Origin: Haplodiscus bocki | Lineage: Eukaryota | DNA length: 64,000 nt | Reading direction: 5' to 3' | Assembly (NCBI GenBank): GCA_965655095.1 | Contig: OZ296656.1 | Span: 70,990,001 to 71,054,000, forward strand | Part shown: piece after piece, positions 1 to 64,000 of the stretch | How positions within the stretch are numbered: the first letter of the stretch is position 1 | Layout of the letters: the number at the start of each line of letters is the position of its first letter | Notes under the pieces: model-generated | Databases searched by the model: none | What the model was told of the DNA's origin: nothing | The model's input: the letters and a program-made list of their open reading frames with translations, nothing else | Made by a program: the position numbers and the translations under genes

Positions 1-3000
1 GCGAAGCTGCGCTGGATAAAGATTTCCGAAGAGGTGGAATCAAGGCGTTCGAAAACTGCCTTTGATCAATAAATCCAAAAATGAAACTTCATTCTTGAAC
101 CTCATGGACTTGCCTAAAACATTTTACAAAAAAAATGGAAAACTCTCTCTAATAAAATCCCTATTTATGGAAGGTCCGAAAGAACATTTTTATGACGGAG
201 TATGACAATGCAACAATCCAGTAAAGATTCAACGAGAAAGAACTTCTGAAGGAGAATGCATCTGAAAGATATTGAAAGCCAGAAAAAAAACAGACAATAG
301 ACGGTAGGAACATTAAACGGGTAATTCTTTTGCTGTGCGTTGGTTTCCTTTTTTTTGATCAAATGTTGTTGACCCCTTCAATGTAGCTGCTCCTGATCAT
401 TATTTACAAATATTAAGCCTCTGTAAGCAACATGTAATTTCTTTTATTGCCTTGAAGAAGTTTTCCTTTTTAATCTATTTCCGATATCATTTCCTGATCG
501 GAAAGCGTCGGTGAGTAATGTTTCAATGGAATAGAAGCTAATTGTACTAATTAGCCTGTCACAATTAAGAGCATAAGTTTAGCCTTTCCAAGAGCATACC
601 TTTAATTTCAAAAACAAACAATTCTCCTTCAAACATGCAACGACTAACTACTTTTTTTGGGACGGTTTACATGGTTCCAAATCCCATACTGTAAACTGAA
701 AAGACATCATCCTTCCCATCTATTGCCTCCATTAATGAACCATGATCGCACCAGGGTTTGATCTATCGTTTAACCTTCCTGTAAAGAGACAACATCAAAA
801 TATATCTTAGTTTAAAAACATGGCTTTCAGCTCCTGTACTGGTATGAACGATATCAAGTTTGTAACCCTTTAGTGAAGCATAGTCGCAAGAGTGTTGTTT
901 AGCGGGTAATATTTTTCTCCCGTTCCTGTTTTCATTGTATTCTTTTTGTAAAGTTGCGATAGAGTCCTTTACTTGTATGATGTTGACGCTTTATTAATTC
1001 ATGGACCAAGTTCTCAACAGTTATACAAAGTTTACTCTAGGTAACTGAACATGTGACACTATATTTTGAACTGATAACATTTTCTACTTCAAAACGTTTT
1101 TGCAAAGAACGGTGCCATGAACAAGCATTTCCCCCGTGAATAGAATTGAACCTACGCACTACATTGGAACAATGCAGACAGCGAGTTTGATTCCTTTGTT
1201 GGGCATATATATTTATAATCATATAGTTGGATGTTTTTACATTTCACATACTCCTTGCGCATAAAATGTAGCTCTCAACTTATCTAAGGTTTGTAGCCCA
1301 ATAGTGACGCTTTTCCAGGCCAGCGTCGTTTACAGGTTGCGGCGTTTATTTTCATTCTTTCACTTCCTGACTGGGATCGATTCCTTCACTTCTGACGATG
1401 TTAATGCTAACCATATTGTTCGTAATTATTAATACTGTTAGACCTCTGGAACTGAACATGCAACTTCATTCATTGCACTGAAATTTAGTTTCTCATCCAA
1501 TTTAAAGTCTATAAGCATTGTCTGATCGCTAAGTATCTTTGATTGATGTTTCCATCTGATACACGCTACATATTAGCCTAATTGATAGAACCAAAAAACG
1601 ATACGGTCAATTTGGATTCTCTCTATGTTCTAACTTTTGGTATTCTGTTTCTCGTCACATAAATCACAGTACGATTTCAACTGAAGGATTTCCGTCCATT
1701 CGTGTGTTAAAGGGCAATTTCTTTTCAGGTGCCATGGGAAAGCATCCAGTTATGATTCTCTGTTTCAATAGTCTCATTTTGCACTAAATTAAAATTTTAC
1801 ACAAATCACCACAGTAGCCTCCCACTGTATCTCTTTCAAACTGCTATGATTCATGTTCAAATAACGCAACAAGCAGTTCAATCTGTCACGCTGTTCTTGT
1901 TGTTGTTCACGTTGTTTTCATGTTTCCATCCTTTTCTTTCGTCGCATCCCAAACTCGTGTAATCCCCGGTTGGTTTATTCCACAAAATTAAAACTTATCA
2001 AAAATTCGCGTTTGAAAATCGGGCACTCAAAACGGTTTGACCAAGATAAAACATTCTCCAATCAAATTGTCAAAATTGGTCCCTCTTTTGAAATATCGCG
2101 TTGCGTATCTCTGTTTACACATCTTTGCGGAGTGTTCCAAAAACGATCGCTTTCGTGTTTGCAACTGTCATTTTGCCCTTTGGTTAATTCAGCAACCAAT
2201 GTATTAAAACGGGATTGACACGGTCATCATTGGACTAAAGCTATGGCATGTTTGACGTAACCTTCTGAACATTTCAACCCAATTGTGTGCGCATCAAACA
2301 GCATGACATATTTCCAAAGAAATGCCTAACATCACCTTCAATATACTGCGCTTCTTGACTATTATACTTTTTTCATTGTTTCAAAAGACAATACCAGCGA
2401 ATTTTATTGGAATTTTCATCTAAAATAACAAAGTCCCCTGAAATACTCTGTTTGCATTCGATTTTCTCTTTGGTCGCCTTTTTACTTTGTTATCCGATTA
2501 TCGATTTTTTCTTCTACCAAAAGCTTCCCTTTCTTTTTATATTGGGGGAGGGTGAGGCTGCGTGGCGGTACATTGCATCCTGTACCACTTGAGTTTCTCA
2601 GCAATTGAACGCGCAGCCTCTGACAAATCCATCGTTATATGCAGTAGGAGAAACCTCTTCAACGTGTTCTTTAAAAAATCTTAACAACGTCTTTTGGTTA
2701 CACGAGGTATGAAAAAGAGAAATCTAGAGGAGGGAACCAGATATGAGTCTGCGGATCCACCGAATTAGGTTCCATTCCACACAAACACTGTTTTTCATTT
2801 TGTTGTGCTTGCTTCAAGACCTTGAAAATGAATGATTTAAATCATCGCTTTTGGTTTTTTCAGGAAGTACCTTTGCAGCTTTAGACGGATCGTAACAGCA
2901 CATGGGACTCATCGTTTGTGCGTTCAAACTCATCTAACAAGTCCATTTTAGTCGTAACTGAATAAATTTGCGATCTCATCAACATTTGACAAAGCTCTTC

Positions 3001-3840
3001 AATTGCTGTTGATACCATAGTGATGTAAGCATAGTGCCAAAAGAATGACTGCAGTTCTCGACAGCCTTAAAAGAAGATATTAGGAAATTTTAGATTGAGA
3101 ACAAACTTGTCAAACAGCCAATTTTATTGTCAGTTTTTGGCCACCAATTGTTAGTCTTTCAAACTGCCCTCTTTATGTACCGTTTTTCTAAGGAAAACAG
3201 AGAAAACATTTGAAACCAAATAGTCGCACAAAGCCATATATTAACAATGTGTGAGGTCATGCATGTTTCCCCACACATAAGTTGATCAGCTGATATTTCT
3301 CCCATATGCGAGGAAAGTCAATTAAATAAAACAAATTTCCAGTACTGTACTCCAACTTAGCTCAAATCGTAAAAATCAATTCGAATGATTGAAAGGATAA
3401 CACCCTTTTGAAGTCAAGTAAGTTTTTCTCAACCGAACTCTACCATAACAATTTCAATTCAACGTTTCAATTTACATTGCAACTACTTTATTGGAAACTG
3501 CCAACCTTGAGGAAGAAAAAAGGCTACAATTAAAATTGTGAATCATCCTCAAAAAATGTCGGGCCTTGCCTCCCATTTTTGATGTTCAGATTTGACAAAC
3601 GAACTGAAGGACACCAGAAAATTAGGTTTGGAGGAAACGGCCACATCTCGTTTCAAAAGTTGTTTGTCGGCAGGTTGGTTGGTATAGAGGAAAAAACTAT
3701 CTTCTTGTTTATTTTTTTTCATATCCTGGAAACGAAAAGCTTCAAAAAAGTTTGATGGAGCCGAACAGCAAAGAATGCAGTTAGCTTCCACCAGAGCGTG
3801 AATGACGGTATTCGGTGTTTCAAAATTAATGTAGTGAATT

Positions 3841-6029
3841 GTTTCAGTCGTTTCGGCTAACCAAGAAACTTTGAGTGAAGGACAGGTCACCATGGGACAG
3901 ACCAAAAGAGTTTAGAACAAAGAGCAGTTTCCGAAAAACTCTAACAAAAAACATGCAAAACTATTAGGGACTGCAACTTGACCAAATGTTTTAAAGACCC
4001 CTTAGTTCAATTTCTTCGGATCCAACTGTTTTCTTCACAAATCACAGCTCAAAAAAAGAGTGCTTCAGCTACTCCAGTGTTGTTACATGTAACGGAAATC
4101 CACCTAATTCAGTGTAGTTTGTACAAAAAAGTAGTTTCTTAATTGAAATTGATGTAGTAGTTCGATGTTTTATCAGGCGTAAACTCAATTACAGTTGACT
4201 TAGCTACAACGTTTTCCTTCTAAACCTGCTCCGAAAAAATGTTGATTGTTGAAGGTTGAGCTTTTTTCAGAGCATAGTTGACTGTATGTTTCTGATACAA
4301 AATATCCCAAGCAATGTCTTGCGATAGTAAGCCAAATGAGGCACAATCGATGACTATATTTTCAGGACCGCAACTGGTAAGAATTTTCAATTATGGTATG
4401 CTTGATTACACCGTGAAATATTCACCCAAATCTGAAAGCCAAATTATTTGAAACATAACCTTTATGTAGTTTAATTGCTCGAAACTTTGTCAAAACAAGA
4501 CACACCGATAAATGTGCGAACAACAGGCATTTAGTCCGACCTATGTTTCAGATGAAAACTATGAACAATTTCCATCACAACAAATTCAACCAAAGGTTAG
4601 AAAGGAACAAAAGCATTGCCCTGAAAGCTTCCGTCAATCTTTTGATTTAGTCATACGTGTTACAGGAAAATCAAAGAAGGAGACAAAAAGGAACTAAAAC
4701 ACCGGGATAAAGCGTCAAGATGCAGATCTTCGTCGAGGCCAGCGCACTGTGCACACAACCCAACTGGGTCATATAAGCAAAGATATCATCTCTGCAGCTC
4801 GGATTGTGCGAAAGTTAGCTACATCAGTAATAATTAGCAACAACTGCACGCACTGTTCCGCCTTGCGGTTTTCTGATGAAACCCTCAATATGTTGTAATC
4901 AATCCAAAAAAGAATTTAATGTCGCCTGAGGTACCTGCTTAACTGAATTACCTATGGACTGTTCGAAACGCCGAAGGTGTGTTGTTCCGTTACTTCATTA
5001 GTCAAACTAACAGTTCTCTCGCAACGGCTTCCGTTAAGATAACGGAAAAACTTCCAGCGATTCATTTTTTCAACTGCTTTGTGTTGATTCGGAGGAAAGC
5101 TCACTTTTTGATGGGAATACTGCCAGCTGGCGCACGAGCCTCTCCTAAATTCGCTCAATTGTATGCCCACGACGCTGGTCAAACGAGCATCCTTGATTAA
5201 TGATTGGCCAAAAAGAGAAGCAACAAACTGTCAGTGCAGAAATATTCGCTTTTGGAATCAATTTTCCGAAAGATTCAGAAGAGAATTATTCAATTTTGAA
5301 AATTTATCCTTACCATTTTCCCATCTGTTTATTCTTCGATTGAGTTCCAGAATGAATTGATATTCAGAAACAGGTATATTAGGGAATTAATTCATATCTG
5401 CAGCCTCTACTGTACCGGAGAGGACAATTTAAGTTTTTTATTGATTCCCATTAACGGCCAATGGCAGAACACATGCGGCGATACAACTACACTTTAACGG
5501 AAGTCCATGCACTGAAAGACTCAACTGCACATCCAACTCAATTGGTTTTACAGGAAAAAGGAGGCGGAAATAAAGTCATTATTGAAGTCCACAGAACTAA
5601 GGATCCCTTGCATTTCGTTCTTTTCAGTAATTTTGATGCCAACGGATGGCAGTCTGATGTGAGGCAAAAGTTAGCGGTCTTTGTATAATTAACCCGTTTA
5701 CATTTAGGAACCTATTACAGACATTTCACAGTTATTATTCCAAAATTCGAAAGTCACTAATCAACTTCAAAGTCAAAGTCTTTCTAAATCTAAACTTCAT
5801 ACCAGTTTTTATCAGTTCCGCTATTTCTTTTCCCCTGTTTTCCAGTTGTTCTTTCAACCAACGAAGTACTATTGGACGGCTGTGTAACTCAAACTCGACC
5901 ACACAGCTGCTAATCAGAGAACGAATTGAACAACTAACAACTGAAGCAACTCATTTTGGTAGCTAAACCGGGGGCCAAAATGTAAAACCTGAAAAGAGTT
6001 TGCTCTCCTAGTTGTTCATGTTTTCAAAT
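3841..6029 (+). repeat. Helitron tandem unit 1 (2189 bp; diverged 5' part, conserved 3' part)
   Basis: Anchor GTTTCAGTCGTT at 3841, 6030, 7608, 9824; ORF 5461-5688 is homologous to 7039-7266 and 9239-9466. Confidence 0.85.
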
Positions 6030-7607
6030 GTTTCAGTCGTTTTGGCAATCAAAGAAACGTTGTGTGAAGGACATGTCACGAGGGGACGGGCCAAGAGCGT
6101 GTAGAACACGGAGCAGTTTCTGAAAAAGTCCTACGAAACAAAATTTGCCAGACTATTAGGGACTGCAACTTGATCCTTTGTTTTCAATACCCCTTAGTTC
6201 ACTTTTTTCGGTTTTCATTCAGTCACGCGTGTTACAGGAAAACGAAGGTGTGAGACGAGGAGGTCGTCCAGGAGCAGCACGATCATGCAGTAAAAATGCA
6301 GTTCCACGTCGACGCCATAGCACTGTTCACACAACACATCTGGGTCAATTAAGCAAAGATAATATTTCTGGAACGCGGATTGTGCGACAGTCACCTACAT
6401 CAGCAATGAGTGCCAACAACTGCACGCACTGTTCCGTTTTGCGGTTTCCCGATTAAACACCCTCAATATGTTGCAATCAAGGCAAAAATAGTAATTGACA
6501 TGTTGCCTGAACCACCTCCTTCCTTGAGGTACATATGGACTGCTCAAAACGACGAAGGCGTGCTGTTCCGTTCTTTCCGCCGTCAAATTAACAATGCTCC
6601 GGCAATGGCTTCCGTTAGGAAGAAAGAAAAACTTCCACCAGGCAATTCTTTCAACCCCACTGTGGTGATTCAGGGAAAAGCCTACTCTTTGATGGGACGT
6701 TTGCAAGCCGATGCTGGAGCATCTCCCAAATTTGCTCAATTGTACCTGCACGACGCTGATGAAACAATCATTCTTGGTTATCGATTGGCCAAAATTGGAA
6801 GCAACAATGTCTGTGCAGGAGTATCGCTGTTGAAATCGATTGTTCAAAAGATTCAGCGGAAAAATCCAATTTCGAAAAATTATCGTTATCATTTTTCCAT
6901 CAGTTTATTGTTCTATTGAGTTGCAGAATGAATTGAGGTTCCATAACCTGTATATTAGGGAGTTTATTCATATCTGCAGCCTCTACTGTACTGGAGAGGG
7001 CAATCTAAGTTTTTTTTATTGAGTCCCATTAACGGCCAATGGCAGAACACTGGCGGCGAAACAACTACACTTTAACGGAAGTCCATGTATTGAAAGACGC
7101 AACTGCACATCCAACTCAATTGGTTTTACAGGAAAAAGGAGGCGGAAATAAAGTCATTATTGAAGTCCACAAATCTAAGGATCCCCTGCATTTCGTTCTT
7201 TTCACTAATGTTGATGCCGACGGATGGCATTGTGATGTGAAGCAAAAGTTAGCGGTCTTTGTATAATTAACCCGTTTACATTTAGGAACCTATTACAGAT
7301 ATTTCACAGTTATTATTCCAAAATTCGAAAGTCACTAATCAACTTCAAAGTCAAAGTCTTTCTATATCTAAACTTCATACCAGTTTTTATCAGTTCCGCC
7401 ATTTCTTTTCCCCTGTTTTCCAGTTGTTCTTTCAACCAACGAAGTACTAATGGACGGCTGTGTTACTCAAACTCGAGCACACAGCAGCTAATTAGAGATC
7501 GAATTGAACAACTAACAACTGAAGCAACTCATTTTGATAGCTAAACTGGGGGCCAAAATGTAAAACCTGAAAAGAGTTTGCTCTCCTAGTTGTTCAGGTT
7601 TTCAAAT
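6030..7607 (+). repeat. Helitron tandem unit 2 (1578 bp; 622-bp internal deletion)
   Basis: Near-identical to unit 3 but joins CACTTTTTTCGG directly to TTTTCATTCAGTCAC at 6210-6211 (GG microhomology); unit 3 has 7790-8411 in between. Confidence 0.9.
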
Positions 7608-9823
7608 GTTTCAGTCGTTTTGGCTATCAAAGAAACATTTTGTGAAAGACATGTCACGAGGGGACGGGCCAAGAGCGTGTAGAACACGGAGCAATTTCTG
7701 AAAAACTCCTACGAAACAAAATTTGCAAGACTATTAGGGACTGCAACTTGATCGTTTGTTTTCAATACCCCTTAGTTCACTTTTTTCGGATCCAACAGTT
7801 TTCTTCACAAATCTGTGCTGAAAAAACTGTGCTTCAGCTTTTCTCGCTTTGTCACATAAATCAGAATTCCAATAATTTTCTAGTAGGTTGCAGAAAAAGT
7901 AGTTTACCAATTAAAATAGTTGTAGTTGTTCATTGTCTTAACGGACGTCAACTCCATGTAAAAAGATTTACAGTTGAGGCGTTTTGCTTCTACTTGCTCC
8001 AAAAAAAATTACATGTTTAAAGTCGAACTTTTTTCAGAGCCTAATGGGATATTGTGTTGAAATATAAATCCTCAGCAACGTCTTCCGTCAGTGAACGAAC
8101 GAAGACACATGCGACAACTACACTTTGAAAACCTGAAGTGGTAAGAATTGTCCATTTTGATATGCGAGATAATTATCTGAAAAATCAATAAACTTTTTTG
8201 CAAAATCCAACCAATTCATTTACAAGACAGTCTCCATATCCTTTATTTGGTTAAATTTTGCTCAAAAGAAGAAGAACGAATAAAAGAGCAAACAACAAGT
8301 GATTATTTTGACCTCTGCTTCAGAAATAGAGTCTGTACATTTTCCTTCACCGCAAAGTCAACAAACGGTGAGAACTGAACGATATGTTTACACTGAAAGC
8401 TTCCATCAAGGTTTTCATTCAGTCACACGTATTACAGGAAAACGAAAGGGTGAGACAAAGAGGTCGTCGAAGAGCAGCACGATCATGCAGTCAAAAAGCA
8501 GTTGCTCGTCGACGCCATCGCACTGTTCACACAACACATCTGGGTCAATTAAGCAAAGATATTTTTTCTGAAACGCGGATTGTGCGACAGTCACCTACAT
8601 CAGCAATGAGTGCCAACAACTGCACGCACTGTTCCGCTTTGCGGTTTCCCGATGAAACACCCTCAATATGTTGCAATCAAGGCAAAAATAGTAATTGACA
8701 TGTTGCCTGAACCACCTCCTTCCTTGAGGTACATATGGACTGCTCAAAACGACGAAGGCGTGCTGTTCCGTTCTTTCCGCCGTCAAATTAACAATGCTCC
8801 GGCAATGGCTTCCGTTAGGAAGAGAGAAAAACTTTCACCAGGCAACTCTTTCAACCCCACTGTGGTGATTCAGGGAAAAGCCTACTCTTTGACGGGACGT
8901 TTGCAAGCCGATGCTGGAGCATCTCCTAAATTTGCTCAATTGTACCTGCACGACGCTGCTGAAACAATCATTCTTGGTTATCGATTGGCCAAAATTGGAA
9001 GCAACAATGTCTGTGCAGGAGTATCGCTGTAGAAATCGATTGTTCAAAAGATTCAGCGGAAAAAATCCAATTTCGAAAATTTATCGTTATCATTTTTCCA
9101 TCAGTTTAATGTTCTATTGAGTTGCAGAAAGAATTGAGGTTCCATAACCTGTATATTAGGGAGTTCATTCATATCTGCAGCCTCTATTGTACTGGAGAGG
9201 GCAATCTAAGTTTTTTTATTGAGTCCCATTAACGGCCAATGGCAGAACACTGGCGGCGAAACAACTACACTTTAACGGAAGTTCATGTATTGAAAGACTC
9301 AACTGCACATCCAACTCAATTGGTTTTACAGGAAAAAGGAGGCGGAAATAAAGTCATTATTGAAGTCCACAGATCTACGGATCCCTTGCGTTTCTTTCCT
9401 TTCACTAATTTTGATGCCGACAGATGGCATTCTGATGTGAAGCAAAAGTTAGCGGTCTTTGTATAAATAACCCGTTTACATTTAGGAACCTATTAAAGAC
9501 ATTTGACAGTTATATTCCAAAAATCGAAAGCCACTAATCAACTTCAAAGTCAGAATTCAAAGAGTTAGGATTCTTTCTAAAATTAAAACTTCATACCAGT
9601 TCTCATCAGTTCTACCATTTCTTTTCCCCTGTTTTCCAGTTGCTCTTTCAACCAACGAAGTACTAATGGAGTGCTGTGTTACTTAAACTCGAGCACGCAG
9701 CTGCTAATTAGAGATCGAATTGAACAACTAACAACTGAAGCAACTCATTTTGATAGCTAAACTGGGGGCCAAAATGTAAAACCTGAAAAAAGTTTGCTCT
9801 CCTAGTTGTTCAGGTTTTCAAAT
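7608..9823 (+). repeat. Helitron tandem unit 3 (2216 bp)
   Basis: Near-identical to the 5' half of unit 4 and the 3' half of unit 2; ORFs at 7748/9964, 8384/10598 and 8610/10824 are paired. Confidence 0.9.
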
Positions 9824-12155
9824 GTTTCAGTCGTTTTGGCTATCAAAGAAACATTTTGTGAAAGACATGTCACGAGGGGACGGGCCAAGAGCGTGTAGAA
9901 CACGGAGCAATTTCTGAAAAACTCCTACGAAACAAAATTTGCAAGACTATTAGGGACTGCAACTTGATCGTTTGTTTTCAATACCCCTTAGTTCACTTTT
10001 TTCGGATCCAACAGTTTTCTTCACAAATCTGTGCTGAAAAAACTGTGCTTCAGCTTTTCTCGCTTTGTCACATAAATCAGAATTCCAATAATTTTCTAGT
10101 AGGTTGCAGAAAAAGTAGTTTACCAATTAAAATAGTTGTAGTTGTTCTTTGTCTTAACGGACGTCAACTCCATGTAAAAAGATTTACAGTTGAGGCGTTT
10201 TGCTTCTACTTGCTCCAAAAAATGTACATGTTTAAAGTCGAACTTTTTTCAGAGCTAATGGGAAATTGTGTTGAAATATAAATCCTCAGCAACGTCTTCC
10301 GTCAGTGAACGAACGAAGACACATGCGACAACTACACTTTGAAAACCTGAATTGGTAAGAATTGTTCATTTTGATATGCTAGATAATTCTCTGAAAAATC
10401 AATAATGTTTTTTGCAAAATCCAACCAATTCATTTACAAGACAGTCTCCATATCCTTTAATTGGTTAAATTTTGCTCAAATGAAGAAGAACGAATAAAAG
10501 AGCAAACAACAAGTGATTAATTTGACCTCTGCTTCAGAAATAGAGTCTGTACATTTTCCTTCACCGCAAAGTCAACAAACGGTGAGAACTGAACGATATG
10601 TTTACACTGAAAGCTTCCATCAAGGTTTTCATTCAGTCACACTTATTACAGGAAAACGAAAGGGTGAGACAAAGAGGTCGTCCAAGAGCAGCACGATCAT
10701 GCAGTCAAAAAGCAGTTGCTCGTCGACGCCATCGCACTGTTCACACAACACATCTGGGTCAATTAAGCAAAGATATTTTTTCTGAAACGCGGATTGTGCG
10801 ACAGTCACCTACATCAGCAATGAGTGCCAACAACTGCACGCACTGTTCCGCTTTGCGGTTTCCCGATGAAACACCCTCAATATGTTGCAATCAAGGCAAA
10901 AATAGTAATTGACATGTTGCCTGAACCACCTCCTTCCTTGAGGTACATATGGACTGCTCAAAACGACGAAGGCGTGCTGTTCCGTTCTTTCCGCCGTCAA
11001 ATTAACAATTCTCCGGCAATGGCTTCCGTTATGATTAGAGGAAAACTTCCACCAGGCAATTCTCACGCCATTGTGGTGATTCAGGGAAAAGCCTACTTTT
11101 TGATGGGGCCTTTGCAAGCTGATGCTGGAGCATCTGCTAAATTTGCTCAATTGTACCTGCACGACACTGATGAAACAAAACATTCTTGGTTATCGATTGG
11201 CCAAAATTATAAGCAACAATTTGTGTGTGCGGAAGTATTCGCTGTTGAGATCGACTGTTCAGAAGATTCAGGTGAGAATTACTCAATTTCGAGAATTTGT
11301 GGGTACCATTCGACGGTTCGCCTATTGTTCTTTTGTGTTCCAAGATGAACTGATGGTGATTAACCCGTACCGTACAATAGGGACTTCATTCAGATTTGCA
11401 ATATCTCCTCTGCCGAAGTAGACAATCTTCGGTCTTTCATCGATCCCCATAAACGGCCGTTGTTAGAACACTCGCGGCGGTACAAAAACAGTTTAACGGA
11501 AGTCACTGTATTGAGAGACTCAACCGCACAGCCAGCTGAATTAGTCTTACACAAAAAAAGAGGCTGATTACAAGTCATTACTGAGGTGCCCAGATCTAAA
11601 GATCCGCTGCATTTTGTTCTCCTTTCCTTTCGGAACCGACGGATGGAATTCTGATTTGAAGCAAAAGTTAGCGGAAGTTGTATACTGGATCTTTTTAAAT
11701 TTAGGAGTCTGTTCAAGACATTTCATCCTAATTATTCCAAAACCGTAATGCTTCCAATAATGGGATTTCAACCATGCAATTTGAAATTCTCCAAATGTTA
11801 CAATTGTTTCAGCTCCCACGCAACAAAACGATTGACTTGCAAGGAGTATTTTTCTTACATGTTGCAAAAGAGGCCCCACTCAACCAACGTCTTCCAATAC
11901 GGTCAGCGGTTGTTCCAAGAGTTTTTGTGTTTGGCCTGGTCTTCCATCAAAAGCCAGCGATTACAGTTCACTGCGAACCATCAAGCGGAGTTAAGATGTG
12001 AACTCTACAGTGAGCTTCTGGACGATATTCATGCAGACCCAGAAGAGAAACTTGTAGCTGAAACTATTCTACCAACAACCGTTGAAGGCTTCTATAGGGA
12101 TAGGATGAAACAAATAGCGGATACCACTGCACTTCACTACGTTCCAGAGAATTAG
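9824..12155 (+). pseudogene. Helitron unit 4: RepHel N-terminal region, with a 73-nt intron at 11272-11344
   Basis: Continues past the point where units 1-3 stop: CKEYFSYMLQKR..FQYGQRLFQEF..QAELRCELY..ILPTTVEG. CAG|GTGAG...CCAAG joins QKIQ to DELMVINPY. Confidence 0.8.
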
Positions 12156-12319
12156 GACTTGATTTTGATTATTTTTCTCCGTTAGAGTGTTTTATTTAGT
12201 CTCCTCTCAGAAAACATCACTAAAAAATACCTATCTTCAAATATATTCCGTCCTGTAATGCTTTCAATTAATTTCTGGGCTTCTTTAGCTCACATATCAT
12301 ACGTTTTTGTACAGGCGTA

Positions 12320-14330
12320 AAATGCTTCCAAGAAAGGCTGCGAGTGAACAACGAGACTCAGCCTCCTTTCCGACAAGTCTGTCAAATTTTGGGGTTCTTA
12401 ATTAATGACGGGGAATGGAAAACCCCGCTATCAGACGGTATCATCATGAAGAACAGCCAGAAACCTCGCTTTCTGTTCTCCACTTACTGTTATTCTTGAA
12501 TGCCAGATCCTTCAGGTCTCTTCCAAAAACTGGTCCAGGATGGACTTCCAAAGTAGCGACCAAGCTCAGAATTTTGTCTTCATTTTGTTTGAAAAGCATA
12601 CAAGTGATTTTGATCTGCAGGCACCTAAACTGTCTCCAGATAGTGTGAACACACCAGACAGTAAAAACATTTATCTGAACAAAGAACACGAGATCGCAAG
12701 ATTCATATTAGCCGAAACAATTCGACTTGAAAACAGGATATTGAACAGAAATCCGAACATTTTCGTTGACGACATTTTGATATTTTTCCAGGAAGCAGAA
12801 GACAACCCCTCTTCTTTGGATGAACGCGGTGGAACTGCGAAGAGATTCAATCTTAACGTCCTTTTAGAGCTATTGAGAATGCGCGGTTTCAAGTGTTCCG
12901 GTCGCCACGAGTCGCGTTGCTGCTGCATATCTGTTTGGTGAAAGCAGATTCCACTCTGCCTCCAAGTGCCCTCTTCCGGTAGACAATAACACAATGCTTC
13001 AAACAAAACTTTAATCATATTTTGAATCTTTTCGGAAAACCATTCGAGTTAATGTCCGGGATGAAGCTCTCAGGGCTAGAAGAAAACTGCTGGAGTGGCT
13101 TCAGAGGAAGCTCCCAGATATTACACAAAATGAATTGCTCCTCGGTGGAAAACATTTAGTTCTTGCATGCGGAGAACTTTCGACAAGTCCTACCTGTCAA
13201 CGAAAATGGGAGCCACGTCCATATTGCTGACACCTGCATCAATTCTCCTTTGGTGGATTATTTCAAAACATTCATTTTGACAGAAAACATGCGTGTTCAC
13301 GCCTCCGCAAGCTGATTTTTCGACAGAGTTGGCTGTTGGCGTTGGGCAGAGGCGAATTGGAGAGATAATTCGAACCAGGTTGTCACTCCGCAGAATTCTG
13401 TGGCACCTTCAGTCTGCGGCTAGTCTCATCCAGCACAGCAACAACTGGTTCAGTGTGTCTACCAGGTAACTTTTGGTTTCATCACTGGTCCAATTCCACA
13501 GGCGAAAAAAAACAATTGGAATGATTTTTTCATTTTGAGTGAACGTCACCGGGCGAAATTACCGGGACCAACATTCTCTGCGTCCTCAACAGCACAGCTT
13601 CCAACTTGAATGACCTCGCTATGGAAAAACTACCGGGTATAAAAGTAGTTTTCCAAGTCAGTAGTGATTCATTTTCCACAGTTTTGAAAACCAAAAATTT
13701 GCGTCGTCTTAAATTGAATTTGCATAATGAAAACGCCCATTTAGCTGTATAACGAGTGTTTTACGATTTTTTCAGGCGTTCTTCATTGACTTCTTAGCAC
13801 TGACAGGACTGTTGACGCCACCGATCAATGACGTTTTCCCATGAATTCTTGAAGCCAAAATCCAAAATCCATCCAGTTGACCTCCCCGTCGTCTGCAAAT
13901 GGACATTGGTGCCCCAATCATTTTGTTGTGAAATTTGAATCCCCGATGTGGGCTATGTAATAGTACTAGGTTGCCATCGTCAAAATTTCCAACAAACTGG
14001 TTGAAGAAAAACGCTGGAATCCAATGGGTTCTGAAAAAAATGACATCATGCTTTCTCCCAGGACCGACATGGCAACTGAATTAAGCGACTTCCTACCCGT
14101 CAGCTGGATCAGACATCAGTTCCCAATCAAACGGCGCCTGCTGACAATTAATAAAAGCCAGGGACACACAATCTCCAAAGTGGGAGTATACCTTGAAAGA
14201 TTCATTTTCTGTCGTGTTTATTTGTATGTTGCACTATTGGGGTATCAAACTCCAACAAATTGAGAGTATTTCTTCAACTTTGAAGAGAACAGAGTACTCC
14301 AAAAACGAAAAACCTTGTTTCCCAAGGAGT
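12320..14330 (+). pseudogene. Helitron PIF1-like SF1 helicase, degenerate
   Basis: LDERGGTAK (Walker A relic of LDGPGGTGK), GGKHLVL, LTENMR, GAPIILL*NLNP.CGLCNSTRL, RHQFPI..TINKSQGHT..VGVYL..LYVAL. Confidence 0.9.
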
Positions 14331-17284
14331 TTTGTAGCTACAATTCAGTTTATTTTCTTGAAGCTTGCCTCATTTCAATTTTGCCGATAACCTTTAACGG
14401 ATAAACTTTTCTAAATATCAATCATTTACGTTTAGTCAACTTTCTAAGAGTTAATTCGTTGCACACTGTTATAATCCTGCATGAATCAGATTTGTGTCAA
14501 GTAAATCATGTTCAAGACTGTTTCTGATTTCAGGAGACTAGTATTGGAGAAAACGCAGTTCCTCAAAAAAACGGACTGCTGTCGTTGAGACGGGGAACCA
14601 CGATTTGACTGTGGTGTAGTGGTTAAAAATGTCATCAAAGTGAAACGTTCCATTTCCTGCTGGTGTTCAGATGACAATAGTTCCTTTGTTTTGTCGCCGA
14701 CAATAAATACAGAGTTAAAGGTGGCACATATTTACTGAAGATTGGATACACTGACTAGGTACACATATAACTTACACCATTCCTATAGCTCAATTTTGTT
14801 CCTATTTTCCAGGATCATAGAAAATCTGTACCGTCCGATCAAAAATGCCATTATGTTGCCACGGATTGCGGCTAACACATTCAAAACCGCCTCTCAGACA
14901 CACCTTTTTTTTACAATGAAACGATGTGTTTGCTTTAAGAGGGCAACGTCCAACAAGTTTTCTGGGACTGTTATGTGCTTTCCACTCCTACACCGCTAGC
15001 TCAAAGACATCATTGCTCCCGAGCTTGACCACCAATAGCGAAGCAAAATCGCACCAGAGTAGTGCAGCGGTTACGGACGATCACAGAAAGCGGCCAACAG
15101 TCTTCAAAATACAATTTTTTTTACAGACGCTAGTGAGAATTTCTGTTTTCTGTGACACAAAATTGAAATAGTCGTCAAATACGAAAGGAAGAGGCAACCC
15201 TTCCCAAGCCGTCCACACTATCGACACGGCTGAGGCTCATCGATTTTCCCAAAACACGATCTTTTCCATCAAAACTGAGAAAAAAACATCCCGGCAACTT
15301 CGCAGATTTTCCAAGGGAAAAGCGTTTGAATCACTTCCTAGCTAGAGCTCTGTCATGACACAGTCTCACCCGAGTGGTCAAGGGAAACACTTTTGACGGA
15401 AGCCTCAAGACAAAAATATTTTTCCACCAAGGCTCCAAATATTTGGCAGTAGAAAGAAAGGGGAACTAGTTACAACCTCATGGACATTATCGGGGCCTAA
15501 GAGTTGATTAAAGGCTGGATGGACGCAATCTGGACTTTAGTCTAATTGAAAAGCCTCAACGAGCACCGCGAGCGACAAAACGTCCAATTTTTTAAAAAAC
15601 AGAGCCAGATATTTTGCAGTCAAAAACAATTTAAGTTGAAACAGTAGTAAAGATAAATCCTGGGAGCATATTCAATCAGGTCAATCCTGCAACTCAGTGT
15701 AAATTCCAACTGGTTAATTACCGATTGCGCGGAACATTCGATTCGTTTCATAAAGGTTGACTGGGTATTAGAATTATCTCAGCGGTCCCGTTCCGAAAAC
15801 AACGTTACGCATAATCGATAAACTTTCCAGTATTCCGTGAACTGAAATTTCAGTTAATGTAGCGCACGGAGAAGAGTAATTAACGGAGACAATTATCAGC
15901 GAGAAGCACATGAACGCGATTCTGGCTTACTTCAAGCAAGTCATTCGTGAGAAAGAACACCGAACACTTTATGCGAAATATGCTCGGGTGGACAAGGCAA
16001 GCCGACAGTAATAGACTTGCTTCACTCCCAGCACTGGGCTGCGTTTCGAAAACTCGAAAGACCAAACTGATTTCCAGCAAAGTTATCCAATCGTATTGCG
16101 TATTAATAGTTGAACCAAAACTAACGAAAGCCAGAAAATTTTCAAAGATTCCAATTGCTTTTCATTCAAGGTAAGGGAGAACATACCGTCACTCGCTAGA
16201 AGCTAATTTTGGACTGATCCAGGTGCATCAATATGATGATAAGATACACGAGAAAACTTTACACGGAAAACACAACTTCCCACAAAAAAACATGCTAGAC
16301 GCAAGTAAAAACGTCTTCGATTTTTTTATAACATTTTAGGCGTTTTCAAGAAACTATGAATGAGGATATTCTGGGTACTACTGGGAGCCATAGGCATCAA
16401 ATAGTTGAATGAGCAATAAATCGACAACATCCGACCAATAGTCCTCAAGACAAACACATCTAATGACGGAAGTAAAAGCACAGTTGTTTTTCCATTTACA
16501 TGTTGAAAGCTTTCACTAAAGAAATAAAATTACAACTAGCTAATCCCTTTTTATCTTACCGTACCTGTAGATAACGAGAATTCAATTTAACGCTCGCTAT
16601 GTGGACTCGACGAAATCATGGAAGTTAATATTTGCCACTCCACAGGACCGCTAGGTGTCAAGAAAGTGAGTTCGCCCTGAATGGCCGCAACTTTCAAGCG
16701 AATTACTTTTCAAGAAAGGCAACTGGAAAACTCATCCATTAAAATATCAATGATTTTTCTATCATTTTTCAACTGCCTGCAGAACAGCTTCCATTAACGA
16801 TCGATAAAACTTCAGCGACTGCGCACCCAAAGTACCGCAATCAAAAAGGAGGAGACGAGACAACTTCACATATTCCGACGAAATCGAAAAAAAACTATTG
16901 AATGGAAATGTCAAAATTTCAGAAGATTTGAACAATTTAGCAGTCACAAGAAGCGTATGAAATCTTGACTACCGGAAAGAAAGCAGACAACGACGAAATG
17001 ATCAAATGAAAACAAAAGTCCCTCAGCCAGCAGCCACCAAATCGATTTGCCAATTGGCGTGAAGATGCGAAAAAAAAACATGTAAAGCCTTTAGCTTATC
17101 AGCTTAATGACAAAAACGAAAAGCGTCCATGATATCCTACGCTTCGCTCGCTCGTGTAATTACAAAACTGTTTAAGTTTGATTAGCTATCACTGCTTCAT
17201 TTTTTAGTTTAATTTTCAATTTGTTTTCAAGCGTATGTTTCGAACAGTTTTAAACTAATCAATCCGTGAATTACAGCTGAGTAC

Positions 17285-17403
17285 CTGAAGATTTTTGATG
17301 TCGCCATAGTCCGCGAATTTGTCTCTCACATCCTCTTCGGTGGCTTCTTCGTGAATTCCAGCCACAAACACAATCCAGCCTTCAACTGATTTCTGGGGAG
17401 CAC
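17285..17403 (-). CDS. RBM8A: RBM8A coding exon 2 (start of RRM)
   Basis: [38 protein letters not shown]; acceptor T-tract-CAG at 17404, donor CAG|GTAC at 17284; frame is consistent with exon 1. Confidence 0.95.
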
Positions 17404-17417
17404 CTGAAAAAAAAACA

Positions 17418-17800
17418 TAGGCACCGAGGATGCAAGGCATATAGCGCTAAGAAACAATTATGGTACAAAAAAAGAATGAAATAAGCAAATTTCAGGTGAA
17501 CAGACTGATAACTTTCCTAAGAGCAGAAAATATGCAAATTGACACAAAAATTGATTCAATTATTAGACTGTCGAAAGTTAATTACTTAGAATCGCCTCAA
17601 AAGTAAATAATCGAAAATGAAATTAAATAGACTACATTCACTTGCTAATCAAAATTATTGGAAAGAATGCTATTCACATCCCAAAATAAGCATAGTCAGA
17701 TTAATTTTACTCATTCTTCTTTCGCTCTGGCGCCCTGTTGGTTGTGACGCGACTTGCCAAGAATAAAAAGAAAAAATAGGCATCCAAGCGCCACAATTCC
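17418..17800. mobile_element. MITE-like repeat (TAGGCA family) filling RBM8A intron 1
   Basis: Start TAGGCACCGAGGATGCAAGGCATATAGCGCTAAG and the interior align with 34008-34342. Confidence 0.65.
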
Positions 17801-17877
17801 CAGAAGTAGCGTCACACTTTATTGCTACAGAACAATTTGCCAAATAAAAAAGTTTTTGAGGATTCCGGTATTCGAAC

Positions 17878-18109
17878 CTGGTCCAGCGGCCGAAGAAAAA
17901 TTTGCTCCTTCATCATCATCCAACTCATCATAGTCACCCATTTCGGCACCCCTGCTAGACGAACTAACTGCAGAGTCATCCAGGCCTCTTCCCTTCCGTC
18001 TACTGGCGCCCTCCTTCAACTTCATCAGAGAAAGATCGCCGTCTTCATCTTCATATTCCTCGTCCTCGTATTCTGCATCTTCGGATTCCATGTCTATAGT
18101 CGACGACAT
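17878..18109 (-). CDS. RBM8A: RNA-binding protein 8A (Y14/tsunagi), coding exon 1
   Basis: DEDGDLSLMKLKEGASRRKGRG motif; phase-1 donor CCAG|GTTCGA at 17877; acceptor TTTTTCAG 7 nt upstream of the ATG. Confidence 0.9.
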
Positions 18110-18699
18110 TCTGCGTCTGAAAAATGAAAACAGTCAGTTGAGTCACGTACAGTACTAGATTTAATTAAATTAACTCCTCAGAAAAAAAATAGCGTTTCTG
18201 AAGACTAAAACTAGAGGTTTAGAGGAAAGTAGTAGGAACGAAAGTTTCACTGATAAGATTAAACAATTTTAATTGAAAATCCGACGAATACTCAACAACA
18301 CGCCCAGTTAACTCCGAGATATTTTCCGCCTTTCAAATAAAGGGTAGAAACGTTAAAAAACAGTAACTCGAAAGAGATTAAGTATGTAAAATGTGCAAAA
18401 TTGCATCAAAACCCAAAACTTCTCGAATTTTTTCTCGATAAATCCAAGTTCTGGCAAAGAAGACTACCATATTTGACGAGCTATGTGGCGACTTTGGACA
18501 AGAATGACGAACTAAAAAATTTCAGCTTGGATTTTTGCTTTATCGTGCAATTCGCATATATCATGTTAAAAAACATGAATGTTGAGCTAGTGATTTGCCT
18601 AACATATATATGAAAAATAGGCGGAAATTAGAAAAACTAATCAATATAGGCACAACGATCGTTGCGCTTTGATTACATGCGACTGATAGTCAGGAACGC

Positions 18700-19950
18700 T
18701 CCAACGCTTCTCAGAAAAGCTGCCTCTTCAAGCCCTTGAACTCTGAAAGCAGTTCTGCAAGGAACGTTGACATTTGGGAACTACATATTCTAGCCGTTGT
18801 ATCTTGGAAGGCAATCCCAATGGATTGATAGGGGGGACGCAAATGATCCGAACTAAATAAAGGCCTCAGAAGGAAGCGGAGGTAACTTCCGATGCGATGA
18901 CGAAACTTGAAAAACACAGGAGTTAAATCAACGGAAAAAATCTCAGAGAAAATCCAGAAGTTTACCAAAATTTCCGCTGTCGGAAAAATTTTCCCAACTT
19001 TCGATAATCCCCCGAAAGCAGCAGGAAACTCTTACACCTCATTTAGGCAGTTTACAAGTAGTGGGAGAGTGCTCGGAAGGGCTCGAGTTGAAGAACTACC
19101 ATTTTGGGAGAGAAATTTTCCCGACTTTTCAAATTGTTTTGATAGAGAAAATCATGAAGGCGAAAAACATTATCGGCAAGATTGCAGCCCAAACACTTTA
19201 GTTGAAACAGTAAAATTTATTCTGCCTGGCGTTGAAAAAATGGGGCTTTTAAAAAATTTGTCGATCTGCAAAAAAATGAATAACAAGGCGTCAAGTGTTT
19301 TCCACAGGGCTAATGCAGAGCAACAGCCACGCCGCAGATCAGCAATGCAACTGTCAGAAGCTTCACTGCAGGCCAGGGAGACTTCACGCCTAAAACTGAC
19401 GCAACAATCAAATTATTCCCAGGCGAAAACTTGCATCTTGTTCGCACTTATTGTACGAAAGCCGCCTATGGAAGATTTTTGGCTTATTCACAACATCCTT
19501 TCTCGATAGTATTATTACCTGTATTCTGGCCGTGGCCAAAACCAAAAACATCTCAATCAAGTCATACCGCAAAAACGGTCAAGAAGGCGAAGAGAAAACA
19601 GCAAAAATTAGAAGAAAACAGCAAAAGTCCGAGAAAAAAAGAACAATCTCAATTTTCATCGCCAAAGTTTCGATAATCGCGCAACCCAAAAACTTTCTCT
19701 GCATAAGAAAGATTCTACATGGATCTACGGTTACAATGATAGCTCTATGTGGCAATTTAGGAACCATTCGACTCTTTCGAAAAACAGTTGTGTGAAAACA
19801 ACATTTTTGGAAGTCCTGGAAAAAAAGAATTTTGGAAGTTTTTCAGCCAAAAACGATCAAAAGTAAAAATTTGACTCCAAAAACAGAAATGCTAAAGAGA
19901 CTTCGTGTAGAAAAAGTTGTAGAAACATGCAGCTATGACCTACTATCCAT
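18700..19950 (+). pseudogene. Degenerate non-LTR (LINE) reverse transcriptase
   Basis: IPMD(W)..KG..GNFR, then SFR..SG, then PDFSNCFDRENH (relic of DFSKAFD.V.H), in RT order; many stops. Boundaries approximate. Confidence 0.6.
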
Positions 19951-20338
19951 ACCATATCTGAAGAACTGAAAAAAATTCTTGGAAAAACCGATTTTTACAT
20001 CATAGGCGGCCATAACGACAAAGAAGCAGGTATGAAAAAGCTCTCTGATTCCTAATTTTGTCTATTGGACACTAATTTCGCACAGTGGTTCATTTTGCGA
20101 ATAAACCATGTGAGACACACCATCTACAGGCCCTAGGTTTGACGAAAAACAAACATTTCTCAGAATTTTGGGAAAAGATTCACCCGAAACGCCGCCAAAA
20201 GATCAGTTCAACAGTGGTTCAAACCAACCAAGTCGTCTGCAAGCCTGAACAAAAAAATTTCTTCCAAAAATTGTCCATACAACTTTCGAACAAGTAGAGA
20301 TTCCAAAAACATCGATTTGTCTTCGACTCCACTAAAAG

Positions 20339-20659
20339 AGGCACCCATCGTATGCATAGGCACCCATCGTATGCATATGGTACTGATGTTAAAGAAATTT
20401 AAAGATTTGCATTCAGAAGTTTTGGCTTTTTCGAGTCGTTTCGCCATAAAAAAACCCGCTCACCGAAAATTTGAGATATGGTCATTTACGAACTTGCCGT
20501 ACAAGCTTTCGGGAAACTATAACCATTCGGTTGATAAGCTTTTAGACATAACACTTCAAAGTGAAGTAACGCAAAGGGATGTCACGAAACTAGGACTAGA
20601 GATAGAAAAAAAATAAGCGCTATGCAACTTAGCGCACGGGCTGCGAATAGTGATGCCTA
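20339..20659. mobile_element. MITE-like repeat (TAGGCA...TGCCTA)
   Basis: Ends CTTAGCGC...GATGCCTA, resembling the reverse complement of the 34008 start; begins with a 19-bp tandem duplication AGGCACCCATCGTATGCAT. Confidence 0.5.
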
Positions 20660-22760
20660 CACACCGCAAGTGCGTTTGAAGCTACTCCGAGATAAGCATA
20701 CAAACGTCTTTAAAGAGTAACTGCAATAGACTGGTCAAAGGATTTAACGTACCGCACTTGCGACATCTGCCCCAAAATACTTACAGTAACACGTCATCAG
20801 TTCAGACTAGTTTCTACTATGAGTGTTTGGGAACAAAGACTAGAGGAACAACTCTGGTGAGAAGTAAACTGAGAGCAGGAAAGGATTTTAGATTAGAAAG
20901 ACAAATCGTCTGATATTAATAAATTGGAACCGAACTCTGTTTCCTCTGAAACTTCCGGCGCAGACCGGAAGTGGAAAAATCACAAACTGGCAGCATCAGC
21001 ATCAATAAACCCGGTTACAAGCTTCGGATAAAAGTTATTTCACGCAAACTTTGATGATCAAAGTCGAAAGTATCAGAGTTTTCGAAAACTCACCAGGGAT
21101 CCATCCACAACTTGATTGCAGATTACTTAGTAAAACGACGTCTCATTTGGGCTGCGTAGTTTCAATTAGTTATATGCAAACCATCTTTTGTAAATTTATT
21201 ACTTGCTGATTGGAAATTTCGTCGAAGCGAGAAAATTTCCTGATAACCCCAACAACCGAACGTGCAACTTCAAGCAATCTGATATGTCGTTTTGAGCTAC
21301 TTTTCTTAATCAAGGGAACAAATTACAATTTAACTTAGAAACCGATGCTATTTGGTAAACTTCAGAAAGAAGGTTATGTTCGGGCTGAAAATTCTGGTAC
21401 AAAATCTTCTGATTCTGCAGCGTTACAATACCAGGCTCCGAAACTTGACGCAGAGCCGTCAATAACAGTCGAAGGAAAAATTGTTTTCAAAGCCTGTAGT
21501 TTGTTTGGTCTTCGTCAGGTTTGAATGGAAAGATGCAGCAACCTATTCTTTCTTTAGTTGTTAAAATCTTGTAAACCTGAAGTGGTAAAAATCGACGGAA
21601 TAAGTTCTGTTTGGGCCAAAAACTCAGCCGTGAAGCAGTTTTCTTACTATTCGAAAGCCTTTTCCAATCTATCAAAAAAAAGTCAAAAACCAAGATCCTC
21701 TGATGCTTCGCCCAAAAATTATTGGCGTTTGAATTTGACAAAAAACTGGGAAGTCACGCAAAAAACACAGAAAACTTCAAGCTACGCGGCCGACAATAGT
21801 GCAATCTATTATCACTGGAAGTCAAAAAAGCTGCATGATTTACAATTTATCATGAATCGCCTGAATAGGCTTCGCTTCGCAGACGCTTCAATCGCCTAAT
21901 CATGAATCTTCTCCAAAAGCTTTGTTTCGCCAACGCGTCAATCGCCCAAACATCGGCGCTAAGTGCTTTCTGTTAGGCTCGCAAACAGAAATCACGTCGA
22001 AGATGAACGTTTCATGTGTTCAAAGCTCCACTGCCAGTGGAGCTAATTCGCCGTTAGAATATGCCGCTGCACAATCAAATGAAAATTTGGCTGAAAATGA
22101 GACCTTCCCGGTATTTATTGCAAACATATAAACCAATAGAAAATCAGTTTCTCAAAAACAGTGTCCAGCAAGGCTTTTTCCTCAGTTTTACATTAGAGTG
22201 CCACACTGACTAAGACAAAACAATAGGAGGGCCAAGCGGTAAGATGAACATTCATACGAAGAAATAGAAATTTCCCAAAGACATTTTTGCTTAACAACCG
22301 TCAAAAGTACAGTTATACTCCCCCAAAAAATTGATCCAAGAACCACGATGTTTTTGGGACAAATTTTCGAAGCAGACTAAACGTTGCAAACTCTAACCAT
22401 TCAGAAACCCGCCAAGTGACAAAAAATCCAAAAAGTGAGAATGAAAAACAGCTTTGATACAAAAAATATCGGAAATAATCAGAACTTTTCCCTGACCAGT
22501 GAAACTGTTCACTGGTCTCAGGAGGCTCAACCAACTTAGAAGAAAAACAATCAAGCCAGTTCCAGGCCTCCATGGTGGTAAAAAAACAAATCATGGAATC
22601 TTTGGCTTTTCCGAACAATTTTTTGATAATACACTGCCGAAAGAAAACAACGAAGAATCTCCAGACGCACCATAAGGTCTACTTGATCGGTTGAAATTAA
22701 CCAACGCGTGAGCCAACCAAGGTATTTGCACGCCTTTCAGGTGGTGATATTCACATAATT

Positions 22761-23163
22761 AAAACACAGAGGCGAAGCTGTGTTACGCAACACTTGCGCC
22801 AACGGAATACTAGTGAACAAATTGACTAAATAAAACTCATTTTTGAAGTGGCCACGACACTACGAATACTAATAACAAGTGTACAGAAACTCACTTAATT
22901 CTTATACATTTATATTTAAATAAGAGACGCTACATTTCATTTGCTGGATATTTTAAGTAGAAACTTTGATTCTCGAGCGACAACAGCATAGTCAGTACAG
23001 CATGCGACTGTGCCGCAAACGGTCCCAAGTCCGAGCTTAGACCACTACCTCCTCTCTTTTGTCAAAAAGTAGAAACTTGTGTGAGTTGTTGACAGATTGG
23101 AAATTGTTGACGGAAGAAAGAAGTCGAAGTCTGTGATATAGAACTTGCTTGCGCAAGTGTAAT
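22761..23163 (-). mobile_element. DINE-1/HINE-like non-autonomous Helentron element, copy A
   Basis: Subterminal inverted repeat ACACTTGCGC (22790) / GCGCAAGTGT (23151); GCGAAGC..GTTACGC hairpin at the other end; homologous to 35845-36222. Confidence 0.7.
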
Positions 23164-23799
23164 GACCGAAAACGTTGGTAATTAGGTCCTTTCCAATCTG
23201 AAAGTTTCTTGTTTTTGTACGGTATATTAAGACGTAAAGATCATCTCATTTTGGGTACGCCGCGGCAAAAATAACACTTCAAGTCACTAAATTCGTAAAG
23301 CTTATCGACACCATATTATACCGACGAAAAATTTACCACACATTTTCTAATAAGAGCTTAAAAGGCACCAGCTTTACGAAAGTGAATTTAGACAGGTAGA
23401 AAGATTAGTCAAGTCTGCGATTCGAACCTATAACATCAGGCTTTGCGGTTAGGTGAACTCGAGAAGAAACTAACTAAACAATCAGACCGAAGTTGTAACC
23501 TTACCACGAAACAAAACAAAGACGATATATAAGTTACTGAATCTCGAACACAGCATTTTCTATTCTATCAGACAGAAAGAAATATGAATAAAAATTAGTC
23601 CATAAACCAGTTTTTACTCCTTTCGAACGAGCCAAAAAAGTAGGACGGCCCTCATTCTCATCAAAATCCTTTCTCTCAATCGTTCGACGCCGTTGCACAG
23701 CCCAGGAATTACTTGCGCAAAATGTTTGACTACTTCATGAATCCATTCATTCTCAGTCAGAATAAAAAATTGGAAGACCTCAGGTAGACTTGAACCCAA

Positions 23800-24038
23800 T
23801 CACTCATCCTCTTCTTCTTCGACTTCCTCTTCTTCTTCCACTTCCTCTTCCCCACTTTCGGAGTCCGACGATGATTTCGGAGATGCTTTTGAGTCCTCCA
23901 CTTCATTTCGTGTTTCTGTCTCTTCTTGGTTATTCTCTTCGCCAGATAAATTTTCTTCGTCTTCATCTTCGCTAATTTTCGCACGCTTTTTCTGTTTCTT
24001 CGCACCACCAGAAGAGCTTTTGACAGACTTGTAAGTAC
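23800..24038 (-). CDS. LEO1: LEO1 last coding exon (acidic tail)
   Basis: Acceptor GATTCAG at 24039, phase 1 matches the upstream exon; KKRAKISEDED...EEEEDE-TGA. Confidence 0.75.
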
Positions 24039-25560
24039 CTGAATCAAAACTGTTTATTTTGAAAGGACACTCACATTGATGCTTTGAATTTTTCGCTCTC
24101 AAAGGATTGCTTCACTCAATAATAAAAAATGAAAGACTAAATTGAAGCAGGAGTTGCTCAAGTTTATGGTTTTAAGTGAGTTATGAATCAACCACTGGTT
24201 TTAAGCAATCAACTGGAAAACAGAACATTTAAAGCAGTGAATTACTCGCCTTATAAATTTGCGCTTTTAAACGCCTGTGCATTTTGAATTTCGCTTTCCG
24301 CTCATACTGCTTGTTAGTACATCAATTTCTCTTATTGAGTTTGTGGCTGAAAAAAAGCAGACAGTTGATCCAGCTGAGCCATTCTATGATATTCAATGCA
24401 ACATGAGAAGCTAATTTTACCAAAGAAATTTTTAAATAGGTCAGTCATCGCAAGGAAGAATAATTTTTCCGACGTATTACCAGAAACAGCCGGCGGTAAA
24501 AAAAAAGTATTACCAGCCGTGGCTACAATCAGAATAAATACTATTCGGTAATACCACTTTAATCGGCCTCCTTTTGTCAGCGCTTATATTGCTTGCTGAT
24601 ATTTCCTTACCGCTTTTCGCTTAAATAAGCGCTCCCGCTGTAAGCGGTCCAATCACAGACAGATTCAAAGCAAAAATTTCTTCAAGATAACGGAAGAGTC
24701 CGAGTGCCGCGAAAAAAATTTGCGATGACTAGGTTAATTTAAACTCGCTATTTCAGCCAATTTCACAGTTCAGATAGGTATATGTCCTAACAACTTGTTT
24801 CCGTCATTGCAATTTTGACACATTAACGTATTGCAAAGAATGCATAATTTTCAGGTGTTCGTTAACGCTTTCTTTAACTATGAACGGCTCCCCTCCCCTT
24901 TTGGCGTTGCTGTGAAGAAATGAGGTGATACACCAGGGAGGAACCTTACAGCACTGAATTACGAAAAATAGTTGCAGTAGTATTCTTTTCCACTTTCTGT
25001 AAAGGGCTACCTGTATATTAATTCATGGATCAAAAAACCTGCCGGCGATTTTTACAGTTTTGAAGTTTCATTGTATTCTGGTTTGACTAGCAGCGACCTT
25101 ATACGCTTTAAATGCATTCGAATAATGAAAACTCTTTGGCTTGTAACATTGCTAATTTTTAGCGCTAATGACCACACCGCATGCTTTAAAAACGCTATTT
25201 GACTACTGTAATTTAGCATGTTGAAAATTGTCATCATGATAAGCTTGTTTTCAAATTTTTTTCACCTTGTTTCAACAAAGGTAAAATGCATGAAATTTTC
25301 CGAATATGCTACTAAATAGATTTGACATTTTTTTTTTCGAAAAACCAAAATGTACTCTAACACAAATTATTTGATTTGATGTCGTGATACGACCATGCTG
25401 CCGCCACAAAAGAATTTCTAAATTCAGAATCTGCACAGACTGGGCGCCGTAGCAAAGAGCAATTACTGACCGCTAAATTGAATCGCCAAAAAAATAATTA
25501 GCGTTGTTACAAGCCTGATTGTGAGACAGATACTGTCATGTTACAATCTAAAGGACTGAC

Positions 25561-25877
25561 CTGAAGCAGCATCACTTCCAGCCCCTTCCTGTTCTTCTTC
25601 TTCGTCGGAACTCAAAGTAGTCGGTTTGAACCTCTTTTTGGAAGCCGAACCCTCGCTTGATTTTACGGTGACCTCTTCATCCTTTTCTTCTTTTTCCTCG
25701 TCTTCTGACTTTTCTTCGTTGTACGACTCCTCCGAAGACGATTCCTCGTTCTCTTCGTCCGAATCCGAATAAATGTCACCCCCTGGACCTGACTTTTTAA
25801 ACTGGTTCTTGATGTTCCTCACACTGAACGAGTTGGGACCGTCTTCGTCATCAGAAAGAGCTGCGTCAAGATAGGAC
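25561..25877 (-). CDS. LEO1: LEO1 coding exon
   Basis: RSYLDAALSDDEDGPNSFSVRNIKNQFKK..IYSDSD; acceptor TTTTTTGTAG at 25878 (phase 2), donor TCAG|GTCAGT at 25560. Confidence 0.9.
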
Positions 25878-28800
25878 CTACAAAAAACATCAAACTGCTT
25901 TAACATTAAAGATAATAAGGAGTGGAAAACTTAAGTCAAAATGTACTGGTATCAGTTTCTGAATATTTTAAATAATGACTTTCGCGTAAACCATCATTAA
26001 TTGATTGTATTTTAAAAATCTAACGACATTCAGCAATCTCAGCTGACCTTTTGTAGCGTTTTTGATTTTTCTCCAGTAAAATATATAAATTAGGCTACAA
26101 GAAGCTCTCTGGTTTCCAGAAAGAAAACACATAATCTCAATGAGACTGAACTGCAGACCCCATCTGTGTCAGGAGAGATGGAAGGTTGGTATTTTCAGGT
26201 ATTTTTAAGAAATCAAAATTAACAGCAGATTAAACTTTAATTGAAATTCCATTTCAGAACTCGCAGAAAACCAAATAATTTCTGTACCAAAATTCGATAA
26301 TTTCATTCCACGACGTCAACTTTTGACGTTTAAAACATTTTATAGGCGCAGCTATTTATTTTTTCATCGCCGAAAAAAGTTTTGACCACCACTGCACGTA
26401 AAAAGTGTATTTCCTTTTCAGAACATTAAAGTTTCAGGACATTTCACCCCACGTACATTTCGAACCGAAGACATTTAACCCTAGAATAAAAAATTAGTTT
26501 GGCCCAAGCTTTATTCTTTATGAATCAGTAGCAGTTATGAAATTATTATGCCTATAAATTGAGAGTAATTAGCGCTCTCAATGAAAACATTAATACTTCC
26601 TCGTTAGTTGATGCATTGCAATAAAGTGGATCCAACTTACAAACTGGACACACTTCATTTTCATTGCTTCAAAACTCGAATGAAAACTAAGTTTGAAACC
26701 ACCTTGTGAAAAGGTCTCTGAGACACCATCACTAAAAAGTTGAACTCAGAGACAATACGATGAGTAGCGTTGAATTTGCGCATCTAGCAAATCAAAAACA
26801 ATTCTGGTTGTAGAAGGTTGCAAAACAAATGAGAAACAATGTTAACTACAGCCTGAAACTGCGCCCAATAACAGACAGCTGAAGAACCACTTCAATGACT
26901 GGCGAGCAGTTGAATTCGTTTCCAGGAAAACACAAGCAGGATGTGCAATTACGAAAAAATCGAGTTAGACAAGTCGCAAAAAAAAGATCGAAGAATTAGT
27001 GAAAATTCAATTCGCACAGTTTCATATGCTGAGAGTGCAGCAGTATTTTATCAGCTGTATACCGTTTACTTTCAGATTATGGAAAAGCACCAGCATGCGG
27101 CTATGTCTTCCAGCCGAACAAAACATTAACGTTTTCTAGATATTCCGTTGTCATCCTCTCGAATGCAGATTCCGATTTAAAAATTGATCCACTTTGACTC
27201 ACCTGCCATGAACGCCTCCGAAAAGGCACTACCCAGTGCTAGCACATCTGGACGCTTCTTCCACTTACTACAGAACTTCAGTAGGTGAACTAGGGCTGAG
27301 AAAGTTGTACCAGTCAAAGCCCGAGTTGTCGCTGGCTTTGAAACTTATAACAATTTTGGCCTTTGAAGAAACTTGAAAACTGAAATCCTTGATGAAACTG
27401 ATCGGAGAAATTTGAGAAGCATCCGAGCAGCTCTCCTTCACTTCCGGTGGGTTGAAAACACGTACGTTGAAAACTGAAAGTTGAAAATTTTTGTATTTCC
27501 GAAATACCAATACCTAAATTGAGAAAAACTTGAGGAGCCACTAATCCTCCATTAGTATAGAAAATCAGAGGATTCATTGCAAGGCGTTGGTAGTTCTACT
27601 ACCAACGCCATCGAAGGATGGCAATTTGGGATCTAAGCCTCATTCTCGGGCTCCGATCGAAGTCTGAGCAAAAATTGAGGAACAATACAGCAACTGAAAA
27701 TTATCTGTAATTGCAGTCAACAGCTGGTATGCAAATGTTAAGAAGTAACGAAAGATGCAGGTGAAAGTGAAAAACGCGATTGAACGTCATTGAGATAAAA
27801 ATACTATTCCCTTTCTTAGAGCAATGGCTTCTTTGTCAATGTTAAATCATTCCTCAGAAAAACATTAATTTTGAGTTTATCGTGCCGGAAAAATCATTTT
27901 TGCTGAAAACTACAAAGCTTTCCCAGCGAAAATCTATCACAAAAATCGGGAAGATATTAGGGTTTTTCGTCTTTCCCATAGCATAACCTTGATTTTCCCA
28001 GCCCAGGAAGCTAGAAATTTGGAAAAATCTCAATTCAGGAAGTAGGAGGACTTTAGGAAAATTCAAAGGCTAGACTAAAGTATGCCAGTTCGCCAGCAAG
28101 TGCTTGGCCACTTAGCTGGTCTTGTTACATAAGGTAGTGAAAAATACGTTCAACGAAAGAAGCGTGTGCAGGTATATTTCACTTCTACAAGCTGTTGCTC
28201 ATACTGCGTCACAATCAGTGATTGGCACATCAAAAATATTCAACGTAAAAATATTTGTGCTTGTTTACTTTTGTTCACAATGACAATGCTCATTTTGGAC
28301 GTACAAGTTGTATTCATTGCGTGCACTGAAATTTGAGTTAATGCTAGATTCTAGTTGACAGTTCATTACCGTTATGCGTGCAAATAGTGAGCGGCGGCTT
28401 TTGGGTCGAAATTGCTCGCTTGTTTACACTTCAATTACGCAATATTCGTTCTTTTTTCAAATTCCGTTTGATTCACTGAATTGGCTTTTCATAAAGTGTA
28501 GTGAAATGCCCATGCAGTGAAATTTCGTCGGGTTTAAAATGTCATGTAACCCCTAAAAATCCCATTAGCCTAAGAAAAATCAATGTTTCGATTGACATCT
28601 TGCATATATATTGTTTTTCAAGCGTTGAAAACATCTCATGACTGAAAACGATCAAAAATCAATTACCTGATTATATAAGTAAATACCTTATTACCTTAGA
28701 ATTATCAAGTAACTTCGCAACACATTCTGATTTGTCAGTTGAGATCACGGCTCCCAAAAGACATTGGAACCATAATCAGAGATGTGATCATTTCTCTGAT

Positions 28801-29223
28801 GTGATTGATGGAACCAAAGGTGAAATTTGGAACCATAATTTAAAAGTACTACAGCTGTCAATCAAAAGTTTGTTCGAAAAATGCCAAATTGAGATAATTG
28901 CCTGTCACAGTCGAAAAGTTGAAGTCAAGTTGAATGTCTTTTCAGGTTACTCCATCTTGCTAACCAGTGTTCAAAAAGTTTGCACAATAATCAACGCGAA
29001 AATGTACAAGTACCTGCCAAAGAGGCCGCTTTTGACCGTTCACACAAGATGACTGGACTCTCTGATGACGTCAAAAAACGCAAGTATTAGCCGGTTTCAA
29101 ATATTCCAATAACCATTCTTCTTTTCATTCAGTCAAAACATTCAAAAAGATAGTCACTGATTTTTTTTGGACAATTCAAGACGACTCATAGCAATATTTA
29201 CGTACTAATAGCAAGCAACTTAC

Positions 29224-29635
29224 CTATTGAGACCCCGTGACTGTATACGCTCTCTCTGTCGTCTTTGCACCGCATTCCTTCTAAGCGCAGCTTTCTCATT
29301 CTCCTCCTCCTTCTTCATCAACTCTTTCCTCAAATTTTCCGGATCCTTTCCAGCGATGGGCAGCACTTTGATCTGTTGTTTCTTCTGACTTCTCTCCGCT
29401 AACGAGAGAGTCATTTTACGATGTGTGAACGATTCGGTGGAATGAGGTCTGAATATGAGTTTGTTCTGAAAAACTGCCATGCCCTGAAGACCAGTACCTT
29501 GTCGAACGAACAGGTGATTGAAGTCTCCGCTCATTTTCATTCGGTGCGCATCAAAAATTTCTTTACCCAGATGCAATGTTAAGCTGCCATCAGACCAACG
29601 CACGAACCTGGCGTTGCTTTCTTTGACCACGTTAC
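29224..29635 (-). CDS. LEO1: LEO1 coding exon (Leo1 domain)
   Basis: [57 protein letters not shown]; canonical splice sites at 29636 and 29223. Confidence 0.97.
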
Positions 29636-30213
29636 CTGAAATCCATTCAAAAATCAAGATTGCAGATAATTTTAATTAATTTAAATAGCAGTAGAATGAA
29701 ATCCTATAGAAAATGGAGATGGTGAACCGTGTCTCGGATTTTCCAAACTATCAAAAATTTTCTGCCGTCATTGCCGATGGTACGAATCAAGCAAGTGAAA
29801 ATAGCGAGCCAATAAAAAGCGAGTAAAAAACACTGTGATTGTGTCTCGGCTATGGCGTCATGATGATCATGCCGAATGAAGAAAGCCAGTGAGTGCATCA
29901 AGTCGTCCTCCAAATTCACTCGCCTGCTTTATTCATCCAGTGTCATAACAGTGACTTCGAAGCCAAAAAACGTGAAGGGATCTTTAAAATGAATTGGACA
30001 GATTGAACATTTTCTGAATCATTCAAGTTGAAAGAGGCTCATAAAAATTTTTCAGACAAAAGCTAAGTAGGGGTATGAAGAACAACATTGACCTAAGCTC
30101 TAAGTGTTCTGATGCGTTCTTCCTGCATTAGTCTGGCACTATTATAAAGAAAGCGAAAGCGCCTATTGAAATTGAACTATAACATTAAACTTTTGTGTTG
30201 TTCATCAACTTAC

Positions 30214-31318
30214 CTTCTTCGTCGATTGGAACGTTCCTCCACCGAATGGTATTCTCGCATTTCAACTTCAGCCTCGATCGGCCTTCTTCGTCCAAAATGT
30301 CGTCTTCGTCAATTTCATCTTCATACAACATTGGGTCAAAAGGACGAGTTTCTACACTCAAAAAGTTTGGCAGTTTAACGAAAAAGTGCTCGTCTCCGAG
30401 GTCCGCGTTTACTTTGGGAATTTCAACTTCAATTCTCGTTTCTTCCTGGACTTCTTCCTCGGGTTCCTGCTGGATTTCATGTGTCTCATCTTGATTTTCT
30501 TCTTGAGTCCGACTTTTTGTTTCGGCATCCTCGTCTTCATCTGAGATCGCCACTTTCTTCTTCTTGTTGACAACGATATCGTCTTCATCTTCTTCTTCTT
30601 CGGCTTCACTGGACGAATCGAGATCTTCGCCAAACAAATCAGAAGCCGAAGGCTTCGCCCTTTTTTGCACCCCGGATCCTTCTTCGGCATTGCTTAAGTT
30701 ATCTTGATCTTGGTTGTCAGAAGCAATGCCATCTTCTTTGTTTTCTTCTTCTGAAGATTCGTCATTTTCATTCTGCTTTTCTGGAGATCCAGGCTCTTCG
30801 GTGTTTTCTTCCATAAGCATTTCAGTTCGACTTTCCGGGATTTTTTCGTTTTCATTTTCTTGTTCTCGCTCTTGTTCTTCTTCATCGCTTTTCTCATCAT
30901 CGTCATAATCGTTATCGTTTGCAGCATCAGGATTATCAATGCCATTGTCAGTGCTTGCCATGATATTATCATTTTCTTCTGAACGCTCTTCATTGTTATC
31001 GCCCGTGTTAGATTCTTCGTTATTGAACTGGTTACTATTGGAATTACTTTCCGGATCATTTTGAATATCTCTGGATTCTACCTGCTGTTGCATCTCATCA
31101 CCTTCGCTTCCACTCTCTTCTGATTCCGACCCACTGCTTGAATTATCAGTCCCATTTTCCGGCTCTCTTTCGGGTAAATCTTTACTGCTGATGTCCTCGG
31201 GTTGCCCAAAATGTCCGTCCTCAGTTTCCTCGTGATGTCCCCTGGTAGTTTCTTCGTTTTCCACGTTATCGCTGGAAACCCCACTTTCTTCACCGGATCC
31301 CTCTTCATCGTCTTCTTC
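30214..31318 (-). CDS. LEO1: LEO1 large exon (acidic region and start of Leo1 domain); 5' boundary uncertain
   Basis: [43 protein letters not shown]; donor GAAG|GTAAGT at 30213; the frame is open upstream to the transposon end. Confidence 0.92.
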
Positions 31319-33503
31319 CTGATCAGTGATGACAGTTTATATATGTCTTGTTATTTTCAAGGCAAGAAAAATATCTGGTCCTCCATTCAGGTTCTTGGAA
31401 AAGATCCCCCCGGCGGGTCTCGAATATCGAAGCACAAGAACCAAAAAGAGCACTTTGAGGCTACCAGTACCTAATGAAAAATATGGCAACCTAGGGAATG
31501 AGGAGGCTCGCTTTTGGTAGAAAGTAGATCCTATAAAAAGACTGAAGCTTGAAACATTTGAATTGCGTATTTGTAACAGTAACAAGTGCGTTCTTATCCT
31601 ATCTGATGCATTTGTAGTAAAAAAAATGACTTGGAAAAAAGCGAAAATTCAAGAGAGGCCGAAAATAGTTATATCGGCTTCTCAAATACGTTTTTTTCCA
31701 AAAAACGCTAAACTTTGAGAAAATTGACAAGAGTATATATTTGTATCGCCTTCTACGAAGTCAGAGCAAAAAAACTGATATGGAAGACGAAATCGCAGAA
31801 ATTCTCGGGGAAAAAACGGAAAGGTACCTATTTTGGTCAACTTTAGAGCACTCACAAAACCTCCACTTCGAGAACAATCAAGAAATCCTTTAAATTAGGC
31901 AAACATGTGTTTTATATTGATTTGACATGAACAAGAGCTAGAAAAATGGTCCAGATGTCAGAAGTGCAAAAATTCCTGATTAATTTTTGATAAAACCCGG
32001 CTTCTCGATAAAAATTCATAATAACCAAGAAATTTCTCACAATTCATCCTCCAGTACTGATCCATGGTAAATTTCAAGCCCAACGTTTATTTGGACACTT
32101 CCAAATTTCCGGAAAAAACACTGAATCTAGTGTTTCCTTCACTGATTTCAAGAGCACCAAAAGTACCATATCAGAGCAAATTCTCAAAATTCAAAAAAAC
32201 TTCAAAACCTCTTTTGTATCAAATTGTGCCGGATATGTAGTATAATTATTCCTGAAGGCAAAATAGCAAAAAAACCGAGGAAATGTTGGAGAAGAGCTTT
32301 TTTTGCTGGTTCGAAAACACCATAGGTTAACTTGATCAAATAAAACACCTGAATTTTCATCATAAACTGATTGAATTTTTTCTTCAGCAACGTTTTTTAT
32401 TGCATTGTAGCTAAAAAAAGCATATTTAACAAAACAGCGAAAAGTGAGCAAAAGTGAAAAAAATTCAGCTACTCCTTCTCAACCAAAAAATCGCAAACGT
32501 GAATGAAAAACATTATTTAAAAATCCGGCTGCAAAACTGTTAGACTTGTGCTTGCTTGTGCCTGCTAGACTTGTTTTTGACGAGTCACTAAAAACTTGAT
32601 ATAGAAACCAAAAGTGGACGAATTATGGAAATTAGCTACTTTTGATATAGTTCAACGCTACCCACTAAAAAGGTCATGGACAAATGACGCACAGAAGTGT
32701 CCGAGTGAGGTTATGTGCGATCTGAACAAAAGGTCAACATCATCCATATGATATCTTCCGCCTTCGATATTAAAACCAATAAAATTTTAAATTATTGCAT
32801 CGTAGTTTGCCCGATTTTGATTGGACGAGACCTAATGCTTGGGGAAAATTTACTGTAAAAGGCATAACGCTATACTTGCTCAGCAGACAAAAGTAATAGA
32901 GTATTGCCGGCTTTTACATCAATGTCGAACAGTCGTGCGAAAATTAGGATCTTCGCCAAATTAGGCCAGAAAAAAGATCTGGATTAGGCCAGAAAAGACT
33001 TTCAAAAAAAGGAGTCCTTCCTAATTTAAAACATACACATCAACGATGCTAACCATGAGAAGGTAAGAAATTAGCATAGCTAGCAGCCAAGAATTGCCCG
33101 AGTCTCCGCCGCCCCCAAGACTCAAAATACTCGTAGAGCCTCAATATTTTGGAAAGTTTCGGTCTTTTCAAGAAAACTCTGCTTTTCAGGAAAACAGTAC
33201 ATTAAAGAGAAGTACAGTAATACCCCGTGTTTCCATCATCCAAGCAGTAAGGTTCAGCGGATAATCGAAGGCATTGACTGACAAAGGAAACGAGCATAAT
33301 TATCTTATTTTCAAGAATTAAAAGTCAATAACCATTTTGTGGAAGTTGGCTTAGAGTCGAGTTCGGTGGACAGTTACCAGAGCCAGAAGATATAAATTGA
33401 CAAGTTGGCGAGTATTGAATTGTTCGAAAAAAATCAAAATTCAAAGAAGTATATCAATATTTTTTCTGGTATACGCAACTTTTTAGGTGCTTCTATAGAT
33501 TTT

Positions 33504-33907
33504 ACAAAGAAGCGAAGCCCTGCTTCGCAATACGTGCGCTAAAGGAGTAAATTAAACAAATCGAACAAGTATACCTAATTTTTGAACAGGCCACGGTGCT
33601 GCGAAAACTACTGATTGAACAATTGAGCAGAAATTTAATATGTTATTTTTCTTATATGCAAGTACGAACGGCTGTGGCATTAAAGAATTCGCTTTATATT
33701 TGAAACAAGGGCGCACGCTGGAAAACAGGCCACGCGAACAGTTTTTTCGCATTTGCGCGAGAGAACACGAACACACTTTTGCAGGCAAGTGAGAGCACAT
33801 GAACAAAATCTAGGAGTATTAGAATCTAGGAAAAAATGCGAGTACAGAACGGATCGGAGAAAAAGTCCTCAGAAGCCTGTGATATCACTTGCTTGCGCAA
33901 GTGTAAT
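33504..33907 (-). mobile_element. HINE-like element, copy B (same ends, different interior), nested in the hAT element
   Basis: Perfect hairpin GCGAAGC-CCT-GCTTCGC at 33512; end GTGATATCACTTGCTTGCGCAAGTGTAAT is shared with 23133-23163. Confidence 0.7.
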
Positions 33908-34007
33908 CATGTCTGGGGAAAAAGTTCTATATGCTGGAAATAGCATAATGAGACATGGTTGAAATTGGACCAGCTCCGTGTCAGTCTGCTACCAGAAGCA
34001 AAAAAAA

Positions 34008-34342
34008 TAGGCACTAAGGATGCTAGGCACTAAGCGCTAAGTATTTAGCATAGTAAAAAAATTGGAATTGAGCGAATTTAGCAAAAACTTAAAAATAATG
34101 TTCAATGAGCGGAAAATGAGATCCGAATTCTGACAATATTCAAATCAATTACTATATTCACTTGAAAGCCAAGAATAAATAGCGACGTTGGATCTACCTT
34201 GCATGCGCGAAAAGGTGAGTGAACGTAAAAAAGTAAAAAATTATTCGCTTCTTTTTATTGCTTAGCTGGTCAGTCACGGCTGATTGGCGAAGAGAAAGGA
34301 AGAAAATAAATTTTATAGGCCTTAAGCTAAGCTCAATGCCTA
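34008..34342. mobile_element. MITE (TAGGCA...TGCCTA), nested in the hAT element
   Basis: Inverted ends TAGGCACTAAG / CTCAATGCCTA; homologous to 17418-17800. Confidence 0.65.
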
Positions 34343-34586
34343 CCAAGACAAAAAGTTAGCACTTGGAGGTTTTCACACAATGGGGGTATCAGAAATTTTT
34401 TTGGGTGTCGCAAAAAATGTAAACATATGGATAATATTGAGGAAATATGTCGACTTGAATTTCAGCATACTGATAAACGCAAAAAAAACTGTAACATTGC
34501 AAAAAAATGGACATCGGTAACTTTACTGAAAATTTAAAAGCTTAACAACTAAAAAAATTCCGAAGTCTTCAGAAACTTCATCACTG

Positions 34587-34850
34587 TTCCTGATTATCTT
34601 CTCTTTCACTATCTGCAGCTCCTTGTGACGTCATCATTTGGGACAGCATCGGCGAGACTGCATTTCTGGGTCCGAAGTTCTGTTGGTGAGGTAACTGCTC
34701 CGTCTCATTCTCGGCGACTTCGTCTTCGCGTTCGCTTTCGCCACTCTCGTCTTCTTCATCACCGTCAGAAGAACTCGCAGGCGATTCCGGACTTTCGTTT
34801 TCATCCACCGTTCCACCATGATCGTCCAGCTCGTCATTTTGTAATGCCAT
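34587..34850 (-). CDS. LEO1: LEO1 first coding block (acidic N-terminus)
   Basis: ATG-initiated S/D/E-rich ORF. It joins in frame to the 30214-31318 block (REDNQE|EDDEEGSG) once the element and one TSD copy are removed. Confidence 0.75.
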
Positions 34851-34999
34851 TGACTCTTAGCTCCAACAAGAAAAAATGCCTTTTCCTTTTCCCCACAAAT
34901 TAAAGCACAGGAAAATCAGCTCAAAATCATTCTGAAAATAATTTGCACATTTTCTTAGAGAACTAAACAAATTACATTACTTTAGTTATTAGTTTCCGC

Positions 35000-35496
35000 C
35001 CATATTTATACTATGGAAAGAAAATCATCCACTCAAAACGGTGAAATCGAACGTTTTTTTCACATTTTTGCAAATTGCTAATGTCCGACTTGACGCTAAT
35101 GTCCGGTACTGAGTTTGAAAATTCTTTATCACCAAATTACAGCAAATTTGCGGTAGAATGCGAGTCAAATGTAAAATTTCTCCAAAGGTACAAAATTTCG
35201 TTTTTTTTTTTGAAACATAGATGGGTTTTTCCAGAAAAAACTTGAATTTTTCAAATTCGCTAAAGGTGGCAAATTTGCTGTAGAATGCGTATATGATATT
35301 ATTTCTTGAAAATGTTTTTTCCAACTTAATTCTGAAGTTTTTCGGTGGAAAATCAGAAAACTTTTTTGAATTTGGAAAAATTGGAAGATACATGAAAGAG
35401 TAATTTTGAAAAAAAAACCGTTTTCATTCTTGTAAAAGACATCTTTAACAAAAGTGGACGGCGGAAAATATGACAGTGGTAGCGGGCCGTCTTGTT
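35000..35496 (-). repeat. Interspersed repeat fragment related to the 47967 element
   Basis: The reverse complement of its end, AACAAGACGGCCCGCTACCAC..CATATTTTCCGC, matches AACAAGACGGCCAGATAGCAC..CATATTTTTCGC at 47967. Confidence 0.5.
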
Positions 35497-35620
35497 ATCG
35501 ATTCGGTCAGAAAAACGTACACACCAAAGGTGCAGGTCATTAAAGCGCTAAGAATTTAGAATAGAATAAAACTCAGAATTAGAATTCAGCAAAATTTCCC
35601 ATCACTTCGAAAAACTGTAA

Positions 35621-35736
35621 GCTAATCACAGCGTCGGAAAAATGCAGACTAATCAACGCATCGGAGAAGTGTAAACTAATCAAAGCGTGGGAATATTTCC
35701 CATCGCGTCGGAAAAGCGAACAGTAATCAAAGCGTC
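35621..35736. repeat. Degenerate ~27-bp minisatellite
   Basis: CTAATCA(A/C)..CGTCGGA.AA unit recurring about four times. Confidence 0.6.
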
Positions 35737-35844
35737 AAAAATTTCGTAGCATACAATGGTTCATTGGTCAATTTCAACAGTTTGCAAATTTTCGACTCTT
35801 TGGCAATCAGCAATCTTCAGATGCAATGAATGGTCACCATTTTG

Positions 35845-36222
35845 AACACAGGCGAAGCTGTGCTACGCAACACTTGCGCCAACGGAATGCTAGAGAACAA
35901 ACCGAACAAGTATAATTATTTTAAAGGGGTCACGGTACTACAAAAGCTACTGATTAAACATAAATTTAATCAACTCAAATAAATCTTTTATACAAGTGTG
36001 ATAAGCACAAACGTTATATACGAATTTTTAACGCTATAATATTTCATTCGCTGATTCTGAAGCAACCATGGCACGGTGGTAGAACATGCGACTGCGGCGC
36101 CAACGGTCCAGGCGAGCCTAGGCCACTTCATTTTCTTTGGTCAAATCTAGGAACATGTGTTAGTTGTGAATGGATGGATTAAAAAAATTAACAGTGTTAT
36201 AACACTTGCTTGCGTAAGATTA
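35845..36222 (-). mobile_element. HINE-like element, copy C, with tRNA-like internal segment
   Basis: GGCGAAGCTGTGCTACGCAACACTTGCGCCAACGGAAT is nearly identical to 22771; internal TGGCACGGTGGTAGAACATGCGACTG resembles a tRNA 5' half (A-box). Confidence 0.7.
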
Positions 36223-37259
36223 AAAAGCAGAATACAAGATGCCAGTTAACGTGACAAATTTGAGAACATTTAAATCTACAGTGCTGTTCTAAAAGAATGC
36301 AACTCCGCGTTAGAAAATGGTGATTAATGGTAGCAAACTGTTCGAAAACGATCAATTGGGTATATAGTGCCAGGATAACGGGTTTCATAAAATTCGATGT
36401 AGATCGCATTGCTTCTCCCCCGAAAAGTTTTGGAACGATTTTACGGAATTTTCAAACAACCAATTTTGACTACTTTTCAATGTTTTTGCTGTTTTGTGAC
36501 AATTTTGAGCCGTAAAAAAGATGCTTTTAGCTTTTTATAATCTTAGTAGATGTCTCACACCTTATTTAGATGGTTATTTTGATATGGGGAAAATCTTGAT
36601 TTCACAGAAAGAGCGCAGGTTTTCCGAATCGAAAAAACACACCCGATTCTAATAGATATAAATGTGCCGTTCAAGACCTAACAGTTTGGCAAACATCTGG
36701 GGTCTCTGTTAATTTTGCAATCAAAATATATGATCATTCATGGAGGCATTTGGTGGCAGCTATATTACAAGTGTAAATCCAGAAAAACTACACAACATTA
36801 TAGACAACTATCTGAAGGAAATTTTGCCATAATTAATTTCGAATTTTCAAATTAAAATCAAACTTTGTGACATTCCGAAAGATAAACCACTTCGGGGCTC
36901 GGCTATCAAAGCATTAAAAGTAATTTAATGGACACCAATGGAGAGAAACATGCAAAATTGAAAAAAAAAATCTGCCATTTTTACCACAGAATTCTGCAGA
37001 ACTTGATTCATCACGTTGATCAAGAGCGCGATAAAAAATGGAGAAAAAATATTTGTAAAATCAAGAAGTTTGAAAAAAAGTGTTTTTTCTGGAAGTTTCA
37101 ACCATTCTTTCCTCAAAAAGGGAATTTCAGACTGAAAAAACTAATTTAATACCTTGGCAGATATATTTCCTTTGCTATGGGCCCCTACTACAGTCAGCTT
37201 TCAATAAAAAACAATAGAAGAACAAACGCGAAGCTTTGCTTCGCATACGCCTGCGACGA

Positions 37260-38160
37260 AGGTGAAGAAGGGCATTCAGTAATTGACCACCGAAGACAAA
37301 CTGCTCAGAGCGATAATCGCCGGGATATATTTGAAGAAACGAAAAATTCGCAGATCGAACTGAAAGCCGAGAAACTCTAAACTAATGGCCAGAAAGTATG
37401 AAAAAGGATATTCCTAGTACTCCACAGGATCTCCATATTGCGCATTTTGAATGAAAATTGGATGCCTGCAATCCAACCGCTCTTCCGGAGAAAACAAAAA
37501 TATTCGAGAAACATGTAACAATATTTCAAGACAAAAGCATCAAATAAGACTTGCCGGCCTACTCGCAGATTCTTCAAACTACGGGCCTCTGAAAAACTGG
37601 ATGGCCCCAATTCAAACAGTAGTCTCCCAAAAGAACTTTCAAGAAAAACGCAAGTAAAGAAAATTGAATGTTCAACAACAACCAAAAAGTATCGCCCGGA
37701 AAGAACGAAAGGGGAAGTCTCGGGGACTCTATAAAATCCACACACGGCGAGTTCTCTAACAAGCCCTCAAGGGCTGAACGCTATAGGGTACTCTCCCGAA
37801 AAAAAAACAACTTTCAGGAAGACGCAATCAAGACATTTCAAACCAAGAGTCAAGAAATTTTTCATCATGATTCCGGAAAGAAAGTTAGAACCTAGGGAAA
37901 CAATTAACTTTCCAAGCAACGTCAGCGGCAAAAGTCCGCAAATGAAGCACTTAATTCCATCAAAATGAAGCAAAACAAGACTTGAAACCTCAGAGCACAA
38001 AGGAAAAAAAATAACATTTTTTGGAAACCTGATTTTCGCGATAACTTGCCGAATTTTTTCGAAGAAACTTCCATTGCACACTTTTTGATGGAATGTGTTG
38101 TCTCCATTAATGCAAAAACTTTGAAGTTCCAAAGGAAACTAATTCTCTGTAAAGAGGAGA
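37260..38160 (+). pseudogene. Possible LINE ORF2 3' remnant
   Basis: ETSIAHFLMEC resembles the LINE C-terminal zinc knuckle (E...HFL..C); A-rich decayed coding texture. Confidence 0.35.
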
Positions 38161-41100
38161 CTCCACAAGCAGAGTTCATCTCGAACTAGGATCAGCCCAT
38201 CGACAAGATATGGAAACTTGAATAGGCCAAAAAGGCGTGTCAAATGATTGTCTTACAGTGCCCACAGTGTTTCGGAACATTTCTGTATTTTTGAACGAAA
38301 GAGCATTACCAAAACACTCGAAATTAGTTCTTTTGAAAATTTTTGACGTTTAAAGGAAATTGGGGGCATCAGGAAAACTTCGAATTTGGTGTTTTTTCGA
38401 AAATAGTGTTCTTCTAGGACGACCTTCTACATAATTTTAGGAGTTTTCGGTATGTGCATAAAGCGTTTTTTTTGTCTCAGTGTAGTGCAAAATGTCGTGG
38501 GGATAATGTTTTGAGCTCAAAAACTTTGGGTGCAGAAAAATTCCGGTAAAATAAAGGTAGAGGTATCACGAAATTTCTCGGAAAACAAAATGGCACAACA
38601 CTGAAATATTTCGCAGATAGTAGTCCCCTTTACTGTTTCGCCACATTTGACCCTCCATAGCACAATTTCGTTCGAAAAAAAATGTCGCCATTATAATTTC
38701 CCGCAAAATTCAAAATACTATGCGCAAAAATTCATATAATCCCGTCGTCTGAAGGGCAAGCATTTATCTGATAAAGCTACTTACGATCAGAAAAAAATCG
38801 CACCGCATACGCGTTCGAAACAGTTGCTATCACAAGTGTTACACAGTGCCAAAACTGCGCTTCGCAACACTCGTGAGACTACCGAACCAATTGCAAGCCG
38901 AGTTAGAAAAAAAAACAGATTTTGATGTCCAATTCTTACATCACAACTAACAGGAAGCAAACAAAACAACGCTGAATTAGTTAGCAAAAGAACAAAACAA
39001 GGAACGATCTGAACTTGATAACGAGAAAATCTACGCCTTCTTTAAACAAGCACGGCACAATAACACTCATGAGATCAAAAATAGTTTCCTAGAAAACACC
39101 TTTGACGATAGATGCAACTCAAAACTTTGATTCTCTAATTTCAAGTTACGAGTCGATAACATAAAATCCACCGAAGACATAAAATGCAGGTTGTATTGTG
39201 TGAACAGAAACTGGCGGAAGGAAAGAAGTCCATCGGCGGGATTCAACTATGGCCAAACAGAATGGAAAAGTAAATCAGTCCGGCAGTCGTAGCCACGAAA
39301 GCTATTATTCGTTCAAACGTGAATTACCAACGTTCCACCGCTTGCGGATTAACGTCCGAAGCGATTTATTACGCGGATTTATTCAGAGAGTATCTAGGCG
39401 AATGCATACTGACATTTCAAAAATTAAAAGAATAAAACAATTACAATTGAAAGGTAAGTAGCGGACAATTGTTTCGAGAACTATGTTTGCTAATAGATCG
39501 TCAAATGATTAGTTTTTGGGGGTAGTCACTTTGCTGGTGTAATCTCACATGTCACGAACGTAGGAAGAGTGACCTGCAATTTTGGGTTGATTGACAATCC
39601 AAGTTAAAGGGTTCAGTGTTCAGATTTTAAGCCACAAATTGTGCTCTGAGAGAACCTGTGCACTCATTTGCTGGCATCTACACTATGAACGACACTGAAC
39701 CAATGATTCGATTATATTCTTGCTCAGTGTTTTACCTTATCAATTCCAACTATAAAAAATACCAGGCAGAAGAGAAGCAATGAAAAAGTCGGTATGAAGT
39801 TTGGTATCCAAGAGGAAAGGACGCCATCGAGTTCCTCGAACTTGCTCTGTGGCCAGAGGAGGTACTTGGTGGCACTGGAACTTGTTTAGCACAGAGCTGT
39901 GCCACAGCAAGTTGTGAGACGAGTGGACCACGGGTCGAGAATGGACTGCGTCCTTATTGCCAGACTGGAGCTTTACTTGTGAAGGGGAGTAGACTGTCTG
40001 GGGGAAAAACTGAAATCTACTTCGTAAGTGATCTGTTTGACTTCTGCCCAGCATTTTCAAAAACTACCTCATTCAAATATAAGAATTTTGAACTCGTGGT
40101 GCAAAATGGAGTAGCTTTCATATGACTTTCCATCTTTTCATTATTTATCAGTTTAACGCTTTGTAATATTGATTGATGAAAACTTTTTCATGTTCGCTCG
40201 TCGGTATTTTTGTCAGCTTAGACGTTGTTTTCTAATGTGTGAAAATTACTGTCGTTTAAAACAACAAACGAATCGTTTTTCGGGAGATTTCATGACTGCC
40301 TACTTTCTCCCGAATTTGGCGATGTCAGTTGTCTCCTGGAGTTCTCGGAACGCGGGGAATCCACCCCTCCCCCCGCGACAAGTAGTCAAGGCCAATTCAG
40401 TACAAGATCGGTCGGTAAAGAACGTAGATTGTGTTTCAGAAGGTTGTTGTCCAGACTGTACGTGACTACATTAGGTATTGGTCTGTCATATTAACATTCG
40501 ACGTTGCTCGAACTCATTGTTTCCCGGACGTGAAATCAAAGCATTCCGAATTAGCAATCATTAAACCCATCACAACCTAAATTTCTGAAAACTCTTCTGA
40601 AAATCCTAATCGGAAAGAGACTGAACACAACAGAAACATATGTCACATATTAAACCATAGAACAAGAGCCAAAAATCATCAACTCTAAATTGATAGATCC
40701 GATCCTCAAAGCCCAAAGTACTCAACTGGCTAGCTCGAAACCCAAAGATCACAGTATCACAGAGCTCGGCTGCCTCTCTCCAACTATCGGTGTGGTTTGT
40801 GAATGGGACTCACTAACCACATAGCCGATCCTAAGCATATCCAAGGTAAATCAGCTCGTGAAAATTTCACTGATCTTTAAACGCACCAGAGCTAAAAATG
40901 TAACCAACTTAGGTTCTTGTTTGTCACACATCCAACGAATTGAAACCAGACTTAGCCTGCATCACTAGAACTCAATTCTCCGTGTGAAGTCAAAACTCAA
41001 ACCTCAGTGAAGTTAGATTTCATCATCACTCATTGCCGATGAAGACATGTAAGCATTCAATGAGCGTCACTGCCTGCCCAAATTCTTCCTGGAAACAAAG

Positions 41101-41749
41101 GAAGTCTGCTGCCTTCAGAAAATCATTGACAAGAACAAGCCTTATCAATCAAGTTAGATCTTGTGAAAACCAAAAGTATTCCAGATTTGGGAAGAGAGTA
41201 CCAACCGTATTACGTATTGACAAAACAGGTTTGAAAACCGAAAACCACCATCAAGTTGAAGACTACGCCAGGATTTACGGCTTTCGGTCCTCCCCGAGCA
41301 TACGTAATCAAAAACAAGACAATAGTCTCGTATTAAGATCACAGTCACAAATTATTCTGTGTTGGTGGACCAGTGTCCGTGGAAAGTTTTTTAGATGAGC
41401 TCAAGTTGTTGCCTCTTTAAACGGGGTAAACCAGTTCGTTGCGTTCGCAGAAGTGCCTCACAAATCTCCAGGCTCAGTATCAATTGAAGGAAACCGTAAT
41501 GCTCTGTGTTCCTACAGTTGTAGTGAAATTGAAAAAATTTCATTGTTTTCCATGATCAATCGATTCGGATAAATTTCCTAATACAGCGTTGACAGCCATG
41601 TTCATAAGGTAGAGTCATTCCTGCCAAGCTAGTACGAAACGACGAATTTTACAAGAAGTGTTCTCCGGAACCAACTTTGTAAAGGTTTTCAGTCGAAACA
41701 GTTCAGTCCTCTGAAAAACTGTTCCTTGCAAAAGAAATTCACTCACAGA

Positions 41750-42500
41750 AAAAACACTTTAAGAAAATTTTGGAACAAACTTTCAAAAACATTTTCTGGG
41801 ATTCTCCAGAAAATAGGAAGAGCTTTAGAGTAAAGTAGTCCAAACGTTTGATCAATCATCTCTGTAATTCTTGACCCACTCCTCGGTAAAAAATTGAGGA
41901 AATGAAGTAACATCGGTAAAAACACGTGAAAGAACGTTTGCTTTTGGTGATGTATCAAGAAGTAAATGTCCATATGGAATCGATGTAGCATCAGCATACC
42001 ACATCAATAGAATAATACCCAAACCAAATTTTCTTCCTCGTACAGCAATTTGTTGAACTTCGCGTGGTGACATGAACAGCTGATTGAGTGTATTTTGCAA
42101 CTGTGTCCCTTCCTTTTTTTAAAAAAAGAGATGATGTTTTTAATATATGCAATTGAGTTTCCGATGTTTTCCTTAAAGGTAATTTCTGAGACTGTCTAGG
42201 TATAGAAATGTCGTAGCCAGACTCGACAAAAATGAGTGAAAAGTTGGTTCCATCATCTGGAAAGTTCTCGACCAAATTAGGATCTACAATACCAATTAAG
42301 TTAACATTGCTTATTTCTTTTAGCATTTCGCCGTACGATTTCTGAAAGAACTGTTAAAAGTAGAGAAGTTTAGCGAAGGCTGGGGCAAATTTTCCCCTTT
42401 TCAACAGTTGAAAATTTAAATGGTACATTCCAGATGCTGCTGGTCCGACAAAGGACAATATTACTGGTTCTACGCTTGAGATAATTTGGGCCATTTTTGA
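41750..42500 (-). pseudogene. A32/FtsK-like viral DNA-packaging ATPase, frameshifted
   Basis: SFVGPAASG (Walker A relic), FAKLLYF, NFSLIFVES (Walker B relic), LFMSPREVQQI, WYADATSIPYGHLLLD. Confidence 0.85.
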
Positions 42501-42778
42501 ATAAACATTTTGGAATCGGTAGAATAAAAACGACATTACTCGACAGCAGCACAAACTCTTGATAGAAAGATAAAGACTACGGAAGCAAAAATATAATATT
42601 TTGAATTGTAAATAAACTCGCTGATCGAGACCACTTCCATTCACACGCTCCAGGGCGCAAGTTCGTCACTAGCAGCGTTGGAAACTATCTCCTCACCAAA
42701 ACTTTGCGAAGCTCCTTCCGGTTGTTTTGCCAAACACAGCGAGGTTGCCTGACAAATTAAACTTTGTTCATGTAGTAA

Positions 42779-43100
42779 CTACCTCAACCTTCTCCCGGTC
42801 TTCAAAAGCTCATATATCGAATTTCCATCAACAACTTTTGGGAAGCAACAATGGAAGATGCCTGTGATATGTCCAAGGAAGCCTGTGTCATATGGGTCTG
42901 GAGAGCGTGTTCCCAACACATGAAAGTACCCGGGTCCCTCATCATGGTATCTATTCATGAAACCACACGCATCATCATGCACGGCATGCATCCACGGAAA
43001 TTTTGAGGAAAAAATGTGTGCTCGAGTTGAGAGTCATTTACTCGAAACAGAGCATCCAAAGGAGACTTCACATTAACATCATACAAGTCAAAATGAGAAC
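42779..43100 (-). pseudogene. Phospholipase A2-like ORF of adintovirus/Polinton type
   Basis: HAVHDDACGFM..GPGY..FLGHITGI, adjacent to the ATPase. Confidence 0.5.
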
Positions 43101-46100
43101 TGATACATTTACAAGCGGCGAGGATGTAATTTTTGCCCTTAAAAAATTAGAAAACGTTCGATCTGGAGTCATTTTCTACTATAAATCAGGGAAGTTCGGT
43201 ATTTGTATTATCGAACTGATTCGATCAATATTCGGAAGGACTGTTGTTCATCCCCATCGCATCCACTTTTTCTCCAAAGTCGAGAATATCCTGCAGACGA
43301 AAACAGTTTACCTGTTTGCTGATGGAACGAACTCAATTGTACGTTTGCAAAATTGAACGACATTGAGAGAATTCTGCATGAAAAAATCTTTGATCAATTT
43401 TCTATTTCCATTCTTAATTAAAAATTAGCGAAAAACATTTCCACTATAGAGTTCAAGTAACTTTGTCGATTCAAGTTAACTCAGTTGGATTAGGGTCTCA
43501 CAATTATTACAGTATCCTTTGATCTCGACAAATCCTCCACTTGTTCCAATTCTGAAATGAAGTTCGCTCATTTCATGAGGTAACATAACTTTTGACATCT
43601 GAACTGCAACCATTTCCCAAAAGTTAAACTGATTCAATTGAAGAGCGACTAATAACAAATATTAATCTTCAAGTGTTCAGCAAGAAGTTTAAGCAAGAAA
43701 TGTCGGAAAATGTGTTGATCAAGTCAATTATTGTTACGGTGTAGTGTTTCGCCCACTAAAGTCTGCATCAGCTCCACGTGGGATTTCAGTTTGCATTCCA
43801 AATCTGAAATTTACAACTTCTTTGCGGGTGAAGTTGTTTGCAACTCCAAATCGTATGAAATATTGCCGTTGAATGTATGAATGATTAAAATTTCCTCTAT
43901 CATACGCAGTGAGAGATGCACACACTTTTCGTCTGGCTGTCTTGTAACTCCCAAAGCTTGTCACAAGGCTCTCGGTGCTCGAGAAGGCTTGAATATTCAG
44001 AAAACTGTGATTGACTTGTTGTCACAAATTCTTTCCCTTCCAGGGACTACTGTGACTCCAGAACACTCAGAAATCAACTCCTGGCTTCACCAACAGTTTC
44101 GTCAAGAGAAAAAAACTGTCCGCGTCCCGCAAATTGAAAGAATATTCGACAGGAGATAAATCATCTGTCCCATATTCTTTGAAAACTTTCACACGAACCC
44201 AATTACCTGGATCGTTTTCTGAAACTTCAACGTTGGGAACTGCAATCCGTAAAACTCATTCTGGTACACAGGGAAAATCATAGTATTTCTGTGATAACTC
44301 TGCATCTACTGAAAATGATTTTTGACCATATTTGCCGGCACGGAAATTCCAAATGTTGTCTTGAATTCAGTAGTATCCACCAAGGAAAAAAATTGTTGGT
44401 GAGGTTTAACTTATGAGGTTCTCTAAGTATTGGCACAAGTTGAAAGCAAAATTTGGAGAATTATTTGAAATTGTGGCACTCCAAAACTCTAGAGAGGTTG
44501 CTCCTCCCACATTTTCTTTACTTGCTCAAGTTTCGTTACCATTGTTTTTCTGTGAAATTGTAAGTTTCCTTTTCATTGATAAATTCAACTTTTCAAATTT
44601 TCAGCGAATGTAGAACAATATTGTTTGTCAGCTTTCAGCTCCTAATGATTGAGAAAATTCCCGAGAAATTCTTCGACTAACCAAAGGAGTCGAGATTTGT
44701 TTTTCTCAACATTGATACGTCAACGACTCCGGTCGGGAGCAACGACCGTACGATGACGGATTTCACTAGCTCCCCATCCACCGATTATTAGCTCTCGTGG
44801 CGCCGCGGATACGAACGCCTGACGGATTTACTTTTCCACTCCGTTCGCGCAGGTTCGAATCACGCTGACGGACCTTTCCTCCCCCTTCTTCTCACACATT
44901 ACTACTTTTGCAAATTCTACTGTTTGTGTAGGGCCTGAAAAAAAGTGCACTGTCATACCATTAAAACTATGATGAAACTCGATTTTCAAAAACACAAAGC
45001 TGCCGAAATAGGCAACTGCTGCTTTGTCATACTTGAAGGTTCGAACTATTCTAACACTAGATCGAATTCCAATGAGGCCGTCATCGTAGAAAAGCCTACC
45101 GACAAGTTTTCAACAGCTCATTACTGGGAATAAACGACAAATAGATGTCGTGCTGAGCAACAATACCGAAATTTTCTTAAGGCATTGGTTGATAATTGGC
45201 TCATTCACCTCCACTAATTGCACCACCTACCTTGTCAATGCAAAATCCTTAGACGCAGCTGGCACAACATACATTGCATAAAGAGAAAACTAGATACGGA
45301 TTTCAACATCGTCGCATCTGCCAAAGCCGACTCTGACCCTCCGTTTTCACATTAAAAAAACCATTCTTCAGCGTTGTTTCAGCTATGTCAACACATTACT
45401 GAAACTTCGGTACGCAAAGCTTTTGGTTTCGTTTGAATTGTTTATTCGGAAAAAGACGAGACACGGGCCGTAACATGCTCCTGGGCATAATTTGCTCCTT
45501 GGGTATCGGGTCACATTTATAATTTGATAGAAAGGCCTGATACATTTATCAGGCTAATGCACAAGAAAAAGGAAATCTATCACACACCAGGAAGTTAGCC
45601 AACCAAGGCAAAGATACAGGATGCTGTGATCTTGACAAGAAGTATTACGAAAAAGACCATCATCAATGCTCCGTTCTCCAAAAGTCAAAAACACTTCAAA
45701 GGCAAATGAAAACGTCGCCCTTTCTATCAGAAATGCAGCTCTAAAATGAAAGCAACAACTGATTTCCAGCAATGTCAAATACTTACAGCACACTTCTCAT
45801 CAGTCTATAAGCAGACTCTTCATCAGAAGAACAATACCTCATCTTAAATGACATTTTTTTGAAAAAAACTTTCCCTAAAATGTTTCTCTCAACACGTCGG
45901 AATCAGTTTTGAGAACATCAGTTGTTGTTTGAAATTGTGCTTTCCAAGCTAAAAGCGAGCATGCTCTCGCGCTACGGTGCCCATGTTTTTGCTGAAGTTC
46001 TCAGCAATTTCGTTTTCGAGCCACTTCTGACTCACCGTCGACCGAAAATATCGCAGGGCTGCTGCGCCTCTTGTAAATATAAATTTATCTTGATGAATTC

Positions 46101-46802
46101 AAATAGAATTGTATTTTCTCCAAATTACAACATCTCGTTCCTTTCTTGTTTGATTATTTTAATATTTCATGTTATTTAAAGATGATGATGGACTCATGAT
46201 GAACTCATGTCCGCAATATTTTCACGATTTCAAATAGTGACTTTTTATTACTCAATTAAACATTTCGGATTACTACATTCGAGTGTTTTTAAGCATGTTT
46301 CCGAAAAAAAAACACTTTGAAATGGTCGCAGGACCAAACCGGAAGAGACCATTTGAACAAATTTAATGAAGGTATTTGAGCTCATCCTTCAAGGTGAGTA
46401 GAGAAGCTAGAAATTCATTAGACCAAGCCAACAAATGTTTGTCTCAATCTACCAAAGAAAGAACAATTTTACATAGAATAATTTCTTATCAGCTTATGGT
46501 TATCAGCTCAACAACCGAGCATAATAGAGCACAAGCTGCATATTTTTAGAAGAGAAATCAATTCGAGAATATTTCCAGCTAAAGGCGTAACCACATTGAC
46601 ATGTCTTTCACAATGCAATAAGGTTCTAACAATTAAGTAATAGAATTAGATTTCTTTATTTCAGCTCTTTTTATTGAATTTTTGGCTGTACAGTTCTTCA
46701 ATTAGAAGTTTTGATACATTTATATAATAACTAGAAGAATGAAAAAAAACCGAAAAATTAGCAATATAGCAAATGTTTACATTTTTGTGAATCTCGTATG
46801 CT

Positions 46803-47663
46803 TCAATGACTCAGCTGTGCACCTTTTATAAAGGGTAGTCCGGAGGGTACTGTCGCCTTGTACTTGATATAATCGTAACCAAAGAAGTTTATTAACGTAA
46901 ATTCTTCCTCTTCCACGCGGTCTACGAAGAACTCGAAAGCAGCATATGCAAAAAGTACCACACAAAAAGGGTTTCTGAGCATAATTTGACTTCCGACAGC
47001 AAACATGCTCCAACCTGTATAAGTGGGATGTCGAATAACTCCGTAAACACCAGTTGTGACTAGTTTGTGGTTCGCTCTTTTCTGAGATTGAATCAAATGA
47101 GTGAAGTTGGAGCCCGCTTGAATCATAGCGGTTTTGCGAAGCATATCACCAGCAACTGCTATACAAAGACCCACGCAAAACAAACTTTTCGTTGATTCTT
47201 TCATTGTCGGTATAATATAGAGTTCCACGAGATATTCAATGACACTGACGAAAAAAGCGGCAATGTATTGGTGACTCTGGTTGAGTAAAAAGGAACTGAG
47301 GCTTAATGAAAAGGGGTGAAAAACCGAAGTCAAGAGGAATTCCAAAAAGTGAAAGGAACACATTAATCCGATGTACACATACAAAGGTATCAGCGTTGGA
47401 TAGTTTTGAACTACTGAAGATTTGACAGCAAAACTCATCCAACAGCCTAAGAAAGCCGAAACAACAATGACGTCAACTCTGAATGACAATGAACGATAAT
47501 GGATTGATATGGTCGCCACAGATAGAGAACACAGGATGATCCAATCAAAAGCATCGACAAGGTGAGGGAGGTAGGAGCTGGAGAGCCCGATCGGATGATT
47601 CACACACCAGAACGAGATGAAACTGGACAGAAAAGTAAACAAGCATACGATGTAGCACTTCAT
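46803..47663 (-). CDS. ICMT: Protein-S-isoprenylcysteine O-methyltransferase, 286 aa, uninterrupted CDS
   Basis: Multi-pass hydrophobic ORF with FHFLEF, SFLLN.S, LRKTAM..AGSNFTH, HKLVTTGVY..RHPTYTGW, RVEEEE, VPSGLPFI. Confidence 0.97.
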   Translation of the reverse strand: MKCYIVCLFTFLSSFISFWCVNHPIGLSSSYLPHLVDAFDWIILCSLSVATISIHYRSLSFRVDVIVVSAFLGCWMSFAVKSSVVQNYPTLIPLYVYIGLMCSFHFLEFLLTSVFHPFSLSLSSFLLNQSHQYIAAFFVSVIEYLVELYIIPTMKESTKSLFCVGLCIAVAGDMLRKTAMIQAGSNFTHLIQSQKRANHKLVTTGVYGVIRHPTYTGWSMFAVGSQIMLRNPFCVVLFAYAAFEFFVDRVEEEEFTLINFFGYDYIKYKATVPSGLPFIKGAQLSH

Positions 47664-47966
47664 TTCTAAAAAAAAATTTTGAAATATGACAATATTCTAG
47701 AGACAAAACAATTTTTCAACTGCTTAAGTATTCAAATCAACAGTGTAAATAGAAAATCTTTTCATTATCCATAGAACAACAAATACAATCAAAAATTAAC
47801 TAAGAGATCTGCAAAAAATGCCAAGTGCGCATTGGTAGAACTAATTGAAACAACTATGTTTTTCATCTGCACACGGACGGATTTATCTTCAACAACATTC
47901 AATCACACTCCGTGGTCTCGAAAGAGTGCCATGAAAAATTGGCAAACTTTTACTGAGTAAAAGATT

Positions 47967-48700
47967 AACAAGACGGCCAGATAGCACCGGCATATTTTTC
48001 GCAGGAACACAAATATTTTGATCAACATTTGCCCACAGTTAAAAACGAGACTACTGTTTAAAATCTAGTTTGCGAAACTTTTCTACAAACATCAATTCCA
48101 CCACTGATTTCTATATTCTATGCAAGACTTTTTGCTCAAAATTTTTTGTCTCACAGTGCCAAAAGTTCCGTAGGGGGGAATCCTTTACCGTTTCAATAAT
48201 TTCGGGTATCGAAAAAATTTGGATGGGGGGAAACTATCAAGATTTTCCATCGAAAATTTTTTGTCTCACAGTGCCGAAAAATTTCGTAGGGGAACACTTT
48301 AGAGTTTCACTAATTTCGGGTAACGAAAATTTTATGTTTCACAGGGTTATATCACGATTTTCTGTCGAAATTTTTTTGTCTCACAGTGCCGAAAAATTTC
48401 GTAGTGAACCCTTCTGTGCTGTGTTTCAGAAAATTTCCTGTAGCGAAAAAGTTTATGGATAAGAGGGGGGGTAGTATCAAGATTTTCTGTCAAAATATTT
48501 TTGTCTCACAGTGCCGAAAATTTCCGTAGGAGAATCCTTTACTGTTGCATTAATTTCGGGTATCAAAAAAATTTGGATAAAAGGGCGGTCGGGAATATCA
48601 AGATTTTCCGTCGAAAATCTTTTGTCTCACAGTGCCAAAAAATTTTCGTAGGGGAACCCTTTCGCGTTTCACTAATTCCGAGTTTCGAAAAAGGTTAGGT
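47967..48700 (+). repeat. Interspersed element with five ~115-125 bp internal tandem units
   Basis: GTCTCACAGTGCC at 48148, 48263, 48378, 48503 and 48624; a decayed relative lies near 38250-38780. Confidence 0.85.
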
Positions 48701-48899
48701 ACAAATCGTAAAAAAGTTTTGGCTGTTGTCCTAACCCTACTGCTGTCATTTTTTTTTGAAAAAAAAGAGTTGGCAGTTTTGCCTTGAAAAAGAAAGAAAA
48801 TCGACCCTACTGAATGAATAACTTTTCTTGTATATTACATATACTGCAGAAATTAACAATCGAAAATCGGATTAGGAAGAACCATTTCGCAGAAATCAA

Positions 48900-50318
48900 T
48901 GAGAAAATGTTGTAATCCATGATAAAGTTGACAAAATAAAGGTTCTGCGAGACATTTGAACAATAAACAGAAACACGGTTGACAGTACTAGAATATTACA
49001 ACATCTATTAATCGAAAGTTTTTTTCCAAAAAGTCTAATTGATACCGCTAACTTATCACAGTGTTTCACAATCAAAAAACTTCATTTCTCAATCATGTAT
49101 AAAATTCTCAAATCTGCAGCACACTCCTGAAAAGATTCATCCAGTAAACAACGCTAAACTAAATAACCTTTACTAACATGCCCGTGTCAAACGCAACAAT
49201 AGCTACAGAGAAACTGTATGATAGTGATTGTGTGGAACCGCCTCCAATGCTTGAGAATACCTTCAAAACGTTACTTGAGGTAGTGTCCATTGAAGTCCTT
49301 TTTTTCTGACATGGATGGAGCCTTCTTTCGACAGAGAGACGGAGTCGCGATGGGATCCCTGTAGCTCCTCTGCCGGCTAACAATTTCTGGCCCAATACGA
49401 TGACGAACTGTGATCCAATTGAAGGATATATTTTCGCTATGTGGATGATGTCATCAGGTCACTGATAACTAGTGGAAAACAAATCATCTTGGATTCTGTT
49501 AACACTTGTCACAGCAACCGGACATTCAATCTTGAAGAACCAAGTTTACACGGACTACCTTTCCGTGACCTTTCGATGACCAAGATCAACAGTAAAAACG
49601 TATCGACTTGGTATCGGGAAAGCACAGACACTGGTGTTATTTTGAATTTCAACTATAATGTTCCCATGATTTCTTTAACCCGAATCGTATCTGGCTTCGT
49701 CCATCGGATTTTCAATGCCTGTTCAAACTGGGAAGAACTTAGCAAAAGTTGGGCGGAACCAGAAAAGACAATAACTAGCAACCAATATCCTAAACAATTC
49801 AATCCGAACAAAAACTAAACAATATCCTCACAAAGATATTTTCTAAGGGACAATCGAAAGACCACAACATCATCTCACAGAAGACCAATCCGACACTAAA
49901 GTTTTGGCTATCGTTAGATTACCGGGAAAAATCTACACAACACTGTGCGTTCAAACTGAGAAAAGTGCCGGTTTCCATGAAAATAGTCTTCACTACGAAC
50001 AAACTGAGAAATGTAATCTCAAACCTGAAAAGCGCTGTTCCGTTTGTCCTGAAGTCTCGTGTTGTGTTTAAAATTACGAATCTCAAATGTCATAAGACGT
50101 ATATCGGTCAGGCAATCCGACACAATTCAATAAAAGCAAAAGAACACGCTGCAAAAGGTACCCCAGTCCACACACAAATCAACCAATGTGAATCCGCCGT
50201 TTCAATTGAAGGTTTTGGAGTTTTAGATGGCGCGAGAAACCAAAAATTACTGTTAACACTGGAAACTCAATACATTCGTCAACAAAAACCGTTACTGAAA
50301 ACGAAAGACAAGTTTTGA
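48900..50318 (+). mobile_element. Penelope-like retroelement (RT plus GIY-YIG endonuclease), degenerate
   Basis: Frameshifted DGVAMG..PLPAN, YFRYVDD, LPFRDL, WYRESTDTGVILNF, then VVFKITNLKCHKTYIGQ and LETQYIRQQKPLL. Confidence 0.9.
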
Positions 50319-50482
50319 TGCCGGTTTTTATCCTATGTCTTCTAAGACGAAGAAACCCCCCAGGCATGACAGTCATAAATTTCATATATTTCTAGCACTA
50401 CACCTGATGTTCAAAGATCCTTTCTCGTTGAAAAAATTGAAAATTTTTACGTACAAAAATTGTTACAGATGTGTTAAATGGA

Positions 50483-50522
50483 AGCACTGCTGATGATTTG
50501 AAATAAGCGAAAAGCTTTTGCT
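50483..50522 (+). ncRNA. Degenerate minimal hammerhead ribozyme relic
   Basis: AGCACTG-CTGATGA-12nt-GAAA-AGCTTT-TGCT: core boxes, palindromic stem III (AAAAGCTTTT) and partial stem I, just 3' of the Penelope ORF. Confidence 0.5.
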
Positions 50523-50599
50523 AAATACTTTGTTCTTAATATCTCCAAATAAACGATAGTAGTTGTCTCAAACGATATATAAAATGAAATTATTGCTCT

Positions 50600-52490
50600 A
50601 AGAAACCAAAATTAGTCGAGACGTCGAAACGACTTAAATAAATTCTAACTTCACTGGTCAAGGAGCCGAGACAAGCTGCACGCCTGCTTGACAATATAAA
50701 ATGTAACGACAGTCAATTCTTCGCCGATAGTTTTGTATATCAACATACTTGTGTGTTGGATCAATCGATTATGCGAGATACCCACTATATCAGGAAACCC
50801 ATCGAAGAACTGTTCATAACTGAAATCAAAGCCCTGCTAGCAAAAAAGACACTAATCCACATGCTACAAAAACCAACATTGTGGAACAGATGGACCAAGT
50901 GTCAGTTGTTTTCATCGAGTTTATAAACTTCTGACAGTATTATTCCACAAAGCATCTCCTATGGAGCAGGCTCTTATCGAAGAGCGCAACCTACTCTTCG
51001 TCACTCTGCAAATAGAAAACTGGATGAGGAACAAGATTAGAATGTACAAGAAACACTGAATGCCCCAATCTACACAGCGCATAGCGATAGCACAAAAATA
51101 ATTGTTCAGAGTTCTCAGTCAAATTATACAACAGGTTCGAAAAGCAATCAACGCAAGAGCAGACATCATTATCGAAGAGCAGAAACGGTCAACACGAAGA
51201 TTACGTCACAAGTGCTTAACAATCAGTACAACAACCTGTCTATGGCGAAGACTGGAGCCATAGTTGTACGAACGGAAACAAAAGGTAACGAAATTTTGTT
51301 ATCACTCTACATCAGGTGAGCGCGGAAACGACAGTAAAACAATTGCTGGACAAGGTGGTCCTGGTCGTTGAACTCACAGAACGTACACAACTTGCTGATC
51401 AAATAGCCACAAGTAGTCCACCTGATGAGCAAATTGGTATTTTCCACGAAATATGGGTGCCGTCAGAAATCCACTCCTCCACAAAAACAAAGCGCCCATT
51501 TATGCCCAAAATCTATCATCCACTCGCGCTAGCCAAGCAGCTGCTATTCTGTTTGAACGCATCATCCATACCCTACTAGAGCAACGCCACTTTGAGAGTT
51601 GGCTCAAACCGTCGCACTCAGAAAACAAGCTGCATAGGCAATTGATTGTGCCGGGATCAAGTTTCCTAAAAGTCAACTTTAAGCTTCACTAGGATTCACT
51701 TTGTGCGAATCATAGTTTTCGATATGTCAAGAGCTTTCGGCATTCTGCACTCTGGAGTGGGTTGAAATCGTTTCAAGCAACCCGATCATCAGAAATGTCA
51801 TTCTCCAATTCAAACAGAAACGGCGGTTACAATTCGTCATTGTTTAACGTATCTACAAAAAACGCAAAACATTTGCGCAAGACAACACTGCCGTAGCTCC
51901 GGGAGATTCGATAACCGGCATCAACAGTGAAAGATCATCTGTGATCAAAACTTGCGTCCATAATTCAACAAGTTGAAACGACAAGTCTAAATGAATCATC
52001 ATCTGTCACCAAAAGGATCAATTTTATCCAATCAACGAGCTGTCTGGCGTCGAAAACTCAGAATCTTTTGCAATTCGCGGGCTCGACATGAACAACACGA
52101 TGTTGTCTCAAATTTATTGTCACCAGAGCCAGCTCTGCAAATTTCGCAATCAATGGACTCCAGAAGCTAGATTTTGAACCTGGAAAAACATTGCTCAACA
52201 AATCTTGTATCATGTCGCTGCTCGGACTCGGAGCAACTATTTGGCGAGGCACCGGAGCCACACTCTCAAAATATGTTGAAAAAATTCAATGGAAAACAAA
52301 GCGCCATGATTTCATACAGGATTACTTACCAAATTCGGAGAATAAAAATTTGTTGCAAAGTAGGATACAAGCTTTTACGAAACAATGCTGGAAAACACGG
52401 GAATGGACCCAATTTACCACTGTCAACCAAAAGGAAAAGAAAACGTTTTTGCCAATCTGTGAAATCACTAAACCGTACCAGAATTACTAG
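50600..52490 (+). pseudogene. Degenerate LINE reverse transcriptase (CR1/L2-like)
   Basis: HRQLIVP..FLKV, IVFDMSRAFGILH, LNKSCIMSLLGLGATIW..EKIQ in RT order. Boundaries approximate. Confidence 0.65.
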
Positions 52491-52578
52491 GCATTGAACG
52501 ATTTTCCTCCCCAATTCCAACCAGAGGTCTCTGAATGTTCAACTATTACTACAGACTATGAGGATTAATCTGAATGAT

Positions 52579-52904
52579 GGCCACAGTTTGAAAAAAACCA
52601 CGCACTTTTTCATGAGGCTGGTCTTTTAAATATTTATGCTTTCCGCTCATCCTCTTGGGACATTGTGGGAAAACGCAACAAACCAGAAAAAAAGTAGATT
52701 TTCCTTCCAACAGAATAAAATCTAACAGAAAACACGAAAATCTTTATTTAAGTTTATGCATATCTAAAAATGTAGGTACAAAAACGCAGACGTGAGTTTT
52801 TGATTAGGTTTGTAAAGTTTTTCTACAATGCGCCAAGAGGATGAGCGGAACTGAAGAACCAACACAACAGAAACAGAGCACGCTTTGTTTTCAACAGAAT
52901 GGCC
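52579..52904. mobile_element. Foldback MITE
   Basis: Inverted arms TTCCGCTCATCCTCTTGG.. (52641) / ..CCAAGAGGATGAGCGGAA (52850); outer GGCCA..TGGCC. Confidence 0.75.
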
Positions 52905-53419
52905 ACTACTGATTTTCTATTAATGCATGTTTATGCAACGATTTTCTTTACTTTTTCGACTCCCATAGTAGTGGTCTTTTCAATGGCAAAAATCAGGTTT
53001 GCAGCACGAATGTTTGGCGTGTTTGGGGCGTTTATGTTGCAATTCAATCCAAATCCCCGCTGTTTTTGGTTTTTGAGTTTGCTATACGAAGAAACCTAGA
53101 TCAATCTGTGCAAAAGAAAAGATTTCATGAAAGAAGAACTTCAAACAAGATTGCTTGTTCATGATGTTTGGAAGATTTGGAAGGATGAGTTGGCTTCTGA
53201 AGTTTTTTCAAATTACTCGGTTAAAGTGTATTATAGTAAAAGAAAGGCGACAGCTGAAACTTCTGCTGGTTATTTTTTCATATTGAAGCCAACTCAAACA
53301 ATAAATTTTGTGATTTATACAAGAGATATCTAGGTATAAATGCTTAATACGGACGCATGAAATCAAACTCGCCCTTAGCTACGCTTTACAAACGATTGTT
53401 TCAAAAAAATTCTCCTCCT

Positions 53420-55100
53420 TAGAAAAACGAGTCATCATCAAGTGCAAATATGACGATGTGTCGTGTTTGCATTATTAGCATACGAGAAAAACTTTGGAGA
53501 CAGAAAAAACTAAAGTCCATTTAAGTTTTGTGGATGAAAAAAATGTGAATTCTGTAAATATGTTTACAACACAACGAACCTTGAAGAATATATTAGATCA
53601 GATTTTTGTTTTATAAGGCCGTTAACAACATGCTGTTTTCGTAAAATAAGTTGAGACATAAAAAAAACTATAACAAATCAACTAAACATTGAAACAACAC
53701 AATTCAATGTCAGACATCAGTAAGTTTAAGTTTTTGTGATGTTGGTTAAGTTTTTTTAGAAGTAAGATTTCTACCTATAATTAAACACAATCGCCTCAAA
53801 CACAATCGAAAGAAAGTAGAAAACTAACGGTAACTTCGATTTATATACTGAGTGCAAGACCCTGGGGAAAAATCAGAATAGCCAAAGATAAAAAATCCTT
53901 TCAAAATTTCCATTAAAGTTTACAAAGTAGCCAAAACAAAACAGTCACATGATTTTTATTATGCTTTCGCTGAAGTACGAGCTGCCAAAAAGGAGAGAAC
54001 TTTTATTAAAAGCGACATGAACCAATCAGTTTTTAAAAAGTCCACAAGTTGTCTACTGCAAAAAAAAACAAACTAAGCTCAGCTTCCAAAAACTTTTATG
54101 CAATATTTGTCGAAAGGGAATAGATACTACTTCGGACAAACGAATAATAATAATAGATGATGTCTTTCTAAAATTAAAACTCAAGCAAACACTTGCATGA
54201 GAAAACGTAGATGAGATAATTATCGAAAGAGAATAAACTCCAGCTGTTGAGAAAATGGAAAAAATGGATCAAAATGGGTATACGCCTGAATTGGTAGTAT
54301 GCGTATTTGACCATCATAAAGAAGTAACCAAAACTATTAGCCGTTTTTTTCAGCTTCCCACATATTATTTGTCCATTTTGACTATTCTAAACAAACACGC
54401 TAAGTTATGGGGATTTTGGTGGGTTACAGCGCTTTTACATTGTGCGAAGGTAATATAAATTAGAAGAAAAGTTTTAAAAGATTTCATTGAAATTTTAACA
54501 ACTGATATAACATCAGAAAACAGAATATTGGTAAAAAATAACCCAGTCCAGAAAAGTTAAAAAATTCAACAAAAATTTTTTCGAATTAGAAGAGAAACGA
54601 ACTTGTCCTCTTGCGTTTCTACCGTTGAATTATGCAAAAAAAAATCCAAAAACAAGACAACGGTAATAGGTTTAATATTTTGTGGGAATCAACTTTGCTC
54701 GACAAAAAAACTACACAACTACATAGTACCTAGTCATTGTGCTAACTTTTGAATAACCTGTTTAACTACTAAATCAGCTGATTGCCGACTAAAAACTCGC
54801 GAAACTTTGGTAAGATCGCGAGTGAAGTTGAATGAAACTTCTAAAAGAAACTTCCATGAAATTCAGAATAAATCATTAATAAGTACTTTCATATTCAATT
54901 GCGTGTGCGGAGTGAGTGCATATTTTGGAGCAACAAATAGAAAAGAACAACTTTAAAGGAAGAAAAACAAAAACACATCTGAACAAGACACTGTTAATTT
55001 TGTTTCTTAAAAAAAGGTGAATCAGGCACGCCATCGATTTTTGAGAGCTTTGATAACAACTGTGTAAGGTATCTTGAAAAGAAGATTAATTTCTTACACG
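53420..55100 (+). repeat. Old diverged duplicate of 58560-60840 (decayed Cys-rich ORFs)
   Basis: Collinear anchors, e.g. TGGTAGTATGCGTATTTGACCA (54292/60033), CTACATAGTACCTA (54719/60466), TTGAGAGCTTTGATAA (55041/60784). Confidence 0.8.
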
Positions 55101-55439
55101 AATTTATTCATAAATTTATCGAGAATAGAAACGAAAGCTACTGAAAGAATCTATTAACAGACATCGAAAGTGAAGAATTTTCTACAAATTTAAAAGGAGC
55201 GTTACAGATCAGTAATATGTTGCTTGAATCAATAGAACTATACAAAAACTAAATTTAAGAACCAACAGGAATCTTACAATGCTTTTTGAAATTCAGATAG
55301 GATATTGAAAACGGATGCTCTATGAAATTACAAAAAGATTGCATTGGGTAATGCGGCTATGGTCCTTTCTATGGTTTCTTTTTACCTAAGTAATTTCAAG
55401 AATGTTATAAGCAGTGTCTGTTCTTTTTTATAGGGACAT

Positions 55440-56400
55440 CTGAAGTTGGGGTGAGTCCATGGTGGTGAAAACTTCTAGCAATCTGTGTGACCGCAGTTCG
55501 CATGATTCACCGTAAAAGTAGTCCTGACAAGCAGATATAATGCTTAGGTGGGGTTCTTCTGAACTTTTTTTCTTCCTCTAATTTTCCTTTCAATTCGGCT
55601 GAACTGCCTGTTTTAAACAGTTCGTTTCGAGAAATTCATTCGTTTTGTTCGCAAGAAGGAAGAAACAAAATTTTGGTCAACTAGGCTGAAACTGCACTGC
55701 AGCAGCATCAAAAAAACTTCAATCAGATTGGTTGTAAAAGCAGATCGCGACGCAGACACATTTGGAGAACTAATAAGTGTCTTCATTTTTTGACACTTCA
55801 GTAATAGCTCATTCCAAAAAACTTTTCAAATGTAAAATCTAAGCTATAAAACATGAGGTTGAGTTTGGAAAACCAGACGTTCTTGTTCACGCTTGAAAAA
55901 AGGAAATACTGAATGAATTAATGCCATATGGCACATTCTGATTGAAAGGAAAAATGTCTATTGGAAACGAGGTGATGCATAGAGTTTTTGTCTTGCCCGA
56001 AACAAGCTTTCCATGACAACATCAAAGACTCTAGACATCTACTTTCAATAATCGAAAACGGGATTTTCATGAAACATCATGGAAGGCACTGGTTTAATTT
56101 AGAGCTCTGTAATTTCAAGTCTTTTGAAACGTGTCGTCAAAATCACCAACAACTTTGTGAAAAGTTTTGTTCTACATAGTGTTTTGATTCTGAGACAAAA
56201 TTGGTTGTTTAATGGGTGTTCCCGAAACATATTATGTTTGAACATTTCGACCCCTGAAACTGTTTGATATTAGAAAGCAAGACATCAAAATTGGCACCCC
56301 CCAATGTCAAGTTACTGAGACGACTTCTTTAGGTTCATCTTATGAATGTTGTTTACATTTTATTTCTTGACTTTTGAACGATTCTTTTTGTTGTTTCTGC
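55440..56400 (-). pseudogene. Possible BEL/Pao gag remnant
   Basis: Frameshifted YICLSG..CGHTDC..HH resembles the BEL/Pao zinc-knuckle array; weak. Confidence 0.3.
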
Positions 56401-56476
56401 TAAGAGCCAGTAGCGTTAATGATTGACTAGAAGACAGAGAAGATGAGAACTAAATTATTTTTCACAGAAGGGTATA

Positions 56477-56819
56477 GGCCACATTTTGAAAACAATTCAA
56501 GATTCTTTCTGCGAGACTAGTCCCTTAGTCATTTAGGCTTTCCTGCCTATCAGCCGGCGGCATTGTGGAGAAGCCTAACAAACTCAATAAATCTTTTACA
56601 TTTACATTCTGACACAAAAAAATCCAACAAAATGATTAAACATATATCCTAACAACTCTTTTTTATATAAAATTATAAGTAAAAAAGTCTTGAAGTTAAA
56701 TTTTTTATAGAGTTTTTCATAGTTCTCCACACTGCCGCGGGGTGATAGTGAAGATTGCGTCAACAACTAATGGACCAATTCCACGAAAAAAAAACGTGAT
56801 TTGTTTTCCAAAAATGGCC
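56477..56819. mobile_element. Foldback MITE related to 52579-52904
   Basis: CTATCAGCCGGCGGCATTGTGGAGAA / TTCTCCACACTGCCGCGGGGTGATAG inverted pair; outer arms GGCCA..GAAAACAA / TTGTTTTC..TGGCC. Confidence 0.75.
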
Positions 56820-58915
56820 ACTGTCGGTAATATAAAAATGCACAATTATACATTTATTACTCCTAAAATTTCGCATCCTCGAGTGTGTTGCTAGCGTCAG
56901 TGGCAAAAATTAGGGCTGTGGCTAGAGTGTTTGGGTTCCCTTCTAAACAACATGCGCCATTCTTTGGCGTTAACGCATGCTATAGGAGAAAGTCTGAGTC
57001 AATCAGTCGAAAAAAAAATTGACGAGTGGGGAAATTCAACAGGAATGCTTGCTCATGAAGCTCGAAAGGGGTGAAATTATGAGTTGGCCACTGAAAAATT
57101 TCTTTAATATTTGAATAAATTGCTTTATAGTAAATGACGGCAAGAGCCAACAAATGTGCTGGTCATTTTTTCAGTTTGATTAAAGCGAAATCAAAAAGTA
57201 ACTTTTTATCATATATTGAATATACATAAAGTTAGAACTGCTTTATACAGACAAATATAATCAAACAAACACTCAACCGCGTTGCAAAGACTGTTTCGTA
57301 TGAAAATCTCCCCAATGATTGAACGAGACGTCAACAAGTGCAAATGTGAGGATATGTGATGTGTGCAATAAAAGTATACAAGAAAAAGATTTTGAGAAAC
57401 ACACAAACTCTGACAGCCATTTATATATTGCGGATGAAAAAGTAAAATCTCAAATCTTTTAATCTGTTTACGAAGCCAATGATGAACAATATTATCCCTT
57501 TCAGTCCATTGAGTGTAATCATTTTTTAACAGAATTTGGTTTTTGTGATTTAAATACCAATGACTCCGGGTCCAAAAATGCTTCAAAATCCGAAAAACAC
57601 AAGTTGAAACAGGGGAAAAACCAAATGCGACGTCTGTAGGATTTTTATTTCCCTGGTGGTTATGCAGAGGATAAAACTGAAGAAAGTCAAGATGCAGAGA
57701 TATTTTGTAGATGATCGGTGTTTGCTATATAACAAAACAAACTAAATAAACCTTCAGTGCTATTTGCTGACGTACGTGGAGGAGACAAAAAGTCCTTATA
57801 GTTTTTTAAGCTATGCTATTATTGCAGGAACTTGTTATCGTACAAAAACGTATACCTTGATGCTCTAGCGTTGATGAGGCTTCTGTTGTTGTGGAACTTT
57901 TTATAGACCCAAGTTTTTTATGGGTAACATCGCTTTTTGAAAACGATCCGTTTTTTGGACAGATAATCATCTTACTAACAAAAAGTTGACGAATTTACTG
58001 AAAAAACCTAGACAACCTTTGTTCAAAATGAAAAAAAAGTTTGACATCATCGAATGTGAAGGTGATTCTGGAAAATATATCCCTTTTCCAACTCTGACAA
58101 TATTGGAAAAGAATGATGTTTAGCAAATACATTTTGATTTGAGAAAAAATTCGGTCAGTTGGATTACAGTCAAATAAGAAGTAGGAGTAAGATTATTAAC
58201 ATTTTATTCAGGAACCTATACAAACGCTCCCCTTTTGTTAAACAAATCATATTTTATTGGCAATTGCTAATCAAAAAGGCCTTCTTAACAAAAGTTTTAA
58301 AAAATCAAAATTTTGGACGGGTGACTCCTAGAAACACGGGAGACCGGAGACCCACCTTCCCTTTGGTGTCTCATAAAAAAGAAGAGGGCGACAGTTGAAT
58401 TTTTTTCTGGTGATTTTTTTAGGTTTAAGCTCGGTCAAACATTAGATTTTGAGATTTATGCAAATGATATTCAAAACGAAATGCCTATTACAGTCACTTG
58501 AAGTCAATAAAACACCTCGCTAATCTCTACAAAGAATGTTCCGAATAGAATTCTCCACAAAAAAAACGAGTCTTCATCAACTGCAAAAGTCAAGATGTAT
58601 GATATGTGCAATCATAGCATACAAGAAAAACAATTTCGGAGACACCAAAAGAATGAGGCCTATTGGAATTTTGCGGGAAAATAGTAAAGTGTAAAATCTG
58701 TAAATCTGTTTTTACCCAGTCAATAATTATTAACTTAACAGATCTGAACTTTGTATCAGTCGGCAGAAATTAAAAAGTTACGATTGTAAGATGAAGTAGG
58801 AGATTTACAAAAACATTACAGCTCAAACTAGAAAATGGCACTCGGAGAGCGCAGATCCCGCGAAAGCCCTTGATCTTTCCCTCGCCAAACAAACAAACAG
58901 ACAAACAAAAAATTT

Positions 58916-58989
58916 TGGCCACACCGAGGTTCGAACTCTCGACCCTCCCGGTTTTAGCACAATGCTCTTACCGACTGAGCTATGGGGCC
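58916..58989 (-). pseudogene. tRNA-Ile(AAT)-derived pseudogene, copy 1
   Basis: GGCCCCATAGCTCAGTCGGTAAGAGC..GTTCGAAC..GGCCA; A and B boxes present, T- and anticodon stems mispaired. Confidence 0.75.
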
Positions 58990-59057
58990 GTACTTATGTG
59001 ATTACTATTATCAGATTACTATTATCAGATTACTATTGTCAGATTAACAAAAAATTT

Positions 59058-59131
59058 TGGCCACACAGAGGTTCGAACACTCGACCCTCGCGTTTTTAGC
59101 ACAATGCTCTTACCGACTGAGCTATAGGGCC
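59058..59131 (-). pseudogene. tRNA-Ile(AAT)-derived pseudogene, copy 2
   Basis: 142-bp tandem partner of copy 1; loop CTAAAAA; each copy abuts (GATTACTATTATCA)x~3. Confidence 0.75.
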
Positions 59132-60899
59132 GTACTGCTCTGATTACTCTTATCAGATTAGTATTATCAGATTACTATTATCCAGGATCTGATTGAAATC
59201 CTGATCCAAAAATCCGACCAGTAGTTCATGAGAAACAGTTATCCGGATCTCAGATCCGGATTTCAATTCGGATCACGCCCAACTTTGAACTCCGTCTTCC
59301 TATGATCATTACCTCCCTACTCACCAAATTTCGTCAAAATCCGACCAGTAGTTTATGAGAAATCCTGCTAACAAACAAACAAACAAACAGACAAACAGAC
59401 ACACGAAGGTGATTGCAATATCCCGCTTTTCGCAGGATAAAAAGCATAAAAGTAAATCAACGAAAATTCAAAACCATTATTTTATACTAGTTGTGAAATG
59501 GATTATTTTATTTTCACAAGTAGAATTGGTACCTATGAACCATTAAACTCACATCGAAAGGAAGTAGAAGACCAACGGTAAATTCAAATTTATACTTTGA
59601 GTGTAAGGTCCTAGAAAAAAATAAAGTGTCCAAAGATAAGAAATCATTCAGTTTTACCGATAAAGAAAACAAAACAACCAAGACAACATCCTCACTTGTT
59701 ATACCTCCGTTGAATTAAAAACTGTCAGAAGGAAAGATTAACCAATAAAAGCGACATCAATCAACCGGTTAATGTAAATTGTTCTAAATAACCTACTCCA
59801 AATAAACAATATACATTCAAATTTCAATTACTTCTTTCTGCTATACTTGTTACCAAAATTTTTGATCCTACTTCTGACAAACAAACTTTCATGATAGACG
59901 ATGGTTTTGAAAATATTAAACTCAATTAAACAACTGCATGGAAAAACTTAGATGATATAGGTACTGAACTAGAACACAGTCAAGCTCATGAAAACCAGGA
60001 AAAAAATGATCACAATTGGTAACTGACCGAAGTGGTAGTATGCGTATTTGACCACCGTAAGGATGTGGCCAAAGTTAGTAGAACTTATGTTGAAGTACCT
60101 ATAAAGTTTTCGTGCGTTTTCACTATTCTAAACAAACAAAGTAGGATATGTGGAAATCAATGTATTACAGCGCAGCTACATCGTACAAAAACTATTTCCA
60201 TGTAAAAGAAAAAGATATGAAAAAGGTTTTAGTCAAATAATAACAACTGGTATAACTTTCGAAAACGGATTGTTGGTTGAAGAAATCCCAAATTTAGAAG
60301 AATTAAATATTATAACAAGGAATCTTTTCGATATAGATGAGAAAACACTTGTCCTCTTGTGTGTGTACTGCTGAGTTTTACAAGGAAACTACCCAAAAAC
60401 GAGACAACAGTAATAGGATTAAAGTTTTGTAGAAATCAACTTCATTTGTTGAAAAAACTGCCTACCTACATAGTACCTAAATATTGCGCTAAAATGTGTA
60501 TAAATTGTTCAACTCCTCAACCAACTGATATTAGTCCAAAAAATACCAAAAATTATTCAGGAGCATGAACCATGTAAATTGTTTTTTCCAATGAAAGCTC
60601 CCGTATATCTCAAACACAAAACTTTTCGGAAAAATTTTTCATATGCACTGTTGTTTGCAGGTTATGAGGCAACTAATCGAAAAAAGTAAACTTTCAAAGG
60701 AAGAGGAACAAGAAACAATTCTGAACAACTCTTTGTTAAAATTAAATTTTACTCGATGATTGAAATAGGCGCACCATCTAAATTTGAGAGCTTTGATAAA
60801 AACTGTGTGAATTAACTTAAAAAAGGTTTAAATTTCTCCTGTTTTAATGCACAATATTATTCAAGGTTGATAAAAAGATTGCTGCTGAATAATGCAAAA

Positions 60900-63097
60900 C
60901 CAAATAAGTTTGACAAAACTTGAAATACACTAAAGACCATTAGGCTTAAGACTACCCATTTTACGGAGAAGAGGAAGCCACATGTGCAAAAAATTAAAGA
61001 TCTTTGTCATTTAACAGGAAAACAACGTGGAGCAGCACATACTCATCATAATTCAAATGCAAAACCAAGATATTCATCAACTATATTGGTAGTTTTGCAT
61101 AACATGACTATATATGATCAATTTTTGTAATTATAAGGTTTACTGACCCAAAGAGAGGCTTCGGTCCTTTTTCAAAACGTCACAAAGACTAGGGAAAATT
61201 TTTATGCACAACATTTGGACAATGAATACTTTCTGAATCTTTAAATTCTCAGAAAATGCCGCCTAATACAATTATTAAACGCTTGTTAAAGTCAAAAAGC
61301 CCCTATTGGGAACTGACGTCGAAGCCGACACACCCTTACGGGGCAATGTCATTCACACCAAAAAAATGGAGAAATTTAGGAGCTGTATATTGAAAAACTA
61401 GCTTTTCTTTGGATTGAATAGCCAAAAGTGAACAGCTCAAAAAACTTAGTGTTTACTCAAAACCATTGACAGACACCAAAATGGAAAAGATTCTCTAAAT
61501 TTAACAGGAGAGTTGCCAAATCAGAAAGAAGTTGCTGGAACCGTTAAGGGTATGCGAGAATCAAATTTGAAAACCGGCAAGGATCTTCCAATGCTTCTAT
61601 GAAAATCAGATTAGTTTTCAATAACGACGCAAAAAAAAGATTGTATTGAGAAACACGGTTTAGGTCTTTTCAATGGAAACTCTGTACCTGAGTACACCTA
61701 CGCAGAAAGTTTTTATGCAAGTAAAAAAGTAATCCAAAATCTCAGCAATCAAGAAATATTTCTTTTAGAATGGAGTGAATTACGAAATGGCAAATCTGGC
61801 GCGCTCGAACCGAGACATTTCAAAAGCGATAATACGGAAAATGCAGCATGGTGATGCTAACAAGTTCTGTGGAATATTCATCACACAGCCTTTACCATAT
61901 TCGGACATTGAATTTGATGGGACTACAAGTTTGAAAACTTTACTTGAAAGATGAAATGATGTTTGAATTGGTTATTTTTTAGGGATAGCTTTGAAACATG
62001 CTGGGAAAAGAACAAAAAAAGAAAAATTTTCCAAATTTGTCGGAGTCTTCAAAGAAGGTGTTTTTTTCAGCGACTTTGGGAAACACAACAAGGCTCAAGT
62101 TTGCGGACCCGTGAAAATACTAGTTTTGCTCTGATGGGTCATATAAAGAAGACTACCTTTGTCGTTAGAGACAACTAAATAACTTGATCAGAAGGAGTAT
62201 GTAAGCTACAAAGCTGAAAAGAAATATTTGAAAAAATCAAAAACGATGCATGGAAAAATAAATGAAAGAAATTAACGAAACAGTAGCTAAAACAAGTGTT
62301 TATTTTGGAAAGTTTTCAACGAAAAAAAAACATGTAAACTATATTGAATGGGAAAAGAAGGGAAGATGTGAAAAGAAACAAGGAGAGCTTGCAGCTGATT
62401 ATGAAAAATGTATCAAAAACAGTCTTACCTTAGCTTTCGCGGGTTGAAAGTAAACGATACTAAATCCAAAGACACATTTAATTGTTTTCAAATACTTTGA
62501 AAACAAAGAAACTTTGATATATCAAAAGATATAGGACTTGCAGTGTTAGATTCATCGAAAAACTCTCTTAAAGTTTTTACGATGTAATAGAAACAAAATC
62601 TGGAGAAACTAACATTAAATGGCATTATATGCCCAAAGATTATTTTTTTAAGAGCTAAAAAGTGAAAACAGGATCACCAATTGGTGATTTGAGTAAAATA
62701 AGGGAAAAAAATTGCAAAGTTTTTCCAAAACTTATAGATATCTTCAAAAGTTACCCAAAGATACTAGGAATATATTTGGTAGCCTCAAAAATGAAATCCC
62801 ACAGCAATAACCATATATGAATTCTGTGCATTAAAAGCAAAAAGACATGCACACAAAACGAAGTTGACAAGGAAAAAATTCGAGGGAATCCGTAAAGCAA
62901 CTATTGAAAACGAAAGGTTTGATGTTTATATTCACTGCTTAAATAAAGGTCTTACCGGTGATGAAAAAAAAATTGGAACAATTACCTTATTGAATAGAAC
63001 AATGGATGAGAATACAAAATTTCACAAAAACGCTTCGTCTGAGTTTGATGATACAAGAAGCTTTAAATATGCAATTGGATGCGAACCGTGGAAGTAA
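60900..63097 (+). pseudogene. Polinton/Maverick protein-primed DNA polymerase B, degenerate
   Basis: KDLCHLTGKQRGAAH..VLHNMTIYD, LRNGKSG, HYMPKDY (relic of YMDTDS), KFEGI..EFDDTR..EPW. Confidence 0.88.
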
Positions 63098-63149
63098 CAA
63101 TGATAAATGAGCTCGAGGAAAAAAAACCTATGGCCCAAGGAAACGTCGT

Positions 63150-63950
63150 TGCCCCTAAAATATACTCTGAAGGCAATGTCACGATTGTATAAAATGATAT
63201 TCATGCTAATCCTTCCAAAAAACGTGTTACTACCCAAAGTGATGCATTTTACATAGATGATACATGTAGTACGGATTTATTAGAACTGAATTATTACGGT
63301 CCAAAAAAGTGCAGGCTATAGATATCTTTGAGTAGTAATCGATAACCTTGGTAAAGTTCGATAGACAGTGCCATTGAAAAAAAAAGCGCACAAACAAAAA
63401 AGTTTCCTTAAAAATTATACATCAGCAAACAGAAAACCAAAATGTTTTGAGACTGCTGATGGAAAACAGTTTGTGAACAAAATGTTGACTAATTTTTTGG
63501 AATTAAAAAAAATAGATTCGCTATTTATCAAAAAGGGCAGTGTTTGCTGAAAAAATTAATAGAACTATCAGAAATTTTTTGAAAAAGCCTGCATTTGAAG
63601 AAGATAATGCTTCATGCATAGATGAAAAAACTTCAGTGCTAGGGAAAGACGACAGCACAAAAACATCAAGCAAGTTATTACCAATCCAATCAACTTTGAA
63701 ACAGAATGATGAAAAAGTGTACAAAAAATTATGAGAAGATTGAAAGAAACGAAAACCTTAACTTAAGACAGAACGTTTATCAAGGACTGCAGACAAATTA
63801 CACAATTTTTCTACAGATTATTCTGCAACTTGGAGTTACGACTTAAGTAGAAATCAATAATGATACAACACCATGTCATCATAAAAATGAAGTGCCCTGG
63901 AGACATATGGAAGGATTGTTGAAGAGATGAGAACTAATGAAAAAACAAAT
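63150..63950 (+). pseudogene. Polinton retroviral-type (rve) integrase, degenerate
   Basis: IDDTCSTDL, VVIDNLGK..VPLKKK, RKPKCFETADGKQF, FAEKINRTIR, WSY. Confidence 0.9.
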
Positions 63951-64000
63951 GAAAAACAAGTAAAACAATTAGGTTGGCAGAACAATCCGAAGACTGGCAT

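Follow-up and report, generated by a model that had tools for sequence, protein, structure and literature searches.

The LEO1 gene and the element that divides it

The 64-kb window (the whole stretch of DNA analysed) contains LEO1, which is single-copy in the genome; the gene and the element within it are described in coordinates read on the minus strand. Coding exon 1 (34590..34850, minus strand) runs from an ATG at 34850 to the exon-end CAG expected under a GA-AG model of splicing. It is an open ORF homologous to the N-terminus of the protein in a related species, and the transcript extends upstream of it to at least 35009. In coding exon 2 (30214..31318, minus strand), an acidic region comes first and the Leo1 domain begins after it (Pfam Leo1, E=2e-12). 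An earlier note on this DNA described both flanks of the element as open, which was found to be the case: the upstream flank is open from the ATG at 34850 (MALQ...SEREDNQE), with read-through meeting a TGA at 34583-34581 within the TIR, and the downstream flank is open from the TSD onward into the Pfam Leo1 domain.

The note also proposed that the LEO1 frame is split by a transposon bounded by TSDs and TIRs. This structure is confirmed by an exact 8-bp TSD, ATCAGGAA, located at 34594-34587 and 31323-31316 (minus strand; 8/8 identical), with TIRs at both ends of the intervening element (34586-31324, minus strand; 3,263 bp), which starts with CAGTGATGAAGTTT and ends with AAACTGTCATCACTG. The TIR cores, CAGTGATGA and TCATCACTG, match at 9/9 positions and are followed by a 1-nt indel and five more matching bases (14 bp in total). 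The 5′ TIR (34573..34586, minus strand) contains the in-frame TGA at 34583-34581 together with an out-of-frame GT at 34584-34583, while the 3′ TIR (31324..31338, minus strand) pairs with the 5′ end of the element. TSD copy 1 (34587..34594, minus strand) is wholly coding and includes the predicted CAG|GA donor, with a cut between 34590 and 34589. In TSD copy 2 (31316..31323, minus strand), ATCAG is the predicted acceptor, with its AG at 31320-31319, and GAA would be the first codon of exon 2. In an exhaustive scan of the 64-kb window this was the sole case of an 8-bp direct repeat combined with 9-bp TIRs no more than 6 kb apart, and the mean number of such structures arising by chance was 0.08 (60 Markov-shuffled windows).

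The element (31324..34586, minus strand) is classed as non-autonomous and hAT-like on the basis of its TSD and TIRs. The hAT assignment made in the note fits a TSD of 8 bp, a TIR starting with CAG and the numerous hAT transposase genes in the genome. The hAT target consensus is nTnnnnAn, and ATCAGGAA agrees with it at both fixed positions, 2 (T) and 7 (A). The short TIRs of the element have the (C/T)AG start of hAT elements, and CAGTGATGAAG resembles the maize Ac TIR CAGGGATGAAA. Matches to PF05699 (hAT dimerisation) number at least 150 in the genome, many of them within 624-aa open frames. Among the 10 ORFs of the element itself there was no Pfam domain or transposase remnant, and the element had no Rfam match.

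Three older repeats are nested within the element, namely R1 (33995..34342), which has copies elsewhere in the genome, R2 (33499..33909), a high-copy family at ~72–75% identity with DNA depth in the thousands, and R3 (31399..31984), which ends 75 bp short of the 3′ terminus of the element. Each of the three is 71–78% identical to other genomic copies, in agreement with their earlier description as decayed. Further members of the element family, for which the note suggested a genome search, did not appear. When the genome (1.5 Gb) was searched with the full element and with both ends, only the nested repeats recurred, and no second full-length copy was found; the terminal 244 bp, the terminal 75 bp and the central 1.5 kb of the element are unique. 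The TIR 14-mer scores 44 compared with 11 for the control (only 4-fold enrichment), with the hits sitting within other repeats and no partner TIR or TSD beside them, and the TSD+TIR 12-mer scores 117 compared with 75. As the element termini have no other copy, the GA-AG reading is without family-level support.

Filled and empty sites, selection and RNA

The second haplotype is colinear with the window at 95.65% and has both TSDs (identical to those described here) and both TIR cores intact, so that the filled site is present in both haplotypes. The element ends are also crossed by DNA contigs from samples S1 and S2. In the related species, which has the matching gene order ICMT-LEO1-RBM8A, LEO1 is one uninterrupted open exon across the site, reading ...SERSAEQDEEEGSGEPS..., and the site is therefore empty. 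The relative's site has diverged (GAGCAAGACGAGGAA), and the single-copy target is accordingly seen at the protein level and not letter by letter. Immediately before the site, residues SER...Q can be aligned with those of the relative and use different Ser and Arg codons, which weakly suggests that they are still translated.

The two acoels have only one of 12 LEO1 intron positions in common, with an exon identity of about 80%. Each of the three LEO1 introns found in this species alone has 6–8-bp direct repeats, and intron o4 of the gene has (C/A)TTCAGGT at both sides, which is the canonical TSD splice-site trick. The possibility that intron 2 is wholly a transposon was rejected, as its high-copy repeat spans only 29700-30012.

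Comparison of the haplotypes indicates purifying selection on both exons flanking the element, which itself drifts in the manner of an intron. The mismatch rate is 1.5% in exon 1 compared with 7.3% just upstream. Over 264 nt, exon 1 has four mismatches where about 16 would be predicted from intron rates; it also has an indel that keeps the frame. Exon 2 has a mismatch rate of 2.4%, with 25 of its 27 substitutions at third codon positions, and the only indels between haplotypes in these two exons are of 3 nt. Divergence within the element is 4–9%, which is similar to that of intron 2.

Evidence from RNA comes from X5, one of a set of runs from a single study, none of which is recorded as RNA; X5 was classed as RNA-like by its behaviour, since it has a GT..AG joint across intron 2 (exon 2 to exon 3) that is absent from the DNA runs. 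Its depth is 160–290 over the exons and 2–10 over the element, a depletion of roughly 30–100-fold. The element thus lies in the coding sequence and is absent from the mature RNA, as is expected of an intron. Over exon 1, X5 covers 34616-34927 and beyond at a depth of about 160–260, and over exon 2 its contigs cover 30210-31306, one of them being unbroken from 30675 to 31306. The contig next to the site carries alleles of both haplotypes. No sign was seen in the RNA depth of the exonised piece (34525-34471) which the note had put forward.

The joint between exons 1 and 2 was not among the X5 joints listed (15 of 116), and by depth arithmetic there are no X5 contigs on 31307-31338 or about 34534-34615. 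Use of the GA-AG route predicts a 56-nt colinear contig (34590-34645), and none was mapped in X5. Short bridging contigs are missing under every model, and their absence cannot decide between the routes. Searches of protein collections with exon 1 and exon 2 queries gave no transcript-derived protein across the junction, the matches being to LEO1 orthologues and genomic ORFs; one exon 2 search missed the ORF of the species' own exon 2, and little weight can therefore be given to a lack of matches with this acidic query.

The note had left a choice between a transposon turned into an intron and a recent disruptive allele. Under the latter, the insertion would be rare or heterozygous, or an assembly artefact, and only an empty allele reading ...GATAATCAGGAA directly joined to GAAGAC would be expressed. 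The lack of another copy of the element is in keeping with such an event. However, both haplotype assemblies and the contigs of the two samples carry the element, divergence inside it is 4–9%, its nested repeats are only about 71–78% identical to their families, and the RNA contig beside the site has alleles of both haplotypes. These observations contradict a recent disruption and leave it with next to no probability. The intron reading is supported by the element being present in both haplotypes, by the empty site in the relative, by the depletion of the element from RNA and by the selected exons on either side of it in a single-copy gene.

Splice routes across the element

Removal of the element and one TSD copy restores the frame across the site, as noted earlier, and the sequence confirms that precise removal requires a CAG|GA donor. 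The predicted GA-AG intron (31319..34589, minus strand; 3,271 nt, the length of the element plus one TSD) is deduced from the frame and the splice sites. Its borders would be TCAG|GAACAG...ATCAG|GAA, with exon 1 ending in ...AGTGAAAGAGAAGATAATCAG and meeting GAAGAAGAC to give the junction sequence ...GATAATCAG|GAAGAAGAC..., and the five-exon model built on it is 2,334 nt with a 777-aa ORF and one terminal stop. No other route unites the two selected frames with an exon ending in AG, a donor that has G at +1 and A at +3, and a YAG|G acceptor.

Introns nearby in both species were used as a local standard. Donors of 13 out of 15 follow an exon ending in AG|, and all of the acceptors read are YAG| (14/14), with G next in 13 of 14. 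The introns read are GT-AG, except for one GC-AG and the GG-AG of the relative's ICMT (see below). Measured against this consensus, CAG|GAACAG and ATCAG|GAA match at all but the +2 position. The last readable intron of EMC1 is an ordinary GT-AG intron and has a subterminal inverted repeat only.

Four other accounts of the splicing were considered. The first, which also has the element as a hAT insertion, makes use of a canonical in-frame pair missed by the note, with the donor ATA|GTGAAAGA (ATA|GTGAAA; exon 1 end at 34610) and an acceptor AG at 31316-15 or 31313-12. Exon 2 would then start at 31314 or 31311 and the protein would be 8–9 residues shorter (...GAAD|KDDEEG...) and in frame. It is the only in-frame GT-AG pair compatible with RNA cover down to at least 34616 and from 31306 onward. 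Its predicted colinear pieces of 36–38 nt, being easier to miss, would explain why no contigs lie on 34587-34615. However, the pair (ATA|GT...GGAAG|A) departs from the local consensus at both ends, as the donor does not have the exon-end AG that 13 of the 15 local donors have, and the acceptor is an AAG| with no pyrimidine tract, lying 4 nt downstream of a consensus CAG|G, in a setting where every acceptor read is YAG|. In addition, SEREDNQ, the stretch that this route would remove, can still be aligned with the relative. On balance this route is considered rather unlikely. The frame would also be kept by joining a GC donor at 34620 or 34617 to the CAG acceptor, but both are poor matches to the GC-donor consensus.

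The second account begins from the GT of the TIR itself (CA|GTGATG, 34584). Joined to the CAG of the TSD at 31319 (34585 to 31318), it is out of frame, as the note had stated, and leads to a stop at residue 169. As the main transcript this would require exon 1 to be an upstream ORF or decoy, with LEO1 made from an internal ATG in exon 2 or from a minor isoform. The splice would use the strongest sites of canonical appearance, the nearest GT and the best acceptor, and the first in-frame Met of exon 2 does lie upstream of the Leo1 domain. However, nonsense-mediated decay is expected for RNA with a stop far upstream of introns, and residue 169 is far upstream of three further introns, so that decay of this RNA would be expected. 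The RNA depth is similar for exons 1 and 2. Exon 1 is also under purifying selection within the species and homologous to the N-terminus in the relative, and the account is judged to be improbable.

In the third, the same GT is joined to the TTTCCAG at 31272 (34585|31271). The note was correct in regarding this as in frame (763 aa) but it does not stand as the main splice form, because the X5 contig spans 31272, extending from 30675 to 31306 with no break and a depth of 219. The route could represent a minor isoform at most and as the explanation of the locus is very improbable.

The fourth account involves different non-canonical borders, or removal guided by the TIR stem, for which euglenid non-conventional introns and the MITE-derived non-canonical introns of Fritillaria would be models. 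TG-AG borders after the CAG of the TIR, for example, are in frame and would add two residues. The element ends pair at -20.2 kcal/mol compared with -10.4 +/- 3.0 for shuffles, a value reached by 3/500 of them, and the ends of a second element, in the ICMT gene of the relative, pair at -22.5 (reached by 5/500 shuffles), while the GT-AG lineage-specific introns o2 and o4 are without such pairing. Against this, the TIRs of any DNA transposon should pair, and G at +1 is nearly invariant in spliceosomal introns. The ICMT homology likewise fixes a border at CAG|GG, with G at +1. This account, too, is judged to be improbable.

ICMT neighbours LEO1, and the relative's copy holds this second element with the TIR CAGKGATGTTGMAAT, the first 8 nt of which are the same as those of the LEO1 element; it had no match in the present genome. 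The intron to be removed is 331 nt and appears removable in frame only as CAG|GGATGT...TTCAG|C, i.e., as a GG-AG intron. The exon there ends in AG, and the intron has G at +1 and A at +3 (CTCAG|GGATGT). Like the LEO1 donor, this one is predicted from genomic DNA.

The explanation favoured here, and considered somewhat better than even in likelihood, is that LEO1 carries a hAT-derived intron removed by way of a GA-AG donor. A non-autonomous hAT-type transposon landed in coding exon 1 of the sole LEO1 gene and duplicated the 8-bp target ATCAGGAA; this occurred on the branch leading to this acoel, once it had separated from the sequenced relative. The element now behaves as an ordinary intron that is co-transcribed with LEO1 and taken out of its mRNA. 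The insertion, its presence in both haplotypes, the empty site, its removal from RNA and the selection on both exons are demonstrated; the exact GA-AG junction and any role of the TIR stem are inferred. As both TSD copies contain CAG|GAA and a precise cut restores the frame, the donor is most likely CAG|GAACAG; cutting after the CAG of copy 1 and joining to the CAG of copy 2 would recover the ancestral frame. On this model the spliceosome would require the exon to end in AG and the intron to have G at +1 and A at +3, while tolerating a base other than T at +2, and pairing of the 14-bp TIRs would bring the two splice sites together and may help.

Relation to known systems and significance

GA and GG donors with an obligate exon-end AG, G at +1, A or G at +2 and A at +3, used with a normal AG acceptor, have been reported for the copepod Eurytemora affinis (Robertson, 2017; PMC5714493). 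The donors predicted here, CAG|GAA in LEO1 and CAG|GGA in the relative's ICMT, are similar in the AG that ends the exon and in the bases at +1 (G) and +3 (A), in being needed for the full-length protein and not for alternative forms, and in belonging to a lineage with many idiosyncratic, recently gained introns (one of 12 LEO1 positions in common). The differences are that the LEO1 junction is a prediction and not one read from RNA, and that the host is an acoel. The origin of the LEO1 intron is visible in its TSD, its TIRs and the empty site of the relative, whereas the copepod paper (PMC5714493) gives no origin.

Introners are known from Micromonas, Aureococcus and dinoflagellates, where they form families of many similar introns (reviewed in PMC11282704). 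As with introners, a DNA transposon in coding sequence is here removed as an intron, with splice sites predicted to derive from the TSD and the element ends. Unlike introners, the LEO1 element has no detectable second copy, and many near-identical introns across genes were not found. Its TSD is also without GT, so that the canonical trick of AG|GT on both sides fails.

Wessler and colleagues reportedly found that maize Ac/Ds (hAT) insertions are spliced from exons. Ds splicing is mostly imprecise, makes use of GT-AG sites and is a feature of mutant alleles. The LEO1 element has in common with Ac/Ds the 8-bp TSD, a similar TIR and the removal of an exonic element from pre-mRNA at or near its termini; unlike maize Ds, the insertion is old, occurs in both haplotypes and lies in a gene under selection. 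GA/GG donor introns are also reported for the tunicate Oikopleura dioica, and tunicate MITE-derived non-canonical introns are said to have been described by Henriet in 2019. MITE-derived non-canonical introns have been documented in Fritillaria borealis and other tunicates (PMC13326754), and non-canonical introners in Amoebophrya (PMC7789003). The LEO1 element resembles these in being a transposon-like intron with inverted ends and direct repeats that, on the GA-AG model, would escape the GT-AG rule. However, their genomes have mostly non-GT/non-AG borders and a remodelled spliceosome, while at this locus nearly all of the neighbouring introns read are GT-AG and the acceptor is a normal CAG. 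The literature searched contained no report of GA donors, introners or non-canonical splicing in acoels.

A tentative proposal, given less than even confidence, is that the spliceosome of this acoel lineage accepts AG|G(A/G)A donors, so that any transposon with an 8-bp TSD containing AGG would be cut out precisely. If this is true, a target needs merely AGG and not AGGT, coding-exon insertions of hAT type would be survivable, and the process could fuel the very fast intron turnover of this lineage. LEO1 (GA-AG) and the relative's ICMT (GG-AG) would then be the first GA/GG-donor introns whose birth is attributable to one identified transposon insertion, the empty site being known.

The locus brings together a filled and an empty site in two related species, a transposon signature and evidence of removal from RNA, and canonical GT-AG rules can meet the splice requirement of LEO1 only through two poor sites. 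It thereby joins three questions, namely the origin of new introns, their explosive gain in a few animal lineages and the tolerance of GA/GG donors. In acoel genomes, gene prediction that allows only GT or GC donors will shorten genes of this type or break them apart. Should the GA-AG junction be confirmed, relaxed recognition of the donor +2 position would be tied directly to transposon-driven intron gain in an animal.

The element splitting the LEO1 frame

The first coding exon of LEO1 starts with an ATG at 34850 on the minus strand and is open through ...SEREDNQE to a TGA at 34583-34581. The frame is open again from 31318, 3.27 kb downstream, and over 1.1 kb it enters the Leo1 domain of Pfam (E=2e-12). 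Between these open stretches lies an inserted segment of 3,263 bp (34586-31324, minus strand), which starts with CAGTGATGAAGTTT, ends with AAACTGTCATCACTG and is flanked on each side by ATCAGGAA (34594-34587 and 31323-31316). An exhaustive scan of the window identified this as the sole case of an 8-bp direct repeat around 9-bp terminal inverted repeats (TIRs) at most 6 kb apart; the same scan on shuffled windows gave a mean of 0.08. The earlier note's account of an element with target-site duplication (TSD) and TIR in the LEO1 frame was borne out in every detail.

The hallmarks of hAT transposons are an 8-bp duplication, a short inverted repeat starting with CAG, and a target with T at position 2 and A at position 7. 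The LEO1 element has these superfamily-level features, and its TIR presumably resembles the terminus of Ac. It lacks coding capacity: none of its 10 ORFs had a Pfam match, and the element had no match in Rfam. It contains three nested older repeats (34342-33995, 33909-33499 and 31984-31399) with 71-78% identity, as a range over all three, to their many genomic relatives. A search of the 1.5-Gb assembly found no further copies of the element termini or of the 1.5-kb centre, and so no other copies that would place it in a hAT family. The TIR 14-mer occurs 4-fold above control genome-wide, with those matches lying inside other repeats and none having a partner end. The genome has at least 150 hAT transposase domain matches, many within identical-scoring 624-aa open frames (about 25 matches with identical scores were seen inside such frames), which suggests a recently active hAT family. 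The element itself can be read as an old, orphan, non-autonomous hAT-type element. Elsewhere in the window, three tandem ORF copies on the plus strand (6410-6919, 8610-9032 and 10824-11348) begin MPTTARTVP...FAQLYLHD, which we take to be similar to the N-terminal domain of Helitron-type proteins.

Insertion history and intron-like behaviour

The other haplotype (L077), reached via a 90-aa cluster mate of the exon 1 ORF, is colinear with window 35956-24607 at 95.65% identity and carries the element, with the two TSD copies and the two TIR cores unchanged. The ends of the element are also spanned by DNA contigs of two samples, 31277-31550 at one end and, in two allelic forms, 34271-34645 at the other. 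Two haplotigs of a related species (L078 and L079) were reached via a fragment that matches the Leo1 domain at 88% identity; they have the gene order ICMT-LEO1-RBM8A found in the window, with exons about 80% identical. In this relative, a single open exon ...RQMMSPRMVSERSAEQDEEEGSGEPSEGESSDN... runs across the site where the window reads ...SQMMTSQGAADSEREDNQE| followed by the downstream protein, and this uninterrupted exon is an empty site. The insertion is real, present in both haplotypes and lineage-specific.

LEO1 is single-copy. The haplotypes differ by 1.5% in exon 1, 2.4% in exon 2 and 0.24% in exon 3, compared with 4-9% in the element, 7% in intron 2 and 7.3% in the upstream flank. Exon 2 has 27 substitutions, 25 of them in third codon positions, and all its indels are multiples of three. 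It follows that each exon beside the element is translated in its own frame and that the two have to be joined in frame. Sequencing run X5 is RNA-like: one of its joints skips 578 nt with GT..AG ends, corresponding to intron 2 (29636-30213), and is found in no DNA run; one contig runs on from exon 3 to exon 4. X5 depth is 160-290 over exons and 2-10 over the element outside the element's high-copy repeats. Presence in both haplotypes, low X5 depth and selected flanking exons support the suggestion of a transposon turned intron. The alternative of a recent disruptive allele is rejected on the presence of the element in both haplotypes and its intron-like behaviour; with the element also recovered in DNA contigs of two samples, a disruptive allele or an assembly artefact is highly improbable.

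A repeat of ~313 bp occupies 29700-30012 within intron 2 and has over 2,000 candidate copies, which are 82-85% identical; its DNA depth is ~1,000 times that of single-copy sequence, and it stops short of the splice sites. At the 5' end of the transcript (35009, minus strand), an RNA-like contig adds 14 non-genomic letters, TTTTCTTCCATGTC (RNA strand), which could derive from a spliced leader or from a 5'UTR exon further upstream; they did not match the published Symsagittifera leader.

Splice route of the LEO1 element

Enumeration of splice routes gave three in-frame options besides that from the TIR GT to TTTCCAG (31272), which the earlier note had put forward. In X5, exon 2 is covered by one unbroken contig (30675-31306), which this last route would split at 31272; it is therefore not the main form, and is very doubtful even as a minor isoform. 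The exonised piece envisaged at 34525-34471 was likewise not visible in X5.

Local splice consensus was drawn from the 15 other introns delimitable in LEO1, RBM8A and ICMT of both species, with 14 acceptors read. Donors end AG| in 13 of 15 cases, and all 14 acceptors are YAG|, followed by G in 13. The first in-frame option is precise (CAG|GAACAG...ATCAG|GAA), with a GA-AG intron at 31319-34589, a predicted joined sequence of ...GATAATCAG|GAAGAAGACGA... and an ORF of 2,334 nt (777 aa, one stop); it matches local consensus at all positions but +2. GA and GG donors account for ~12% of Eurytemora introns and are found among many newly gained ones; the exon before them must end in AG, and +3 is nearly always A (PMC5714493, Robertson). 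The predicted CAG|GAA of LEO1 agrees with this pattern. It is somewhat more probable than not that the element is removed by the precise GA-AG route.

The second option, from ATA|GTGAAA (exon end 34610) to GGAAG|A (31314) or GAAG|A (31311), is canonical but weak and costs 8-9 residues. Both its donor (TA|) and its acceptor (AAG|, without pyrimidine tract) break local consensus, and a consensus CAG|G lies 4 nt upstream of the acceptor. X5 cover of exon 1 runs from 34616 upwards, and depth arithmetic leaves no X5 contig on 31307-31338 or ~34534-34615; the exon 1-exon 2 joint was absent among the 15 of 116 joints listed. The contig end at 31306 is common to DNA and RNA runs because of a GAT/GAA polymorphism at 31307. 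As every model needs a contig past 31306, short bridging contigs must escape placement and their absence decides nothing, although it fits slightly more easily with routes predicting shorter colinear pieces, the weak canonical route among them. That route is on balance unlikely. The third in-frame option is a TG-AG intron after the CAG of the TIR. Joining the nearest GT, in the TIR, to the CAG acceptor (...CAGGAACA|GAAGAAG...) would shift the frame and give a stop at residue 169; there is little chance that this is the main form.

Intron turnover and a second case in ICMT

LEO1 has four introns in the window species and nine in the relative, with one common position, after ...GLNR (window 23800-34850 versus L078:6300-15600). 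The three introns specific to the window species all have direct repeats at their borders: 8 bp containing AG|GA in the element-derived intron (o1), AGGTAA in o2, and (C/A)TTCAGGT in o4 (24039-25560, minus strand), for which the relative's empty site is GCTTCGGTTGCG. AG|GT lies within the o4 duplication, and o4 is a GT-AG intron with no clear TIR; it looks like a canonical intron created from an 8-bp target-site duplication. The relative's nine LEO1 introns are all GT-AG, with GGT or AGGT on both sides at 7 of the 8 borders compared (the exception, r4, has CAG|AT). Its RBM8A/Y14 has a lineage-specific GC-AG intron, AAG|GCAAGT...TTGCAG|G (L078 ~16277-17249), at a site where window RBM8A is continuous (~18040).

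ICMT is one open frame in the window (46803-47663). In both haplotigs of the relative it is broken after ...AVGSQLML by a small hAT-like element with the ends CAGGGATGTTGCAAT and ATTTCAACATCACTG, which match as an inverted repeat at 13 of 15 positions. The first 8 nt of its TIR, CAGKGATGTTGMAAT, are those of the LEO1 TIR, and its flanks, CTTATGCT and ACTATGTT, are 5/8 identical. The exon downstream shares 80% identity with that of the window, and its frame is reachable only via ...ATGCTCAG joined to CAATCC..., which places the predicted intron at L078:3493-3823 (331 nt, GG...AG: CAG|GGATGT...TTCAG|C). There is no in-phase GT or GC donor. Homology would thus permit removal of this element only as a GG-AG intron, making ICMT a second, independent case beside o1.

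The ends of the LEO1 element pair at -20.2 kcal/mol (reached by 3 of 500 shuffles) and those of the ICMT element at -22.5 kcal/mol (5 of 500); no strong pairing is seen between the ends of o2 or of o4, both GT-AG introns. Such pairing is expected of TIRs and may or may not aid splicing, and some other non-canonical or structure-guided removal of the LEO1 element is as improbable as the frameshifting form. The LEO1 case would combine two known phenomena, transposon-made introns and GA/GG donors.
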